The notes under the pieces: generated by a model
Told to the model about the DNA's origin: nothing
Seen by the model: the letters and a program-made list of their open reading frames with translations, nothing else
Database searches by the model: none
Shown here: one piece after another, positions 1 through 64,000 of the stretch
Layout: every line of letters starts with the position of its first letter
How positions within the stretch are numbered: position 1 is the stretch's first letter
Assembly (NCBI GenBank): GCA_034439575.1
Contig: JAWXAQ010000012.1
Location: forward strand, 32,001 to 96,000
Reading direction: 5' to 3'
Length of the DNA: 64,000 nucleotides
From: Leptospira sp.
GTDB lineage: Bacteria > Spirochaetota > Leptospiria > Leptospirales > Leptospiraceae
Made by a program: the position numbers and the translations under genes

Positions 1-1
1 T

Positions 2-256
2 GGCATACTTGACCCAGGCCACCTAATATTAATTACCTATAATTGTCAGGATAAGGCTAGAGTATTGGATTTATTTCAGAAATTTGGTGAAAAAAGAATA
101 TTTGATGTAATTTCAAGAGGACTTAAACCAGATTTATTTATGGAAATGAAAATTATATTCGAACATGCGAATGAAGAATTAATAGAATTCACTAAAAAAT
201 CGATTTTAGAAAATGATTCTGAGCTTATCCAAAGATACGAAGAGATGTTAGGCTAA
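2..256 (+). CDS. hypothetical protein, 5'-truncated by the window edge
   Basis: Frame of the 65..256 ORF is open back to position 2 (GILDPGHLILITYNCQDKARVLDLFQK...); stop TAA at 254-256. No recognisable motif. Confidence 0.55.
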   Translation, partial: GILDPGHLILITYNCQDKARVLDLFQKFGEKRIFDVISRGLKPDLFMEMKIIFEHANEELIEFTKKSILENDSELIQRYEEMLG

Positions 257-463
257 TAAAGGAACAGAAACTTTATTTTGCTCTTTGACTCACAGATACC
301 GCTCTTACTAGCTATAGCGGCCCTTGTGGCTAATTGTGCCTGTCGCATTCCTATTCATGTTTTTGGAATTATTTTAGGATTTCAAGAAAGGAAAATTAAG
401 GTAAACGAACAAAATATATATCAATCAAACTAAAAGAAAAAATATTTGATCTTTTTAAAATCC

Positions 464-507
464 AATATAGTCGTTTTTTAAATTATTATATTTAAAACGA
501 CTATATT
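464..507. terminator. 14-bp perfect inverted repeat between convergent genes, likely terminator of the 516..1619 gene
   Basis: AATATAGTCGTTTT (464-477) / AAAACGACTATATT (494-507), 8 bp past the stop of the minus-strand gene. Confidence 0.55.
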
Positions 508-515
508 ATATAATT

Positions 516-1619
516 TTAATAATTCACAGCTTGCGCTACTTCCTCTTCTTCAGCTTCAGAATCGGCAAATTTAGAAAGGTATGCTTTTAAGGTTGCGGAA
601 AAATTTTCTGTAACATCTGTGAATTGAACACCGACTCGAAATTTGGATTCCATATTTTTTATATTTCGAATGATACCTTTCACAGGAATTTTGGCATCTG
701 CGATATTCAAATCAAAAATTAAAGATTCTCCAATAGCAAAACTTTTGATGAAAAATATATTTTGAGAATTTAAAAAGCTGAGACCATTTTCACTTATGTC
801 TACAATTTTACAAACTTCAGGTGCCTCTTCAAAAAAACCTGTTTTACAAATTTCATCAGCAACTCGATTTGCTATAGAATCCACCAAATCGAAAGTAGTC
901 GAGTCCAATATCTTTTTATGGTTCACTTGGATATAGCCAATCGGAATGAATCCTTTGTATTTTAGCATAATTGAAATTTCAGATATATGGCTCTCGTGAA
1001 TCAATTTTGGAATTTGTACTTTTTTTGAAAATTCATCATACGGGAGGAAATCATGGTCGGGATTTACATTTTCATTCTTATCTGGAATAAAAATCGGTTT
1101 CAGATATTTATTAAGAAGCCGTAACCTTGCATCTTGTTTTGAAGTCAGGATGATTTGACAGGAATCAAATCTCTTTCGAAGGATCATTCTATACTTTTGA
1201 ATGATATCATCTATTTTTGAATTATCAAAACTCAATTGTTTTTGAATTTCATTGATGTTTACGATTTTTTCTAATGACAATGCCGAATATTTATCATCCA
1301 ATTTGATTCGAGATGTATCTTCTCTGTTCGCTTCGGAGATGTACAATTCGTAAGGTGTTAGTATTTCTATTTGTGCATGTTTTGTCGCAGCCGCGTTTAA
1401 ACGAAACTCTAGTTTCATCCCGTTATGTGTTAGATAGATAATTCTCTTCGATTCATATTCGGTTCCAATAGGCAATGAAGTAACCACACCAAAGTTATTA
1501 ATTGAAAGTGGTTTTATCTGTATCTTTGAGCCGCATGTATCAAGATACATGGGAACAGATCGATAAAGAATTTTAAGAATATCATACATTTGTACTTTGT
1601 TGTTTATGACCTTTTCCAT
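516..1619 (-). CDS. Leptospira DUF1577-like protein with C-terminal PilZ-type domain
   Basis: C-terminal CKIVDISENGLSF...IRNIK...RVGVQF is a PilZ DxSxxG signature; central YKGFIPIGYIQV segment resembles DUF1577. ATG 1619 preferred over the track start 1646. Confidence 0.7.
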   Translation of the reverse strand: MEKVINNKVQMYDILKILYRSVPMYLDTCGSKIQIKPLSINNFGVVTSLPIGTEYESKRIIYLTHNGMKLEFRLNAAATKHAQIEILTPYELYISEANREDTSRIKLDDKYSALSLEKIVNINEIQKQLSFDNSKIDDIIQKYRMILRKRFDSCQIILTSKQDARLRLLNKYLKPIFIPDKNENVNPDHDFLPYDEFSKKVQIPKLIHESHISEISIMLKYKGFIPIGYIQVNHKKILDSTTFDLVDSIANRVADEICKTGFFEEAPEVCKIVDISENGLSFLNSQNIFFIKSFAIGESLIFDLNIADAKIPVKGIIRNIKNMESKFRVGVQFTDVTENFSATLKAYLSKFADSEAEEEEVAQAVNY

Positions 1620-1920
1620 AACCAACAGTATATTGAATGTATACACAAATGAAATCCCGAAGGGGATAAATATAGGCCATTTTTAACGAATTAGGCTAAA
1701 GCGAATCATCAATAGCCAAAAAAAAATATCTATGTAAAACAATTGGTCAACAAAGCGGAAATATTATAAATTTTTAATCTCGTACGGCTATTTCTTTGCA
1801 ATGGGTTCACTAATATTCTCCCCGGGATAGCGAAATTTGCTATTGTGTTATCTAATTAGTAAACAAGAAAGTTTAGGATTCATTACTTATAAACCTGAGT
1901 TTGAATTCTGACGTTGGTGG

Positions 1921-4820
1921 ATGCTGATGACAAAATTTATAAAAATACTATTCATTACTTCAATAATTGTCCTAAATAATTGTACGTATTGGCCAGTAGC
2001 AAATGGACTGATTTCTGATTTGCTAACAACTGCAGGTGGACAAAACAATTCAACATCTCTTATACTTGCTTCTCTTTTGAACCAAGGGGGTGGAGGTTCT
2101 CAACTAGATATAATTCTTTTTGATCCTGCACCAGCTAATATGATAGTAGGCGAATCTCAGACACTCAAAGTAAAAGCGCGAATAAATAATGGGGAAACCC
2201 ATGAGTAGCGAATGCAGGGGAAATACAATTTCTTTCCTCGGATTCTGCGATACTTTCTACTTCTGGAAATACTGTGACTGCTCTCTCAAATGGCAGTGCG
2301 AGTATCACGGCTAGTTATAAAGATAAACTGGTATCAGCAGGAATCACTGTCAGTGCCAATGATGGATCAACTGCTACTGCATCCACTTTACCAGCTGCAG
2401 TCCCACCTACACCAGATACCACTGCACCCACTGTCACATCTGCTTCAGCAATTTTACCAAATCGGGTGAGAGTAATCTTCTCTGAAGATGTAAATGCGAC
2501 AGGTGCAAGTCTTGTAGCAAGTTATAAAATTGTATTCCAAGCGGATGTTGCTGGTCTTTGTTCTACAAATGCTAATTTTGCTAGTACCTCTACCGTAGGC
2601 ACTTTAGGTTCTGCTTCTGCCACAGATTTGGGATTTAATATATCATCTGTAACAGCGATTGATGCAAGAACTTATGACCTAAATTTAAGCCACAATCAAT
2701 TCCCTGGCGCAAACTACACAGTGATCGTTGATAAAACTGCGATAGAAGATCTCGCGACCACACCGAATGCTCTCGGATGTTCTAATACAGGAAACTTTAC
2801 TGGCGATGAAGCAATCAAAGTTACTTCTGCGACTTGCATAGATACTACGAATTTTGTCCTTACATACTCCAAGCAGGTATTAGGCGGAGTCGGCACTACT
2901 GGATCTGGCGAATGTGATACGACTTCCACACCTTCATGTGCTGATCTTTATAAAATCCCAGCAGGCCTTGGTGCTGTGCAATCGGTGAGAAGATTAAATG
3001 GAACTGCTTGTGGCGGTTTAGCCGCAGACAATACAAAAGTCTGTATCAATCACAGTCTACCTCAATCAGGTTCTTCGTATACGGTGATGGTGGCTGATGC
3101 TACAAATGGCGATACATTTGATAATGGAACCATTAAGATTAACAGTAATTCCACTCCATCGACATCCATTATCCCCGCGAGTGATTCGGCAACATTCACA
3201 GGATGTGGCACAACGCCTGTAAATTTATCCGATGGAGCTCTCTTAGAAGATCCGTTTGGTGATGGATCTGATTATGGTGATCTTACAGCTTATCAATCAA
3301 ATATACTCATTGGACCAAATCGAAATGGAAACCGAGCTGCAAGATTTGCCATTGATGGGACTTCACTCACAAGTTTAACTTTCGCTCTTCAGAAAGATAC
3401 AAACTCAGGAAGTGGCTCTCGGTCACCCCAAAATACAATAAGTAGCTCACTAGCAGTCGGTGATCCATATACTTATTCATCTATTGGTGGTCCATTGTGC
3501 GTAAGCTCCCACACAGCTACCTGCGGACCAAACAACCAGGATGGAAGAGGGGTCTTTTATTCTGGAATGATCGGAGGCTTTGAAACCTTAATATTAACTG
3601 GCTCAAAATCATCAGATGGTACAGGATACCCGAAAAACGATTATATCTATTGGACAAGAGATACAGATACTCAGCTGGATTTTCAATACATCGATACAGG
3701 TGCTGTACTAAATTCACCGGCAGTGAATGGCTCTTCTGTTGGAGGGGCAACCGTTGCTATCGAGCACAATACAGGAAGTGAATCGGTGGCGTTTCATAAT
3801 GATCACCTGTATTTGTCTTACCCAACGACTGACCCAAAACGACCAACAATCCTTCGATTGCAAGATGTTACAGTACCTGAACCCCTACCATCTGCGATTA
3901 ACAGAGATTTGTCTCTCTTCTCTATGATAAACATTGGAATGATTGCTGACAATTCTTTCAGCAATATGAATCTGTATCAAATATTAGGTGGAACGGTGTA
4001 TTCCTTTAATAATCGGGTTTATGTTGCAAATACAGGAAAGATTCGTTACAATGCTGCATCTTGCAGCCTTGGGAATAGCTCAACTTATTCGGGAGGGACT
4101 TGTGAGCAAAGAGGGGGAGTTATACGTTCTACGGTAGTTAATCCGGCACCTTGCTCAGGATTCGGAGCATGTGCCGATTGGGTTAATATTTCTCCTTCAG
4201 CAACCCAATACGCTCGAAACTTTTCCAATCCTCTAACAAGAGTTTTAAATTTAAAGGCTGGTGATAGACCCATTCCAAGCTTTGAAACATACAATAGTAA
4301 ACTTTATATGCTCAGAAATGCATGTCGTACTGTGCCAATGGTCGGTGAATACTGGTGGGCACCTGCGACCTTTAACGAAGGTACTTGCCCAATTGGCAAT
4401 GAAAGACCTCAGTTATGGAAATGTAGCCCTGGTGGGGACTTAGAATGTGATGCGGCTGATTGGACTTTGGTGGCAGAAGATGGAGTTACTACAGGCGCAA
4501 CTAACTTTGGAGATACGAATAACCGAAGGATCACACTCTTAAAGACAAATGGTAGCCGCTTATATATTGGATTCGACAATCCAAATGGAATCCAAGTGTT
4601 TAGAACAAGGTCAGGAATTACAGATCCTGCAAGTGCCGCTGACTTTGAAGCCGTACCAGGCCCGACAGGGGCTGCAAGTTTCAATTCCCGATTTGTGCAA
4701 GAGATCTATTCCGCTGCGTCAAGGTTAGATGGAACGATTTACAATCTTTACATTTCTGTCGGTGGGAGAAATGGCGGAACTCCAGTTCCTGTAAAGGTTT
4801 ACAGACAAATCAATAACTAG
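1921..4820 (+). pseudogene. lig: LigB/LigC-like immunoglobulin-like lipoprotein with a single Big_2 repeat, interrupted by a 1-nt frameshift at about 2202-2208
   Basis: Lipobox IVLNN-C-TYWP. Big_2 motif spans the frame junction (VGESQTLKVKARINNGETH|VANAGEIQFLSSDSAILSTSGNTVTALSNGSASITASY). Long C-terminal region carries Lig non-repeat motifs DPFGDGSDYG, IGPNRNGN, CGPNNQDGRGVF, RPQLWKC, TNFGD, LYIGFDNPNGIQ and terminal PVKVYRQINN. Adding 1 nt gives a 966-aa ORF. Confidence 0.8.
2274..4820 (+). CDS. C-terminal fragment of the Lig-like protein (frame open from 2205)
   Basis: 848-aa ORF with the Lig C-terminal domain and no signal peptide of its own; it is the downstream half of the frameshifted gene. 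Confidence 0.6.
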   Translation: MTALSNGSASITASYKDKLVSAGITVSANDGSTATASTLPAAVPPTPDTTAPTVTSASAILPNRVRVIFSEDVNATGASLVASYKIVFQADVAGLCSTNANFASTSTVGTLGSASATDLGFNISSVTAIDARTYDLNLSHNQFPGANYTVIVDKTAIEDLATTPNALGCSNTGNFTGDEAIKVTSATCIDTTNFVLTYSKQVLGGVGTTGSGECDTTSTPSCADLYKIPAGLGAVQSVRRLNGTACGGLAADNTKVCINHSLPQSGSSYTVMVADATNGDTFDNGTIKINSNSTPSTSIIPASDSATFTGCGTTPVNLSDGALLEDPFGDGSDYGDLTAYQSNILIGPNRNGNRAARFAIDGTSLTSLTFALQKDTNSGSGSRSPQNTISSSLAVGDPYTYSSIGGPLCVSSHTATCGPNNQDGRGVFYSGMIGGFETLILTGSKSSDGTGYPKNDYIYWTRDTDTQLDFQYIDTGAVLNSPAVNGSSVGGATVAIEHNTGSESVAFHNDHLYLSYPTTDPKRPTILRLQDVTVPEPLPSAINRDLSLFSMINIGMIADNSFSNMNLYQILGGTVYSFNNRVYVANTGKIRYNAASCSLGNSSTYSGGTCEQRGGVIRSTVVNPAPCSGFGACADWVNISPSATQYARNFSNPLTRVLNLKAGDRPIPSFETYNSKLYMLRNACRTVPMVGEYWWAPATFNEGTCPIGNERPQLWKCSPGGDLECDAADWTLVAEDGVTTGATNFGDTNNRRITLLKTNGSRLYIGFDNPNGIQVFRTRSGITDPASAADFEAVPGPTGAASFNSRFVQEIYSAASRLDGTIYNLYISVGGRNGGTPVPVKVYRQINN

Positions 4821-4842
4821 TATATAGAACTCCTGGATTTTC

Positions 4843-4882
4843 TACCTTATGATTCTTAAAAAAATCATAAGGTATTTTTTTT
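4843..4882 (+). terminator. intrinsic (rho-independent) terminator after the lig-like gene
   Basis: TACCTTATGATT (4843-4854) / AATCATAAGGTA (4863-4874) 12-bp stem followed by T8. Confidence 0.8.
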
Positions 4883-4991
4883 ATTTCATACGGTCAAAAA
4901 AAACCGTTCAGAACTTAGTTTGTTCCGCTTGGGCTTGCGCAATTTTTCATTTTTTGATTAAATTAAATAATGTTCCGCTAGGGATAGTAAA

Positions 4992-5357
4992 ATGAACAAT
5001 CAGACACTTTCGTTATTTATAATTTTGTTATTGGTTTCCTGCCAACATGCCCGTGTGCGTTTGGAGATGAAACCACCTAATGAATGTATAAGCAATGAAT
5101 TTTCTGAATCTGATTGTATGTTTGCCAAGGCAAATCTTCTGAACAAAGTCAGAGAAGGTGGGACTCTCTCTCATAAATTTAAACAAGATTATTATTTTTG
5201 GGGTTTTTATCCAAGAAATATGGAACTAGATCTTTCTGAAGTTTGTCCAGCTGGCATTTACGAACTGCATAGATTTGCAACATTTAGTGATACTCTATTT
5301 GAACAATTAACAATTGGAATTTATTCTCCAAGGACTATTAAATTATTATGTTATTAA
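4992..5357 (+). CDS. Bor/Iss-like small lipoprotein
   Basis: Lipobox LLLVS-C; Bor-like YYFWGF...EVCPAG...TFSD...LTIGIYSPRTIKLLC. Confidence 0.8.
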   Translation: MNNQTLSLFIILLLVSCQHARVRLEMKPPNECISNEFSESDCMFAKANLLNKVREGGTLSHKFKQDYYFWGFYPRNMELDLSEVCPAGIYELHRFATFSDTLFEQLTIGIYSPRTIKLLCY

Positions 5358-5659
5358 AATATAAAATTTCATCAACTTTCTTTATTTTTATAATCATATT
5401 TGCTATGAATTGCCATACTGTTACACTGAAAATGGGCGATTTACCAGAAAATTCGGAACCAATCAATCCAGTTTCTTTACAACATTATACAACGATTATG
5501 GGATGGAAAGAAATCAGCCAAACTAAAAGTATCGATTGTCCTAAACAGGATGGAAATATTGTCATTCAAGAAGATGTGTGGGATGGAATCATATATTTCT
5601 TTTTAGCTCCGTTTTTAATTTCCGAATCGATTGAGATATCATGTTCGGAGGTAAAATGA
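5348..5659 (+). CDS. small Bor-like lipoprotein
   Basis: Lipobox FAMN-C-HTV; xxGW...DCP...WDGII...IEISC pattern parallels the previous gene; overlaps both neighbours. Confidence 0.7.
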   Translation: MLLKYKISSTFFIFIIIFAMNCHTVTLKMGDLPENSEPINPVSLQHYTTIMGWKEISQTKSIDCPKQDGNIVIQEDVWDGIIYFFLAPFLISESIEISCSEVK

Positions 5660-7164
5660 ATTTTTTCGCACCTCCTCCATCTACAAAAGTTTTTAGCTCC
5701 GTTCGGTTTAAAATAGCTATCGCTTATTCAATATTAGCAATAGTAAATATATCTATTTTTTCGAATTTGATTTTTGAAAATCAGGTAGATTTGATTATTA
5801 ATAATTTCAAATTGCATTACGACAACTTTGCATCTGTGGTTTCTAAAAGTTTAACTGATGGAGAAGTAAACTTTGAATCGGAGGAAGGCAAAAAAACATT
5901 TAAAGAAACTCTCTTTGTGAACGGCATCACAAAATTTTTAGTTTTCGATGATTCAAAAACAATTGTATTTAAGGAAGATGAATCTGAAGAATTAAAACAA
6001 ATTGAATCTTACATTCAATTTTTATTTCCAAAGTCTGATTCTATTGATACAGGTCGCTATCGAATCGAATTGGATGTAAAGACATACCAAGTAAAGATCG
6101 GATTCTTTATGAAAAATTTAGAATCGAAAAAATTTTATATTTATACAGAAGAGACAGTTCGAATCGTCCAAGACAGACTTCGTCAACTCTACATTCAAAT
6201 TGGCGTGGTGATCGTTTTAGGTATATTGTTTCATGCATTTTTTGCCATCTATCTCTATCGCTTGATTTTTTCACGTCTGACGATTTTAAAAGAAGTTAGC
6301 ATTGCGATGAAAGCAGGCAAATTGGATAAAAGAGCAGAATGGAATTTTAAAAGCCGCGATGAATTAGATGATTTGGGTTTATCTTTCAATTCCATGGCAT
6401 CCACTTTGCAGACAAAAATAACAGAGATTTCTGAATTAAATCATGAAATCCAGATTGAACTAGAAATTGGGAAGGAGGTACAAGGTTTTTTCCTACCCAA
6501 TCATGAAATTTTTAAAAAGAACGATATTGCCGTACAATTTGTACCAATGCGCGAAGTTAGTGGTGACGTATATAATTTTTATAAATTTAAAGATGGGTCT
6601 CGTGGTTTGTTTTTTGCAGATGCCATGGGACATGGTGTTCCTGCGGCTCTAGTAACAACTGTAATCAATTTAGGTTTGCACATCATTCTCAAAAAAACAA
6701 ACAAACCAAATGAAGTCATGACCCACTTAAATAGTTATGTGAGCTATCATTTGAAAGGTTCTTACTTTGCCTCAGGTATTTTTATCCTTTTCCCAGCCAA
6801 TGAAAATATAATCTATTATTCTAATGCAGCTCAAAACGACCCACTTATTTTCAAAAGAGATAATCCTGAACCAACTAACTTAGAATCAATGGGATTGAAT
6901 CTTGGTATGATATCTCCATTTGAGTATCCATTGGCACAAACAAAATTTGAACCAGGTGATAAGTTGGTGGTGTATAGTGACGGAGTTACAGAAGGCCGAA
7001 ACGCAGAGAAAGTTCAGTTTGGAAATCCTAAGTTAAATGAAATTGTAACTTCTAATTTTGACCGTTCAAATCAAGAAATTTCAGAAATTATCTTGAAAGA
7101 GTTAACTGAATTCACTGACGGTAAGTTTGATGACGATGTAACCATACTTGTGTTAGGTAAATAG
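5656..7164 (+). CDS. membrane-bound HAMP-domain SpoIIE/PP2C-type serine phosphatase
   Basis: Two TM helices, HAMP (RDELDDLGLSFNSMA), PP2C motifs VSGDVY, ADAMGHGVPAA, YSDGVTE, DDVT. RBS GGAGG before ATG 5656, with ATGA overlap. Confidence 0.9.
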   Translation: MNFFAPPPSTKVFSSVRFKIAIAYSILAIVNISIFSNLIFENQVDLIINNFKLHYDNFASVVSKSLTDGEVNFESEEGKKTFKETLFVNGITKFLVFDDSKTIVFKEDESEELKQIESYIQFLFPKSDSIDTGRYRIELDVKTYQVKIGFFMKNLESKKFYIYTEETVRIVQDRLRQLYIQIGVVIVLGILFHAFFAIYLYRLIFSRLTILKEVSIAMKAGKLDKRAEWNFKSRDELDDLGLSFNSMASTLQTKITEISELNHEIQIELEIGKEVQGFFLPNHEIFKKNDIAVQFVPMREVSGDVYNFYKFKDGSRGLFFADAMGHGVPAALVTTVINLGLHIILKKTNKPNEVMTHLNSYVSYHLKGSYFASGIFILFPANENIIYYSNAAQNDPLIFKRDNPEPTNLESMGLNLGMISPFEYPLAQTKFEPGDKLVVYSDGVTEGRNAEKVQFGNPKLNEIVTSNFDRSNQEISEIILKELTEFTDGKFDDDVTILVLGK

Positions 7165-7166
7165 CA

Positions 7167-9020
7167 TTGCGATTTTTCACATATTCAGTTTTATTCATAT
7201 TTTGTCTAATTTATTTGTTATTTGGATCGGGCTGTATTCTGAATGCAAGAATGTTCGATTTAGATATGCAATTGAAAAAAAGTCAATTATTGAATTATGA
7301 ATTTTCTTCGGAAATTTTAAAGTTAAAATTTCAAGAAACAATTCTCCAAAAAGAGGATCTTGGTTCTGAAGTAAACCAGCTTATCATGGAATCTAATGTG
7401 ATGAACCAATCAATTGGTCACTTACATAATAAATTTACTTGGAGAGAAAAAGCAGGAGAATACTTAATCAATACAATACACTATCTAGTATTTAAACCAT
7501 TAATTTACTTAGCTTCAGAGAATGATTATCTATTCGATTTGCAAAAAGCATTTTACTTAGAAAAAAATCAAAAATGTAATTTAGCCATTCCCATATATAG
7601 AAATTTAGAAATAAATCTAAGAAAATCAAGAGGTGATGACCACGCTTTTGTGCAATTGCATTTAGGGTATTGTGAAGCGATATTAGGTAACAATGAAAAT
7701 GCGATTAAAAATCTCTCTTCTTTAATTAGTGAATATACTGGATCGCATTTTGCCGATAGTGGTCAAGTTATGTTAAATATTATACTATCAAATCTTAAAA
7801 AAGAAGAAAAGTTTAATAAGAATAGTTTAAGCGATAGCGAACTTGGCAAAAAATATTATGATAACGCTTTATTTGCCAAGGCGATTTTACAATTTAACAA
7901 ACTTGAAAAATTAACTTTAGATGAAAAATATATGAAAGCTCGTTCTTTTGAAAGAGTAGGGCGAATCACAGAAGCTAGTAATTTATATTTGGATATTGTT
8001 GCTGAAGGTGATTCGGAAATTGCCAAAAAGGCAAATCGCCGTTTGATGTTAATCGGAAATTTTTATGATGGCGGAGAAGAAGTTAAAGATATCGCCAAAA
8101 AAAATGCTGAAAAATTAGGAGATACTGTTATCTCCGAATTTGTCGAATCATCCGTTTCTAAACAAACAACTTCTCTCGTTTTAGAGACTTTAAAAAAGGA
8201 AGAAAAATTAGATACAAATCAATATTCTTTCCACCAAGAAAAAGTTATAGTGAGTGATGAACAAATAAAAAAAGTTAATACAGGCTTAGATCAAAAAAGA
8301 CAAACTAACGAAAAGATGGCTACCACTGAACCACCGATTCTGAAAAACAATTCGCCGAAGAAACAGTTGGCGGAAGAAAAAAATGTTAAGAAGAGCACAA
8401 ATAACGAATGTTTGCAATTCAGATCCCATGAAGGGGGTATTCATAAAGCTGAAAAAGTTTTGGTACTAGATGGTAAATTTGTCACTACGTACCTTGGAAA
8501 GACATTGGCCACTCCTGTTTCCGATTTTGAATTACTAGAATCTTGTAAAATTAATTCACCATTTACTATAGCTACTGATAAACTAGGAAAAGTTTCTGTT
8601 AAAACCGCAACTATTAAAGATGATCAAATGTTCTTAGAAACAGATGCTGGTATTAAAATCATTAATGTCGCTGATGTGCAATCCATGATTCCAGATAGTA
8701 TTCTAGAAAAAATTCGTTTTATTGTAGTACGCAGAAAAGATGGAAATTTTCATTATTGCAATAACATAGAATTTATTGGAAACAAAGAAGTACGCCTAAA
8801 TTCAAGATCAGGGGTTTCCGTTACAAAAAATGTTTTAGATTTGGATTATGTTCAGTTAGGTGATAATTCCATCAATTTTGTTATCATTAAAAAAGATAAA
8901 ACATTAGCAAAATCTATCGCCAATTTGTATATTAAAGATAATTTGATCAATTTCAATAATGATTTAGGTGATTTACAAATAATTAGCTTAGAAGACGTTC
9001 AAAAAATTGAATCAGAATAA
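7167..9020 (+). CDS. tetratricopeptide-repeat protein with N-terminal membrane anchor and unknown C-terminal domain
   Basis: Hydrophobic N-terminus; TPR-like helices (LHLGYCEAILGNNENA, YMKARSFERVGRITEA); 2 bp after the SpoIIE gene. Confidence 0.65.
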   Translation: MRFFTYSVLFIFCLIYLLFGSGCILNARMFDLDMQLKKSQLLNYEFSSEILKLKFQETILQKEDLGSEVNQLIMESNVMNQSIGHLHNKFTWREKAGEYLINTIHYLVFKPLIYLASENDYLFDLQKAFYLEKNQKCNLAIPIYRNLEINLRKSRGDDHAFVQLHLGYCEAILGNNENAIKNLSSLISEYTGSHFADSGQVMLNIILSNLKKEEKFNKNSLSDSELGKKYYDNALFAKAILQFNKLEKLTLDEKYMKARSFERVGRITEASNLYLDIVAEGDSEIAKKANRRLMLIGNFYDGGEEVKDIAKKNAEKLGDTVISEFVESSVSKQTTSLVLETLKKEEKLDTNQYSFHQEKVIVSDEQIKKVNTGLDQKRQTNEKMATTEPPILKNNSPKKQLAEEKNVKKSTNNECLQFRSHEGGIHKAEKVLVLDGKFVTTYLGKTLATPVSDFELLESCKINSPFTIATDKLGKVSVKTATIKDDQMFLETDAGIKIINVADVQSMIPDSILEKIRFIVVRRKDGNFHYCNNIEFIGNKEVRLNSRSGVSVTKNVLDLDYVQLGDNSINFVIIKKDKTLAKSIANLYIKDNLINFNNDLGDLQIISLEDVQKIESE

Positions 9021-9037
9021 ATAACAAAATTATTCAT

Positions 9038-9622
9038 TTAATGTTGGAACAGCGACTGCAGTTTTTCTAGATTTAAGAATGCTAATTTAGTTTCGCTCGT
9101 TTCTTTTTTGAAGAAATCATTCATATCTTTCCAATAGAAACATTCTTCTTCTAGTTTTTGATTCCCTATTTTAACTTCGCTTTCATCAATTTTCATGGAA
9201 CCTTTCGTGAAGAAAGAACGATTATTTATATTCTCTTTGAAGATCCAAACACAGAGACTTTTAAATCCTTTACGAATTAAAAGTCTACAAAGAGCATTTC
9301 GAAGTTTTTTTCCTATACCAAGATGTTGGTACTCTTTTAATAAATAGATCGCATAGATTTCGCTATCGCATGATTTTTTAGAACGAAATTTTCCGCCCGA
9401 AATAAAACCTATTACATTTGAATTTTGATCTTCTGCTACTAAAGTTGTGCAAAATTCTTTTTTCAATATGCCCTTCCAGACTTCTGTTCTAGAGTTAATC
9501 GTCATATTATCTAAGTATTCTTGCTCAACTAATCCGGAGAAAGATTCTCTCCAACTAGTTACATATATGGACGCAATTTTTTCAGCATCCAGAATATTTG
9601 CTTCTCTCACATTAAAATTCAT
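9038..9622 (-). CDS. GNAT family N-acetyltransferase
   Basis: IYAIYLLKEYQHLGIGKKL acetyl-CoA motif A; RBS AAGGA before ATG 9622 (track start 9649). Confidence 0.85.
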   Translation of the reverse strand: MNFNVREANILDAEKIASIYVTSWRESFSGLVEQEYLDNMTINSRTEVWKGILKKEFCTTLVAEDQNSNVIGFISGGKFRSKKSCDSEIYAIYLLKEYQHLGIGKKLRNALCRLLIRKGFKSLCVWIFKENINNRSFFTKGSMKIDESEVKIGNQKLEEECFYWKDMNDFFKKETSETKLAFLNLEKLQSLFQH

Positions 9623-9667
9623 TTTGAAATCCTTTTCATTTTTTAGCATTCGACTTATTGATTATAA

Positions 9668-12601
9668 TTAAACATAACTTAAAAATTGAATTCTGTTTCT
9701 GCCTTTTCTTTTCGCAATATAAAGTAAATCATCAGCATGTTTAATTAATTGCTCAAAAGTTTGTATTTCACCGCTGTTATGCGAAATTCCAATACTCAAA
9801 GTTCTCTTAATGGGAGGATGATTTTCTCGAATGATTTCTATTTTATCAATACCTTTCCTGATCCGTTCGGCGATCAGAATCCCTGTATCAAAATCTGTAT
9901 TAGGAAGAAAAATAATAAATTCTTCGCCACCATATCTTCCAACGATATCTTTTTCCCTGGCTGAAAAATGTAATACCTCTGCGACTTTTTTTAGAAATAG
10001 ATCACCAATTTCATGTCCATAATTATCGTTTAATGATTTGAATTCGTCAATATCCAACATTAGTAAACATACTGGTTCTGATTTAATTAAGGAAGATTCC
10101 CATTCCGGGTAAGCAGAATTAAAAAAGGATCTTCTATTCCTAAGTCCCGTTAGTTCATCTGTATTGGCTAAGTATCTTGCTTCTTTTAATTGAATTTCTT
10201 TAGCTATAACATCTTTTGTTGCAGAATTTAATTCTAAAAGATTCTGAATGCGTGCAAATAATTCTGATTTATCAAATGGTTTTGATAAAAAATCATTGGC
10301 ACCTGATGCTAGACCCATGGCAAAATCTTCTGACTGATTTCTTGCTGTTAAAAGTATGATGGGAAGTTCTGTTAGATTGTATACACTTCGCAATTCTCTA
10401 CATACTTCATAACCAGACATGATAGGCATCATCACATCCAAGAGTACGAGGTCATATTTTTTCGAATAACATTTGTCCAATGCTTCGCGACCATTTCTTG
10501 CTAATTCGATCTGGCAATTTTTTGTTGATAAAAAATTTCTTACAATATGAAGATTGATTTCTTCGTCGTCAACTATGAGAATTTGTTTACACAGAGTAGT
10601 TGATTGGTAATCCTTATTGATAACTTCGCGAAATGATTCTATGTTCGTATGGTGTTTGTTGTTAATGGAATCACTTTTATTCTCATTATTTTCTGACGTA
10701 ACAACTAAAGGCATTGTAAAACTAAATGTTGAACCCTTCCCTGGTTCAGATACAACCTCAATGAATCCAGAATGTAATTCAATCAATTGTTTGGTGATTG
10801 TCAGTCCTAGGCCTGACCCTTGATATAAATGTGGATCGGGGATTTCTAGCTGTTCATATCTTTTGAATATTTTTTGAATATCTTTCTTTTCGATCCCACT
10901 GCCAGTATCATGGATAGAAATTTTAACCTTACTGCCTATTAACTCATGACTTAAAATTATAGTTCCTGAATTGGTAAATTTGATCGCATTACTTAATAAA
11001 TTAAATAAAATTTGTTGGATTCGATTTTCATCGCATAAAACAAAAGGAAGATCAAACGGAATAAGATTATTTAATTTTAAGTTTGATTTGTTTGTAGAGA
11101 TATCTAAAAGTGCGATAACATGATTTGAGACTTGAAATAGATCTACAGGTTGTATATTTAATTTTAGATCTTTATGTTTTAGTCTAGTAAAATCTAAAAT
11201 GTCATTGACGAGCAAGGAAAGTCTTTTTCCACTTTTATGTATTAAATTTATATTTTCTCTTATGTTCGCAGATAGACTTCCCAGGCTCCCATCTAATATA
11301 GATTCGGTGATGCCTACGATTCCATGTAAGGGAGTTTTGATTTCATGAGAGGTGTTGGCGAGAAATTCATCTTTCAGTTGATTTAATTTGATCGTTTGTT
11401 TTTTGAAATGGCGAAAGTTTCTTTCTTTACCTTGTTGGTATCGATTTACTTTGTTTGCCAATGCTATAGATAATAATATGGATTCTAATCCAACACCGAT
11501 TTTTACAATTTGATGGCTGAATTGTTGCCCAGGCAAAAAACCCAATAAGAGTAGAGCATAGTATGATATCGAACTTAATGCGATGCCCCAAGAGAATAAA
11601 TATAATTTTGCTGGGCCGTATCCTTTAGCGACAGCTATAATGCCCATAGATAAAAGACAAAGTGCCGTGATTATGACTGTGAAAGTTAGATACTGGAGAT
11701 ATTTGCCAAAACTTAATGGAATGAATAATAGAGATACTATTGCCCATAAACTAAAAATGATATATTTTGTTATTTTTAATTTTTTTGATCTTCCTTTCGC
11801 ATCTAGAAAGTTAATTGTAAAGAGAGTCGCAAATATGGCGGCAGAAGTGATAACGACAGAGATTGAGTATAAGTTCCAAGTCACATACTTAGGCCATAAA
11901 TATTGGTAAGCAATTCCAGACATAGAAGTTATATAAAAGAGAATTGAAATAATATAACAGGTGTAAAATATATAGGCTCTATCCTTAATTAATATCCAAA
12001 GGAAAAAATTATAAATGGCCATTCCAAGCAAAAGACCCACAAATGTGAATTCAAAACTTAATAAAATAGCATCATATTGATTGAAATACGATTCGGTAAA
12101 AACATTTAATGAAACTAACAAGCCTGATGAAGTTTTGATTCTTAAATAGATGTCTCCATTTGGCTTTAAATTATTTAAACTGAAAATAATATTTCTATTT
12201 CCGAATTCCCATTTTTCATGAGGGTAAATTCTACCTCCAGATTTAGATTCCCACATTCCATTTTGGTTTTGATATTTTAATTGAACGTCAGATAAAGCAG
12301 GGAAACCCAATTTCATTATATAGGTTAGTGAATCATCTATGACTGAGTATGGTACTTTAATCCAAATTGGTCTTTCTATATGACCAAAATTAAGAGAAGG
12401 CTTTTTAGAAAAAGAAAATGGAATCCTACTTTCATTATTGATTATATCATTCCAACTGAATTCATTATTCGTATCTAAATAATAATAAAATTCACCTGAT
12501 TCAAATAAATCGTTTTTAGTATCCTCCAACTGCAATTCTTTTGATAGAATTGATGTAAGAAAAAATAGAAAATAAAAAACTAAAAAGCATATAGATTTCA
12601 T
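9668..12601 (-). CDS. 7TM-DISM hybrid sensor histidine kinase-receiver-diguanylate cyclase
   Basis: 7TMR-DISMED2 + 7TM; H-box SHEIKTPL; N/G boxes (NLLSNAIKFT, DTGSGI, GSGLGL); REC (VDDE...DVMMP...KP); GGDEF domain RYGGEEF with RxxD I-site REKD. Confidence 0.9.
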   Translation of the reverse strand: MKSICFLVFYFLFFLTSILSKELQLEDTKNDLFESGEFYYYLDTNNEFSWNDIINNESRIPFSFSKKPSLNFGHIERPIWIKVPYSVIDDSLTYIMKLGFPALSDVQLKYQNQNGMWESKSGGRIYPHEKWEFGNRNIIFSLNNLKPNGDIYLRIKTSSGLLVSLNVFTESYFNQYDAILLSFEFTFVGLLLGMAIYNFFLWILIKDRAYIFYTCYIISILFYITSMSGIAYQYLWPKYVTWNLYSISVVITSAAIFATLFTINFLDAKGRSKKLKITKYIIFSLWAIVSLLFIPLSFGKYLQYLTFTVIITALCLLSMGIIAVAKGYGPAKLYLFSWGIALSSISYYALLLLGFLPGQQFSHQIVKIGVGLESILLSIALANKVNRYQQGKERNFRHFKKQTIKLNQLKDEFLANTSHEIKTPLHGIVGITESILDGSLGSLSANIRENINLIHKSGKRLSLLVNDILDFTRLKHKDLKLNIQPVDLFQVSNHVIALLDISTNKSNLKLNNLIPFDLPFVLCDENRIQQILFNLLSNAIKFTNSGTIILSHELIGSKVKISIHDTGSGIEKKDIQKIFKRYEQLEIPDPHLYQGSGLGLTITKQLIELHSGFIEVVSEPGKGSTFSFTMPLVVTSENNENKSDSINNKHHTNIESFREVINKDYQSTTLCKQILIVDDEEINLHIVRNFLSTKNCQIELARNGREALDKCYSKKYDLVLLDVMMPIMSGYEVCRELRSVYNLTELPIILLTARNQSEDFAMGLASGANDFLSKPFDKSELFARIQNLLELNSATKDVIAKEIQLKEARYLANTDELTGLRNRRSFFNSAYPEWESSLIKSEPVCLLMLDIDEFKSLNDNYGHEIGDLFLKKVAEVLHFSAREKDIVGRYGGEEFIIFLPNTDFDTGILIAERIRKGIDKIEIIRENHPPIKRTLSIGISHNSGEIQTFEQLIKHADDLLYIAKRKGRNRIQFLSYV

Positions 12602-12613
12602 CTATCTTTACCC

Positions 12614-14710
12614 TTAGCTGATAATATGATTTAATGAAAAGTTGCGATTTAAGGAAACTAAATCAAAATCATCAATAGGTAGAGGCTTACTTATATAGTA
12701 TCCTTGAGCATAATTGCAACCAATGTCACGTAACATTTCAAATTGTTCTCTATTCTCAACACCTTCTGCCACTACCTTCATAGATAAACTTTCCGCCATC
12801 TTTATTATGGCTTTTACAACAGACAAACCATTGTTACTAAGTTGAATGTTATCAATAAAAGATTTATCTATTTTAATTATATCGATAGGAAAATGAATTA
12901 GATAATTTAAAGAAGAGTAACCTGTTCCAAAATCATCTAAATATATTGTGAGACCCATTTCCTTTAATTCTTTTAAAACGTGGATACTGTGTTTAATATT
13001 ACTCATGATTAAAGATTCAGTCAGTTCTATATGAATGTTTTCTGCTTTTATATTATGTTTGCTTAGATACTTAGCGAATAACCTAGGTAAGTTAGTGTTT
13101 TCGAATTGAAGTGGTGATAAGTTAATTGCAATTGGGATAATATCACTTTTTTCTAAATTCCAACGTTCCAGTTGTTTACAAGCATTGATCAAAATCCAAT
13201 CACCGATCGTATGTATCTGTCCTGTTTCTTCAGCGATTTGTATAAATTCTGTTGGAGGAATATAACCATGAGTCGCATGATTCCATCTACAGAGCGCCTC
13301 TGCATGAGAAATTTTATATTCCTTCATTGAGACAATCGGTTGCAAATGTAGTTTTAAATTTTCGTTAATTATGGCTTCACGTAACCAAGATTCCATTTGC
13401 AAAGAATTGAATTTTCTTTCGTGCATCTTAGTTTCAAAAATACAAAACTTACCACGTCCAATTTTTTTTGCTTCGTGCATGGCTATATCAGCATTTCTTA
13501 ATAATTTTTCTGAATCAAAAGATGATTTATCGGCTTTTGAAACACCTATGGAGCTAGTTAATAGAATCGATTGTCCTTCAATGTTAATAATTTCCGAAAG
13601 TATATTTTGAATCCTCTGGCAAATATCTGCGATGTTAGTTGGTTTCTCGTTGCAAGGAATCACCATTACAAATTCATCACCACCAATCCTAGACAAGATA
13701 AGATTATTATGTTTGTTGGTTTCTTTTAAGAGCCTATTTGCGACTATTTTTAATACGGTGTCCCCAGCGGTATGCCCAAGACTATCATTGATATCTTTAA
13801 ATCGATCAATATCGATATAAAAAATATAAAACTCTTCTAATTTTCCAAATTTTAATTCTTGAATGAGTAAATCTATTGATTCGAAGAGAAATTTTTTGCT
13901 AGAAAGTTTTGTTAATTCATCCTTAGAAATTTTCTCTAGTAATAAATTGTCATACTGAAATCTTTCAGTAACATCTCGGCCCAAATAATAAACTCTGTCA
14001 CTCTCTCCCGTTTTGTCCGAATAGACAAAAAACTCGATCATCGAGTAGCCACCGGCTCGGTTTTGAACTCTTATTTCAGCTAATTGAATATCTGTGGATT
14101 CGATAGATTTTTTATATAGGTCTCTAAATTTCTTTTTGTCTTCTTCATGTATGAAGTTTTCAAAATTGGTTCCTACTATTTTGGAAGGTAACCAACCTAG
14201 AATTTGATTTAAAGATTCATTTGCCATTAATAGAGTTTTGCTCTTATTAATTAATAAAAGTATGTCGGGAATAGAATGAAACAAATGTGAAAATTGATTT
14301 TCTTTGGTAACGAGTGAGTCCATCAGTCCAAAGAGGTCTGTTACATTTTTAAAATGAAAAATAAATTGATTGTTTGAAATGGAATTGGAAGTTACATCAA
14401 GCAATGTAATTTTTCGTCCGTCATTGAATTCAAGAATCCCTAACCTTTGAATTTTCTTTCCTTTCGTAGTGAATTTTAGTGATAAAAAAAATTCAAAACT
14501 CGATGTCGGCAATTCATCATATTTTAATGTCTTATTGTTTAAATTATCCGGAAGACCAAAAATAAATTTAGCAAATTTATTGGCATAACAAATATTAAAG
14601 TTTTCATCCGCAATAATTACACCTTCACTGATCTCTTCTAAAATTTCAGTATGTTCGATTAACATATTTGTCATAGATCGGGATTCCTTTGAAAAATTGT
14701 TATATCGCAC
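12614..14710 (-). CDS. PAS-PAS-GGDEF-EAL c-di-GMP cyclase/phosphodiesterase
   Basis: Two PAS-like segments, RIGGDEF, AEALCRW, DDFGTGYSSL, VAEGVE, QGY. Alternative ATG at 14674. Confidence 0.92.
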   Translation of the reverse strand: MRYNNFSKESRSMTNMLIEHTEILEEISEGVIIADENFNICYANKFAKFIFGLPDNLNNKTLKYDELPTSSFEFFLSLKFTTKGKKIQRLGILEFNDGRKITLLDVTSNSISNNQFIFHFKNVTDLFGLMDSLVTKENQFSHLFHSIPDILLLINKSKTLLMANESLNQILGWLPSKIVGTNFENFIHEEDKKKFRDLYKKSIESTDIQLAEIRVQNRAGGYSMIEFFVYSDKTGESDRVYYLGRDVTERFQYDNLLLEKISKDELTKLSSKKFLFESIDLLIQELKFGKLEEFYIFYIDIDRFKDINDSLGHTAGDTVLKIVANRLLKETNKHNNLILSRIGGDEFVMVIPCNEKPTNIADICQRIQNILSEIINIEGQSILLTSSIGVSKADKSSFDSEKLLRNADIAMHEAKKIGRGKFCIFETKMHERKFNSLQMESWLREAIINENLKLHLQPIVSMKEYKISHAEALCRWNHATHGYIPPTEFIQIAEETGQIHTIGDWILINACKQLERWNLEKSDIIPIAINLSPLQFENTNLPRLFAKYLSKHNIKAENIHIELTESLIMSNIKHSIHVLKELKEMGLTIYLDDFGTGYSSLNYLIHFPIDIIKIDKSFIDNIQLSNNGLSVVKAIIKMAESLSMKVVAEGVENREQFEMLRDIGCNYAQGYYISKPLPIDDFDLVSLNRNFSLNHIIS

Positions 14711-15062
14711 TAATCTTTAAATTTTTATAAACAATTGCAAAAGTTTCGAAACTTTTGAATGAAAATTTTTGCCATTCTTTGGAACTGCTGTATAAAATAA
14801 GAATATCAATATTCTTTTGACTGCAGTATTTTATAAATTGGACAATAGGAGGTACTGTTGAGGAATTCATAAATTCTAAATCATAGAGCTCTATCGACAA
14901 TTTACGGCCACCAATCTCATCCGCTATATTTGAAAGATAAGGGGTCAGGATTTTTCCTGGTGATATATCATCACTTGTGCCTGACCATATAATGCGTACT
15001 AAATTATTTTGATCTTCAACATTTACGTTTATATTGAGTTTATTGTAAGTTAAATTGTTCAT
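14700..15062 (-). CDS. STAS / SiaC-like small phosphoacceptor protein
   Basis: LEFMNSSTV matches the STAS/SiaC phosphorylation loop (LxF/YxN/DSS); size and WSG...Y...WQ pattern fit. Confidence 0.65.
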   Translation of the reverse strand: MNNLTYNKLNINVNVEDQNNLVRIIWSGTSDDISPGKILTPYLSNIADEIGGRKLSIELYDLEFMNSSTVPPIVQFIKYCSQKNIDILILYSSSKEWQKFSFKSFETFAIVYKNLKISAI

Positions 15063-15063
15063 A

Positions 15064-15540
15064 TTATTTTCCTAAATGTTTTTTTGCTATAACGGTGATC
15101 TCAGTTTCATTTTGTTCGCAGTTTAAATCAAAACCGCATTCATGAATGATTCTAAAAAGACCAAGACGGTTATGTTTATCCTGGTCATTGTCATAGATTT
15201 CCTTTAATCTTGCTTCATATAATGATTTTGGATCTGATTCATTTTTAATTTTTTTGACTGTGGAAATTAATCTAAGTAAATCATCATCATTATCAAATTT
15301 ATTTGATACTTTGATTTCAATATTTTCATGATCTAGATTAAATTCTAATTCAATGTTCTCATTTTTATTTTTTTCAGATCGATACTTCATCGCGTTTTCA
15401 AGTAACTCGGTCGCAGTGATTTGCACAAAATCTTTCGTGGCTTTCGAAAGTGATGCTGATAAATCACCTAGAGTATCTCTAATGTTTGCGATGGCTGACC
15501 AAGAAGGTTCAATATCTATTTGTAAACAAGTTTTTCTCAT
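15064..15540 (-). CDS. GHKL/HATPase-fold Ser/Thr kinase (SiaB / anti-sigma kinase-like)
   Basis: N-box TELLENAMKY, VSN, RLGLFRI G-box; RBS AAGGA before ATG 15540 (track start 15558). Confidence 0.7.
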   Translation of the reverse strand: MRKTCLQIDIEPSWSAIANIRDTLGDLSASLSKATKDFVQITATELLENAMKYRSEKNKNENIELEFNLDHENIEIKVSNKFDNDDDLLRLISTVKKIKNESDPKSLYEARLKEIYDNDQDKHNRLGLFRIIHECGFDLNCEQNETEITVIAKKHLGK

Positions 15541-15547
15541 ATATCCT

Positions 15548-16573
15548 TTATACGGCAACCTTTGAAGATTTGTTTTGTCTCATTTTTAATAAATAACTTG
15601 GGTTAATTCCAAATTTCTTTTTGAATGCAATAGAAAATTTACTTAATGAACTGTATCCTATCGAAGTAGCAGCCTCTGTTACATTTAAGCCTTCGTTTAA
15701 AATCATATTATATGTTAAATCTAAACGATAATTGCTTAGATAACCGTAGATCGTATCTTTATAGATTTCTTTGAAGCCTGCCTTTAATTTAGAAGTGTTC
15801 AGAGAGACTTTTTTTGCTAATTCAGAAATGTTAGGTGGATTTTCAAGATCAGCGATCAGTAGTTCTCTTGCACGAAAGATCCTGTTTATATCGATATTAG
15901 AATATCTAATCTTATTTTTTACATTGATGTTATAATTTTTTGTAATAAATAGTATTCGGAATAGGGCATCGTAGGTACGAAATAGAAAATATTCTTTTTG
16001 TTTATCATTAGAAAGCGGGATAGAACTTGAGAAAATTTCCACCAAGCTATTGCCAATATTTTGGAAGTATTCGCTTAAGAAAATCAGACCTTCCTTTCTA
16101 GATTCAGGATTCATACTAATATTTGAAAGTGCAGTATCTAAAAATTCTTGAGTAAAATGAGATTTTAAAAAAGACATATTAACGTTTATCAATATGACTT
16201 TGATTTCTTTTTCAGAGGAAAGATTCGCAGGAAAATTTTCACATTGAATTCCATCTGTAGACAATTTCATTTTTCTTTCTTCGCTAATATCCAATTGAAG
16301 AGGAATCAGAAACAAATAAGGATAATTTATATCTTCTCGTTCTAATTGAATTGTGGATTGTGATTTGATCTTTATATATGAAACTTCAATTCCTTCAGCT
16401 AAATGAATGGTTTTTAGAGTGAGACTCTCACCTTCAGCTACGGATTTTATTTTTTTAATCATCCCTGGAATTTTATCTTGAGTCTCCTCACTGTTTACCC
16501 AATTACTATATTGGCAAATTTTCTTAATATAATTTTCATCCTCTATATGGATCAGCTCGTTTGGAAATATCAT
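15548..16573 (-). CDS. soluble AraC-family regulator (PchR/YbtA-like HTH)
   Basis: PPNISELAKKVSLNTSKLKAGFKEIYKDTIYGY...NVTEAATSIGYSSLSKFSIAFKKKFGINP; RBS GAGGAGG. Confidence 0.9.
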   Translation of the reverse strand: MIFPNELIHIEDENYIKKICQYSNWVNSEETQDKIPGMIKKIKSVAEGESLTLKTIHLAEGIEVSYIKIKSQSTIQLEREDINYPYLFLIPLQLDISEERKMKLSTDGIQCENFPANLSSEKEIKVILINVNMSFLKSHFTQEFLDTALSNISMNPESRKEGLIFLSEYFQNIGNSLVEIFSSSIPLSNDKQKEYFLFRTYDALFRILFITKNYNINVKNKIRYSNIDINRIFRARELLIADLENPPNISELAKKVSLNTSKLKAGFKEIYKDTIYGYLSNYRLDLTYNMILNEGLNVTEAATSIGYSSLSKFSIAFKKKFGINPSYLLKMRQNKSSKVAV

Positions 16574-16600
16574 TTTGTTTCCTCCTCAAAATCTATTAAT

Positions 16601-16680
16601 AGTATAACAGTTTGCGAGGATACTTCTTCCAAATCGATCGATACGTAGTTGAATAAGTGTGTAATATGATCGAGATGGAA
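16601..16680 (-). promoter_or_regulatory. extended -10 promoter with two upstream 22-bp boxes
   Basis: Minus strand TG-T-TATACT (-10 at 16601-16606); boxes at 16627-16648 and 16659-16680, 32 bp apart. Confidence 0.5.
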
Positions 16681-16753
16681 TATTATTTAATCGAAATTCG
16701 TGTAGTGAAATTATCTATAAAAAATAATTTCTATCTGAGCTTTTATAAATAAA

Positions 16754-17866
16754 TTATTTTTTAGAAAACTTTTTTCTAAATATGTTAGGTGACATTTTCC
16801 ATTTTTTTCTAAATGCAGAATAGAATGTTGATTGAGAACTAAAGCCCACTTCAAGTGCAATGCTTAGAACAGTTCTTTGAGGTTCGTTAAGAAGAATCTT
16901 TTCTGATTCAATGATTCTATAATGATTTATAAAATCATAAAAATTTGTTTTTAATATTTCATTCAAATACTGAGATAATTTATGTCCACCGATTCCAAGC
17001 ATTTCCGCTAATTTATCCATACTGATATCGTGATCTTCGTATATTTTATCTTCATCTAGAAGGCGATTTAGTTTTTCTTGAATCTTCTGAAGGTTTACAT
17101 TTTTTAGATTTGAATTTTCATATTTTATTTTCTGAAATTCTTTTTGAACTCGTTTGGCACTTTGCGGGAATTTACGAACTATGATATGTAGATAGATCAA
17201 TAAAAATGAAATCATTACTGAAATCAATTTATGAGATAATACTAAATATTCATGGTTCAAAAATATTGTCGTAATTAATCCTACACTTAAAGTAACAATA
17301 CATGTAGTTAGTATGATAAAAATATGAAAGGTAACTTCTTCTCTTTTGAATGATTTTAAATTCACAATCGGTCTTAATTTGATAATGAAGTGAAGTAAAT
17401 AAATAATGGTTTGGATGAAGACTACATAGCGTATCAAACTGATTAAGAAAGAATAACCAAACTCTAATTTTCCTTCGTCGATATTCTCTATAATAATTTT
17501 TTTTTCTTCATCCGAAAGAAATGAATAAGGAATGATGATAATAAGAGCAAGAATTGCAGGGATGAAAGGTAAAAAATACCTTTTGCTGATATTTGTATTG
17601 GTTCTTATAATAATTTGTAAGTAAATATAAAGCAAAGGGCCAATTGTACAGGCAAACGGCAAATCTATGCTATGTAAAAATAAATAATTACCTTCAATCC
17701 CTAAGAACCAAATATAATAAGAAAATTGAACTAATCCTACCGCAAAGAAGAGAACCCCTGTGGCCAACTTTTCCCAAAAACTATGCGAGTCCAATATTGC
17801 CCCGAGTAATCCAAGGAGGCTTGTGACCATTCCGGCAAAGATGATTAATAAAAAAGGGTCAAACAT
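16754..17866 (-). CDS. membrane-anchored AraC-family regulator
   Basis: About 6-7 hydrophobic helices, then KYENSNL...HKLSQYLN...NFYDFINHYRI...IALEVGFSSQSTFYSAF HTH. Confidence 0.92.
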   Translation of the reverse strand: MFDPFLLIIFAGMVTSLLGLLGAILDSHSFWEKLATGVLFFAVGLVQFSYYIWFLGIEGNYLFLHSIDLPFACTIGPLLYIYLQIIIRTNTNISKRYFLPFIPAILALIIIIPYSFLSDEEKKIIIENIDEGKLEFGYSFLISLIRYVVFIQTIIYLLHFIIKLRPIVNLKSFKREEVTFHIFIILTTCIVTLSVGLITTIFLNHEYLVLSHKLISVMISFLLIYLHIIVRKFPQSAKRVQKEFQKIKYENSNLKNVNLQKIQEKLNRLLDEDKIYEDHDISMDKLAEMLGIGGHKLSQYLNEILKTNFYDFINHYRIIESEKILLNEPQRTVLSIALEVGFSSQSTFYSAFRKKWKMSPNIFRKKFSKK

Positions 17867-17989
17867 AAGTGACTTATAAGCTGAGCGTTTCTAAAGTAAT
17901 ATCTTGCGATATAAATATTTCATTTAAAGAACCCATATGGTCTGCCCTGGGAGAATAATATTCAGCCATCTATCAGTAGAAATCAAAGT

Positions 17990-18011
17990 TTCCGAATCGG
18001 TCGATTCGGAA
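17990..18011. promoter_or_regulatory. 22-bp palindromic box with perfect 10-bp arms, putative operator
   Basis: TTCCGAATCG-GT-CGATTCGGAA between the tandem AraC paralogues. Confidence 0.6.
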
Positions 18012-18104
18012 CAACAGTTTTAAGAAAGGATTGAAAAATTATTACTTATAAAATTAGTTTTTGTCCCAATGATTGAAATGGAATACACTTTAAATTGAGA
18101 AATG

Positions 18105-19256
18105 TCATTCACTAAGTCTAGTTTTTGGAACCTTGGGACTCAAGTTCGCCTGTCCATAAATTTTTCTGTAGGCGTTAGGTGACATTTTCCATTTTTTACC
18201 AAAAGCTGAGTAAAAGGTAGATTGAGAACTGAATCCAACTTCAAGGGCAATACTTAGTACGGTCCTATCTGAGCTATTTAACAATAATGATTCTGATTCA
18301 AGCAAACGATGATGATTGATCAAATCATAAAAATTTGTTTTCATAATTTCATTGAGATATTGTGATAATTTATGAGAACCGATTTCGAGTTGTTCTGCAA
18401 GTTTATCTAAACTAAGTTCATTATCTCTATATATTTTTTCGACATCCAAAAGATAATTTAATTTGATTCGAATTTTATCGAGGTCTACATTTCGAAGGTT
18501 TGAATTTTCATATTTTACTTTTTGGTATTCATCATGAATTTTTGATGCACTTTGAGGAAACTTTCGAACTAACAGGTGTAAATACAAAAGTAATGCTGTA
18601 ATCATTAATGACATGATTTGATGGGCAAAACGAAGTCTCTCAAACTCAAAAAATACTTGAGCTACTAGTCCCAACAATACTATTCCGATTGTCGCTAATA
18701 TAATGATAAATATATGCAATGTTAGTCTTTCTCTTATAAAAGACTTAAGGCTGACTAAGATACTTGTTTTATAAATGAAATATATAAGATAAAGCGTAGT
18801 CTGAATAAAGATGACCATCCTGATCACTAAAATAAGGAAAGCATATCCAAAACTTTGAACCCCATAATTCAATTCTTGTAATATGATTCGTTTATCATTA
18901 TCTGGAATCATCGCAAAAGGTAGGATGATAAATAAGGATAGAATTGCAGGAATAAAAGGTAGGTAAAATTTCGAATAGGAAGAAGTTTTATTTTCTATAA
19001 TTCTGTTTAAATACAAAAATAACAAAGGCCCTATGCAACAAGCAAATGGCAAATCTATACTACTAAAAAAAAGGTAGTTTTCTTCAAGGCCTGAATACCA
19101 TAAAAAATATGAAATTTGTTTCATTCCTATCGAAAAGAATAATAGGAAAGTTCCAGCCTTTTCGAAAAAAGAAATTTTGTCGATGAGTGTGCTAATTGCA
19201 CTTAAGAAACTAATGATTACTCCACTCAAAATAATTAACAAAAAAGGATCATTCAT
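18105..19256 (-). CDS. membrane-anchored AraC-family regulator (tandem paralogue of 16754..17866)
   Basis: Same architecture; long identical peptide blocks (SIDLPFAC, LPFIPAIL, VRKFPQSA, RTVLSIALEVGFSSQSTFYSAF). Confidence 0.92.
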   Translation of the reverse strand: MNDPFLLIILSGVIISFLSAISTLIDKISFFEKAGTFLLFFSIGMKQISYFLWYSGLEENYLFFSSIDLPFACCIGPLLFLYLNRIIENKTSSYSKFYLPFIPAILSLFIILPFAMIPDNDKRIILQELNYGVQSFGYAFLILVIRMVIFIQTTLYLIYFIYKTSILVSLKSFIRERLTLHIFIIILATIGIVLLGLVAQVFFEFERLRFAHQIMSLMITALLLYLHLLVRKFPQSASKIHDEYQKVKYENSNLRNVDLDKIRIKLNYLLDVEKIYRDNELSLDKLAEQLEIGSHKLSQYLNEIMKTNFYDLINHHRLLESESLLLNSSDRTVLSIALEVGFSSQSTFYSAFGKKWKMSPNAYRKIYGQANLSPKVPKTRLSE

Positions 19257-19433
19257 GGTCTTTCATGGACAAGATTGTAAAAGGCTATTAATCCACCAAG
19301 AAGTAAAATTTGTTAAAATCTAATATGTAGACCTTTGCGGAATAATAGTTATTCCTTCGGCGAAGGAGAAAAATTTATCTTTTGAAAATTTATAACCATA
19401 GTTGATAAAGGAAAAATCAATTATCATTTGAAA

Positions 19434-19514
19434 TTCTCAATCGGTCGAAATGGAATATATAAAAACTTTTATCCGATCGAAACGGAGGACTAATGATAAA
19501 AAATAAATTATAAT
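19434..19514 (+). promoter_or_regulatory. two 22-bp boxes plus TATAAT -10 upstream of the MCP gene
   Basis: TTCTCAATCGGTCGAAATGGAA (19434-19455), CTTTTATCCGATCGAAACGGAG (19466-19487), TATAAT at 19509-19514. Confidence 0.55.
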
Positions 19515-19523
19515 TAAATCACT

Positions 19524-21152
19524 TTGAATGTTACTACTCTTAAAATTTTTAATTCACTTCTAATAAGTGATAGTTTTTCACCAAACTATGAATTGGTGCA
19601 ATACTGCTCATTTTTCTTTCTATTGAATTTCGTCATATATTTCAATTTTTCAAAAAAAACTGAATTTTTAAAAATAGAATTTCAGTTTCTACGTTTTTTT
19701 ACTAACTCCCTATTTTTACTAGCAGTCGTCAGTATTTTAGAGAAACATTTTGGTGATGCTAAGGTAATTTTAAATTTCTTGATCTTTGTAAGTGAAATTG
19801 TCAAATTTTCAATTGTAATAGCCATAGTTAATGTTATATCAAAATTATCTGACAATCAATTTAGATTTATTTATTATCCATTGAGCCTCATTTCTTTACT
19901 TTCATTTGAATATTTACAAAATGACTTTAAATTTTTAATGATTACATCAGACAATTATCTGCGTTTTGGAATTCCTTTTTCAATGGCTTTGATTACATTT
20001 CATTCATTGCTAATTTATTTGAAAAAAGTTAAAGGGTTCTTTATATTTTCAATCTTTTCATATAATTTAAGTGTTTTATTTTCATATTTATTTTTAATGG
20101 ATAAATTTTATTTAGCCTTCTGTATTGTTAGTTGTTTGTTGCTTATGTTTAATTTTTATTATTTTAATCGTGAAAAGAACTTACAATTCCTTTATCAGCA
20201 AAATCAAATACACGATCTAAAAATTGAAAAACAGGATTTCATTGGCCTTCGGCAAGAATTACAGAGAAGACAAAAAATATTCAGTAGAAAATTACTCTTT
20301 CTCCAAAAGTCATATTCAATTTTCAAAAATAGAGTAGATGAAATATTATCAAAAATTAAAGAGTTAAATCAAAATTTATTAAGTTTTTCTAATGATAATA
20401 TAACCTCGACTGAAAATTTGCTGAGCCAAGATATATCGATACAGAATTTAAAGTATCGTTCCTATTCATTGAAAGAAACTTTAGATGAGATGGTTAAATT
20501 CATTATCGAATTGGATTCGAGAGGAACAAAAGTAAAAGAAGATAGTGCCAAAGTGGCAGTTTCTTCAAAAAACATTGATGATTCCATGAGTTCTATTTAT
20601 AATTCTTTTAAAAATATGCATAATATAATCAATGTTATGTCAGAAATTGCATCCAAAACTAATTTGTTATCTGTAAATGCATCCATTGAAGCTGCTCGCG
20701 CTGGAGACTATGGACTCGGGTTTTCTACTGTTGCGACTGAAATTAATAAACTAGCTACATTCTCGAAGCAAAACGTTGGTAAGGTGAACAAGATTATTCA
20801 AGACTCACAATCTACAATTCTCAATGTATCAAGCGCTGTCGAAAATTCTATGGATTTGACAATCTATCAAGAAAGAGAATTGAATAGTTTTATCACAATT
20901 ATTCAAAGGTTAAAAGAGATTAACCAACACCAATCAAGTATTGGCATCGAGTTTTTGGATGAAGTGAATCAATTGAGTTCATTTTCAACGGAGACTGCCA
21001 ATTCTTCAAAATCACAACTTATCTTCAGTCAAGGTGTGATCGAATTAGTAGATACTATCAAAGATATGACAGATAATATTGAAATCCAGACAAATCTTGT
21101 ATCTAAGGAGATTAGTTCTCTAAAGGATGCTGCAGAAAAATTGGCGATATAA
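19524..21152 (+). CDS. methyl-accepting chemotaxis protein with polytopic membrane N-terminus
   Basis: IASKTNLLSVNASIEAARAGDYGLGFSTVATEINKLA signalling-hairpin motif; several TM helices N-terminally. Confidence 0.88.
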   Translation: MNVTTLKIFNSLLISDSFSPNYELVQYCSFFFLLNFVIYFNFSKKTEFLKIEFQFLRFFTNSLFLLAVVSILEKHFGDAKVILNFLIFVSEIVKFSIVIAIVNVISKLSDNQFRFIYYPLSLISLLSFEYLQNDFKFLMITSDNYLRFGIPFSMALITFHSLLIYLKKVKGFFIFSIFSYNLSVLFSYLFLMDKFYLAFCIVSCLLLMFNFYYFNREKNLQFLYQQNQIHDLKIEKQDFIGLRQELQRRQKIFSRKLLFLQKSYSIFKNRVDEILSKIKELNQNLLSFSNDNITSTENLLSQDISIQNLKYRSYSLKETLDEMVKFIIELDSRGTKVKEDSAKVAVSSKNIDDSMSSIYNSFKNMHNIINVMSEIASKTNLLSVNASIEAARAGDYGLGFSTVATEINKLATFSKQNVGKVNKIIQDSQSTILNVSSAVENSMDLTIYQERELNSFITIIQRLKEINQHQSSIGIEFLDEVNQLSSFSTETANSSKSQLIFSQGVIELVDTIKDMTDNIEIQTNLVSKEISSLKDAAEKLAI

Positions 21153-21297
21153 ATAATCTTTGCTAATCCTCTTCGGTCTACATTTTAATTAGATTCATTC
21201 TAAACCAAATTTCGTATCTACAAATCAAAAAAGAAAGACATCAATCATCGTTTCTTTTATCGATGTAATTAATGCCAAGCTGCTTGAATGAGTTTAT

Positions 21298-22437
21298 ATG
21301 ATGTATTTTTCTTTGTTTATTTTTTCAGGTGCCATCGCGAGTTTTACTACTTCTTTGGGGAGCTTATTTAGAGAATCTTCTAAGTTTTTGAAGTATTCGT
21401 CTTCCTTTTTATTTTTATCTATCGGTCTTTACCTGCTAGCAGTTGCTATATGGCTATCACCCATTCGAGATGAATTTATTTCAAGTCAATACTTTCATTT
21501 TCCTTGTGCTTCTACGATTGGCCCTCTACTTTATCTTTATTTACAAACTATTCTTAATGAAAAATGGAAATTCAAAAGAAGACACTTACTTTTGTTTATT
21601 CCCTCTATTGTATTTGTCGCAGAACTAATTCCTTTTTACCTACTTCCGACGGAAGAAAAATTTAGAATTCGTGATGCGATAGACCAAGGAAATACTTTAT
21701 CTGGATTTGCTTATTACTTGAAACTTTCTAGATCATTTATATTTATTCAAAATTTAATTAGTATATTATATTTTTGTTTTCAAACGAGAATTCTTTTTAA
21801 TTTTAAGACATTAAAAAGCCAAAATATTTTAATTCATTTTTATATTTTAACTAGATTCACAATTCTTTCTATTTTCATTTCCCTATTTTTTGAATTATTT
21901 TATCATTTTGATAGTTATCGAGTTTCCGTTATTTCCCTTGGTAGCACGATCACATTGATCGTGTATTATTTACATGTTTTGATCATAAAATTTCCAAATG
22001 GAAATCGCGAATTAACACAAGTTTACTCTAAAATAAAATATGAAAGTTCGAATTTACGAAATCTTGATTCAAAATTATTAATTCTAAAATTAGAAAATTT
22101 AATGTCAGAAGAAAAATTATATAGAGATGAAAATTTAACCATGATAGCGATTGCAGAAAAATTGAATATCAATAAACATCAGTTATCTGAATTATTAAAT
22201 GCTTCGATTGGTGTTAATTTTTATGATTATATAAATAAATATCGAGTCATCGAAGCAAAAAAAATATTAGAAGACTCACCAGAACAAATCATTTTAAGAG
22301 TTGCCTTTGATGTAGGATTTAAATCGCAGTCAACTTTTTATACAGCTTTTAAGAAAGTATTTAAAATGACACCTGCTGATTATAAAAATAATTTTCACAA
22401 ACACAACATTAAACCTTCTAAAATTTCATTAAAGTAG
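21298..22437 (+). CDS. membrane-anchored AraC-family regulator
   Basis: TM domain with IGPLLYLY; KYESSNL; HQLSELLN...VAFDVGFKSQSTFYTAF. Confidence 0.92.
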   Translation: MMYFSLFIFSGAIASFTTSLGSLFRESSKFLKYSSSFLFLSIGLYLLAVAIWLSPIRDEFISSQYFHFPCASTIGPLLYLYLQTILNEKWKFKRRHLLLFIPSIVFVAELIPFYLLPTEEKFRIRDAIDQGNTLSGFAYYLKLSRSFIFIQNLISILYFCFQTRILFNFKTLKSQNILIHFYILTRFTILSIFISLFFELFYHFDSYRVSVISLGSTITLIVYYLHVLIIKFPNGNRELTQVYSKIKYESSNLRNLDSKLLILKLENLMSEEKLYRDENLTMIAIAEKLNINKHQLSELLNASIGVNFYDYINKYRVIEAKKILEDSPEQIILRVAFDVGFKSQSTFYTAFKKVFKMTPADYKNNFHKHNIKPSKISLK

Positions 22438-22470
22438 ATTGATATATAAATATAGTAGTTCACTTTTGAT

Positions 22471-23001
22471 TTATCTCGCTTTATTCCGGAAATAGGGATG
22501 GGCTAGGATTATGTGAATTATGGCTACAATTATGGCTCCCGGAAGAAGGTTAATGGCTATAAAATAATAATTAGGCGATGAAGATAAAATTTGAGTCTCA
22601 TTCCAATTAAATGCCTCTTTCGGTTTTATTATAAGATATAATAGTAACATGGATGTATGCAAAGATGTTAATACAACATGCAAAATATATTCTATTGAAC
22701 TTAAACCTCCGAACATAGTTCTCGCTTTTTTTTCTTCCCACATATCAAAACCCTGGATGACTAAATCCAAAATAGCAATAAACAGAACACAAAAGAATAA
22801 AGGTCCTCTTATATCATAAAGAAATAAGCCAATCAGAATCATAGGAAAGATAATGGCTCGAAATGTATGTAATCTATGTTCATAAATAGTTTCTGAGTGG
22901 GAATATAACTTATATTTCCATAAATGTAAGACAATACCATCAAAGAATGCCAATCCGGCAAAACTAACTAAAAAAAACAAATTGATTTCCGCTAAGTTCA
23001 T
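22471..23001 (-). CDS. hypothetical polytopic membrane protein with repeated E-x2-LH motifs
   Basis: About 5 TM helices; DGIVLH...EHRLH and DMWEE...EYILH. Confidence 0.75.
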   Translation of the reverse strand: MNLAEINLFFLVSFAGLAFFDGIVLHLWKYKLYSHSETIYEHRLHTFRAIIFPMILIGLFLYDIRGPLFFCVLFIAILDLVIQGFDMWEEKKARTMFGGLSSIEYILHVVLTSLHTSMLLLYLIIKPKEAFNWNETQILSSSPNYYFIAINLLPGAIIVAIIHIILAHPYFRNKAR

Positions 23002-23010
23002 GTACCCTCA

Positions 23011-23038
23011 ATGTGCACGTATGCATATACATGCACAT
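23011..23038. promoter_or_regulatory. 12-4-12 inverted repeat, putative ArsR/SmtB operator
   Basis: ATGTGCACGTAT-GCAT-ATACATGCACAT (one arm mismatch), 10 bp upstream of the 23001 start and divergent from the ArsR gene; -35-like TTGACT on the minus strand at 23058-23063. Confidence 0.7.
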
Positions 23039-23117
23039 ATTCGCTCTACATAATTTCAGTCAAGTATAAAATGCAAAAAAGATAGACTTTAAAGATTTCC
23101 ACCAAAATAGTAGGGCA

Positions 23118-23513
23118 ATGGTTGTTAAAGTTCGATCAAATAATGAAAAGAAGAAAGAATCCGCAATTGAAGCTTTAGACAAAGTACTAGATTCGAAATT
23201 TTTGACTGCTTTAGCTGAACCCAGTCGGATTGAAGTTTTAAAACAAGTGATTCGATGTGGAAAAGCCGATATCTCTGAGTTGTCCGAAGGTCTATCCATC
23301 GATAGATCGGTAATATCCAGGCATCTCGGAATTTTGGAAGAAGTTGGAATTCTAATTAGAGAAAAACAGGGAAAACATGTTTTCTATCAACTTGATCCTA
23401 TGGGTGCTGTTAATAAATTTAGATTCATGTTGAATGGCATTGAGGAACTAATAACTATTTGTTGTCCTCCCAACTCATCAAGCGGAGGATCCACTCCTAA
23501 AAAAGGATTTTAA
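23118..23513 (+). CDS. ArsR/SmtB family transcriptional repressor
   Basis: ALAEPSRIEVL...DRSVISRHLGILEEVGIL.REKQGKHVFY; C-terminal CC pair. Confidence 0.92.
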   Translation: MVVKVRSNNEKKKESAIEALDKVLDSKFLTALAEPSRIEVLKQVIRCGKADISELSEGLSIDRSVISRHLGILEEVGILIREKQGKHVFYQLDPMGAVNKFRFMLNGIEELITICCPPNSSSGGSTPKKGF

Positions 23514-23848
23514 ATTCATTTCGGATCGGGATCTTTAAATTAAATGAAAGGAAATTTAGAATTCATTTATATTCTTATAAATTTAAATAGATTATGAATT
23601 TGTTGCAGGACTTTAACGTAGAGTATTAAATTAGAAATACTTTTCGATAATATTTTTATTAAAGAATTTACATTATCTTTATTTTCTAAATTAAAAAAAT
23701 TATTTACAGCGTAATTTATTTATATTTTATTTCGACTGCACCATGGTTGATCTATTTCTTGAGAAAGGAAGTAAGGCCAAATCGTCAATGGTCTCGTTTA
23801 TAAAAGAATATAATTGCAAAGATTATCTAAACGGAGAATATTTGAATT

Positions 23849-24176
23849 ATGAAATAGTGAGATTCGGAAAACTTTTTCAAACTATGGCTTTCTTCTTGGA
23901 CTGGGAATCAACGAAATATTTTATTATCATTCTATAGAAAAATTTTCTTTTATTTAGCTCCGGCTGTTAGTTGGGATATCCATAAACATAAAATAATATT
24001 TTCCAAATGAAAAAGTCTTTCTATTGAAATGGAAGGCAATCATTCCTATTTCTAAAGGTGAAATTACCTAGTATGAAATGGATATTGTCGAATTAGAAAA
24101 TGGGGCAATTACGCGAAATGAAGTTTTTTTTATACGCGAAATTTATACTTATCTCGTTGATTCGCAAATTTTTTAA
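23849..24176 (+). pseudogene. degraded SnoaL-like / NTF2-family protein
   Basis: From ATG 23849: MK**DSENFFKLWLSSWTGNQRNILLSFY...YLAPA; after a frame change at about 24000: FPNEKVFLLKWKAIIPISKGEIT*YEMDIVELENGAITRNEVFF. Recognised by eye. Confidence 0.65.
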
Positions 24177-24252
24177 TTTTTTTCTATCTACAATTCAAGT
24201 AATTTCAGAAAACTTTTGATTTATATTGATCAAAGAGCATTCAGAAAAAAAA

Positions 24253-25068
24253 TCATGGCGATAATAATATTTGAGCTAATTGTGTAAATGGCGTTAAACT
24301 GTACGTAACATTAATATTTGATGAAACGCCAACCTGTCTTCGAAATACAGATACGGATTGGGCAGTTGAAAAATTAGCCGTAGTAAAACCAAAGGCATGG
24401 GCGGAGTTCAAACCTCCTGCATCAAATGTAAAATCAGCGGAGACAGAACCTAAATTAATTGCTACCGTGGAACCAGGGTTACCGTCTAAAGAAAAATTTA
24501 AAGTTTGACTATCTCCTACTGTGTTGCCAACGGTTACCCCTGAACCTCCAGAAGGATTTGTGCCAAAACAATAAACAACGACGATGATATTGTAAGCTGG
24601 CATAACTCCGGCAGGCGTAGGAATATTACATACCCGGAATCCGACAGACGGCTGTGATGTGACATTAACGATATATCCTGCGCCTGCAGCCACTTGGTTC
24701 GAAAATGTATGATCACGAACTGCATTTCCAGTTGTAGAAACAGCCACCGATGGCGCTCCATTCAATGAGACTTGGATATTGGCGCTTCCGGCTGCGCCTG
24801 CCATATTATTGACTCGGACGATTATGTTGTAAGAAGGAGTTGTAGCAGATCCTGAGTTTGTCTCACTATTTGTTTGTGCATTTGATATTGTGGCTGAATT
24901 CTCGCTCCCCTCTGTGTTAGTTGAAGAAACTGAAGAACCGCCTCCACTTAATAAAATTCTAGTTAAGTTACCAGCAATTGAATGAGGATCGCCTGGATTT
25001 TCTAAGTTAGTCGGTTTGCAAGATATCAATATAATAACTAATATACAAATTAAATATTTAATAACCAT
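24253..25068 (-). CDS. surface lipoprotein with beta-sandwich (Ig/Calx-beta-like) domains
   Basis: Lipobox ILIS-C-KPTNLENPGDP; Ser/Thr linker; YIVNVTSQP...C...VYC repeat; FTTANFSTAQSVSV. Confidence 0.75.
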   Translation of the reverse strand: MVIKYLICILVIILISCKPTNLENPGDPHSIAGNLTRILLSGGGSSVSSTNTEGSENSATISNAQTNSETNSGSATTPSYNIIVRVNNMAGAAGSANIQVSLNGAPSVAVSTTGNAVRDHTFSNQVAAGAGYIVNVTSQPSVGFRVCNIPTPAGVMPAYNIIVVVYCFGTNPSGGSGVTVGNTVGDSQTLNFSLDGNPGSTVAINLGSVSADFTFDAGGLNSAHAFGFTTANFSTAQSVSVFRRQVGVSSNINVTYSLTPFTQLAQILLSP

Positions 25069-25310
25069 ATTATTATTAATTCAGTTTTCTTTATTCGGAT
25101 AGCTAAATATGGTTCAATTAGTTTCGAAATTGATTTAAATGGCGAATACAAATTTTAAAAATTAAGTATCTATCGCCTAATTCCATATCCTTGTGGGAAT
25201 TTTTTATATCCCATTTTGTATTGCGGGCCAACATAATTTTCATTAGGACATTGTGAATAGGAGATGTATGATATAAATTTAATGCAAATTCCAATTTCAC
25301 AGGCATTTAT

Positions 25311-26363
25311 ATGGTTTGGATATTATTTACTTCTGCATTTTCTATTCTTTTGAGCATCGGAGAGCTGGTTGGATCCTACCGTAATCGTAATCGTTTGTTA
25401 TCTGCTGGAATTTATTTTTGTCTAAGTGCAATTATCTTCTATGTTTGGTGTTTTCTCGAGGGACTACTGTTTACGTATCCCTTTTTTTGTTTTTTTCATA
25501 TCGTATGTTTGATGTTAATGGCGATTTTTTTTTCCAAATGGAGTGATCTGCTTTTAGGAATAGAAAGAACATTTTCTTTGAAAAGAATTCATTTGTATAT
25601 TTTTGTTCTGATGGGATTTTTGCCAGCGCTTTCTATTCCAAATGAAATTAAATTAAAAATACTCTATGCGAGTGAATGGGATACTTATGGAATATTACAA
25701 AGAATTATTTTTGCAATTGGTTTATTCCCGATCTGTTTTTTTTCGATTATAACAAATTTTAAATTTTTTAAAAAATATACCATTTTAGAAATACATAAAA
25801 ATCCAAAAATTCATCATTCAATATTTATCATCATCATAACAAATGTTGTTTGTTGCTTAGGTCTTTTTAATTTCATATTTCCTGGTAAAAAAAGTTTTGT
25901 TCCCTTGACAGTTGCAGTGACATTCATCGTACCCTTGCTTTTTTTTATGGAAAAAATAATTCCTCATTTATTTGTTAAGGATCAAAAATTAGATCCATTA
26001 AAACGGTATTCTAATTCTAAGTTACATTCGTTAAATATAAAAGATTTAGAAGAACAGATAACGAAAGTAATGATATTAGAAAAATTCTTTCTTCATTCAA
26101 ATCTTTCTTTAGGTTTATTTGCAAAAAGAATACATATTTCAACACATCAACTTTCAGAATTTATTAATATCAAATATAATACAAATTTTTCTGGCTTTAT
26201 CAATCGATTCCGCATTATAGAAGCACAAAAAATTCTGAAAAATAATCCAGAATATAACATACTAAGAATTGCATATGATGTCGGATTTGAAAGTAAATCT
26301 ACATTCAATGAAACTTTTTTGAAAATGACTGGAATGACCCCTTCCCAATTCCGCAAAACATAA
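25311..26363 (+). CDS. membrane-anchored AraC-family regulator
   Basis: TM N-terminus; RYSNSKL; HQLSEFIN...IAYDVGFESKSTFNETF...TPSQFR. Confidence 0.9.
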   Translation: MVWILFTSAFSILLSIGELVGSYRNRNRLLSAGIYFCLSAIIFYVWCFLEGLLFTYPFFCFFHIVCLMLMAIFFSKWSDLLLGIERTFSLKRIHLYIFVLMGFLPALSIPNEIKLKILYASEWDTYGILQRIIFAIGLFPICFFSIITNFKFFKKYTILEIHKNPKIHHSIFIIIITNVVCCLGLFNFIFPGKKSFVPLTVAVTFIVPLLFFMEKIIPHLFVKDQKLDPLKRYSNSKLHSLNIKDLEEQITKVMILEKFFLHSNLSLGLFAKRIHISTHQLSEFINIKYNTNFSGFINRFRIIEAQKILKNNPEYNILRIAYDVGFESKSTFNETFLKMTGMTPSQFRKT

Positions 26364-26397
26364 ATTCATCTTAAAATAAAAAATTTGAATAAAAGGA

Positions 26398-26419
26398 GTC
26401 CGGTTCTATAGATTAGGAC
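26398..26419. promoter_or_regulatory. 22-bp palindromic box upstream of the serine hydrolase gene
   Basis: GTCC-GGT-TCTATAGA-TTA-GGAC; extended -10-like TG-A-TATATT at 26439-26447. Confidence 0.6.
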
Positions 26420-26495
26420 GAATACTATTTAGCATTTATGATATATTATCTCATCATACGCCAAAAATAATTTGGTGTAATTGGAGAATGTATCA

Positions 26496-27719
26496 ATGAG
26501 ACAAATACCTTATAAACTGAATACCAAGTTGATTTTAAAAATTAGTTTAGTGCTATCTATATCATTTACGCTATGGTTTTTTAATGATTTAAAACGTCTG
26601 ACAAACGTAATTTATTTATTTGATAAAAACCGAATTGTAAACAATTTTCGAAATATGGATTCTATGTTTGATTCAAGAATCATCAGAAAAAGTACAGAGC
26701 CAAAGTTATTTAAACATGAATTAGTCGAGTTACCTGAATATTTTTTATGGAAAGATAAAAAGTTAAATACTAAGGAATTTTTAAAGGATACTTGGACGAC
26801 AGGGTTACTCATCCTGAAAAATGATAAAATAATTTATGAAAAATATGATTTGGGAAATAATGTAGAATCTAAAACAATCGTTTGGTCTGTAACAAAGTCT
26901 ATTGTTTCTGGTTTGTTGGGCATTGCACTGAAAGAAAAAGGTGTGAATGACTTATCTTTACCGATTACAAAGTTTATCCCTGAATTGAAAAAATCAGGTT
27001 ATGATAAAGTACCAATAATTGATTTACTTCACATGACTTCTGGGATCAGTTTTAACGAAGATTATGGCGATTTTTTTTCTGATATAAATCGTATGGGCAG
27101 AGCTTTGGCATTGAAAACTTCCATGAAAGATTTTGTTTTATCTTTAAAATCAAAAAGACCACCTGGTGAATATCGACATTATGTAAGTATGGACACACAG
27201 GTTTTAGGTATGTTAGTCGAAAATCTTTCTGGAGAAAATCTTTCTGACTATTTAAGTAAAAAAATTTGGGAACCAGCAGGCATGGAGTCGGATGCATATT
27301 GGCTTATAGATAGTGATGGAAAAGAACTTGGATTTGCTATGTTAAATATGACTTTGCGTGATATGGCAAAAATTGGATACATATATTCTAATGAAGGTTA
27401 TATGGATAAAAAGCAAATCATCCCAAGGGAATGGATTTATGATTCGATAAAAACTGACCTCCCGATATTAAAACCTGGGAAAAATCCAAATGCAGATGTT
27501 CCTCTTGGTTACGGTTACCAGTGGTGGATTCCAGAAGAACCTGACGGTGATTTTTTTGCATCTGGTGTTTATTTACAATTTATCTATGTTAACCTTAAGC
27601 ATAAGATTGTCATAGCAAAAACTTCAGCTTATCCAAATTACACCAAAGATGGTTTTTTAAGAGAACAAATGACACATCGATTATTTCAGGAACTTTCCAA
27701 GGAATTAGGAGTAAAATAA
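26496..27719 (+). CDS. beta-lactamase-family serine hydrolase (class C / NylB-like)
   Basis: SxxK motif WSVTKS; LLHMTSG; YVSMDT; GYGYQWW; GGAG RBS before ATG 26496 (track start 26481). Confidence 0.9.
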   Translation: MRQIPYKLNTKLILKISLVLSISFTLWFFNDLKRLTNVIYLFDKNRIVNNFRNMDSMFDSRIIRKSTEPKLFKHELVELPEYFLWKDKKLNTKEFLKDTWTTGLLILKNDKIIYEKYDLGNNVESKTIVWSVTKSIVSGLLGIALKEKGVNDLSLPITKFIPELKKSGYDKVPIIDLLHMTSGISFNEDYGDFFSDINRMGRALALKTSMKDFVLSLKSKRPPGEYRHYVSMDTQVLGMLVENLSGENLSDYLSKKIWEPAGMESDAYWLIDSDGKELGFAMLNMTLRDMAKIGYIYSNEGYMDKKQIIPREWIYDSIKTDLPILKPGKNPNADVPLGYGYQWWIPEEPDGDFFASGVYLQFIYVNLKHKIVIAKTSAYPNYTKDGFLREQMTHRLFQELSKELGVK

Positions 27720-27779
27720 TGAATTGATGTCTTTGGAAAATTCCCTTTACATTAACAAGAACGGTGTTCCTTTTGGTTA

Positions 27780-28619
27780 ATGGCACTTCAGAAAACTATC
27801 TCTCGTACTACAAGTATCGCCGACCTAGATTGGAACCGTCATGTAACTAGTCGCACCTATGAAAGGTTTTGTTATGATGGCAGATTTTCCTTATTGGAAG
27901 ATTTGGGATATTCGGTACATTCTTGTTTGGCGAAAGAAATAGATTATGTATCTGTTGATACCTTTGTACGCTTTCTTGGCCAACAGTTCGCTGAATCTGT
28001 TCTTTCTATCGAAACCAAACTAACTAGGGGAGGCGATGGCCAACTATTTTTTGAACAATTTGTAATTGATAAAGATAATAAAAAGGTATGCGATCTTAAA
28101 GCATCTGCTTTTCTCAAAGATAAGAGTGGGAATGTAATTGTTTTAAATGAAATTCCTCTTAGAGATTCAGATTGGATACCTTCTGAAATAAAAAGCAGAT
28201 TGAAACATCAGGAAGCACTATTGCATGATATTCATATTCCGTTTAGTGACATGAGTTGCTTTTGGAATTTGCCATCTGAATCTATCTGGAAGGTTTTTGA
28301 AGAAGGAAGATTTTTATTTTTTAAAGAAATTGTTGATTTGAATTTAATCAAAGAAACAGACACGACAACTTTCTTTATGGGTGGCGAAATTAAAATTTAT
28401 AAATTGCCTGAACCTGGAGAAAAAATAGTTCTTCATAGCTGGATCGAAGTAGTAGAAAAAATTCGTTTTTATTTTAGACAAGATATAGTTAATACTAATG
28501 GAGAGACTTTAGCAAGTATGAGAGATGAGCAGTTGTTTGTTGCTCTTTCTTCTTCCAGACCCAGGAAAGCCCCACTGGCTTTTATAACGAAAGTAGAAAA
28601 TTACATAGAGAAAAAATGA
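27780..28619 (+). CDS. tandem hot-dog acyl-CoA/ACP thioesterase family protein
   Basis: ADLDWNRHVTSRTY motif in the first half and a degenerate second repeat (FSDMS...FEEGR). Confidence 0.8.
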   Translation: MALQKTISRTTSIADLDWNRHVTSRTYERFCYDGRFSLLEDLGYSVHSCLAKEIDYVSVDTFVRFLGQQFAESVLSIETKLTRGGDGQLFFEQFVIDKDNKKVCDLKASAFLKDKSGNVIVLNEIPLRDSDWIPSEIKSRLKHQEALLHDIHIPFSDMSCFWNLPSESIWKVFEEGRFLFFKEIVDLNLIKETDTTTFFMGGEIKIYKLPEPGEKIVLHSWIEVVEKIRFYFRQDIVNTNGETLASMRDEQLFVALSSSRPRKAPLAFITKVENYIEKK

Positions 28620-28656
28620 ATTTCATTATTATTTTTCTAAATAAGGAGATTCAAAT

Positions 28657-29880
28657 TTGTCACCACTTGTAGATGAAATAGTAAAAGAAAGAGCCCGTAT
28701 CAACGAAATCAATGTTGGTTTTGGTCGATTGTTTTTTTTGAGTTTTTTTTCTGTGACCGATTTACTGAGCTATATTAATTGGATCGATTATGCTATAATA
28801 CGGCCAAGTCCGTTAACCATTTATTTAGATTTTGGATTTTTACTTTTTGCATTAATCGTCCAATACACAGTTATGTTTCGCGGAAACCCTCCCGCTTTGA
28901 AATATTTTATAGTTACTGGCGATTTTTTATTTTTAGGTATCATGTTGATTTACGATCCTTCTGTTCCTAGAAATGGTGAAATGGTTTATTGGACTTCGAT
29001 GGTAGGAACATTATTTCTTTATTATTTAAATATATTAAGGTATTCTAAATTAACTGTCATTTATGCCTTTTTTTTGGCTGTTTTGGTTTTTTCCGTTACG
29101 AGTCTTCATTTTGGTAGATCTAATCTTGATTATCTTATACCAATGTACTTTCCATTTTTAGTATTTTTATCTATTGGATACTTTATCACCGTTGGAAATA
29201 AGAAAATGGTCGAAGAAATAAATACAAAAATGCTAATGGAAAGATATCTTGCACCACAATTAGTAAACGAAATTTATAAGAACCAAAATTTGCCTACAGT
29301 TCAAAAAGTTGATGTAGCATTATTATTTTCAGATATACGTTCCTTCACTGAAATTTCTGAAAATCATTCTCCTGAAGATGTGGTTCAATTTTTAAATGAA
29401 TACTTAAAATCAATGACCGAGATCATCTTTGAAGAAAAGGGGACTCTCGATAAATTTATTGGAGATGGAATATTGACAATTTTTGGAGCTCCGATCAAAA
29501 CCGATGCTGATTGTTTACATGCTCTTAAATGTGCGATCAATATGCAAAATTCGATGATTGGTTTTTCAAAAGGGAAGCTTAATCTAAGAAAACCTTTGAA
29601 AATAGGTATTGGTTTGCATTATGGGGAAGTCATTGCTGGAAATATAGGTTCAGATAAAAGACTCGATTATACTGTGATAGGTGATACTGTCAATATTGCA
29701 AGTAGGATCGAAAGTCTAACAAAGTATTATAATATTCCAATTATCGCATCTGAAGCATTTATAAAAACAATTTTGCCTGAGACTTTAAACACTTTTTGTG
29801 TTCTTCGGGAATTGGATACAGTTCGTCTCGTTGGCAAAAATGTAGCTATCAAATTATATGAAATAATCGCAATTACTTAA
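28657..29880 (+). CDS. membrane-bound class III adenylate/guanylate cyclase
   Basis: About 6 TM; LFSDIRSFT, LDKFIGDG, DYTVIGDTVNIASR (Lys/Thr pattern favours adenylyl). Confidence 0.92.
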   Translation: MSPLVDEIVKERARINEINVGFGRLFFLSFFSVTDLLSYINWIDYAIIRPSPLTIYLDFGFLLFALIVQYTVMFRGNPPALKYFIVTGDFLFLGIMLIYDPSVPRNGEMVYWTSMVGTLFLYYLNILRYSKLTVIYAFFLAVLVFSVTSLHFGRSNLDYLIPMYFPFLVFLSIGYFITVGNKKMVEEINTKMLMERYLAPQLVNEIYKNQNLPTVQKVDVALLFSDIRSFTEISENHSPEDVVQFLNEYLKSMTEIIFEEKGTLDKFIGDGILTIFGAPIKTDADCLHALKCAINMQNSMIGFSKGKLNLRKPLKIGIGLHYGEVIAGNIGSDKRLDYTVIGDTVNIASRIESLTKYYNIPIIASEAFIKTILPETLNTFCVLRELDTVRLVGKNVAIKLYEIIAIT

Positions 29881-30460
29881 GTCGAAGAATAGATAATGCC
29901 AAACAATAATTGGCAATGGCAAGACCAATATGAAAAATATCAACGTTTAGGACTGGTCCACGTGATCCTTTCGTTCCAATCACAAGACCTGCTAATATAA
30001 ATAAGACGGCTCCTATGAGCCCATAAATCGCACCACTTCTTTCGCTCGGTAATTTTTTCGCCGAAACGATAATCACAATCAGCATCGCTATTCCACCAAC
30101 TACGGTTCCATATAAGGGAATAGGGAAAAAATAAACAAAAACTAAGTAAGCAACGAACAATCCCAATATTTTTAAAAAGAATAATTTTTCTGTAAAAGGT
30201 TTTATCCCAAAATGAAAAAAACTAACTCCGATTAAAGGAACAGCTACACAACCAGCCAATCCCACAAAAAAACGATAGATTGGATCTAGAGTTAGAATGC
30301 CTAAGAAATGTAGGGAGCCAAGTCCCGCAGAGATACCAATGATAGCGAAGGCATATAAACCAGCACGTGCAGGAATTGAATTAAGTCCTTTGAAGCGGTA
30401 AGCCATCGCCAAGGAAACGATTGAAAGTACTAAGTCTGAAAAAAATGTGCTGATTACCAT
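29873..30460 (-). CDS. hypothetical polytopic membrane protein
   Basis: About 7 TM helices, ST..SD N-terminus and VDIFH C-terminus; ATG 30460 preferred over track start 30529. Confidence 0.7.
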   Translation of the reverse strand: MVISTFFSDLVLSIVSLAMAYRFKGLNSIPARAGLYAFAIIGISAGLGSLHFLGILTLDPIYRFFVGLAGCVAVPLIGVSFFHFGIKPFTEKLFFLKILGLFVAYLVFVYFFPIPLYGTVVGGIAMLIVIIVSAKKLPSERSGAIYGLIGAVLFILAGLVIGTKGSRGPVLNVDIFHIGLAIANYCLALSILRLK

Positions 30461-30565
30461 GGGTATGTTTTTAACCAAAGCTAAATGGATTGCAATCGTA
30501 ATTCGAAATTTGTTATGGTTTTGTATCAATTTGTTTGATCATTTTGATCACAGAAATAATTGATA

Positions 30566-31282
30566 TTATGTTCTTTTTAATAAAGATTCTTCTAGGTCCA
30601 TCAACTCTCTATAAGTTCCCACAGACAAAGTAGGATCTAGAGTTATAGCTCCCATTTTTTCCCTTCGCAAATATATAACTTCTTTTTCTAATGTAACAAA
30701 CATTCTACGGATCTGACGAAATTTTCCTTCTCTGATGGTTACTTTTACTTTCGAAATATCACCTGACTCAAGGATTTCAAGTTTGCCAGGAAGGGTTTTA
30801 TAACCATCATCGAGTGTTACACCTTCCGAAAAAGCCAATATATCATTTTCTGAAACGATTCCTTGGATTTCGGCATAGTATTCTTTCTCTATTAAGTGTT
30901 TTGGTGAAGTATAATGATGTGCAAAATTTCCATCGGTTGTAAAGATTAGCAGTCCTTCTGTTTCTTTATCAAGTCTTCCAACTGGGAATAAGGACATTGA
31001 CCTATGACGTCCTTTCAAGTATTCCATTACGGTTTTTTCTCTTGGATCGTCTGTGGAAGTTATGCAATCAGGAGCTTTATTCATCATAAAATAGTAGTTA
31101 TCTTTTCTGATTAGAATTTCTTCTTGAACTTGAACCAAATCAGATAATTTGACTTTAAAGGAAGGATCTTTCACAAGGTTACCGTTTACTTTCACCATGC
31201 CTTGGTTTATATTTCGTTTGACATCTGTCCTTGATCCAAATCCCAAGTTTGATAATATTTTATCCAATCTTTCCATTTTCAT
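30566..31282 (-). CDS. rsuA: rRNA pseudouridine synthase (RsuA family)
   Basis: S4 domain RLDKIL; catalytic VGRLDKETEGLL; EGKFRQIRRMF. Confidence 0.9.
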   Translation of the reverse strand: MKMERLDKILSNLGFGSRTDVKRNINQGMVKVNGNLVKDPSFKVKLSDLVQVQEEILIRKDNYYFMMNKAPDCITSTDDPREKTVMEYLKGRHRSMSLFPVGRLDKETEGLLIFTTDGNFAHHYTSPKHLIEKEYYAEIQGIVSENDILAFSEGVTLDDGYKTLPGKLEILESGDISKVKVTIREGKFRQIRRMFVTLEKEVIYLRREKMGAITLDPTLSVGTYRELMDLEESLLKRT

Positions 31283-31287
31283 AAAAT

Positions 31288-32031
31288 TTATATTTTATGC
31301 GAACCAGGTAAAGAATTTGTTCTTATTCCCAATTCCTTGGCTCTTTCCAATCGAAGGAGTGAATAATTTTTATCTGACTTTGGAATCGCGTTTTGATCCC
31401 AAGCATCTATCGGTATTAATCCGGATTCACTCAAAGACTTATGCAATTGAATTTCTTCTTCTATCGAACGAGAAAATAAAAATGGATTTCTATAGATACC
31501 ACCTAAGTTTGGATAGTTGGTGTCATTTTTATCAATAAGTTCAATAATTTCTAAACCTCTATGATAGATATAATCTAAAAATTGGTCACCAAATGGATCT
31601 GTATCGTCATCTACTTTTTTCTTTTCTAAGATCCATTTTAACCAATCGTATCCGTATAATAGATCATGTACATAACGAAATTTTATCTTCGAGTGCGCGC
31701 CAAATAATTCGAAAATAGCAATTACTTTTGTCGTGATGTGAGTGCTGTTCGCTTTGAATTCAAGAGGGGAATTCATAGCATTTGAAATCATACGAAATAC
31801 AAAAAAATCAAAGTCCCAAAATATGTTTTCTGGAAAATGGTAAAGTGCCGCTGAGATCAGGTTTTCCAGATTTTGATATAAATTTTCTCGGTCTTCTATT
31901 TTTGTTACTAACAAATTGATCTCTGATTCCATTTCTGAGAAATTCGTAGCTTGTCGCTTAACTGGGCTTAAACTTTGCCGAAAGGGGCATTGTGAACTTA
32001 TCAGATTGTCTAATCGTATATATTCACTCAT
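31288..32031 (-). CDS. conserved hypothetical protein
   Basis: 247-aa ORF with ATGA overlap to the prenyltransferase; motif-like PENIFWDFD, FRYVHDLLYGYDW, RNPFLFSR..EEE..LH. Confidence 0.75.
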   Translation of the reverse strand: MSEYIRLDNLISSQCPFRQSLSPVKRQATNFSEMESEINLLVTKIEDRENLYQNLENLISAALYHFPENIFWDFDFFVFRMISNAMNSPLEFKANSTHITTKVIAIFELFGAHSKIKFRYVHDLLYGYDWLKWILEKKKVDDDTDPFGDQFLDYIYHRGLEIIELIDKNDTNYPNLGGIYRNPFLFSRSIEEEIQLHKSLSESGLIPIDAWDQNAIPKSDKNYSLLRLERAKELGIRTNSLPGSHKI

Positions 32032-32999
32032 AAAGAAAAAATGGATGGTAAATATTTTTTAACAATAGCTGAGATAGATAAAATTAGAAATAGTCCCCAA
32101 ATTAATTTGTGCAAATGGTTTTTATAATACTTTTGAGCATTAAAAGAATTTGTATTAGCACTTTTATACCAGAAGTTAATATAATATAGCTGATAAAGAT
32201 AATAAAAGATAGAAACGACTGAGGCAGAAAATAAAAACTCATCATTTCTCCAAATAAATATACATAGTAACAATAAATAGGTGAATATAAGTAATTTTTG
32301 GATTATTTTTCGAACACTTTCATTCCCCAAAATAGTTACAAATGTATTTTTGCCACCATCTCTATCACTTATTTCATCGCTCATGCCACTAGCAAGAGCG
32401 CTTGTTAAGGCAAGCGTTGTGGACACAGAAATCAAAGCAAAAAATGATTTATCCCAAATCACATTTGTATGGAGATAATAATGAAAAGTTGGTAACATAG
32501 TACCCACACCAATCATTTCCAAAAATTCTCCACCACCACGATAATTTAAACGTATAGGTGGCAGAGAATACGCAGCAAAAACAAAAATGCAGATCAAGGA
32601 AAAGTATGTAAGATAGGGGATGTTTAAATAAGCTTCGGTAACTAAAGACAAAAGGACACAAAGTGTAGCAGATAAGATTCCCATTCTTAGAACTTCATTT
32701 TTATTTAAAATTTGATCTGGAATGGTTTTCGGCGAACAGTCATTAGGAAATAACTGGCGTTTAATGGTATCTACTTGGATATCTGCATAGTCGTTTAATA
32801 ATACAATATAGATTAATAAAAAAATTGTAAAAAATAATCCATAAAATATAATGAAAATATTTACTTCTTGAGAGACTAAAATCCCGTAAGATTGCCCAAA
32901 AATGAAAGGGATAAGTAACTTGGGCCAACTCATAACTTTTAATGCATAGAGCCAACGCCGAAGGACACTCATTTTTTTTAATTTTTCTAATTCGCTCAA
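32028..32999 (-). CDS. UbiA/MenA-family prenyltransferase
   Basis: LNDYADIQVD; YSLPPIRLNYRGGGE; DEISDRDGGKNT; 8-9 TM. Confidence 0.88.
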   Translation of the reverse strand: MSELEKLKKMSVLRRWLYALKVMSWPKLLIPFIFGQSYGILVSQEVNIFIIFYGLFFTIFLLIYIVLLNDYADIQVDTIKRQLFPNDCSPKTIPDQILNKNEVLRMGILSATLCVLLSLVTEAYLNIPYLTYFSLICIFVFAAYSLPPIRLNYRGGGEFLEMIGVGTMLPTFHYYLHTNVIWDKSFFALISVSTTLALTSALASGMSDEISDRDGGKNTFVTILGNESVRKIIQKLLIFTYLLLLCIFIWRNDEFLFSASVVSIFYYLYQLYYINFWYKSANTNSFNAQKYYKNHLHKLIWGLFLILSISAIVKKYLPSIFSL

Positions 33000-33045
33000 A
33001 GGAAACTACTTTCGCTAAAATATCATTCAAAATTTAATTTCAATA

Positions 33046-33759
33046 GTGGTAAAGCAAGATACAACTAGTTTATTGAAAGTTCAAAATCTTTTTAAATCCT
33101 ATCAAAATTCCCTGGTCGTAAATTCGTTTAACCTGGACTTAGCGTCAGGATCAGTTTTGGGTTTACTTGGTCCAAATGGTGCAGGAAAATCTACCATTTT
33201 AAAAATGATCGCAGGCTTGGTACAGGCAGATAAAGGTGAGATAATTACATGTGAAAGAAATCAAATAGGTTATTGCCCACAAAATCCAGTATTTTGGAAA
33301 GGAATCACATGTGAAGAGCAATTAAAATTTACAGCTGATTTGTATCAAATTTCAAAAAAAAAATCCAAAGCTACGATTGACTTTTTAATGGATCAACTTT
33401 TTTTAAAAGATAAGAAGGATACTATCGCCGATCACTTGTCTGGTGGTATGCAAAAGAGACTAAATCTTGCATTAGCACTCATACATAATCCAAAATTGCT
33501 TCTATTAGACGAACCAACAGCAAACTTAGATATCCAAAGTAAGGAATATGTGAATCATTTATTGAATCATTTAATCAAAAATGAAAATATAACGGTTGTA
33601 TATGCATCTCATGATTTGGATGAAGTAGCGAGGATCGCTTCAAATATAATCATTCTAAATAAAGGAAACATTATTTATTCTAAAGAATTTTCTACCTTGG
33701 ACAATGATGAACTTAAATACAGTCAGTTAAAAAATCTTTACTCAAGTAATACTAAATAA
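33046..33759 (+). CDS. ABC-2 exporter ATP-binding protein
   Basis: GPNGAGKST, LSGGMQ, LLLDEP, SHD. Confidence 0.95.
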   Translation: MVKQDTTSLLKVQNLFKSYQNSLVVNSFNLDLASGSVLGLLGPNGAGKSTILKMIAGLVQADKGEIITCERNQIGYCPQNPVFWKGITCEEQLKFTADLYQISKKKSKATIDFLMDQLFLKDKKDTIADHLSGGMQKRLNLALALIHNPKLLLLDEPTANLDIQSKEYVNHLLNHLIKNENITVVYASHDLDEVARIASNIIILNKGNIIYSKEFSTLDNDELKYSQLKNLYSSNTK

Positions 33760-33771
33760 AGTATAGAAAGC

Positions 33772-34926
33772 ATGAGAGTTTTATCTATTTTTACTAGAGG
33801 AATTGTGCAAGCCACAAGAGATAAACTCACTCTTATATTAACTCTCTTTACGACCCCGTTATTTATTTTCTTCTATTGGTTCTTTTTAGGAACTAATCCA
33901 AAAATCAGTATAGGGTATTACATTGAAATTGATAGTGAGAATCCCATATATATAGCTGAAAAAAATTATATTTCAAAAATTTTCACCAAATGGGAAAAGG
34001 AGTCACCTGGAAATTTTAAGATTCAAAAGATTGAAACATTATCTGATTTTAAAAATAGAAAAAAAAACAATAATTTTGATATAAGTATCAATATCAAAAT
34101 CGAAAAATTGAACGAAGATCTTTCATTACCTAAAAAACAAAAGATCAATATCACCTTAGAAGATATCGCAGGAACTGAACATTCCGCAAATAGCTTGATA
34201 TTAGCCAAATTATTCTTAGATGATTATTTTTTAAACCAAAATGAAATTTATATTGTTAACGCGAGTTATTCGGTAGAAAAGAAAAATTCTAAAATACTGA
34301 ATCATACTTTTGCATTATTTGTTCCTGGTTTTTTAGTTTTTTCTGTAATGATGATTTTATTTTCTACTACAATTGCAGTTACCAATGAAATTGAATCTGG
34401 CGTTTTTTTAAGATATATTTTATCTGACACTCCCATATCTGAATTTCTTTTGGGGAATGGATTGGTTCAATTTTTTAATGCAGTGATTTCAATTATAATT
34501 TCAACCATTCTTGCTTCTTTGTTAGGTTTTGATTTTCAAGGAAAAATTTTTAGTACTATTATCATATGTATTTTGGGAGCCCTCGCTTGTATTGGCATTG
34601 GACTTTTTATTTCTGCTTTTATGAAATCCAGTAGCCAAGCATTTCTTAGTTCAAGTTTTGTTATGTTTATCTTACTTTTATTTTCTGGAATCGCTTTTCC
34701 TATGCCCGTTGCATGGATTGTTTTACCGGGTATAGAAAAAATAAACTTTTTTAGTTTGTTACCGACTTCTTTGCTAAAAAATAGTCTAGAATTGTTATTG
34801 TTTTCAAATAAAAATCTAGCGGATCTGATTCAAAATATATTATTGTTAACTGGTTCTATGCTTTTTTATTTTACAGCCGGTGTTTTGTTTTTTAAACGTA
34901 TATATAAAGTTAGGTTAAATTTATGA
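33772..34926 (+). CDS. ABC-2 exporter permease
   Basis: 1+5 TM layout, FVPG, EIESG motif, FSGIAFP. Confidence 0.9.
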   Translation: MRVLSIFTRGIVQATRDKLTLILTLFTTPLFIFFYWFFLGTNPKISIGYYIEIDSENPIYIAEKNYISKIFTKWEKESPGNFKIQKIETLSDFKNRKKNNNFDISINIKIEKLNEDLSLPKKQKINITLEDIAGTEHSANSLILAKLFLDDYFLNQNEIYIVNASYSVEKKNSKILNHTFALFVPGFLVFSVMMILFSTTIAVTNEIESGVFLRYILSDTPISEFLLGNGLVQFFNAVISIIISTILASLLGFDFQGKIFSTIIICILGALACIGIGLFISAFMKSSSQAFLSSSFVMFILLLFSGIAFPMPVAWIVLPGIEKINFFSLLPTSLLKNSLELLLFSNKNLADLIQNILLLTGSMLFYFTAGVLFFKRIYKVRLNL

Positions 34927-35816
34927 ATACTATTTTTTCATGGCTACAAGCTGCGAGAATTCCTTCACAATCCTATATCTTTATACCTTTGTTACTCGGA
35001 CAGACAATTTCATATGTTCAAAATAATGAATGGAATTGGACTTATTTTATATTAATTCATGCCTTTGGTCTTTTTATGCAATTGTATATTATATTTGCTA
35101 ATGATTATGCAGATTTTGAAACTGATTTAAAAAACAAAACGGCTACTATTTTTTCGGGTGGCTCAAGAGTTCTTGTCCAAGGAAAAATCAAAAAGTCTAC
35201 GTTATTGAAAGCCGCTAAAGTTATGGCTCTATTGTCATTCATTGTGAGTATTTTTCTTTCTTTTTATCACTTTAATTATTTAATCGTTGTTTTGTGTTTA
35301 ACTGGTCTACTGCTTTTAAACCAATATTCTTATCCGCCTTTAAAGCTTTCTTATCGTGGGGGAGGAGAACTCTTGCAGATGTTAGGTGTTGGCTTGGTAT
35401 TGCCAATATTTGGATATCTCGGCCAATTTGGCGAAATGAAAAATTTTCCTATTGAGATTTTTGCCTTTCTATTGCCTATTAATTTGTCTTGCGCGATCGC
35501 CACTTCTCTACCTGACGAACCTTCTGATAACGAAAGTCATAAGCGTACGATTGTTGTTGTATATGGTTCAAATTGTGCAAAAATAATAATTATTCTTTTA
35601 GAAATATTTGCTTTCGTTTATTATATGCTTACATTGAATGAGCCATTCAATTCAATCACAATCTATAAAATTCCTGGCATCTTAATACTGGTTAGTTTAT
35701 TCTTTTTTCATTCCAAACCAGGTTCAGTCTTTATTTCTATTTTTGTTTTTTTCTCAATAGCTGTAAATTTGAGCATTCAATGTATTTTGATCCTTCAAAA
35801 TCTTCGTCTAATATAA
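34923..35816 (+). CDS. UbiA/MenA-family prenyltransferase (second paralogue)
   Basis: WLQAAR; ANDYADFETD; FSGGSRVL; YSYPPLKLSYRGGGE; PDEPSD...KRT. Confidence 0.88.
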   Translation: MNTIFSWLQAARIPSQSYIFIPLLLGQTISYVQNNEWNWTYFILIHAFGLFMQLYIIFANDYADFETDLKNKTATIFSGGSRVLVQGKIKKSTLLKAAKVMALLSFIVSIFLSFYHFNYLIVVLCLTGLLLLNQYSYPPLKLSYRGGGELLQMLGVGLVLPIFGYLGQFGEMKNFPIEIFAFLLPINLSCAIATSLPDEPSDNESHKRTIVVVYGSNCAKIIIILLEIFAFVYYMLTLNEPFNSITIYKIPGILILVSLFFFHSKPGSVFISIFVFFSIAVNLSIQCILILQNLRLI

Positions 35817-35822
35817 AAATAC

Positions 35823-36521
35823 ATGCGCTTTTCCTTATTAAATTATAATTTCCTAATTTTATCTATTCTCTTTTTGATTCCAGGAAGTTTGATATATTTC
35901 TTTCGTAAAGATTTGCGAAATATGTTAAACATTGTTGCCTTATCATCAATTCCATTTGCATTCACCGAATTTTTATTTTATCCGAGTTATTGGGAACCTA
36001 AATTTCTTTGGAACTTGGTTAATCTAATTGGATTTGGAATAGAGGATATTATTTTTGTCATCGGCCTATCGGCATTTAGTTCTTCGTCATTTGCAGTTAC
36101 TTTCCAAAAAAAATTAACTCCGTGTTCAAAAGGAATATTAAATTCAAATCAAATTTTAATTTCAATTTTCATATTATACTTAATCACAATTTTCTTATTT
36201 ATTAAATTTAAAATTCATCTGATATTTGGAGCCCCGATTTTGATGTTAGGTTCAGGTATTTTTATGATTTTAAGACGAAGTGATTTGTTATTTCCTGGAA
36301 TTTTTGGTGGTTTGATTACCATGACAGTTTACTCTTTGTTATGTTTTGCATTGCTTCAGATTTATCCGAGTATTTTTGAACTTACTTGGCACACTGAAAA
36401 ATTTTTAAATACTAAAATATTCCACATTCCCTTAGAAGAATTAATTTATGCATTTAGCTCTGGATTTATTGCTACACTTTTTTATCCCTATGTATTCTCT
36501 TTCAGATACATTTCTTTTTGA
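35823..36521 (+). CDS. lycopene-cyclase-domain (fused CrtYc/CrtYd-like) membrane protein
   Basis: Two repeats ending GFGIEDIIF and HIPLEELIY; PSYWEP; RKDL/RSDL repeat starts. Confidence 0.75.
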   Translation: MRFSLLNYNFLILSILFLIPGSLIYFFRKDLRNMLNIVALSSIPFAFTEFLFYPSYWEPKFLWNLVNLIGFGIEDIIFVIGLSAFSSSSFAVTFQKKLTPCSKGILNSNQILISIFILYLITIFLFIKFKIHLIFGAPILMLGSGIFMILRRSDLLFPGIFGGLITMTVYSLLCFALLQIYPSIFELTWHTEKFLNTKIFHIPLEELIYAFSSGFIATLFYPYVFSFRYISF

Positions 36522-36565
36522 ATTGCCAAATGTAGAATGTTTATGGGAATCTCAATAAACAAATC

Positions 36566-38089
36566 ATGATGGATTTAAATGAACTCATCCGGACACTCGA
36601 AGCACTCGCGAATGACCCCGATTCCTTAACAAAAATTCCAGAGGAGCAAAGGCTCAAGCTAATGATCGCGGCAGGTAAAGTCTCTCGACCCGAAAGAAAT
36701 GAGATACGAAAAAGAAATCGGACAATCAAAACAAATAGAAAAAAAGAACAAATAAATGAAGAAAAAAAGGTTCGTGCTCTAACTGGAATAAGGTTAGCGC
36801 GGACTGAAACAGTATTTAAAGCTCCCTTACAAATAGCCGCGAGTACGAGTTCATGGTCTTGGGAAACTGCATCAGAATTAAAATCACCTAGAAATTGTTA
36901 TATCTGTAAAAAAGAATTTATCAAGTTGCATTTTTTTTACGACACAATGTGCAAAGAGTGTGCCGAACTTAATTACGCAAAAAGATACAATTCAGCACCT
37001 TTAGAAGGTAAGGTTGCTGTTATCACTGGTTCACGACTTAAAATTGGATATCAAGCCACACTCATGTTACTTCGTGCAGGTGCCAACGTAATAGCAACGA
37101 CAAGGTTTCCCATTGATTCAGCGATTCGTTTTTCCAAGGAAGAAGATTATTTTTCTTGGAAAGATAGACTTCAGATTTTTGGACTAGATCTCAGGCATAC
37201 TCCAAGTGTAGAAATATTTTGTGCTTATTTAGAGGAATATTTAAGTCGATTGGACATACTTGTAAATAATGCAGCTCAAACTGTTAGGCGACCTCCTGGT
37301 TTTTATAATCATCTAATGGTTCAAGAGAATAGACCTATCAGAGAACTCGAACCAAGGGTAAGGAATCTTTTACAGTTCTATGAAAGATGTCTTAATCAAT
37401 TGAATGATGTTGCAGATTCGGAAAATTTAGCCAAGGAAATAGCCTTGCCTGTTAGTTGGACCGGGAAATTGCCTGGAATTGGTATAAGATCGTCTGCGGC
37501 TCTCGCCATGATACCTTATTCACATGACAACTCACATGAGTTAGAAGCTGTGTTTCCTGAGGGGAAACTGGATGCTGATTTGCAACAGGTTGATCTTCGT
37601 AAAACAAATAGTTGGAGATTGAAACTAGGTGAAATTAATACTTCTGAAATGTTAGAAGTCCAATTGGTAAATGCTGTCGCGCCATTTGTCTTATGTAATC
37701 GATTGGTTTCCATTATGCGAAGAGACAATACAGGACAAAAGCATATTATTAATGTTTCCGCCATGGAAGGGAAGTTTCACAGGTTCAAAAAAGAAGATCG
37801 TCATCCTCATACCAATATGGCAAAGGCCGCCTTGAATATGTTGACTCATACTTCTGCGAGTGATTTTGCCAAAGATGGCATTTATATGAATGCCGTTGAT
37901 ACAGGTTGGGTGACTGATGAAGATCCTATGGAACTCTCTTTGAAAAAACAAGAGTTACATGATTTCCAACCTCCACTCGATATTGTGGATGGTGCTGCAA
38001 GAGTTCTTGATCCTTTATTTGACGGTATCAACACAGGTAAACACTGGATGGGAAAATTTCTCAAAGATTACTTTCCAATTGATTGGTAG
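36566..38089 (+). CDS. SDR oxidoreductase with N-terminal CxxC..CxxC extension
   Basis: [47 protein letters not shown]...CKEC. Confidence 0.88.
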
Positions 38090-38576
38090 AATAGCACTTA
38101 TCACTTTGACGCACAATCTCCATTTCCCCACCACTTCCCAAAAGTAGACTCTTTAACCCTTCGCTAAATCTTACGTTACCTAGAAAGCTAATTTCGTCTA
38201 AATACAACTGACTCCACTTAGGTGACACATAAGAGTAACTCCTAAATGACTGTTTTAATAAATTATTTCTAGCTTCAGCACCATTAGATGTTACACCTTG
38301 CTTAGTTATCCACCTTTCCCTACTTAGGTTATACCTTGGATCATTACTTCTCTTAGAATGATTGACCATTTTATGATTCTTTCTATCCCAAATGAACGTA
38401 TAACCTTCATCAGTAAATAGAATTGTATTCTTAGGATTCTTTTCATCTAAATCTTTTCCTAAGTATTCTTGATTGTTAAGTGGTATGCTTTTATAAAAAG
38501 TCATTCCGTGATTAATACCTACAGTATGGACTAAGACAACTGCCAGTAAATCACCTAACGAATTGGAAAGGTATAA
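38061..38576 (-). mobile_element. truncated IS1595-family (ISXO2-like) transposase remnant
   Basis: Frame open from 38576; TILFTDEGY, VNHSK, GVTSNGAEARNNLLKQ, YVSPKWSQLYLDEISF match the DDE_Tnp_IS1595 C-terminal half; no N-terminal Zn ribbon. Confidence 0.75.
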
Positions 38577-38751
38577 TTAAAACCTTTTTTGGGCTAGGTT
38601 ACAATAGCTTTGTAAGGGCATTCCAATGATTTGGATTGCATACTTTGTAAGTAATACATTTATTTGCTTTGATTTCGGTGAAGTGCTGAGTTTATTATTT
38701 CTTTATTTTTATATTGATATTTTCGATGCTCATTGAAACTTATAAGAGCAG

Positions 38752-39813
38752 ATGTTAATTTTTTTCTTATTCAGAATTCTTTTTTTTTTAGTTATTATTT
38801 CTCATTTGTTTGCTTGTCAACCAGCTAAATTAGAAAATTCATGTGACCCGAAAGCATTTAATAAACGTATAGAATTGCTCCTATTACAGAATTATTTTCG
38901 AAGCCAAATCGGTTTTTGTGGAGAAAGAATCAGTGGACTCTACAGCTCAGATTCGGGGTCAGAGACAGGTGTTCCAGGATTCTCACTTAGTCAAACCGCT
39001 GGTACAGTATCCGAGAGCGGTATTAGCCTAAGTGTTGGTTCATCCTTTACGATTAACATTGTACTTAACACGAAGCCAACGCAAAATGTTTTGTTTACGA
39101 TGACATCCACGAACACATCTTATGGTTTGGTATCTCCTTCCACTCTTACTTTCAATTCTGGAAATTGGAATACTAAACAAGAATTTAGAGTAACTGGTGT
39201 TAATAATGCAATTATAGATGGTACACGAAACTTTCAAATTACGATTGATCCATCAGTAAGTTCTGATCCAAATTATTCCGCATTAAATAACAAATTCATA
39301 AGCATGTCGATTACAGATAATGATAAGAAAATTTTTCAAACTACAACTACACACCAAGGAAGTTTAGGCGGGGTAGCAGGGGCGGATACTATTTGTCAAA
39401 CTGATGCTGGTTGTGCGAGTGGCAAAGTCTGCAAGGCTATCATTGCGGATCGCGCCGGATCTCGGATTGCCTCTGTAACTCCAGATGTTGGAGACGGACA
39501 AGTGAATTGGATACTTACTCCCTTCGCACACTATTATCAGTCAAATGGAACTTCTTTGATTTCAAATACTAACGCTAATTCACTTTTAGTCTTTCCATTT
39601 ACAAATTTTGTTGCGGCTACACTCACACCATGGAGTGGGTTCATCGATGATGGCCAGTGGGAGGCAAGTACAAATCACTGTCTTTCTTGGACTTCCAATA
39701 ATGTTGGAGATAACGGTGGAGAATTCATTAGCTCAGGCACGACAATGAGTGCATTCTTTGGACCATTTAATAGCTGTAATAATACTTTTCCGTTACTTTG
39801 TGCAGAACAATGA
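38752..39813 (+). CDS. DUF1554 (endostatin-like, Len-type) lipoprotein
   Basis: Lipobox LFA-C-QPAKLENSCDP; Calx-beta-like LTFNSGNWNTKQ; KKIF...HQGSLGGVAGADTIC...NWIL...CLSW...LLCAEQ. Confidence 0.88.
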   Translation: MLIFFLFRILFFLVIISHLFACQPAKLENSCDPKAFNKRIELLLLQNYFRSQIGFCGERISGLYSSDSGSETGVPGFSLSQTAGTVSESGISLSVGSSFTINIVLNTKPTQNVLFTMTSTNTSYGLVSPSTLTFNSGNWNTKQEFRVTGVNNAIIDGTRNFQITIDPSVSSDPNYSALNNKFISMSITDNDKKIFQTTTTHQGSLGGVAGADTICQTDAGCASGKVCKAIIADRAGSRIASVTPDVGDGQVNWILTPFAHYYQSNGTSLISNTNANSLLVFPFTNFVAATLTPWSGFIDDGQWEASTNHCLSWTSNNVGDNGGEFISSGTTMSAFFGPFNSCNNTFPLLCAEQ

Positions 39814-40224
39814 TCCCGTTTTACGAAAAGATAATTCTTATATTGATTGAAGCGGTGGGATCGGGTATATTAACAATGATTCCTCTAGATAACAAATCCG
39901 AGGCGCCCTTGAGGCAAATTGGTAAAGAAGCAAGCTTGTTTCGGTTATGCGAAATCTTAGATTTGAATAGCAACATTAGTATAGTAACTAAGGGCGTATT
40001 TTCATGAAAACACCTTGACTATTATTTCCATAAGGATATGAATTTGAAATTGAATTACCTGTAGTGGAATATTGGAATTTTGTATTGTCACAGAATTGCC
40101 CATCAATGAATAGTTTTTCTTACGGGCCGATCCTTTTGTTTGGTTACAAATTTAGACTTCAAATTTCCAATATCGGTTTTAACAAAATTTGTTTTCGTCC
40201 AAGCCGTTGGAGACGGTAAATTTT

Positions 40225-40971
40225 ATGATAATCATACCTATTCCGGAAGAGGATTTTGATCCTTCAGAAACAAGTATCCCTTGGAAAATATTAACAAATC
40301 ACCAAATCAAAGTTCAATTTTCAACTCCGAATGGAAAACCTGGACATGCAGATGAACGAATGTTGAAAGGCACAGGATTGGGTATATTAAAAAAATCGCT
40401 AATGGCAAATTCGGATGCACTTGCCTGTTATGCGGAAATGGAAAAAGATATAAGTTTTTTAAATCCGATTCCTTATGATCAAATCAAAGAAGAACAATTC
40501 GCGGGTATGATTTTACCAGGTGGACATGCAAAAGGTATGAAACCTTATTTGGAATCTAAAGTATTGCAAAATTTGATTGTAAAGTTTTTTAAGAATAATA
40601 AACCAGTCGGAGCTATTTGTCATGGTGTGTTGCTCGTGGCAAGGAGCATCGACCCAAACACGAATCTTTCGATTTTGAACGACTATCATACGACTTCCTT
40701 ACTCAAAAGACAAGAGTTGTTGGCTTATCATTTAACAAGACTTTGGCTTGGAGATTATTATTTAACCTATCCTATTACTGTTGAAGATGAAATTAAAACA
40801 TTCTTAAAAGAAAAAGATCAGTTTCACCGAGGAAATATTGGACTTATTAGAGATTCAGAACATAATCTAAATTCTGGTTTTACGGTTTTAGATCGTAACT
40901 TTCTCTCTGCTAGGTGGCCAGGGGATGCACATAAATTTTCATATGATTTTATAAATTTATTGAATCACTAG
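40225..40971 (+). CDS. DJ-1/PfpI (type 1 glutamine amidotransferase-like) protein
   Basis: FDPSE, LPGGH, nucleophile GAICHG, SARWPGD; track start 40189. Confidence 0.9.
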   Translation: MIIIPIPEEDFDPSETSIPWKILTNHQIKVQFSTPNGKPGHADERMLKGTGLGILKKSLMANSDALACYAEMEKDISFLNPIPYDQIKEEQFAGMILPGGHAKGMKPYLESKVLQNLIVKFFKNNKPVGAICHGVLLVARSIDPNTNLSILNDYHTTSLLKRQELLAYHLTRLWLGDYYLTYPITVEDEIKTFLKEKDQFHRGNIGLIRDSEHNLNSGFTVLDRNFLSARWPGDAHKFSYDFINLLNH

Positions 40972-42460
40972 AAAGATTTGCAACTTTCATCGCCAGTTTT
41001 TGATTCTTGTGAAAATCATCCCCACTTTCTGGATCTCGATTTAAAAGATAGTTTTGAACCGATGGTGCGAAAAAAAGTGCAATGACTGAGTTAAAATTTT
41101 CGGCACCTTTTTTGGTGAGCGAAAGGCAATGATTTGGATAAGGTATATTTTTATCTAAATATAATTCAGATCCATTCGTAGAATTTGTATATGCCATATA
41201 ATCGTTTTCTAATACATATTTCACTGTTTTCGGATAAAATTCTTCTAAGGAAATTTTAAATTTTTCTTTAAAGGCAAAAAGATTGATTTCTCCAAAATAA
41301 AAACTAACGGCAATCATTTTCGCCGTCATTTGAATTTTTGGTAAATGGTATAAATCTTGAATTGGGAGAATTTTTGAATTCGTTTTATTCAAGTAAGGTG
41401 AAAGATTTTTACCAATAGAACCAGCATTATAGGAAATTGTATTATCAGTAAAACTTTGTGCGCCAAGGCCTAGACCTAAATAGGATCTACCTTGGATGAC
41501 ACGTTTTGTCAAATAAGTGCTTGTTCCTGTATCGTTTTTGATTCGTACATATGTATTTTTACCAGGATTGGCAAAATATCCAGCATCGTTTAGTATTAGC
41601 TTGGCGAGATTCGCTTGATCTTTGACTTTTTGCAGATCTACTAAATGCGCCTGATCTGATATCCGAGTCAATTTGTAACGCATTCTATACAGTGTGATAT
41701 ATTCAGGGGCGAGTGCAATGGTATGACGCAGAGTATGTTCGAGAGATGTAAGAGATTGGTTCGCAAATCCATACATGATATCCAGGTTTATTTTTTGAAA
41801 ACCTGCGACACGCATATGTTCCATTGCAGTTTTATGATGATTAATTCCATTTTCACTTCTACCTAAAATTTTCAAGAGATCTGGCTCAGTCACTTGCAAG
41901 CCCATACTGATTCTACGAATTCCCGTGATGTAATAAGCTTTTATTTTTTCAGGTTCCAAACTTGCAATTTTGGGAGTGGTTTCTATACTGATTTCACAAT
42001 CTTCACTTATATTAAAATATTGATTAACATCCGCTATGTGTTTTTCAATTAAACTCGATTCTAAAAAAGAAGGAGTTCCACCTCCAATATCAAAACCAAC
42101 TATCTTTTTTTTCCCAATCAGCTCTCTATACAATTGTAGTTCATGTTTTAAACCTAACATATATTCGTTAGTTTGATCTAATTCTTTTTTTGCTACAACA
42201 GTATATTCACAAAAGTAACATCTTGTTTCGCAAAACGGAATATGTGTATAAAGATTAATTTCATTCAAGTGAGAGAATGACTTTTCAATCGTATTTTGAA
42301 TATTCTCTTGTTTAACTCTGTAGGATTTCCAAGTTTCATCATGCGCAATGGGGTAAGCTGTATTCGATATATGATGGTTTCTTTCTCCACTTGTAAAAAT
42401 AGATGAACAATCATAATTTTTAGAATCAGAAGTATCAGGTTCTGGCCAATTTGGAATCAT
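40949..42460 (-). CDS. HemN-like (class C) radical SAM enzyme
   Basis: LYTHIPFCETRCYFC (CxxxCxxC), GGGTPS, RISMGLQ, DIMYG, YLGLGLGAQS. Confidence 0.9.
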   Translation of the reverse strand: MIPNWPEPDTSDSKNYDCSSIFTSGERNHHISNTAYPIAHDETWKSYRVKQENIQNTIEKSFSHLNEINLYTHIPFCETRCYFCEYTVVAKKELDQTNEYMLGLKHELQLYRELIGKKKIVGFDIGGGTPSFLESSLIEKHIADVNQYFNISEDCEISIETTPKIASLEPEKIKAYYITGIRRISMGLQVTEPDLLKILGRSENGINHHKTAMEHMRVAGFQKINLDIMYGFANQSLTSLEHTLRHTIALAPEYITLYRMRYKLTRISDQAHLVDLQKVKDQANLAKLILNDAGYFANPGKNTYVRIKNDTGTSTYLTKRVIQGRSYLGLGLGAQSFTDNTISYNAGSIGKNLSPYLNKTNSKILPIQDLYHLPKIQMTAKMIAVSFYFGEINLFAFKEKFKISLEEFYPKTVKYVLENDYMAYTNSTNGSELYLDKNIPYPNHCLSLTKKGAENFNSVIALFFAPSVQNYLLNRDPESGDDFHKNQKLAMKVANLSSDSINL

Positions 42461-44124
42461 TGTTTTTCAAGGTAAACGGAGAGTAGGCGGTATCCTCCCG
42501 AAACATTTATCGCTGGTATATGATGATCTTTTAGAATTTGGTAGGCGAGATGCCCGCGTCTTCCCGTCTCACTGATAAGTGCAATTTGTGTGGCGCGAGA
42601 AAAATTCAATTTTTGTAATAACTCAGGCATATTTGTACGAATTGATTCTAGTGGTAACCAAAAATCAGAACCCATATTGAATCGTTCATTCCCACCCACA
42701 TCTAGGAGAAAATATTTTTCCCTATTTTGGATTAATTCTTTTGGATCTAACATGTCTGTAAGATGGTCTATCTTTTGTAATGCGACTATAGCTGCAATAT
42801 TCAAAACATCTCTCGAAGTTCCAAAGGCAGGTGAATACGCAAAATCCATATTAGCTAATTCACTCAATGTCATTTTCTTAGCAATGGCAATGGACCCCGC
42901 ATCCAATCTTGATTTTATATTTTTTCCAATCATATCAATACCGAGTAATCTATGATTTTTTTTATGATAGATTAATTCTAAGGTAATTTTTTCGCTCCCA
43001 GGAAAATAACTTTCTTTGTCATTACCGTGCACAAGGACTTTATCAACTTTATTTTTGTTATAGGTTTCCATTGATTGTTTCCAAGTAAGGCCTGTTCGAC
43101 CCACTTCCTTGTCGCAAGCAAGCCTAAGTATCATACTTGCTGTAAAATTCTCTAATTTAACTTTTTTTCCAGCGGCATTAGCGCCTGCTACTTGAGCCGT
43201 TTTATCAGAGACTGCCGCTTGTGGAATCCATAAGTCACCATAAATACTTGGCACCGATACACAAATACTACAGGCATAGATATTTTTAATATTTGTTTGG
43301 CAGTGACGATTGATTTTGATGGTTCCATCTTTATGAAGTTTGACGCCAGAGTTTTTAAGAATTTCAGTCCTAGGTTTGACACCAATCGCAGAAATAATAT
43401 AGTCAATGCTTACTTGTATTCCATCAATGATAACATCCGTTACTAAATCATTTGTTGCTCGAAACTTAATTAAATTTACCCCCGTAAAAATTTTTATTTT
43501 TTGATTTAATCCAGATTCAGCAAGTTTAGATATATTTTCGCTAAATTGTGGAAGGATACTCGTTTCCTTTTCGACTAAAATAACGGATGCACCACCTCTT
43601 ACACAACCGTCGACTGCTTCAAGGCCCATAGAGCCTCCACCAAGAACTAATATGCGTTTGTTGCCAGATTTAATTTGATTCTGAATATGTGCCAAATCAT
43701 CAAGAGTTCGAAAGTACCTATAGTTTTTATATTCTTTATGTAAACCATCGGGATGTATGGATGAAGCACCCGTGGCAAAAATCAATTTATCATAAACTAG
43801 TTCATTTAATCCATCAGGTGAAGTAAGATATAGTGTATTTGTTTTTGGTTCGATCCGATTCACTTCTGTTTTGGTATAAACTTCGATATTATAAATGTTT
43901 TTAAAATAATCTTCTCTTTCTCTATTTAAGTTTTCTAAATCTGGAACTTCTCCACTCAAATGAAATGATAAACCTGCCATCGCATAACTTACGCGTGTAT
44001 TTCTTTCAATGAGGACAATTCTTGCTGTGCTGTCGATTTCTCTTGCTCTCGATGCAGCCACAGGACCTGCAAGGGCTGCACCAATGATCACAATTGTTTT
44101 TGGAAGTTTATAGGTGTCTGGCAT
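42457..44124 (-). CDS. CoA-disulfide reductase / NADH oxidase-like flavoprotein with C-terminal rhodanese-like domain, catalytic Cys residues absent
   Basis: IVIIGAALAG, ATGA, VLGGGSMGLE, DFAYSPAF, NVSGGY; SYAMAGL in place of SF/YANCGL; ISETGRRG in place of CxxGxRG. Confidence 0.85.
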   Translation of the reverse strand: MPDTYKLPKTIVIIGAALAGPVAASRAREIDSTARIVLIERNTRVSYAMAGLSFHLSGEVPDLENLNREREDYFKNIYNIEVYTKTEVNRIEPKTNTLYLTSPDGLNELVYDKLIFATGASSIHPDGLHKEYKNYRYFRTLDDLAHIQNQIKSGNKRILVLGGGSMGLEAVDGCVRGGASVILVEKETSILPQFSENISKLAESGLNQKIKIFTGVNLIKFRATNDLVTDVIIDGIQVSIDYIISAIGVKPRTEILKNSGVKLHKDGTIKINRHCQTNIKNIYACSICVSVPSIYGDLWIPQAAVSDKTAQVAGANAAGKKVKLENFTASMILRLACDKEVGRTGLTWKQSMETYNKNKVDKVLVHGNDKESYFPGSEKITLELIYHKKNHRLLGIDMIGKNIKSRLDAGSIAIAKKMTLSELANMDFAYSPAFGTSRDVLNIAAIVALQKIDHLTDMLDPKELIQNREKYFLLDVGGNERFNMGSDFWLPLESIRTNMPELLQKLNFSRATQIALISETGRRGHLAYQILKDHHIPAINVSGGYRLLSVYLEKQ

Positions 44125-44171
44125 ACGAAATAGAATACTTATTTTAAAAAATAGGCAACTATTTCTGAAAA

Positions 44172-45233
44172 TTAAATAAGTTTTACTTCTTCCAATTGCT
44201 TAATATGCTCAACTAGCGTTTCAGAAATGGGACGATAAGAAATTCCAAGGTCTTTTATGCTGTAACTATGATCTAGTCCAAAAGAAATCCCTATATTTTT
44301 GTTGATATATTGCCAACTTAAACCAAAAAAAGGTCCAAGCAAATAGGCAAGGGATTTCGGTAAAGTCAAACGCGGAATCAAAAGTTTATTTGGAAAATGA
44401 GTTTTTAGAATTGTAGCCATTTCCAAAATACTCATTACATGCGCAGAAACGATATGACGACCACTCGCTTTATCATTCAGTGCCGCGGCGATGTGAGCGA
44501 GGGCCACATCTCTCACATCTACGACTCCCATATATAATGTAGGAACACCTGTAACAAATTTTCCATTTACCATAGAACGCATAAAATTAACACTTGTTCC
44601 ATCTACTCTTTCCGAAAGCGAAGGTCCTAATACAAAGGATGGATTGATCGTAGTCAGTTTCCATTTGTTTTGTGAATCATGGATTTTCCAAGCTTCCTTT
44701 TCCGCTAAAACCTTTGAATAAGGATAAGGTTGGTGACTGAGACTACTTGTTTCATTCCAATACGTTTCATCTAATATTTTGTTCGGTGCCTTTTCGGCAT
44801 CGATACTGTCTCCCATAACGGATGCCACACTCGAAGTTAACACAACTCGTTTTACAGAATTTGATTTATTAACCGAGTTTAAAACATTTTTTGTCCCAAA
44901 TAATGCAGGTTTTACGAGTTCATTCTCTGGATCTTTGATCCCTTCGATAAAAAAAGGAGAAGCCATATGTATAACAATTTCAACGCCACCTTCAGCATTA
45001 ATCGCATCATGAAATGAATTTTCTTTTAATAAATCAGCTTCAAAAAATTCCAATTTTTTGGGATGTTCGTTTGCCAAACTGAGTAGGTGTTTTATTTTCG
45101 AATTGTCATTTTTTGATCTAACAGTAGTCCGAACGGAATATCCGTCTTCTAATAGGTATTTGATGACCCAAGACGCAATGTAACCAGCACCTCCGGTAAC
45201 GAGTAATGGTTTTTTGGTTTTTAATTCAGGCAT
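44172..45233 (-). CDS. extended SDR, NAD-dependent epimerase/dehydratase (dihydroflavonol-reductase-like)
   Basis: [44 protein letters not shown]. Confidence 0.9.
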
Positions 45234-45321
45234 ATAACATTTTCCTTTTGGTTGATTTATAATTTTTATTAAAAGATCAAACTTGAAAACATTAATAAAT
45301 CATTATCATTTCATTAAATCT

Positions 45322-47445
45322 TTAAAATTTCAATAATCCAGTCCAATCCTCTGCCGGAGGACGTAGTATAAATTCATTAATACGCATTTTATATACTTTG
45401 GCGACACTGTCAGTCGGGCAAATCGCCAAACATTCGTCAAATAAGTCTAATGCCCGAGAGAAATTGCGAGATCTATATTCTTGTTGCCCTGCAAAAAATT
45501 GGGGATAGGTTTTATTTTTCAGTTCTATAATTGATTCTGATTCTGCATTTAACACTTCATAAATGACAACAGGTAAACTTTTACCTTTTACTATGACTGA
45601 ATCGATTTCACGAAATTGCAAACTATTTGATTCATTTACCCCGCGACAAACACTATCACTTACAATGAGTGAAATGCCATAATATTTTGTCAGACCTTCG
45701 AGTCTTGACGCTAGATTGACATTGTCACCAATGACTGTCGTATCCAAACGGTTTGCTTCACCAACTGTCCCTAACATAACACTCCCATGGTGAATTCCGA
45801 ATCCTGCATTCAGTGTAAAATCTTTAATGATTTGGTCACGCATGCAATCCACTTCTTTTTTCATCTCTAGTGCCGCATTTACTGCGTCATTTGGTCCTCC
45901 TGGAAAGAGCGCCATGATCGCATCGCCAATATATTTATCAATAAATCCATTGTGATTAGAAATAATTGGACCTAATCTTTCCATATATTCATTTAGAATA
46001 TTAAAGACTTCTTTTGCAGATTTTGACTCTGATAGTTCCGTAAAATTTCTAATATCAGAAAATAGTATACTTAAGTTCTGTTCAACCGAATCACCACGGT
46101 AGACTTCAAGTATGGTTTTTCTTTTTAATATTTCCAAAAATTGGTTCGGAACAAAACGTGAAATGGATTCATTAATTTTTTTTTCTTCTTCCAAGGCTCT
46201 TTCTTTAGATAAAAGCAATTCCTTTCTCGCACTTTCTTTATCTTTTGTTAGGCTGTTTATGCGGTCACCAATACCAAGGCTTAAAAATACACCTTCTAAA
46301 AAGCTACCATACATGGGGCTATAAGCAATAAAGCTGGAATAGTCTGTGAGTCCCAGATTCATCGCAATATACAAAAGTATGCTCACTATTAAAAAAGACC
46401 AAGCAATTAGAAAATTTCTGGCTCCTGAATATCCTTGTTTAAATCGAGTTACGGCTGCTATGCTAATTAAAAATATGGAAATTGTGGGGACAACATTTGC
46501 AATGAACACTTGTTGCATGAGAGATAAAAAATGAAGTGATACTAAAGACAAAAAGGCAACAAGGATAGAAATTTTAAATGCTTTCTCCATCTTGGAATTT
46601 TCTTTTTTGGGAAAAAGGAAGGCTAATGCAAAAAAATTCACCGCTATAGTGGATATAAGGGAAGTGATAGGACCTAACATAATGATGGTAATGTTTTGTG
46701 AATAGTCTATGAAAGGCATCCATTGATTCATTGAATTAAATAGAAAAAACACAAAACTTAAAATATAAAGGCAATAGTAAATGAAAAGTTTTTCACGTAG
46801 TGAAATAAATAAAACTAAGTTATAACAAAATAATAGTATCATCGCGCCGTAATAAGCGCCAGAAATAATATCTGTGAGTTTGCTGAATGGAATGTATGCT
46901 TCTTCTGAGAAAAAGCGTAAAGGAACAAGAGTTGGACCTGCGGTTTGAATCTGCAGATAAAATCTTTTGACTTCTTTATTCTTTAAGATAAAGGGAAACA
47001 GAGGATGTTTATTTGGATATGCCATTTCATATTTGGGCACGCGTCTACCGGCCGCTAAACTTTTGTATTCTTTTTCTCCAAAAGGTACATAATAAAATTT
47101 TACATACGGAAGAGAAGGGGAATCAATAGATAGTATCCATTTTTCAATATCCGTATTTGTGCCTAGATCCAGTCGAATCCAAAGGGTAGTTTCTAATATT
47201 CCAAACGAGGTATTGTGTTTTGATCTGATCCATTTATCATCAGTAAGCTTTGTTACGGATGATATAGACAATTGGTTTGTATCATCAAAAAGATAAACAG
47301 ATGAAGAATTTCCATATAACCAACGTTCGTTTGGAATTAATTTTAGTATCCCGCTTCCATCATTCCCTTCATTTACTTTGCAAGAGTGTGAAATAACAAT
47401 TGCAAAAAGTATAAAAAGAAAGTGAAAGAAACGAGAATGAATCAT
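45322..47445 (-). CDS. 7TM-DISM adenylate/guanylate cyclase
   Basis: DISMED2 + 7TM; LFSDIRNFT, IDKYIGDA, DTTVIGDNVNLASR, VKGK; C-terminal TPR-like helix pair. Confidence 0.92.
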   Translation of the reverse strand: MIHSRFFHFLFILFAIVISHSCKVNEGNDGSGILKLIPNERWLYGNSSSVYLFDDTNQLSISSVTKLTDDKWIRSKHNTSFGILETTLWIRLDLGTNTDIEKWILSIDSPSLPYVKFYYVPFGEKEYKSLAAGRRVPKYEMAYPNKHPLFPFILKNKEVKRFYLQIQTAGPTLVPLRFFSEEAYIPFSKLTDIISGAYYGAMILLFCYNLVLFISLREKLFIYYCLYILSFVFFLFNSMNQWMPFIDYSQNITIIMLGPITSLISTIAVNFFALAFLFPKKENSKMEKAFKISILVAFLSLVSLHFLSLMQQVFIANVVPTISIFLISIAAVTRFKQGYSGARNFLIAWSFLIVSILLYIAMNLGLTDYSSFIAYSPMYGSFLEGVFLSLGIGDRINSLTKDKESARKELLLSKERALEEEKKINESISRFVPNQFLEILKRKTILEVYRGDSVEQNLSILFSDIRNFTELSESKSAKEVFNILNEYMERLGPIISNHNGFIDKYIGDAIMALFPGGPNDAVNAALEMKKEVDCMRDQIIKDFTLNAGFGIHHGSVMLGTVGEANRLDTTVIGDNVNLASRLEGLTKYYGISLIVSDSVCRGVNESNSLQFREIDSVIVKGKSLPVVIYEVLNAESESIIELKNKTYPQFFAGQQEYRSRNFSRALDLFDECLAICPTDSVAKVYKMRINEFILRPPAEDWTGLLKF

Positions 47446-49694
47446 TATTGGAATGTGGAAATAAGTCCACTTTCAAATGATAATTGTAAATCATCAAATT
47501 TCCAATCGACTTTTCCTTCATTGAGATTCAACTCCAAAGACTTCGCTTTAGAAAATTTACCAATTTGATAAGTTTGCAGGCCTTTTGAGGCAAAGGCTGT
47601 CTTTGTTTTTTCCACAGAATTTACGTTTGTTGAAATTATAAAACTTGCACCTGTTTCACCAAATAGGAGTTTGTCTATTCTTGGGACATTATTTTGTAAA
47701 CTTGATAAATCTATGCTGATTCCCATATCGCCTTGAATGCTCATTTTTGCGAGGGCTACAAGTAGGCCACCTAGCGAAAGATCCTTAGCAGAAAGAACTA
47801 GACCTTCTTTGTGTAAGGCGAGAAGTGTATCAATCGTGTTTTTTTCATTTTGTAAATTGCAGTCGGGGATTTTCCCCGTGTCTTTTTTATGAAAAACGGA
47901 TAGGTATTCTGTGGCAGTGAGTGTAGGCATAAATGCACCCACAAGTAAAATGGCCACATCACCATGCATTTTTTTTGGATAGGTGTGCAATCCATCTTTG
48001 ACATCATCTATGACTCCCACCATACCAATGGTAGGTGTTGGATACACTGGGCCTTCAGGTGATTCGTTATAAAATGAAACATTTCCTCCGGTAATTGGTA
48101 GGCCCAAATACCTACATGCGTCTCCTAATCCTTTCACACATTCGCTGAATACATAATAATTTTCAGGGATGTATGGATTTCCAAAATTGAGGTTGTTTGT
48201 GACTCCATAAGGGCTTGCTCCCGTAGCCGCTACGTTACGCGCTGATTCGCAAACAGCATAAGCAGCTCCATTGTATGGATCTAAAAAAGTATAACGAGAG
48301 TTACAATCCGTTGCAACAGCTATCCCTTTTTTTGTTCCAGGAATTCTGACAAGTCCACCGTCTTCACCTGGTTGTACGACTTTTACAAGCCCCACTTCCG
48401 TATCATATTGTTCATAAATAGGTTTTCTAGAAGTTATATTCCATGAAGATAAAAATTGAACGAGAGTCTCTTTGATTTTATCAAAGCTTAATTGTGGAAT
48501 GGAATTTTCTTCAAAAGTTAAAACTTCATCCAGATATTTCGGTCTCTTTACTTCCCTCACATACCGCGGAGCACCACCACCTAAGACCAGGCAGTCGGCT
48601 GGTATTTCTGCTTTTAGTTTTCCACCTTTGCGGATTCTGATGATACCGTCTGCGGTAACAGTTCCAATTTCTTTTGAATGTAGTCCCCATTTTTCAAATA
48701 TAGATATCAATTCGTTTTCTTTTCCTTTTTCGGGAATCACTAACATTCGTTCTTGGGATTCGGAAAGCATGATTTCATAGGCGTTCATTTCAGATTCACG
48801 AAGAGGGACTTTGTCTAGATCTACATCCATACCAGTTTTTCCCTTGGCACTCATCTCTGAAGTAGCGCAGGAGATTCCCGCTGCTCCCATATCCTGGATC
48901 CCAACTAAGACCTTTTTTTGGATGGCTTCGAGAGATGCCTCCATAAGAAGTTTTTCCATAAATGGATCACCGACTTGGACGGCAGATTTTTTTTCTTCCG
49001 ATTCCTTTGACAAATCTTTGGATGCGAAACTGGCACCGTGGATTCCATCTCGTCCAGTTGTGGCACCGACGATATAAACTTTATTCCCCACCATTCCTTT
49101 GGTAGAGGCAGAAGCCATTTCGTCATGTTTGGCGATACCAACTGTCATCGCATTTACAAGCGGGTTTTTTGTAAAAGTCGGATGGATAAACAATTCCCCA
49201 CCACCAACCGCGATCCCAAGGGAATTTCCATAATCGCCAATACCTTTCACTGCACGTGAAAGTAGATATTTATTTCTAGGGTCAGTCGGTTCACCAAACC
49301 TGAGTGAGTTGAGTGAAGTAATCGGCCTTGCACCCATTGTGAAAATATCTCGCATGATTCCACCGACTCCAGTCGCAGCACCTTGGTAAGGTTCTACAGC
49401 AGTCGGGTGGTTATGGCTTTCAATTTTGAATACGACTGCTAAATTATCACCAATGTCCATGGCTCCAGCATTTTCTTCGCCTGCGGCCGCGAGCAATTTA
49501 TCAGATTTTGTAGGAAGTGTTTTTAACTGGAGTATGGAATTTTTATAAGAGCAATGTTCTGACCACATAGCAGAAAAAATTCCGAGTTCAGTAGAATTGG
49601 GAATACGGCCAAGAATGTTTTGAATTTGAGAAAACTCATCTTCGGTTAATCCATGTTCTTTGGCATCTGCGAGTGTTACTTGGTCTTTTTCCAT
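47445..49694 (-). CDS. purL: phosphoribosylformylglycinamidine synthase subunit PurL
   Basis: WSEHCSYK, KIESHNHP, GAATGVGG, QDMGAAG, MLSESQERM, GGNVSFYN. Confidence 0.97.
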   Translation of the reverse strand: MEKDQVTLADAKEHGLTEDEFSQIQNILGRIPNSTELGIFSAMWSEHCSYKNSILQLKTLPTKSDKLLAAAGEENAGAMDIGDNLAVVFKIESHNHPTAVEPYQGAATGVGGIMRDIFTMGARPITSLNSLRFGEPTDPRNKYLLSRAVKGIGDYGNSLGIAVGGGELFIHPTFTKNPLVNAMTVGIAKHDEMASASTKGMVGNKVYIVGATTGRDGIHGASFASKDLSKESEEKKSAVQVGDPFMEKLLMEASLEAIQKKVLVGIQDMGAAGISCATSEMSAKGKTGMDVDLDKVPLRESEMNAYEIMLSESQERMLVIPEKGKENELISIFEKWGLHSKEIGTVTADGIIRIRKGGKLKAEIPADCLVLGGGAPRYVREVKRPKYLDEVLTFEENSIPQLSFDKIKETLVQFLSSWNITSRKPIYEQYDTEVGLVKVVQPGEDGGLVRIPGTKKGIAVATDCNSRYTFLDPYNGAAYAVCESARNVAATGASPYGVTNNLNFGNPYIPENYYVFSECVKGLGDACRYLGLPITGGNVSFYNESPEGPVYPTPTIGMVGVIDDVKDGLHTYPKKMHGDVAILLVGAFMPTLTATEYLSVFHKKDTGKIPDCNLQNEKNTIDTLLALHKEGLVLSAKDLSLGGLLVALAKMSIQGDMGISIDLSSLQNNVPRIDKLLFGETGASFIISTNVNSVEKTKTAFASKGLQTYQIGKFSKAKSLELNLNEGKVDWKFDDLQLSFESGLISTFQ

Positions 49695-50186
49695 TTATAA
49701 AAAATCCTTATTTAAATTATGATAATTTCTGTTGAAATAGAGGAGGGGTTTTCCTTCACTGATTACCGCATCTTCTACAAGACCGATGACAATCCAGTGG
49801 TCTCCCGCATCGATCATTTGTGATAATGTACAATCCATGTTCACAAGGCATCCTGGAATTCTTGGAGCACCCGTAATTCCCGTTTCCGTGTTTAATTGAT
49901 TTAAAACTTCCTCTTTGTCCAGAGAACCAGAGGCAAAATCAGCGGAAATTTGTTTTTGTTCTGAGGAAAGGATATTCACAGAAAATGCATTTGAGGACTC
50001 GATTTCTTCTTTAGCCTGACTTCCTTTCGCCAAACAAAAAAGTACGAGAGGTGGATCAAGGGAAACTGAAGAAAAACTAGACACTGTGATGCCACCCGCT
50101 TTTGTTTTTGATCTATAACCGATCACTGTGATGCCACTTGCCCATAAGGAAAGAGAAGTTTTAAATAGTTGGCTGGCTACTGACAT
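49695..50186 (-). CDS. flavin reductase (DIM6/NTAB family)
   Basis: SFSSVSLDPPLV, AGDH, PLLY; RBS GGAGG before ATG 50186. Confidence 0.92.
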   Translation of the reverse strand: MSVASQLFKTSLSLWASGITVIGYRSKTKAGGITVSSFSSVSLDPPLVLFCLAKGSQAKEEIESSNAFSVNILSSEQKQISADFASGSLDKEEVLNQLNTETGITGAPRIPGCLVNMDCTLSQMIDAGDHWIVIGLVEDAVISEGKPLLYFNRNYHNLNKDFL

Positions 50187-50297
50187 GAGGCCTCCAAAGA
50201 TGATAAATATCAATGTCTAGAATCAGACTAATTATGAAAATCAAATTGACCAACATTAAAAATATTAGTCATATCATGAATGAAGGTAGATTTTTCA

Positions 50298-50666
50298 ATG
50301 AAAACACTCACGAAACACAGAGAACTCATATTCCAAGACTTGTCAGGTAGAAAAGACCACCCGACAGCAAAGATGGTATTTGAGTCCGTAAAAGGTAAAG
50401 CAGAGAGCATTAGTTTTGCCACAGTTTATAACTCTCTGGAATTTCTTGTGGATAGAGGCATGGTAAATAAACTCAATATTGAGTCAGATTCAGTCAGATA
50501 TGATGCCTTTTTGGAAAAACACTCTCATTTGATTTGTAAGTCTTGCGGTAAAGTCATGGATGTTCCTTCTTTATCTTTGAATGAGGCTGCTGTCAATTTC
50601 GAAGAACTTGGATTCAAAGTGGATCATATTGATATCACTGTGACCGGGCGCTGTTCTTCTTGCTAA
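50298..50666 (+). CDS. Fur-family (PerR-like) transcriptional regulator
   Basis: DHPTA, SFATVYNSL, RYD...HSHLICKSCG, CSSC; track start 50280. Confidence 0.9.
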   Translation: MKTLTKHRELIFQDLSGRKDHPTAKMVFESVKGKAESISFATVYNSLEFLVDRGMVNKLNIESDSVRYDAFLEKHSHLICKSCGKVMDVPSLSLNEAAVNFEELGFKVDHIDITVTGRCSSC

Positions 50667-50710
50667 TTTTTTTCTAGGACGCACGCGACCAATCAAACAA
50701 GCTTGCCCAA

Positions 50711-52465
50711 ATGGGCATCATTCACACCCTTCCCCCTGAACTTGTAAATCAAATTGCGGCAGGGGAGGTCATTGAATCCACTCACTCGATTCTGAAAGAA
50801 CTGATTGAAAATTCCCTAGACGCAAACGCGACTCAGATTGAAGTGCTGACCGAGAATGCGGGATTAAGTAAAATCATTATTTCAGACAATGGAGTCGGCA
50901 TGGTGAGAGAGGATCTCCCACTTTGCATCAAAAGATATGCCACTTCAAAAATAGAAAAATTCCAAGACCTAGAACACATATTTACCTTCGGGTTTCGAGG
51001 TGAGGCTTTGGCATCCATAGCATCTGTATCCAAACTTTCTATTTCCAGTGGTGTGGAAGGGGAGCGCGTCGCCTATTTGGTGCAAGTCGAAGATGGTAAA
51101 ATCATTTCCGAAAAAGAAGTCCCTCATTTCGTGGGAACAAAAATTGAAATCCAAGATTTATTTTATAATACTCCTGTACGCCGAAAATTTTTAAAAACGG
51201 AAATTGGTGAAGAGAAAAAAAATCGTATCCGAATGTCTGTGATGTCATTGTCAGAACCAAGTGTTGGATTTCGTTATGTCCAAAATGGTAAAGAAGTCCT
51301 AAATGTACAACCAGAAGATCCAAAAGAAAGAGTCTTATCTTTGTTTGGTGAAAATTTACGCGATCATTTACTCGAAGTGAATATCGAACGAAACGGTATC
51401 AAACTGGAAGGATGGATTTCACATCCAGATTTTTATAAATCACAAAGGACTGGACAATATTTTTTCGTCAATAAAAGAGCAGTGGAACTTAAATTTAGTT
51501 CTCAAATTTTAAAACGATGTTATGGCGAATTATTACCAAGTGGTGCTCATCCCTATGCGTTTTTATTTTTCACACTTCCATCTAACTTTGTTGATGTGAA
51601 TGTTCACCCCCAAAAAAAGGAAGTTCGCTTCCTTTCAGAGGAATTGATTTCTGGATTATTGTTCCAAGGCATACAAAATATCTTACGGTCTTCCACACCT
51701 GTAGAATTTTTGGAAATGCGTAGGCGTCTTTCTATGCCGATTCCTTACCAATCGCAAACTACCGAAGACTCAGAAAATTTGAACTTAGGCTTAAACCATA
51801 CTATACCTTTTCGAGAATCCTTTTCTTTGGATGGCGTAAGTCCTGGAATTCGTCTGGATCTGTTAAGTGATGCACCTAAAAAACACCATTCCTTTGTTCC
51901 TAAAAAACACTATGGCATTATCTTTGAGACCTTCATTCTCGCGGAAGCGGAAGATGGACTCTATATCATCGACCAACACACTGCTCATGAACGCATTCGC
52001 TATGAAGAAGTGCTTAGAGATCTGAAAGAAAAAGCCTACAAAAGCCAGCCACTCCTCAGTCCGATTCGGATCGAAATGACTAAGGAAGAAGCAGAGGAAA
52101 CGATCGCGAAAGCACCGTTGCTCGCAGAAATAGGAATTGTCATTGAGGCATTTTCTGGAGGTACAATTCTCGTTCGCGAAGTTCCGAGTTACATTGACCC
52201 TGGCAGAGAAAAGGAAACGATACTCGACTTTTTAGACAGAAAGAAATCTGGAGGGACTGATACAAGAGAGATGTTTGATGAAATGGCCAAATGTGTGGCT
52301 TGCCGCAGTGCCGTCAAAAAAGGAGACATGGTCTCAGATGCCATCATTGCCGAATTATTGCAAAGACTCTCTTATTGTGAAAACCCGTCCCTTTGTCCAC
52401 ATGGACGCCCAACTTTGATTAAACTTTCTAGAAATGATTTAGAAAAAATGTTCCACCGAATCTGA
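50711..52465 (+). CDS. mutL: DNA mismatch repair endonuclease MutL
   Basis: [39 protein letters not shown]. Confidence 0.97.
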
Positions 52466-52511
52466 ACCGAAAAACATTGAATTTTTGTAAGGGAAAAGGA
52501 ACCTTGCCCTG

Positions 52512-53117
52512 ATGCCACGTCCACTTGAAGGCAAAAATATGACGATGCGGGATAAGGAAAAAATCCTTCTCCAAAAAATCAAGTCTGGTGACCAAACCGC
52601 ATATATGACTCTCGTTTCTCCCTTCCGGGAACGATTGTTTCGAAAGGCTGTGTCTATGGTGAAAGATGCCGATGATGCCGAAGACATAGTACAGGACGCA
52701 CTTATTTCAGGCTACAAATCCATACAAAACTTTCGAGCTGAAGCCGGTGTTTACACTTGGCTATACCGTATTGTCGTAAATAAAGCAAAAGACCTTCTCT
52801 CTAAGAAAAAGAGAGGTAGGGAAAAGCCTATGGATGATACGGGTGACAACCAATTTGTAGACGAAAGGGAAGGGTATGAAAAAAAACTCGAACTTTCTGA
52901 AGAGTCCCTCTATCTAATGGATAAGATTGCTTTGTTAGAGGAATCCTACAAACAAGTTTTAGAACTTCGGTATTTCGAAAATCTATCGTATAACGAAATT
53001 GCGGAGATCATGGAATGCAATGTAGGAACCGTAAAGAGTCGACTTTTTAAAGCAAAGGAGTTTTTGAAACACCTCATCCTCAAAGACGAAAAGGGCGAAG
53101 GTTTTTTCGAAAAATAG
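52512..53117 (+). CDS. ECF RNA polymerase sigma factor
   Basis: DAEDIVQDAL, TWLYRIVVN, LSYNEIAE...GTVKSRL. Confidence 0.93.
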   Translation: MPRPLEGKNMTMRDKEKILLQKIKSGDQTAYMTLVSPFRERLFRKAVSMVKDADDAEDIVQDALISGYKSIQNFRAEAGVYTWLYRIVVNKAKDLLSKKKRGREKPMDDTGDNQFVDEREGYEKKLELSEESLYLMDKIALLEESYKQVLELRYFENLSYNEIAEIMECNVGTVKSRLFKAKEFLKHLILKDEKGEGFFEK

Positions 53118-53122
53118 AAATC

Positions 53123-53671
53123 ATGAATATCATCACTTGGCTACAAGCACGTTACCCAGAATTGTTTTCCGAATCAAAGGAAAACGTAAAGTTAGAAAAT
53201 TCGATTTGTTGTATGTTTAGCGAAAAACGAAAGCAAGAAGAAACCATAATGCCTCGTCTTTCCGAAGATTTTGACAAACGCCTCTTCAACTTATTACAAA
53301 ATGAAAAAATAAATCCTAGTCCTGAAAGGGAATCAATCCTTAGAAATCTTTTCGAAAATAGAAACATACAATATTCATTCTCTGCTGTTATGATTCTCAG
53401 CTTAACTTTTGTTATGGTGAGTCGTTATTCAAAAAATGAATCCACTTTACCTGAGTCAGCGGGCGTTGTGCTTGAAAATTCATCTTATTTGAATGAACCT
53501 ACGAGCATTGACCTTAGTGAAAGTTACCAAAGAAAAATTTTAGTGGATCATATACGCAAAGAACCTGCTTCCATCCAAGGCCTAAAGGAACTCGAGACGT
53601 ATTATCACAAAACAGGTAGAGAAAGTGCCGCTGATGAAGTGCATTTTCTGATCAATGCCGCAGAAAACTAA
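53123..53671 (+). CDS. single-TM protein, putative anti-sigma factor
   Basis: 5 bp downstream of the ECF sigma; PRLSEDFDKRL segment and one TM helix. Function inferred from context. Confidence 0.6.
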   Translation: MNIITWLQARYPELFSESKENVKLENSICCMFSEKRKQEETIMPRLSEDFDKRLFNLLQNEKINPSPERESILRNLFENRNIQYSFSAVMILSLTFVMVSRYSKNESTLPESAGVVLENSSYLNEPTSIDLSESYQRKILVDHIRKEPASIQGLKELETYYHKTGRESAADEVHFLINAAEN

Positions 53672-54555
53672 ATTTTAGCTAAAATTTCTTTTGCAGTCAG
53701 TATGGCATCTCGGAATACGTTTTGAGGTGCCATTTCTATAATTGCGTAAGCGTATTGTTGCACTCTGCACTGAACTTTAAATACATTACCATTCCCTTTT
53801 TGATACGCCTCATATAATCGAATCATTTCCTTTAACCAAAGGTTCACTTCTTCTACTTGGGCCTTGGTTTCACAGGCAAAGATCCGGTAAGACCAAGCGA
53901 GAACGGGAACGTATTCACAAATATCTTCATCTTTCACTTGATCTTTTGCTTCTTCAATCAGTCGCCGTAGAGGTGGGTATTGGACAATTTCGTAAGGAAA
54001 GTGAGTTGGCTCTTCTAAAAATGCGTGTAGATAATGAATTTTTCCTTCTTTTTCACGCCCAGTCATACAATATGCTTCCGCTAAATAAAACTTGAGTTTG
54101 GTTGCGATTCTTTGCTTAGAATCGGAGTAGGGAAGAATCTCTAAGGCAGTTTTGTAATCTCCGATTTTAATCAGACAAATGGCAAGATCCGACATGGCAT
54201 CTGCATCTAAGGCATTCGCACCTTCCCATCGATAAGCTAATTTTAAATGATTTGAGGCTTCTTCTAGAATGCATCTAAGGCAAGTCGCATAGGCAATGGT
54301 GAGATGGATGTTTCTTTTTTTTGATTCTAATTCAAAAAGGGAAAAGTAATCAAGTAGGAGTTTTCCTCTTTCTTTGCCTTCCCTAGTTCGTAAAACAAGA
54401 TCTAGACGATTGTCCCAAAAACTCGCGACAAAATAACCGCTGATATAGTCTAGATCCTCCGGTTCTTTGTCCAATAAAACTGAATATAAAGACTTTGCTT
54501 TTTCAAATTCTCCTACAGCAAGTGATTGGAGAGCATCATCAGATTTATGAAACAT
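53668..54555 (-). CDS. TPR-like hypothetical protein
   Basis: Helical repeats (LAVGEFEKA, LIKIGDYKTA, LAEAYCMTG). Confidence 0.65.
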   Translation of the reverse strand: MFHKSDDALQSLAVGEFEKAKSLYSVLLDKEPEDLDYISGYFVASFWDNRLDLVLRTREGKERGKLLLDYFSLFELESKKRNIHLTIAYATCLRCILEEASNHLKLAYRWEGANALDADAMSDLAICLIKIGDYKTALEILPYSDSKQRIATKLKFYLAEAYCMTGREKEGKIHYLHAFLEEPTHFPYEIVQYPPLRRLIEEAKDQVKDEDICEYVPVLAWSYRIFACETKAQVEEVNLWLKEMIRLYEAYQKGNGNVFKVQCRVQQYAYAIIEMAPQNVFRDAILTAKEILAKI

Positions 54556-54577
54556 AACCGGAGAACTTTTAATTTAT

Positions 54578-54865
54578 CTAATGGTGACTTTTTTTATCAT
54601 GCAGTTTACTAACTTGAGAAATGATTTTATCTTCAAGTCCATCTACACAAACATAGACATCCTTATTTTGATTATGAGCATTGAAATGATTTCCATCTGC
54701 ATTTAGGTTGAGATTTGCATGAATTTCTCCGTGTATGCTCTCGAATGATACATCACAAGTGATTACTTTTTGCACAAACTTTGTAACGCGTTCTAATTTC
54801 TCATTGCAATAGGTTTCTGCCGCTTCGGATCGATCTAAATGTTTCCAAGTGTATTTTATTTTCAT
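54578..54865 (-). CDS. hpf: ribosome hibernation promoting factor (HPF/RaiA)
   Basis: MKIKYTWKHLDRSEAAETY..EKL...DVYVCVD...DKI..Q..K; RBS AAAGGA. Confidence 0.88.
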   Translation of the reverse strand: MKIKYTWKHLDRSEAAETYCNEKLERVTKFVQKVITCDVSFESIHGEIHANLNLNADGNHFNAHNQNKDVYVCVDGLEDKIISQVSKLHDKKSHH

Positions 54866-54882
54866 AATGTCCTTTCTAAGAG

Positions 54883-54910
54883 ATAATATTAATAAAAAAA
54901 ATCGAGTCAA
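54883..54910 (-). promoter_or_regulatory. sigma70-type promoter of hpf
   Basis: Minus strand TTGACT-16 bp-TATTAT. Confidence 0.45.
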
Positions 54911-54992
54911 ATAAAAAAGAATTGAAGGAGCTTATTACCTAGATCATGACTAAAGGGTGTATTCGCATATTTCATGCTAGGATTTAAAACTT

Positions 54993-55685
54993 ATGGCCGA
55001 AGAAGATTCAAAAAAAGCATCTGCAAAAAAAAAGACCCTTGCGCCTAAAGCTCCAGCAAAGAAAAAGGCGATCGCAAAGGTCGATGAATTAGCCATTACA
55101 AAGCCTATTAAAATCTTCGAAGATCCTAAATTTACTAAACCTGCACATTCAACCGATCGTGATATTGTAAAGATTCTAGCTCGCAATCCACTAGAAGCCT
55201 TCGTATTTTGGAAGGTTCATCCCGAACACTTTGACCAATTGGTAAAAGACTTTTCAGCAGGTCATACATCCGAAATTCAACTCAAACTTAAGTTAGAGTA
55301 TATAAATCATGCGGGGAAACCAGAAACGTCTTGGTATGATTTAGCTCCCATGACAAAGTCATATTTTTGCAAATTTCCAGGACCTGTCAGCCAAATGCGC
55401 GCTTATCTTTATGCGAACCACTTTGGAAATTTAAAATTATTTTTGGAAACGGGGGACGGGGATCTTCCGCCTGGGATCGAATCATATCAGTTAGATGGAG
55501 ATTGGATTCATCCTAAATGGATAGAAGACGGACTGGTGGTACAAAGTAAAAAAGGGGAGTGGCTTTTTTCCGATTCAATGGATCATACCGAGAGAGTATG
55601 GAACGATTTAGAAAACCAAAAACTAAGTTATAACGGATCATCAAATCCTAGTTCTCATTCTTCCTCTAAGGCTACTCGTAAATGA
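54993..55685 (+). CDS. DUF4912-like protein
   Basis: ILARNPLEAFVFW motif; Lys/Ala-rich N-terminus; Ser-rich tail; ATGA-coupled to GH57. Confidence 0.75.
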   Translation: MAEEDSKKASAKKKTLAPKAPAKKKAIAKVDELAITKPIKIFEDPKFTKPAHSTDRDIVKILARNPLEAFVFWKVHPEHFDQLVKDFSAGHTSEIQLKLKLEYINHAGKPETSWYDLAPMTKSYFCKFPGPVSQMRAYLYANHFGNLKLFLETGDGDLPPGIESYQLDGDWIHPKWIEDGLVVQSKKGEWLFSDSMDHTERVWNDLENQKLSYNGSSNPSSHSSSKATRK

Positions 55686-57271
55686 AAGACACTCGCGGTT
55701 ATCTCGTTTTTATGTTACACGCCCATTTGCCCTTTGTAAGGCATCCGGGATATGATAAACCTTTTATCGAAGAAAATTGGTTAAACGAAGCTATCTTAGA
55801 AACATACATTCCTCTCATTCGTGTATTTAAGAATTTAAAAGCGGAAAATGTTCCTTTTAAAATCACAATGTCTTTTACTCCTTCTTTATCATCAATGTTA
55901 GTTGATAATTATTTACAGGAAAAATTTCGAACCTATATCAATAACCTGATTTTACTGGCAAAACAAGAAACCAAACGCACAGACTTTGACCCGCATTTAA
56001 ATTATCTTTCACATAAATACTTGGCTCACTTCGAAAGTACAAAGGATATATTTGAAGAAACTGGTGGGGATCTCACAAAACAATTGATTCCCTTTTTGGA
56101 ATCTGGAAATCTAGAGATCATCACGAGTCCCGCAACACATGGATTTTTGCCTTTTTATGAATCCGAACCAAGTATAGTTCGTTCTCAACTAAGAAATGGT
56201 AGGCGGACTTTTCGGCGCATTTGGGGAAGAGATCCAAAAGGCATTTGGTTATCTGAATCAGGATTTTTTCCTGGTCTGGAAGACGCCTTGGATGCAGAAG
56301 GGTTTCGTTATTTTTTTGTGGATACTCACGGAGTGACACATTCAGAACCTAGACCCAAGTTTGGAGTCTATGCGCCTGTCGAAGTAGGACATGGCATATT
56401 CGCTTTCGGTCGTGATCCAGAAAGTTCAAGGCAAGTCTGGAGTTCTATTGATGGTTACCCAGGTGACTTTCGTTATCGGGAATATTACCGTGATATCGGT
56501 CATGATTTAGAATATGATTATATCAAAGAATTTTTAAATTCCAATGGCATTCGTATCAATACAGGAATGAAATACCATCGTATAACGGGTCGCTCATCTT
56601 ATAAAGAATACTATCAACCTGATTGGGCAATGGAAGCTTGTGGCCAACATGCCGATGATTTTTTAAAGAATCGCATCCGCCAAGCAGAGTGGTTATACGC
56701 ACAAAACAAACAAGCTGGAGTGATTGTATCTCCATATGACGCAGAGTTATATGGACATTGGTGGTATGAGGGTCCTCAGTTCATTGAATTTTTATTTAAA
56801 AAAATCCATTATGACCAAACAACAATTCAATTAGCACATCCCTTAGAAGTCATACGACTTCTCCCGCGCATTCAATCGGTAAAGATGAAGATGTCTAGTT
56901 GGGGCGAAGATGGTTATGGGGATGTCTGGCTCAATGCAACTAATGATTGGATTTATGAGCACATATTTACACTTTCTATAGAAATGCAGGAATTAGCCCA
57001 TAAGTACAAGGATGAAAAAGATCCATTGATACAGAGAGTTTTGAAACAAATGGGAAGGGAATTATTACTCCTTCAAAGTTCAGATTGGGCGTTCATTATG
57101 AAAACAGGAACCATGGTGGATTATGCTGTCCGCAGAACTAACGTTCATACAAATGTTTTTATGCATTTAAAAGAAATGTTGGTAAATGGGAAAATTAGTG
57201 AAGAAGAATTACTCGCGATTGAGACAGAAAATAATATTTTTCCAGACATTCAATTAGCAGATTTTGCCTAA
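55682..57271 (+). CDS. GH57 1,4-alpha-glucan branching enzyme (DUF1957)
   Basis: LHAHLPFVRH, EAILETYIPL, GIWLSE, PYDAELYGHWWYEG, QSSDWAFI. Confidence 0.93.
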   Translation: MKDTRGYLVFMLHAHLPFVRHPGYDKPFIEENWLNEAILETYIPLIRVFKNLKAENVPFKITMSFTPSLSSMLVDNYLQEKFRTYINNLILLAKQETKRTDFDPHLNYLSHKYLAHFESTKDIFEETGGDLTKQLIPFLESGNLEIITSPATHGFLPFYESEPSIVRSQLRNGRRTFRRIWGRDPKGIWLSESGFFPGLEDALDAEGFRYFFVDTHGVTHSEPRPKFGVYAPVEVGHGIFAFGRDPESSRQVWSSIDGYPGDFRYREYYRDIGHDLEYDYIKEFLNSNGIRINTGMKYHRITGRSSYKEYYQPDWAMEACGQHADDFLKNRIRQAEWLYAQNKQAGVIVSPYDAELYGHWWYEGPQFIEFLFKKIHYDQTTIQLAHPLEVIRLLPRIQSVKMKMSSWGEDGYGDVWLNATNDWIYEHIFTLSIEMQELAHKYKDEKDPLIQRVLKQMGRELLLLQSSDWAFIMKTGTMVDYAVRRTNVHTNVFMHLKEMLVNGKISEEELLAIETENNIFPDIQLADFA

Positions 57272-57348
57272 TTTAGAATAATTCTAATTTTATTCTCTTG
57301 CTAAATTTCTTTGGCTTTTGGAATCTGGTACTGACAGGGAGGAATTCC

Positions 57349-57558
57349 ATGAAATTGTTTTTTAGTTTTCCTTATGTGCTCGTGCTCTCTTTACTCGTGA
57401 TTAATTTTTGGGTTTGTAGTTTTGCCCATAGAGAAAAAACAGAAGGCCCTTTTCGCTTGGGAGAATCTATCATTCGCTATGGAGAAGAACTAGAGCGAAA
57501 TGAAAAATCTAGCCCCATTATATTTGGCCAATCGGATACAAGCGGAACCCTTCTTTAA
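57349..57558 (+). CDS. small exported/membrane hypothetical protein
   Basis: Strong RBS GGGAGG before ATG 57349; hydrophobic N-terminus. Confidence 0.55.
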   Translation: MKLFFSFPYVLVLSLLVINFWVCSFAHREKTEGPFRLGESIIRYGEELERNEKSSPIIFGQSDTSGTLL

Positions 57559-57620
57559 ACAAAGACCTTAAATTGTAGTTGGGTTCCCTTAAGAGTTATA
57601 TTTGTCTAGGGACAATTCTT

Positions 57621-58094
57621 TTACTTCGGTTTGAAGTCCACATTGTCCCAATAGTCATTGCCATAATCAAAAAATATTTCTTCACCTTCGTTTATCTTTT
57701 TTAATACTTTGAATCTTGCTGTCTTCCATCTGACGGAAGTTACAAGTTCAGCATTTGGTTTTTCTGAATGATTGATAAAACGTGTATAATTTGATTCTTT
57801 TCCTTCACCATAAATCCACCAATCTTTGCAGATCCATAATAAATATTTAGAATCAACATATTTTGGAGACTCAGCATCCTCATCAGTTATGATGCGGCCC
57901 ATATAATATCCAACTGTATCGCCCTTATATAATGTTTGTTTTGTGAAAAGACCCATCCCGATTCCCGGTATAGAAGAGGGTTTTACTATGAAATCTTTTT
58001 CTGAATAGATGACTGGTTTTCTTTTTATTACCTTCTTCTTATTCTTTTTTTTAGGGCTAACTTTCTTCTTTTTCATGCGTATAGGACATAACAT
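57621..58094 (-). CDS. SET-domain lysine methyltransferase
   Basis: [24 protein letters not shown]; Lys-rich N-terminus. Confidence 0.92.
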
Positions 58095-58176
58095 GGAACC
58101 ATTTCTAGTTTGTAAAGCGATTGAGATTTAAGATTGATATGCAAGCGAACCGATCTTTGCCTTTAGAGGATCATTT

Positions 58177-58326
58177 ATGTTACAAAGTTCAAATTCAGCG
58201 GCCGTGAAAAGTAATGTGATTAATTTAGCTTTGTATCGTGCAAAAAAGGCTCTCGAAAAAGACGGATTCGAAGTAGTAGAAGACCGAGAAGGAAAAATTG
58301 CACTCGTCATTCGTCTTGCGAAATAA
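58177..58326 (+). CDS. 49-aa small protein (below the ORF-track cut-off)
   Basis: RBS AGAGGA; MLQSSNSAAVKSNVINLALYRAKKALEKDGFEVVEDREGKIALVIRLAK*; fills the gap before ribH. Confidence 0.65.
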   Translation: MLQSSNSAAVKSNVINLALYRAKKALEKDGFEVVEDREGKIALVIRLAK

Positions 58327-58350
58327 GATAGCTCTAGGAAAGTGGAAATC

Positions 58351-58824
58351 ATGGCAGTGCAAAAATTGGAAGGCTCTCGGATCGGAAATGGACAAAAACA
58401 TTGTGTCATCGTTTCTAAGTTTAATGAATTTATAACTGAAAGTTTACTAAAGGGGGCACTGGATGCCTTTCGTCAACATGGTGTGTCTGAATCTGATGTG
58501 ACTATCATATATGTACCAGGTGCCTTTGAACTACCAGCCACAGTTTCAAAAGTATTGAACTCAAAAAAATATTCTTTTTCCTCAGTCATCTGTTTGGGTG
58601 CCGTGATTCGTGGTGCCACTTCACATTATGATTTGGTTGCAGGGGAAGCCGCAAAAGTCGGAGCACTTTCTATTTCGACCCAAACTCCTGTTATTTTTGG
58701 CGTGATTACTACGGAAACCATTGAACAAGCAATCGAACGAGCTGGTACTAAGGCCGGAAACAAGGGTTACGAAGCCGCAACCACTGCGATCGAAATGGCA
58801 AATCTCTTTAAAGAGATCGGATGA
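58351..58824 (+). CDS. ribH: 6,7-dimethyl-8-ribityllumazine synthase
   Basis: [34 protein letters not shown]. Confidence 0.97.
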
Positions 58825-59270
58825 GTAGCAGACATAGAGGCAGATCTCTTGCCCTAATGTGCCTCTACCAAATTGATTTGGTAGGAACCGATCCAGACCG
58901 AGCGATGAAATTCGACTGGTATGACAAAAAAATCACCAAAGATGAAAAGGAATACGCCGTCTTTCTTGTGAAAGGAGTGGTGGAAAAGCGAGCTTTGATC
59001 GATAATCTAATCAAGAAGTATTCCGAGAACTGGGAATTATCGCGGATCTCCGTGGTGAATCGTTGCATTCTTCGGTTGTCGATCTTGAGTTTGCAAAAGG
59101 AACCCTTCCTTGCGGGGCCTGTTGTTATCAACGAGGCAGTTGAGTTAACGAAAGAATTCGAAACGGAGGAGTCAGCACATTTCATCAACGGTTTGTTAGA
59201 TGCATTCTACAAAAAAGAGATCTTAGCGAAACAAAAGCTAGGTGAGAATGGACCCGATCCAAAAAAATAG
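58821..59270 (+). CDS. nusB: transcription antitermination factor NusB
   Basis: RHRGRSLA...[21 protein letters not shown]...FINGLLD; follows ribH. Confidence 0.96.
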
Positions 59271-61362
59271 ATTTAGATTTGAAGACGACTACAAAAGTTC
59301 TCAACCAAGTTATTACAAGGAAGACCCATATTTACGTAGGCTTGATGAAAAAGAACAAGAATCTACTTACGCATCACGTAATGAAACAAACAAACCTGTT
59401 CTAAATTTTCTATTTTGGGCAACTCTTATCATTTTACTTGCTGTTGTATGTACAGGAGCAGTATACTATTTTTACTACTATAAAAAAACAAATCCAGATA
59501 TGGTGGCAAGGTCTCTGCCAAACATTTCCGGTGATAAAAAGTCTCTCGAACTTTTATTAGATAAATCCTATCTTCCAAAAGATTCTGTAAATCCAGGTCT
59601 TGCCAATTGTTTAAACTCATATTATGATCGTTATGTGAATAAGGCTTTTCGTGTTTGTGAAGAGTTTTTAAATACGCCTGGAACCGATGAAGATAAATCC
59701 ATTGCCCTTACTGTAATCGGTGTGATGTTTGATGAAGCGGGAAGATACACAAGTGCTATCGAAAGATTAGAGAAGGCAAGTCAATATGATCAAAAAAATT
59801 ATTTTGCATATTATAATTTAGCTCTAGCATTTAAACATTCTGGAAAATTTGAAGAAGCACGCAAAGCGGCCGCTAAAGCAAAAGAGATCGCTCCCAATGA
59901 TGCAAGAATCGCCTTATTAACTGGAAATCTCTACCAAGAGATCGGTGATCCGAAAGCGGCCATCGAAGCATATAAAGAAGGGCAATCTTTGGCACCGAGT
60001 GATCCTGTCCTCACTTACAATTTAGCGATCAGTTATTATAAAGATGGCAAAATACCAGAGGCGATTGAAGAATTTCAAAAAGTGATACAAGTCGCCCCAA
60101 ACTCTAATGCGGCTGCTCTCGCCTATGGTCACTTAGGCTCTATTTATTATGCTAGAGAAGATTATGATAGATCCGAATATTTTTTTCGCGAAGTTAGTCG
60201 CCTTAAACCAAGCGATGCTAAAAACTATTACAACTTAGGCCTTATACAATTAAAGAAAAAGAATTCCGAGGAAGCCGCACGTTATTTTCAAAAAGCCTTG
60301 GATTCAGGGGCCAATGAGCCAGAAGTATATAGATATATCTCTGAGGCCTTTGTTTCTATGGGGCAAAGTTCGCTTGCGATCCAAGCTTTAAAAAAAGCCC
60401 TAATCCTAAAACCAAATGATATTGATTCACTCTTTGCACTCTCTGAGTTGTATTATAAAAAGGGTGAGTTAGTGGAGGCTGAAGGACTTTTCAGAAGAAT
60501 CATTCGCCTAACTCCTGGGGATGCTTATTCGGAAACAGCATATGTGAATTTAGGCATTATACTTGATGAAATGGAAAGATTTGGGGATTCCATCGAAGCT
60601 TTTGAAGCGGCGATTGCCCTCAATCCCAAAAACCAATCTGCAAGGTATAACTTGGGTTTGGCGTATTTACATGCAGGTATGCCAACAAAAGCCATTGAGA
60701 GTTTAAGGAAATCTACAGCCATAGATCCAAATCATATTCCAAGTCGGCTTGCCATTGCTGATTATTATTTAGAAAATAAATATTTCCGTGAAGCCATATC
60801 TGAGTATGAAGAAGTATTGTCCGAAAAATCGGAAGTAAATGAAGCCAGACTAAAATTAGCAGAAGCTTATATTCAAAATAAAAATTTTGAAGCGGCAGAA
60901 AAACATTTGGTCTTTGTCTTAAATCATTCCCGTGACGGAAAAGAAATCAAATTAGCACATCGAAAATTGGCACTTACGTATGCCGCAAACGGAAATAGCG
61001 GATCTTCGAATAAAGCCAAAGAAGAAGCATTTAGGGCATCGCATATTGATCCAGAAGATATGGAATCAAAATTGGTATTATCAAAAATTTTAATTGATAC
61101 AGGTTCATTAGTTGATAGAGAAAAAGCAATTGATGAATTGAATGTGATCATTCGTTCTGATGTGGCACCGACTCTCCTTGCAAAAGCTCATAATTATTTG
61201 GGTGTTTGTTATTTCAAAAATGGTGAATTCAAACGTGCTATGAGTGAATTTCAAATGGCAGTCGATATTTCACCTAGTCTAACAGAAGCATACGAAAATA
61301 AAAGAGCGGCTAGGGCACAGTATGAAAAATCTTTAGAATCAAAAAAACGGACTTATTTTTGA
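59248..61362 (+). CDS. membrane-anchored multi-TPR protein
   Basis: One TM then many TPR repeats (AYYNLA, YNLG, ALxLxP). Confidence 0.9.
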   Translation: MDPIQKNRFRFEDDYKSSQPSYYKEDPYLRRLDEKEQESTYASRNETNKPVLNFLFWATLIILLAVVCTGAVYYFYYYKKTNPDMVARSLPNISGDKKSLELLLDKSYLPKDSVNPGLANCLNSYYDRYVNKAFRVCEEFLNTPGTDEDKSIALTVIGVMFDEAGRYTSAIERLEKASQYDQKNYFAYYNLALAFKHSGKFEEARKAAAKAKEIAPNDARIALLTGNLYQEIGDPKAAIEAYKEGQSLAPSDPVLTYNLAISYYKDGKIPEAIEEFQKVIQVAPNSNAAALAYGHLGSIYYAREDYDRSEYFFREVSRLKPSDAKNYYNLGLIQLKKKNSEEAARYFQKALDSGANEPEVYRYISEAFVSMGQSSLAIQALKKALILKPNDIDSLFALSELYYKKGELVEAEGLFRRIIRLTPGDAYSETAYVNLGIILDEMERFGDSIEAFEAAIALNPKNQSARYNLGLAYLHAGMPTKAIESLRKSTAIDPNHIPSRLAIADYYLENKYFREAISEYEEVLSEKSEVNEARLKLAEAYIQNKNFEAAEKHLVFVLNHSRDGKEIKLAHRKLALTYAANGNSGSSNKAKEEAFRASHIDPEDMESKLVLSKILIDTGSLVDREKAIDELNVIIRSDVAPTLLAKAHNYLGVCYFKNGEFKRAMSEFQMAVDISPSLTEAYENKRAARAQYEKSLESKKRTYF

Positions 61363-62159
61363 ATCTTTTTGATTTTGTCCCACATCCGGTTTTTCCGGAA
61401 ACGTATCATATTTGCAAACAAACTGGAATCTTAAAATATCTTTTAGCCGAAAACAGAGTTTATGGTGAATCCTATTTTATGGAAGAGTACCAAGCTCAGT
61501 ACAAAAAAACTTATTACGAGGATGAGAAAAATCTACGCAGTATGGCCGTTAGACGTCTAGGGGTGATTCAGGACTTTTTTAATTCGACTTTAGTAAATAA
61601 ATCGTTATTAGAAATTGGATCTGCCGCAGGTTTTTTTTTGGATGAAGCAAAAAAACTTGGTTTCCAAACGAAGGGATATGAACTATCAGCGAATGAAGTT
61701 GAATATTCTAAAAACAAACTAAAGTTAGATGTAGAAAAAAAATCAATACTCGATATAACGACTTCCACTTATACAAATTCGTTTGATGTCATCGCAGCAT
61801 TTTTTGTCGTAGAACATATATCTGAAATAGAAGCCTTGTGGGAAAGATTCGGTACTTGGTTAAAGACTGGTGGAGTAATTTATTTAGCAGTTCCCAGTTT
61901 TTTTGGTCCGACATTTAAAACCAATCCAAACGAATGGTTTCGCACTCACCCCAAAGATCACTTTTATGACTACGATCTTGGTTCTTTGAAAAAACTCTTG
62001 TCAAACCTTGGCTTTCATTTGAGATATGCTAGACCCATGTCTTATCACCCGAAACGGGATCTAGGTCTACGCGGGAGTCTTCCCGACTGGGCTTACAGAT
62101 TTTATTCCAATCTGACTTGCTATGGTGACACTATAGAAGTTGCGTTTCAAAAAAAATAA
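61359..62159 (+). CDS. class I SAM-dependent methyltransferase
   Basis: LLEIGSAAGFF, FDVIAAFFVVEHI, LKTGG. Confidence 0.9.
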   Translation: MNLFDFVPHPVFPETYHICKQTGILKYLLAENRVYGESYFMEEYQAQYKKTYYEDEKNLRSMAVRRLGVIQDFFNSTLVNKSLLEIGSAAGFFLDEAKKLGFQTKGYELSANEVEYSKNKLKLDVEKKSILDITTSTYTNSFDVIAAFFVVEHISEIEALWERFGTWLKTGGVIYLAVPSFFGPTFKTNPNEWFRTHPKDHFYDYDLGSLKKLLSNLGFHLRYARPMSYHPKRDLGLRGSLPDWAYRFYSNLTCYGDTIEVAFQKK

Positions 62160-62162
62160 ATT

Positions 62163-63746
62163 ATGAAATTTACCGAATTACCATTCCACGAATCCATTCA
62201 GAAAGCCTTAGATAAAATCGGTTATTCTGAACTCACTCCTATCCAAACAAAAGCGATCCCCTTTGCCATGGAAGGTAAAGATGTTACTGGACTTGCCCAG
62301 ACTGGAACTGGCAAGACGATGGCGTTTTTACTTCCCACCTTGCACCGGTTACTTTCTAGCGAAGAAGTAGAACCATTGCCATATGCTCTTGTGCTTGCCC
62401 CGACAAGAGAGCTCACAATACAAATTGGCGAGGAGGCAAAAAAACTTTTACAATTCACAGACTATGGTGTCGCTACTATCATTGGTGGTACAGATTACCG
62501 TTCCCAAGAAGAAGCATTAGGAAACAAAGCTTGCATCATTGTTGCGACTCCAGGAAGACTCATTGATTTTGTGAAAAATCACGGATTATCTTTGGATGCG
62601 ATCAAAGTTGTGATCTTAGATGAAGCTGATAGAATGTTTGATATGGGATTTGTTATGGATCTCAAATATATTTTTCATAAATGTAAAAACAGAAAACAAA
62701 GTTTATTGTTCAGTGCTACTCTGAGTTATGAAGTAGTTCGACTTGCCAGTAAATATTTGATTGATCCGATCGAAGTTCATATCAATCCAGAAAAAGTAAT
62801 CACAGAACGTATAGATCAAACTTTGTTACACTTAGGAAGAGATGAAAAACTTCCTTATCTCGTCAATTCATTGTTAAACTATCCCATCGAAGGTCTAGGA
62901 ATCATTTTTACAAATTACAAAATGAACATTCCAAAGATTGTTGCCTGTTTGCGTAAATTCGGAATCACAGCAACTGGTTTATCTTCTGAACTAGACCAAA
63001 AAAAACGAATACGTTTGTTACGCGACTTCAAAGCTGGCAAATATAAATATCTGATTGCTACAGATGTTGCCTCTCGTGGAATCGATATTGAAAATATTGA
63101 TGTAGTTTATAATTATGATCTTCCGCAAGACGCTGAAAATTATGTGCATAGAATTGGACGAACTGCACGTGCGGGGAGAAAGGGAAGTTCCATTGGATTT
63201 TGTTCAGAGTCAGACTATACTGAGCTTGAAAGAATTGAAAAATATTTAAATTCAAAATTGCCAGTAGCAGAAGTTAACGATTCTTATTTGGAATTTCCAA
63301 AAGGTGAATTTACCCCAGTTTTTCCAGAAGAAGTCATACCTGGCGAAAAGAAATACTCCGACAGGGAGAGAGGTGGCAAACGGGACAAACCCAGTCGCGC
63401 AGGTCGTTCTGAAGGTCGTGATACCGCAAGAGACAGGGATCGTAAAAAACCTCAGCATCCACCGGCTAAAATGGCGCACCCACATCATGTTGAGGGGCAT
63501 ACCCATCCGCATTCCAAATCCGAAAGACCGAAGTCCGATGAATCAAGATCGGCAAAAAAACACAATGATAAAGCGCCGCAGAAAAAGCACCACAAAACAC
63601 CTAACCAGGATAAAAACACTCAAAACAAGTCAACCAATCCAAACGATCCTAGAAGAAATCTTTTTAACAAGGATGTAGAAAAAAATTCTAATAAAAAGAA
63701 AAAATCACTTTGGAAAAAGATCATTTCCATTTTCAAAAAAGATTAA
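62163..63746 (+). CDS. DEAD-box ATP-dependent RNA helicase
   Basis: Q motif, AQTGTGKT, PTREL, DEAD, SAT, HRIGRTAR; basic disordered tail. Confidence 0.96.
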   Translation: MKFTELPFHESIQKALDKIGYSELTPIQTKAIPFAMEGKDVTGLAQTGTGKTMAFLLPTLHRLLSSEEVEPLPYALVLAPTRELTIQIGEEAKKLLQFTDYGVATIIGGTDYRSQEEALGNKACIIVATPGRLIDFVKNHGLSLDAIKVVILDEADRMFDMGFVMDLKYIFHKCKNRKQSLLFSATLSYEVVRLASKYLIDPIEVHINPEKVITERIDQTLLHLGRDEKLPYLVNSLLNYPIEGLGIIFTNYKMNIPKIVACLRKFGITATGLSSELDQKKRIRLLRDFKAGKYKYLIATDVASRGIDIENIDVVYNYDLPQDAENYVHRIGRTARAGRKGSSIGFCSESDYTELERIEKYLNSKLPVAEVNDSYLEFPKGEFTPVFPEEVIPGEKKYSDRERGGKRDKPSRAGRSEGRDTARDRDRKKPQHPPAKMAHPHHVEGHTHPHSKSERPKSDESRSAKKHNDKAPQKKHHKTPNQDKNTQNKSTNPNDPRRNLFNKDVEKNSNKKKKSLWKKIISIFKKD

Positions 63747-64000
63747 TATGCCACATTGTAGGTTTACTTTTTGTAAGCCTACCTTTGTTTGGTGAGACAG
63801 TCAAGCTTCCGTTATATGGAAAAAGTAATTATGTTTCTTACAATGATCTAACTCCAAATTTTCCAGAATTAAGCACTTCTCATAAAAAATCTACATTAGT
63901 TACTTCGATTTTTACACCCCAAGGAAAATTAATTTTCCGAATTGGTACAAGTTTTTATACAATAGAAGAAAAGATTATTAAGATTCCGAAACCTCCATTA
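63710..64000 (+). CDS. 3'-truncated exported protein, possibly the N-terminus of an N-acetylmuramoyl-L-alanine amidase
   Basis: TTG 63710, open to the window end (EKDHFHFQKRLICHIVGLLFVSLPLFGETV...GKLIFRIGTSFY); signal-peptide-like. The catalytic domain is not in the window, so the product call rests on recall of Leptospira gene order. Confidence 0.5.
   Translation, partial: MEKDHFHFQKRLICHIVGLLFVSLPLFGETVKLPLYGKSNYVSYNDLTPNFPELSTSHKKSTLVTSIFTPQGKLIFRIGTSFYTIEEKIIKIPKPPL

Follow-up and report, generated by a model that had tools for sequence, protein, structure and literature searches.

A Lig-like gene with one Ig-like domain and a complete LigB/LigC-type C-terminal extension in an environmental Leptospira

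The lig genes are stated to be absent from saprophytic Leptospira in section 6 of PMC7821625, in passages of PMC4758666 and in the discussion of PMC13081718. The first of these sources takes this absence to mean that an ancestral lig gene was acquired only once the P and S clades had separated. LigB and LigC end in a 772-aa extension, to which section 4 of PMC7821625 assigns no known structure or function. The literature that we searched yielded neither a Lig-type protein in saprophytes nor a structure of this extension; the small Big-domain proteins of table S10B in PMC4758666 may bear on the novelty of the one described here. We report a gene annotated publicly as a hypothetical protein only, at positions 1921-4820 (plus strand) of a 64,000-nucleotide stretch of Leptospira DNA, hereafter the window. 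Its product combines a LigB-like leader, a single Ig-like domain and a C-terminal extension (CTE) of the LigB/LigC type; we call it the one-Ig protein. It is likely a minimal-stalk member of the Lig superfamily, a lipoprotein with about 945 residues in its mature form and a predicted place on the outer surface, standing on a side branch and encoded by an accessory gene of an S1 saprophyte.

Gene structure and the frame break

The coordinates given to this gene by a first-pass annotation of the window are correct, and within them the product of 964 or 966 aa is spread over two open frames, 1921-2208 (95 aa) and 2205-4820 (871 aa, stop to stop), with a one-base shift between them. The features of the locus are as follows.

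1921..2208, plus strand: first open frame, 95 aa, matching residues 1-93 of the recorded protein P0001 and the separately recorded 93-aa product P0054
1921 and 1927, plus strand: start codons of the 966-aa and 964-aa forms, opening the frame for the signal peptide with its lipobox Cys, for the '0' segment and for the leading half of the Ig-like domain
1981..1995, plus strand: Cys-Thr-Tyr-Trp-Pro, the lipobox Cys and the x-x-W-P signature common to LigB, read from the sequence
2104..2360, plus strand: lone Ig-like domain of Big_2 type, at about residues 60-145 of P0001, a beta-sandwich in the model (pLDDT about 63-85) that spans the frame break
2205..2208, plus strand: frame break, where the upstream frame ends and the downstream frame opens, shifted by one base
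2206-2208, plus strand: stop codon of the upstream frame, present in the window
2361..2417, plus strand: Pro/Thr/Ala-rich linker, residues about 146-164, read from the sequence, with pLDDT below 50 at 148-162
2418..3185, plus strand: first part of the CTE, two beta-sandwich domains, residues about 165-420, aligning with LigB 1119-1370; all-beta in the model, pLDDT 80-95
3216..4817, plus strand: predicted seven-bladed beta-propeller with long Cys-containing insertions, residues 431-964 (VIA-align, AlphaFold2 model)
3216..4817, plus strand: propeller motifs DPFGDGS, CGPNNQDGRG, RPQLWKC, LYIGFDN and PVKVYRQ
4818..4820, plus strand: stop codon of the gene, from the open-frame reading
4843..4884, plus strand: hairpin of 12 pairs that resembles a terminator, with a T run behind it, a pattern match only (6 sites versus 2.6 expected in shuffles)

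Joined together, the two frames match P0001, an intact 964-aa protein on record, with 100% identity over the 871-aa part. A second intact record, P0166, has 966 aa, and the intact P0001 form is recorded by NCBI, JGI and Logan, on 3 contigs. An extra base at the break, which yields a single frame, was present in the contigs of all four metagenome runs compared, three of them from microbial mats (which may be the source of the window DNA) and one from groundwater sampled in another study. The break might nevertheless be genuine and the gene decaying in its host, as it is carried by both the window and the source genome, and the assembly from which the window was taken (a 207,814-base contig) is publicly annotated with two products of 93 and 848 aa. 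Against such a pseudogene stand the single-frame base in every run, including the one from a different study, the intact form recorded by three sources and the lack of any other stop or shift across 2.9 kb, so that we regard decay as very improbable. Given the extra base in all four runs and the recorded 964-aa protein without a break, the break probably stems from an assembly error or marks a rare variant, and natural copies of the gene are intact. A frameshifted subpopulation may still be real, because Logan contigs lose rare variants and three of the four runs possibly stem from the source DNA itself. The hairpin at 4843..4884 suggests that the gene ends its own transcript, and a promoter scan was uninformative (14 sites versus 11.4 expected).

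Host genome and distribution of the gene

The source genome (G000) is a 4.1-Mb metagenome-assembled genome with a contamination figure of 0.93%. It belongs to the same genus, in which 41 species were searched, as genome G022, where an open reading frame contains the related protein P0005 letter for letter. At NCBI, P0005 is entered as a plasmid-encoded protein from Leptospira sp. WS60.C2, a strain that PMC11706286 assigns to L. milleri in subclade S1. Neither G000 nor G022 yielded LipL32 (PF12103), while it was recovered from 3 of 3 positive-control genomes, taken from the two genera that hold the 1,900-aa Lig proteins. A search of the source genome with LigB returned the one-Ig locus and no other Lig. 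The gene was also seen in contigs of runs from microbial mats and from groundwater. Through the genus that it has in common with G022, we place the host among the environmental saprophytes of subclade S1, which bears out the earlier suspicion of a non-pathogenic lineage.

Within this genus, the one-Ig type occurs in 2 of 41 genomes (species). Synteny was found with the 113,167-base contig of G022 only, over 0.5-21 kb of the window, and the G022 ortholog lies on this 113-kb plasmid. The one-Ig gene is a rare accessory gene, the block of which recurs on a 113-kb plasmid of another S1 species. A tblastn search of P0001 against a plasmid collection that may leave out near records gave no match. 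Further along the contig of the one-Ig gene lie purL, mutL and nusB, and the junction between accessory block and housekeeping genes could be an assembly join, as the genome was assembled from a metagenome. The raised G+C content of the gene (42% versus 36%) was rejected as a sign of transfer, the excess being confined to codon positions 1 and 2; third-position G+C, at 0.30 versus 0.20-0.31 in the neighbours, is neighbour-like, so that composition says nothing for transfer. Proteins of this type fall into seven clusters at 90% identity (P0001-P0007) with mutual identities of 53-76%, and all seven keep the leader, one Ig domain, the linker and the CTE. Six of them are recorded at 954-976 aa, and the 912 aa recorded for P0005 are explained by a late annotated start.

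Parts of the protein and place in the Lig superfamily

We compared the one-Ig protein part by part with P0023 of L. kirschneri (1916 aa), identified as LigB by its match to PDB chains of that name (2mqg, E 8e-47). The leader ends in ...VLNNC-TYWP (residues 15-23), its LigB counterpart in ...FQSC-MSWP. Of the 175 proteins collected, 29 have a C-x-x-WP signature among their first 60 residues, LigB P0023 included, and this leader is also carried by many CTE proteins of 876-2487 aa. A Gly/Ala/Leu-rich '0' segment follows it, and residues 5-143 of P0001 align with LigB 1-134 (E 1e-5). The first-pass annotation had read here a signal peptide with C-x-x-WP, a Pro/Thr linker and one Big_2 repeat. The first two are seen in the sequence, the linker reading LPAAVPPTPDTTAPT in P0001. 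As to the repeat, Pfam Big_2 (PF02368; gathering cut-off 22.8 bits) has no match at E <= 1 in the two pieces or in intact P0001, which gives a count of 0 Big_2 stretches versus 10 in LigB. When a profile of residues 56-146 of the one-Ig family was run against the 175 collected proteins, it recovered each of the 12 Ig positions in LigB; five matches had i-E < 0.01, and the best was to domain 1 (61-134, i-E 7e-9). One repeat thus holds as a lone Ig domain recovered by family profile and structure model, to which the Pfam family is blind; judged by sequence, this domain resembles Lig domain 1 most.

The CTE, of about 800 aa, makes up more than 80% of the one-Ig protein. Over their full length, the CTEs of P0001 (residues 164-963) and LigB (1119-1915) align with 33% identity and an E of 4e-126, a similarity well beyond chance, and all the motifs of the LigB/LigC non-repeat region listed by the first-pass annotation are present (DPFGDGSD, GPNRNGN, CGPNNQDGRGVF, RPQLWKC, LYIGFDNPNGIQ and PVKVYRQ), which confirms its reading of this part. 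No Pfam or NCBIfam family matched the two pieces or the unbroken protein at E <= 1, and a sequence search of the PDB with the 871-aa part returned none at E <= 1. For LigB, section 4 of PMC7821625 describes the first CTE domains as putative Big_5; in the Pfam copy used, Big_5 (PF13205) has no match in P0001 at E <= 1 and none in LigB P0023 at E <= 0.01. Big_5 is also annotated on Protein Atlas neighbours, which we note as a lead only.

An AlphaFold2 model of the whole protein (pLDDT 79.7, pTM 0.71) consists of the Ig domain, two beta-sandwiches and a seven-bladed beta-propeller; modelled alone, the propeller reached a pLDDT of 83 and a pTM of 0.89. VIA-align superposed it on 2z2n, 3vgz and 3bws with Z scores of 22.9, 21.4 and 20.8, at rmsd 2.9-3.2 over 288-300 of its 534 residues. 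Residues 431-964 are accordingly modelled as a seven-bladed beta-propeller. Foldseek matches were generic only (query TM 0.46 or less), and fold searches for a specific relative found generic propellers only, at 5-12% identity, with no function named. In a six-protein alignment with LigB, 15 cysteines are invariant, and the invariant CTE residues as a whole are mostly Gly, Cys, Trp, Tyr and Pro, which is scaffold-like.

The CTE reaches well beyond the Lig proteins, with matches to 364 cluster representatives and in 59 of 114 Leptospiraceae genomes. The 60 named CTE loci, obtained with a six-row alignment as query, include metagenome-assembled genomes of Myxococcota, 'Deltaproteobacteria', Phycisphaerae and Ignavibacteriaceae; a contig search with a single protein as query gave 18 pattern matches and 0 relatives. 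The CTE was found behind Big_2 arrays, Calx-beta arrays and small unrelated N-terminal domains. It is a module of long standing, present in free-living Leptospirales and in some other phyla and joined to varied stalks. The suggestion that it predates repeat expansion is upheld, the CTE being older and wider than the Lig repeat array. On the CTE trees, which were computed by FastTree (71 rows) and by IQ-TREE under LG+C20 (39 rows) and agree on placement, the one-Ig family (support 100) lies within a clade of environmental Leptospirales (support 100) distinct from that of the Lig proteins (support 97); the root was assumed, on Myxococcota and 'Deltaproteobacteria' rows, and several rows have a deviant amino-acid composition. 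Forcing the family together with the Lig clade cost 84 log-likelihood units, with p-AU 0.027 in a test that used a simpler model (LG+G4) on 24 rows and a group named after the tree had been seen. By these sequence trees, the one-Ig family is placed as a side branch of the Lig superfamily and not as its ancestor, LigB/LigC being another branch.

This placement bears on two other ways of relating the one-Ig protein to LigB. The first-pass annotation had proposed an ancestral Lig, in which the one-Ig layout came first and LigB/LigC arose by expansion of Ig domains. The leader, Ig domain 1 and CTE are indeed all common to LigB, the host lineage is non-pathogenic and short layouts recur among environmental Leptospirales. 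However, the family does not sit at the base of the Lig clade; it lies within the environmental clade, where its nearest neighbours are mostly long-stalked, and its union with the Lig clade is disfavoured by the AU test. The gene is moreover rare and plasmid-linked in its S1 genus, other members of which have a different protein of 1325 aa with five Big_2 stretches and a CTE. We therefore consider an ancestral position very unlikely. That the gene is a ligB or ligC of a pathogen that lost its repeats recently, or that DNA of a pathogenic Leptospira contaminates the bin, is almost certainly wrong. The layout does equal LigB minus domains 2-12, but a simple deletion is excluded by the identity of only 33% to LigB and by the seven clusters, all one-Ig, that keep the same layout at 53-76% identity. 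Contamination is contradicted by the low figure for the genome, by the housekeeping genes on the same contig and by the neighbour-like third-position G+C.

Proposed function and comparison with known systems

By analogy, we regard the one-Ig protein as a putative short-stalk surface binding protein; its lipidation, surface exposure and binding are predicted by likeness to LigA and LigB only, and the kind of ligand is likewise conjectural. An N-terminal lipid would hold it on the outer membrane, the three beta-sandwiches would form a short stalk, and the disulfide-rich propeller would be the head that binds a ligand from the environment, for example the matrix of a mat or biofilm, a polysaccharide or the surface of another cell. 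The 12-domain stalks of LigB and LigC would carry this same head and would themselves have acquired the binding of host proteins. LigA has no CTE and is yet surface-exposed (PMC7821625, section 4), so that the CTE is not needed for export.

The propeller could instead be an enzyme that is anchored to the surface and attacks mat polymers, as a polysaccharide lyase, a hydrolase or a lactonase. Its best Foldseek matches include PL24/PL25 ulvan lyases (6byx, 7drq, 6jq9) and GH43 enzymes, the top VIA match is virginiamycin B lyase, and a neighbouring Protein Atlas cluster is named 'Lactonase, 7-bladed beta-propeller' (score 0.79), a lead only. These enzyme matches are, however, of low query TM and 7-12% identity, and WD40, Kelch and lectin propellers score equally; the invariant residues are of types typical of scaffolds, and binding activities are reported for CTE fragments of LigB in PMC7821625. 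An enzymatic role thus appears unlikely, and we keep to the binding head.

The confinement to P1/P2 that the literature states for Lig fails here, as the genus of the one-Ig host holds an S1 species: the Lig-like family is not confined to pathogens. A few S1 genomes carry two kinds of Lig-like lipoprotein, the one-Ig form and the 1325-aa form, which, together with the wide spread of the CTE in free-living bacteria, points to an origin of the parts of the family outside pathogens. We tentatively envisage, as a possibility that falls short of probable, that the Lig family is an old modular surface system of free-living Leptospirales (C-x-x-WP leader, variable stalk, propeller head) and not pathogen-born, that the propeller was its original working part, for attachment in mats or biofilms, and that it is exchanged on plasmids among saprophytes. 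If so, LigB and LigC would retain in their extensions a role in the environment, outside the host, and the simplest safe model for CTE function would be the one-Ig protein, which occurs in a saprophyte that can be cultivated. It is a tractable object, a protein made up largely of CTE that is also present in a cultured non-pathogenic species; in practice, the rarity of the gene, a function proposed by analogy and a purely hypothetical annotation set limits to this use.

Among known systems, the LigB and LigC proteins of the pathogens (P1/P2) share with the one-Ig protein the C-x-x-WP leader, the '0' segment, the first Ig-like domain and the complete CTE with all its signature motifs, in the same order of parts. 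They differ in having 12 Ig-like domains versus one, which Pfam Big_2 does not score, and in their pathogen hosts, whereas the one-Ig gene belongs to a plasmid or accessory block of an S1 saprophyte and its CTE to a separate clade. LigA resembles it in leader and type of Ig-like domain but has 13 such domains and no CTE (PMC7821625, section 4), whereas the one-Ig protein is almost only CTE.

The 1325-aa lipoproteins (P0008, P0056 type), found in the three S1 genomes G009, G019 and G022 (on the chromosome), come from the same genus and have C-x-x-WP and Big_2 domains followed by a CTE; they differ in their five Big_2 stretches, their chromosomal genes and a CTE only 27-28% identical to that of P0001, which forms a long branch of uncertain place on the CTE tree. 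P0008 carries the precomputed annotation PF26918. The nearest CTE relatives of the one-Ig family on the tree are short proteins of environmental Leptospirales, L020, L027 and L055 (931-945 aa) and L035, in which a lipobox and one small N-terminal domain precede the CTE. L035 has one Big_2-like domain but no W-P after the Cys, and its record is split into two frames; the other three differ in their leader (G-C-A-R/K-Y-G) and in an unrelated N-terminal domain. To our knowledge, invasin and intimin have no sequence relation to the one-Ig protein. They combine a beta-barrel anchor, a Big_1-type stalk and a C-type-lectin-like head, and they offer no more than a working analogy, in which an anchor in the membrane carries an Ig-like stalk with a binding head at its C-terminus.

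The gene and its frame break

The gene spans positions 1921-4820 (+ strand) of the window and is split between two overlapping open frames:

1921-2208, + strand: first open frame, 95 aa
2205-4820, + strand: second open frame, 871 aa stop to stop, shifted by one base relative to the first
4843-4874: terminator-like hairpin downstream of the gene

In order, the first frame encodes a signal peptide (ending ...IIVLNNC), the residues TYWP, a stretch rich in Gly, Ala and Leu, and the opening half of an Ig-like domain; the remainder of this domain, a Pro/Thr linker and about 800 repeat-free residues come from the second frame. The upstream neighbour, on the opposite strand, is a PilZ-domain gene. Downstream lie genes for a Bor-like lipoprotein and a SpoIIE-type phosphatase, with GGDEF/EAL, sensor-kinase and AraC-type regulator genes farther out. 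The Bor-domain protein (121 aa, window 4992-5357, + strand; phage lambda Bor lipoprotein, E 1.4e-11) is encoded directly 3' of the Lig-like gene, and the same order is kept on the contig of G022, a relative from the saprophyte subclade S1 that carries an ortholog.

A homologue search in a collection of 5.8 billion proteins showed that the 871-aa part is 100% identical to P0001, an intact 964-aa protein recorded by NCBI, JGI and Logan on three contigs (cluster look-up), the longest of 588,391 bases. A 966-aa form is also recorded (P0166), and in the window's own assembly (contig C12, 207,814 bases) the pieces are entered as 93-aa and 848-aa products. Contigs from four metagenome runs were aligned to window 1700-4900. 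One additional base was present at the break in all four runs, three of which, all microbial-mat runs, are not independent because they are a possible source of the window DNA; other differences numbered 0 or 1. In the fourth run, from groundwater and another study, the region was covered by eight short pieces at 99% or more. The extra base in four of four runs, together with the intact records, therefore indicates an uninterrupted gene in the organisms that were sampled. Most likely, the frame break was introduced by this assembly; a rare variant, conceivable because contigs drop such variants, is the less likely explanation.

Lig-type modules and predicted fold

When 1.84 billion cluster representatives were searched exhaustively with HMMER, 364 relatives of the C-terminal extension (CTE) were returned at E <= 1e-3, of which 269 reached E <= 1e-10 and 80 reached E <= 1e-30. 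The reference LigB was P0023 of L. kirschneri (1916 aa, named Ig-like domain protein by NCBI), which matches the PDB chains LigB 2mqg (E 8e-47) and LigA 8gyr (E 1e-64) and contains 10 Big_2 stretches according to Pfam. In BLASTP, residues 164-963 of P0001 aligned with LigB 1119-1915 (33% identity, E 4e-126), and residues 5-143, the leader and first Ig domain, with LigB 1-134 (E 1e-5). The coordinates, leader and motifs reported in the first-pass annotation were thus recovered, all motifs being present and aligned to LigB. Its single Big_2 repeat stands as one Ig-like domain but not as a Pfam match: the Big_2 model gave no match on P0001 at E <= 1, whereas a profile of the seven family members over residues 56-146, searched against 175 proteins, found 12 places in LigB, five with i-E < 0.01, the best being domain 1 (7e-9). 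Among these 175 proteins, 29 have C-x-x-WP in their first 60 residues, LigB and CTE proteins of 876-2487 aa included. Judged from the BLASTP alignments, the Ig profile matches and the shared C-x-x-WP, the leader, first Ig domain and CTE are all of Lig type, the only missing parts being the other 11 Ig domains.

The one-Ig family consists of seven 90%-identity clusters (P0001-P0007, 53-76% identical to P0001), all keeping leader, one Ig domain, linker and CTE. The stability of this layout across 53-76% identity argues for a working gene rather than a recent deletion product. Six clusters are recorded at 954-976 aa and P0005 at 912 aa, owing to a late start. This start sits 53 residues inside a 964-residue open frame (locus L003, contig C3 of G022), and is probably annotated too late, concealing the lipoprotein leader, since the upstream frame encodes a signal peptide and a C-T-Y-W-P lipobox. 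The 'Leu-Ile-Pro-Ala-Asp' peptide of the LigB extension, a reported fibronectin binder, aligns at P0001 ~772-785 (window ~4240-4280). The aligned block is conserved family-wide, environmental members included (consensus DL-x-PADRP-x-P-x-F; LKAGDRPIPSF in P0001), and may have a structural role instead of being a site specific to the host.

AlphaFold2 modelling of the whole protein (28-row alignment; mean pLDDT 79.7, pTM 0.71) predicted the following segments:

residues 1-58: disordered
residues 60-145: beta-sandwich
residues 148-162: disordered linker
residues ~165-420: two further beta-sandwiches
residues 431-964: all-beta domain

VIA-align against 48,161 chains placed residues 431-964 on seven-bladed propellers (Z 20-23, rmsd ~3 Å, ~290 of 534 residues), including virginiamycin B lyase 2z2n, WD40 proteins, YncE 3vgz, the leptospiral antigen Lp49 3bws and the PLL lectin 5c9o. 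Residues 418-964 folded alone (30 rows) reached pLDDT 83.1 and pTM 0.89, and Foldseek retrieved for them generic propellers only (Kelch, PL24/25 ulvan lyases, GH43 enzymes, lectins), with TM on query <=0.46 and identity of 7-12%. The 15 cysteines invariant in a six-protein alignment including LigB are as expected for an extracytoplasmic, disulfide-bonded domain. A Lig review describes the first part of the LigB extension as two putative Big_5 domains (PMC7821625); Pfam Big_5 gave no score in P0001 or P0023.

Distribution, host lineage and tree position

CTE matches (E <= 1e-10) were found in 59 of 114 Leptospiraceae genomes. By genus, they occurred in 3/40 genomes of g1 (the window's genome, G000, not counted), 19/22 of g16, 22/24 of g17, 6/8 of g18, 4/5 of g8 and in the single genome of each of g6, g10, g12 and g15; the ten genomes of g7, g9, g11, g13 and g14 gave none. 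Scanning one genome from each species with a pattern yielded 86 stretches, 61 of which encode a relative, in 60 loci. These loci occur in Leptospira species of the pathogenic clades P1 and P2, in many metagenome-assembled Leptospirales and Spirochaetota, and in records labelled Deltaproteobacteria, Myxococcota, Haliangiales, Archangium, Phycisphaerae, Ignavibacteriaceae and Roseivirgaceae. The stalks preceding the CTE include Big_2 arrays, five Calx-beta domains (P0009), small unrelated N-terminal domains with a different lipobox (L020, L027 and L055, open frames of 931-945 aa) and one Big_2-like domain (L035). In these sequences the CTE is the constant part and the stalk the variable one. The earlier suggestion that the C-terminal domain predates repeat expansion is held right, as the CTE is found in free-living Leptospirales and other phyla behind varied stalks. 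L035 (2731-5643, metagenome-assembled Leptospirales) is a further gene that joins one Ig domain to the extension but is unrelated to the subject gene; its product has a lipobox without W-P, and it is recorded as two frames of 464 and 506 aa. In genome G117 (genus g18), contig C23, positions 357000-394500, at least four adjacent huge open frames (3166-3736 aa), each ending in a Lig-type extension, look like a local expansion of the family.

The host genome, G000, comprises 4.11 Mb in 37 contigs (completeness 99.98%, contamination 0.93%, G+C 35.7%), and its DNA is present in microbial-mat and groundwater metagenome runs. Its genus counts 41 genomes in the collection, among them G022, where one ORF holds P0005 letter for letter. 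NCBI names P0005 a plasmid protein of Leptospira sp. WS60.C2, which PMC11706286 describes as L. milleri, subclade S1, with a 113,167-nt plasmid; Lig occurs zero times in the description of L. milleri. No LipL32 (PF12103) was found in G000, G022 or one g8 genome; both g16 genomes and the one g17 genome tested had it, these genera carrying the 1,900-aa Lig proteins. A LigB query matched nothing in G000 besides the subject gene. Since the host shares its genus with the S1 genome G022, and neither LipL32 nor another Lig was found in it, it is an environmental Leptospira of the saprophyte clade that has no classical Lig, as the proposal of a non-pathogenic lineage had anticipated.

For phylogeny, the CTE was cut out with an HMM made from alignment A1, and rows spanning model positions <=20 to >=755 were kept: 51 of the 62 locus ORFs, together with 20 selected proteins. 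In the 71-row FastTree, P0001-P0007 were monophyletic (support 100) inside an environmental Leptospirales/Leptospiraceae clade; a separate clade held LigB and LigC of P1 and P2 with 1300-1348-aa proteins of 'Leptospira sp.' metagenome genomes. An IQ-TREE LG+C20 quick search on 39 rows (the long-branch rows P0008 and P0049 left out, and 30 others dropped for speed), with the root assumed at three Myxococcota/'Deltaproteobacteria' rows, gave the same picture: SH-aLRT 100 for the environmental clade (21 rows), 97 and 95 for the nested sets holding the family and 97 for the Lig clade. Forcing the family with the Lig-clade rows was 84.4 log-likelihood units worse (AU p 0.0265; 24 rows, quick), for a group chosen post hoc, once the tree was known, and with LG+G4, a simpler model than LG+C20; some tree rows are of deviant composition. 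Within these limits, the family is a side branch of the Lig superfamily, neither the LigB/LigC stem nor a deletion allele of LigB/LigC, and the idea of an ancestral Lig is not supported.

The P0001 query matched 4 of the 41 genus genomes, G000 included; the one-Ig type occurs in G000 and G022 only. G009, G019 and G022 (chromosome) carry a different 1329-aa open frame, in which a C-x-x-WP leader precedes five Big_2 stretches and a CTE of divergent sequence (P0008/P0056 type). This 1325-aa lipoprotein (loci L086 on G022:C1, L087 on G009:C2, L088 on G019:C1) is ~30% identical to LigB across 1,400 residues. It represents another type of Lig-like gene, besides the one-Ig form, in a clade reported to lack them; its tree position is unsure because of a long branch. 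The precomputed Pfam column lists PF26918 on P0008, which may be a recent model covering part of the Lig extension.

When 9 kb of DNA around the gene was compared with 20 relatives, the only match beyond short pieces was the 113-kb contig C3 of G022. In tblastx, 14.6-23.0 and 34.0-45.3 kb of this contig were collinear with 32.5-41.0 and 41.7-53.1 kb of C12 (window 0.5-21 kb); C12 also carries purL, mutL, ribH and nusB. The collinear block coincides with a region of reduced G+C (0.29-0.34 in window 4-36 kb vs 0.357 for the genome). Window 4000-36000, rich in AraC-type regulators, GGDEF/EAL proteins, sensor kinases and adenylate cyclases and with one chemoreceptor, looks like an accessory block moving between plasmid and chromosome. 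The gene's own raised G+C (0.42; 0.50 at codon positions 1 and 2, 0.30 at position 3) was rejected as a sign of transfer: position 3 is neighbour-like (0.20-0.31), and the rise reflects a Gly/Ala/Thr/Ser/Pro-rich protein.

Putative role and comparison with LigA and LigB

The lig genes have been described as absent from saprophytes (PMC7821625 section 6), likewise in PMC4758666 (section 36, covering 20 genomes) and PMC13081718 (discussion). A search of full-text papers, covering few subscription journals, found none on a Lig-type extension in a saprophyte or on the structure of this extension. The one-Ig form is a new layout within a known family, occurs in a clade from which that family is said to be missing, and corrects a textbook-level statement. 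The gene is rare and its function putative, and its product offers a safe model for the unexplained 800-aa domain.

Homology, layout, predicted fold, distribution and intactness of the gene being established, a mechanism can be proposed from the fold and by analogy with LigA and LigB, two lipidated proteins exposed at the cell surface (PMC7821625 section 4). The N-terminal lipid would anchor the protein in the outer membrane, the three beta-sandwiches and flexible linker would form a short stalk, and the predicted propeller would act as the binding head; it is also possible that the modelled propeller is enzymatic instead. Genes of c-di-GMP signalling (PilZ, GGDEF/EAL) lie near the gene and also on the related plasmid. 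A role in attachment or biofilm is weakly suggested, because the mat and groundwater habitat and these neighbouring genes would fit it. LigA lacks the extension yet is found at the surface (PMC7821625 section 4), so the extension does not serve as an export device. The subject protein differs from LigA in having a CTE; compared with the 12 Ig domains of LigB it has only the first-type Ig domain, the leader and CTE being common to both.
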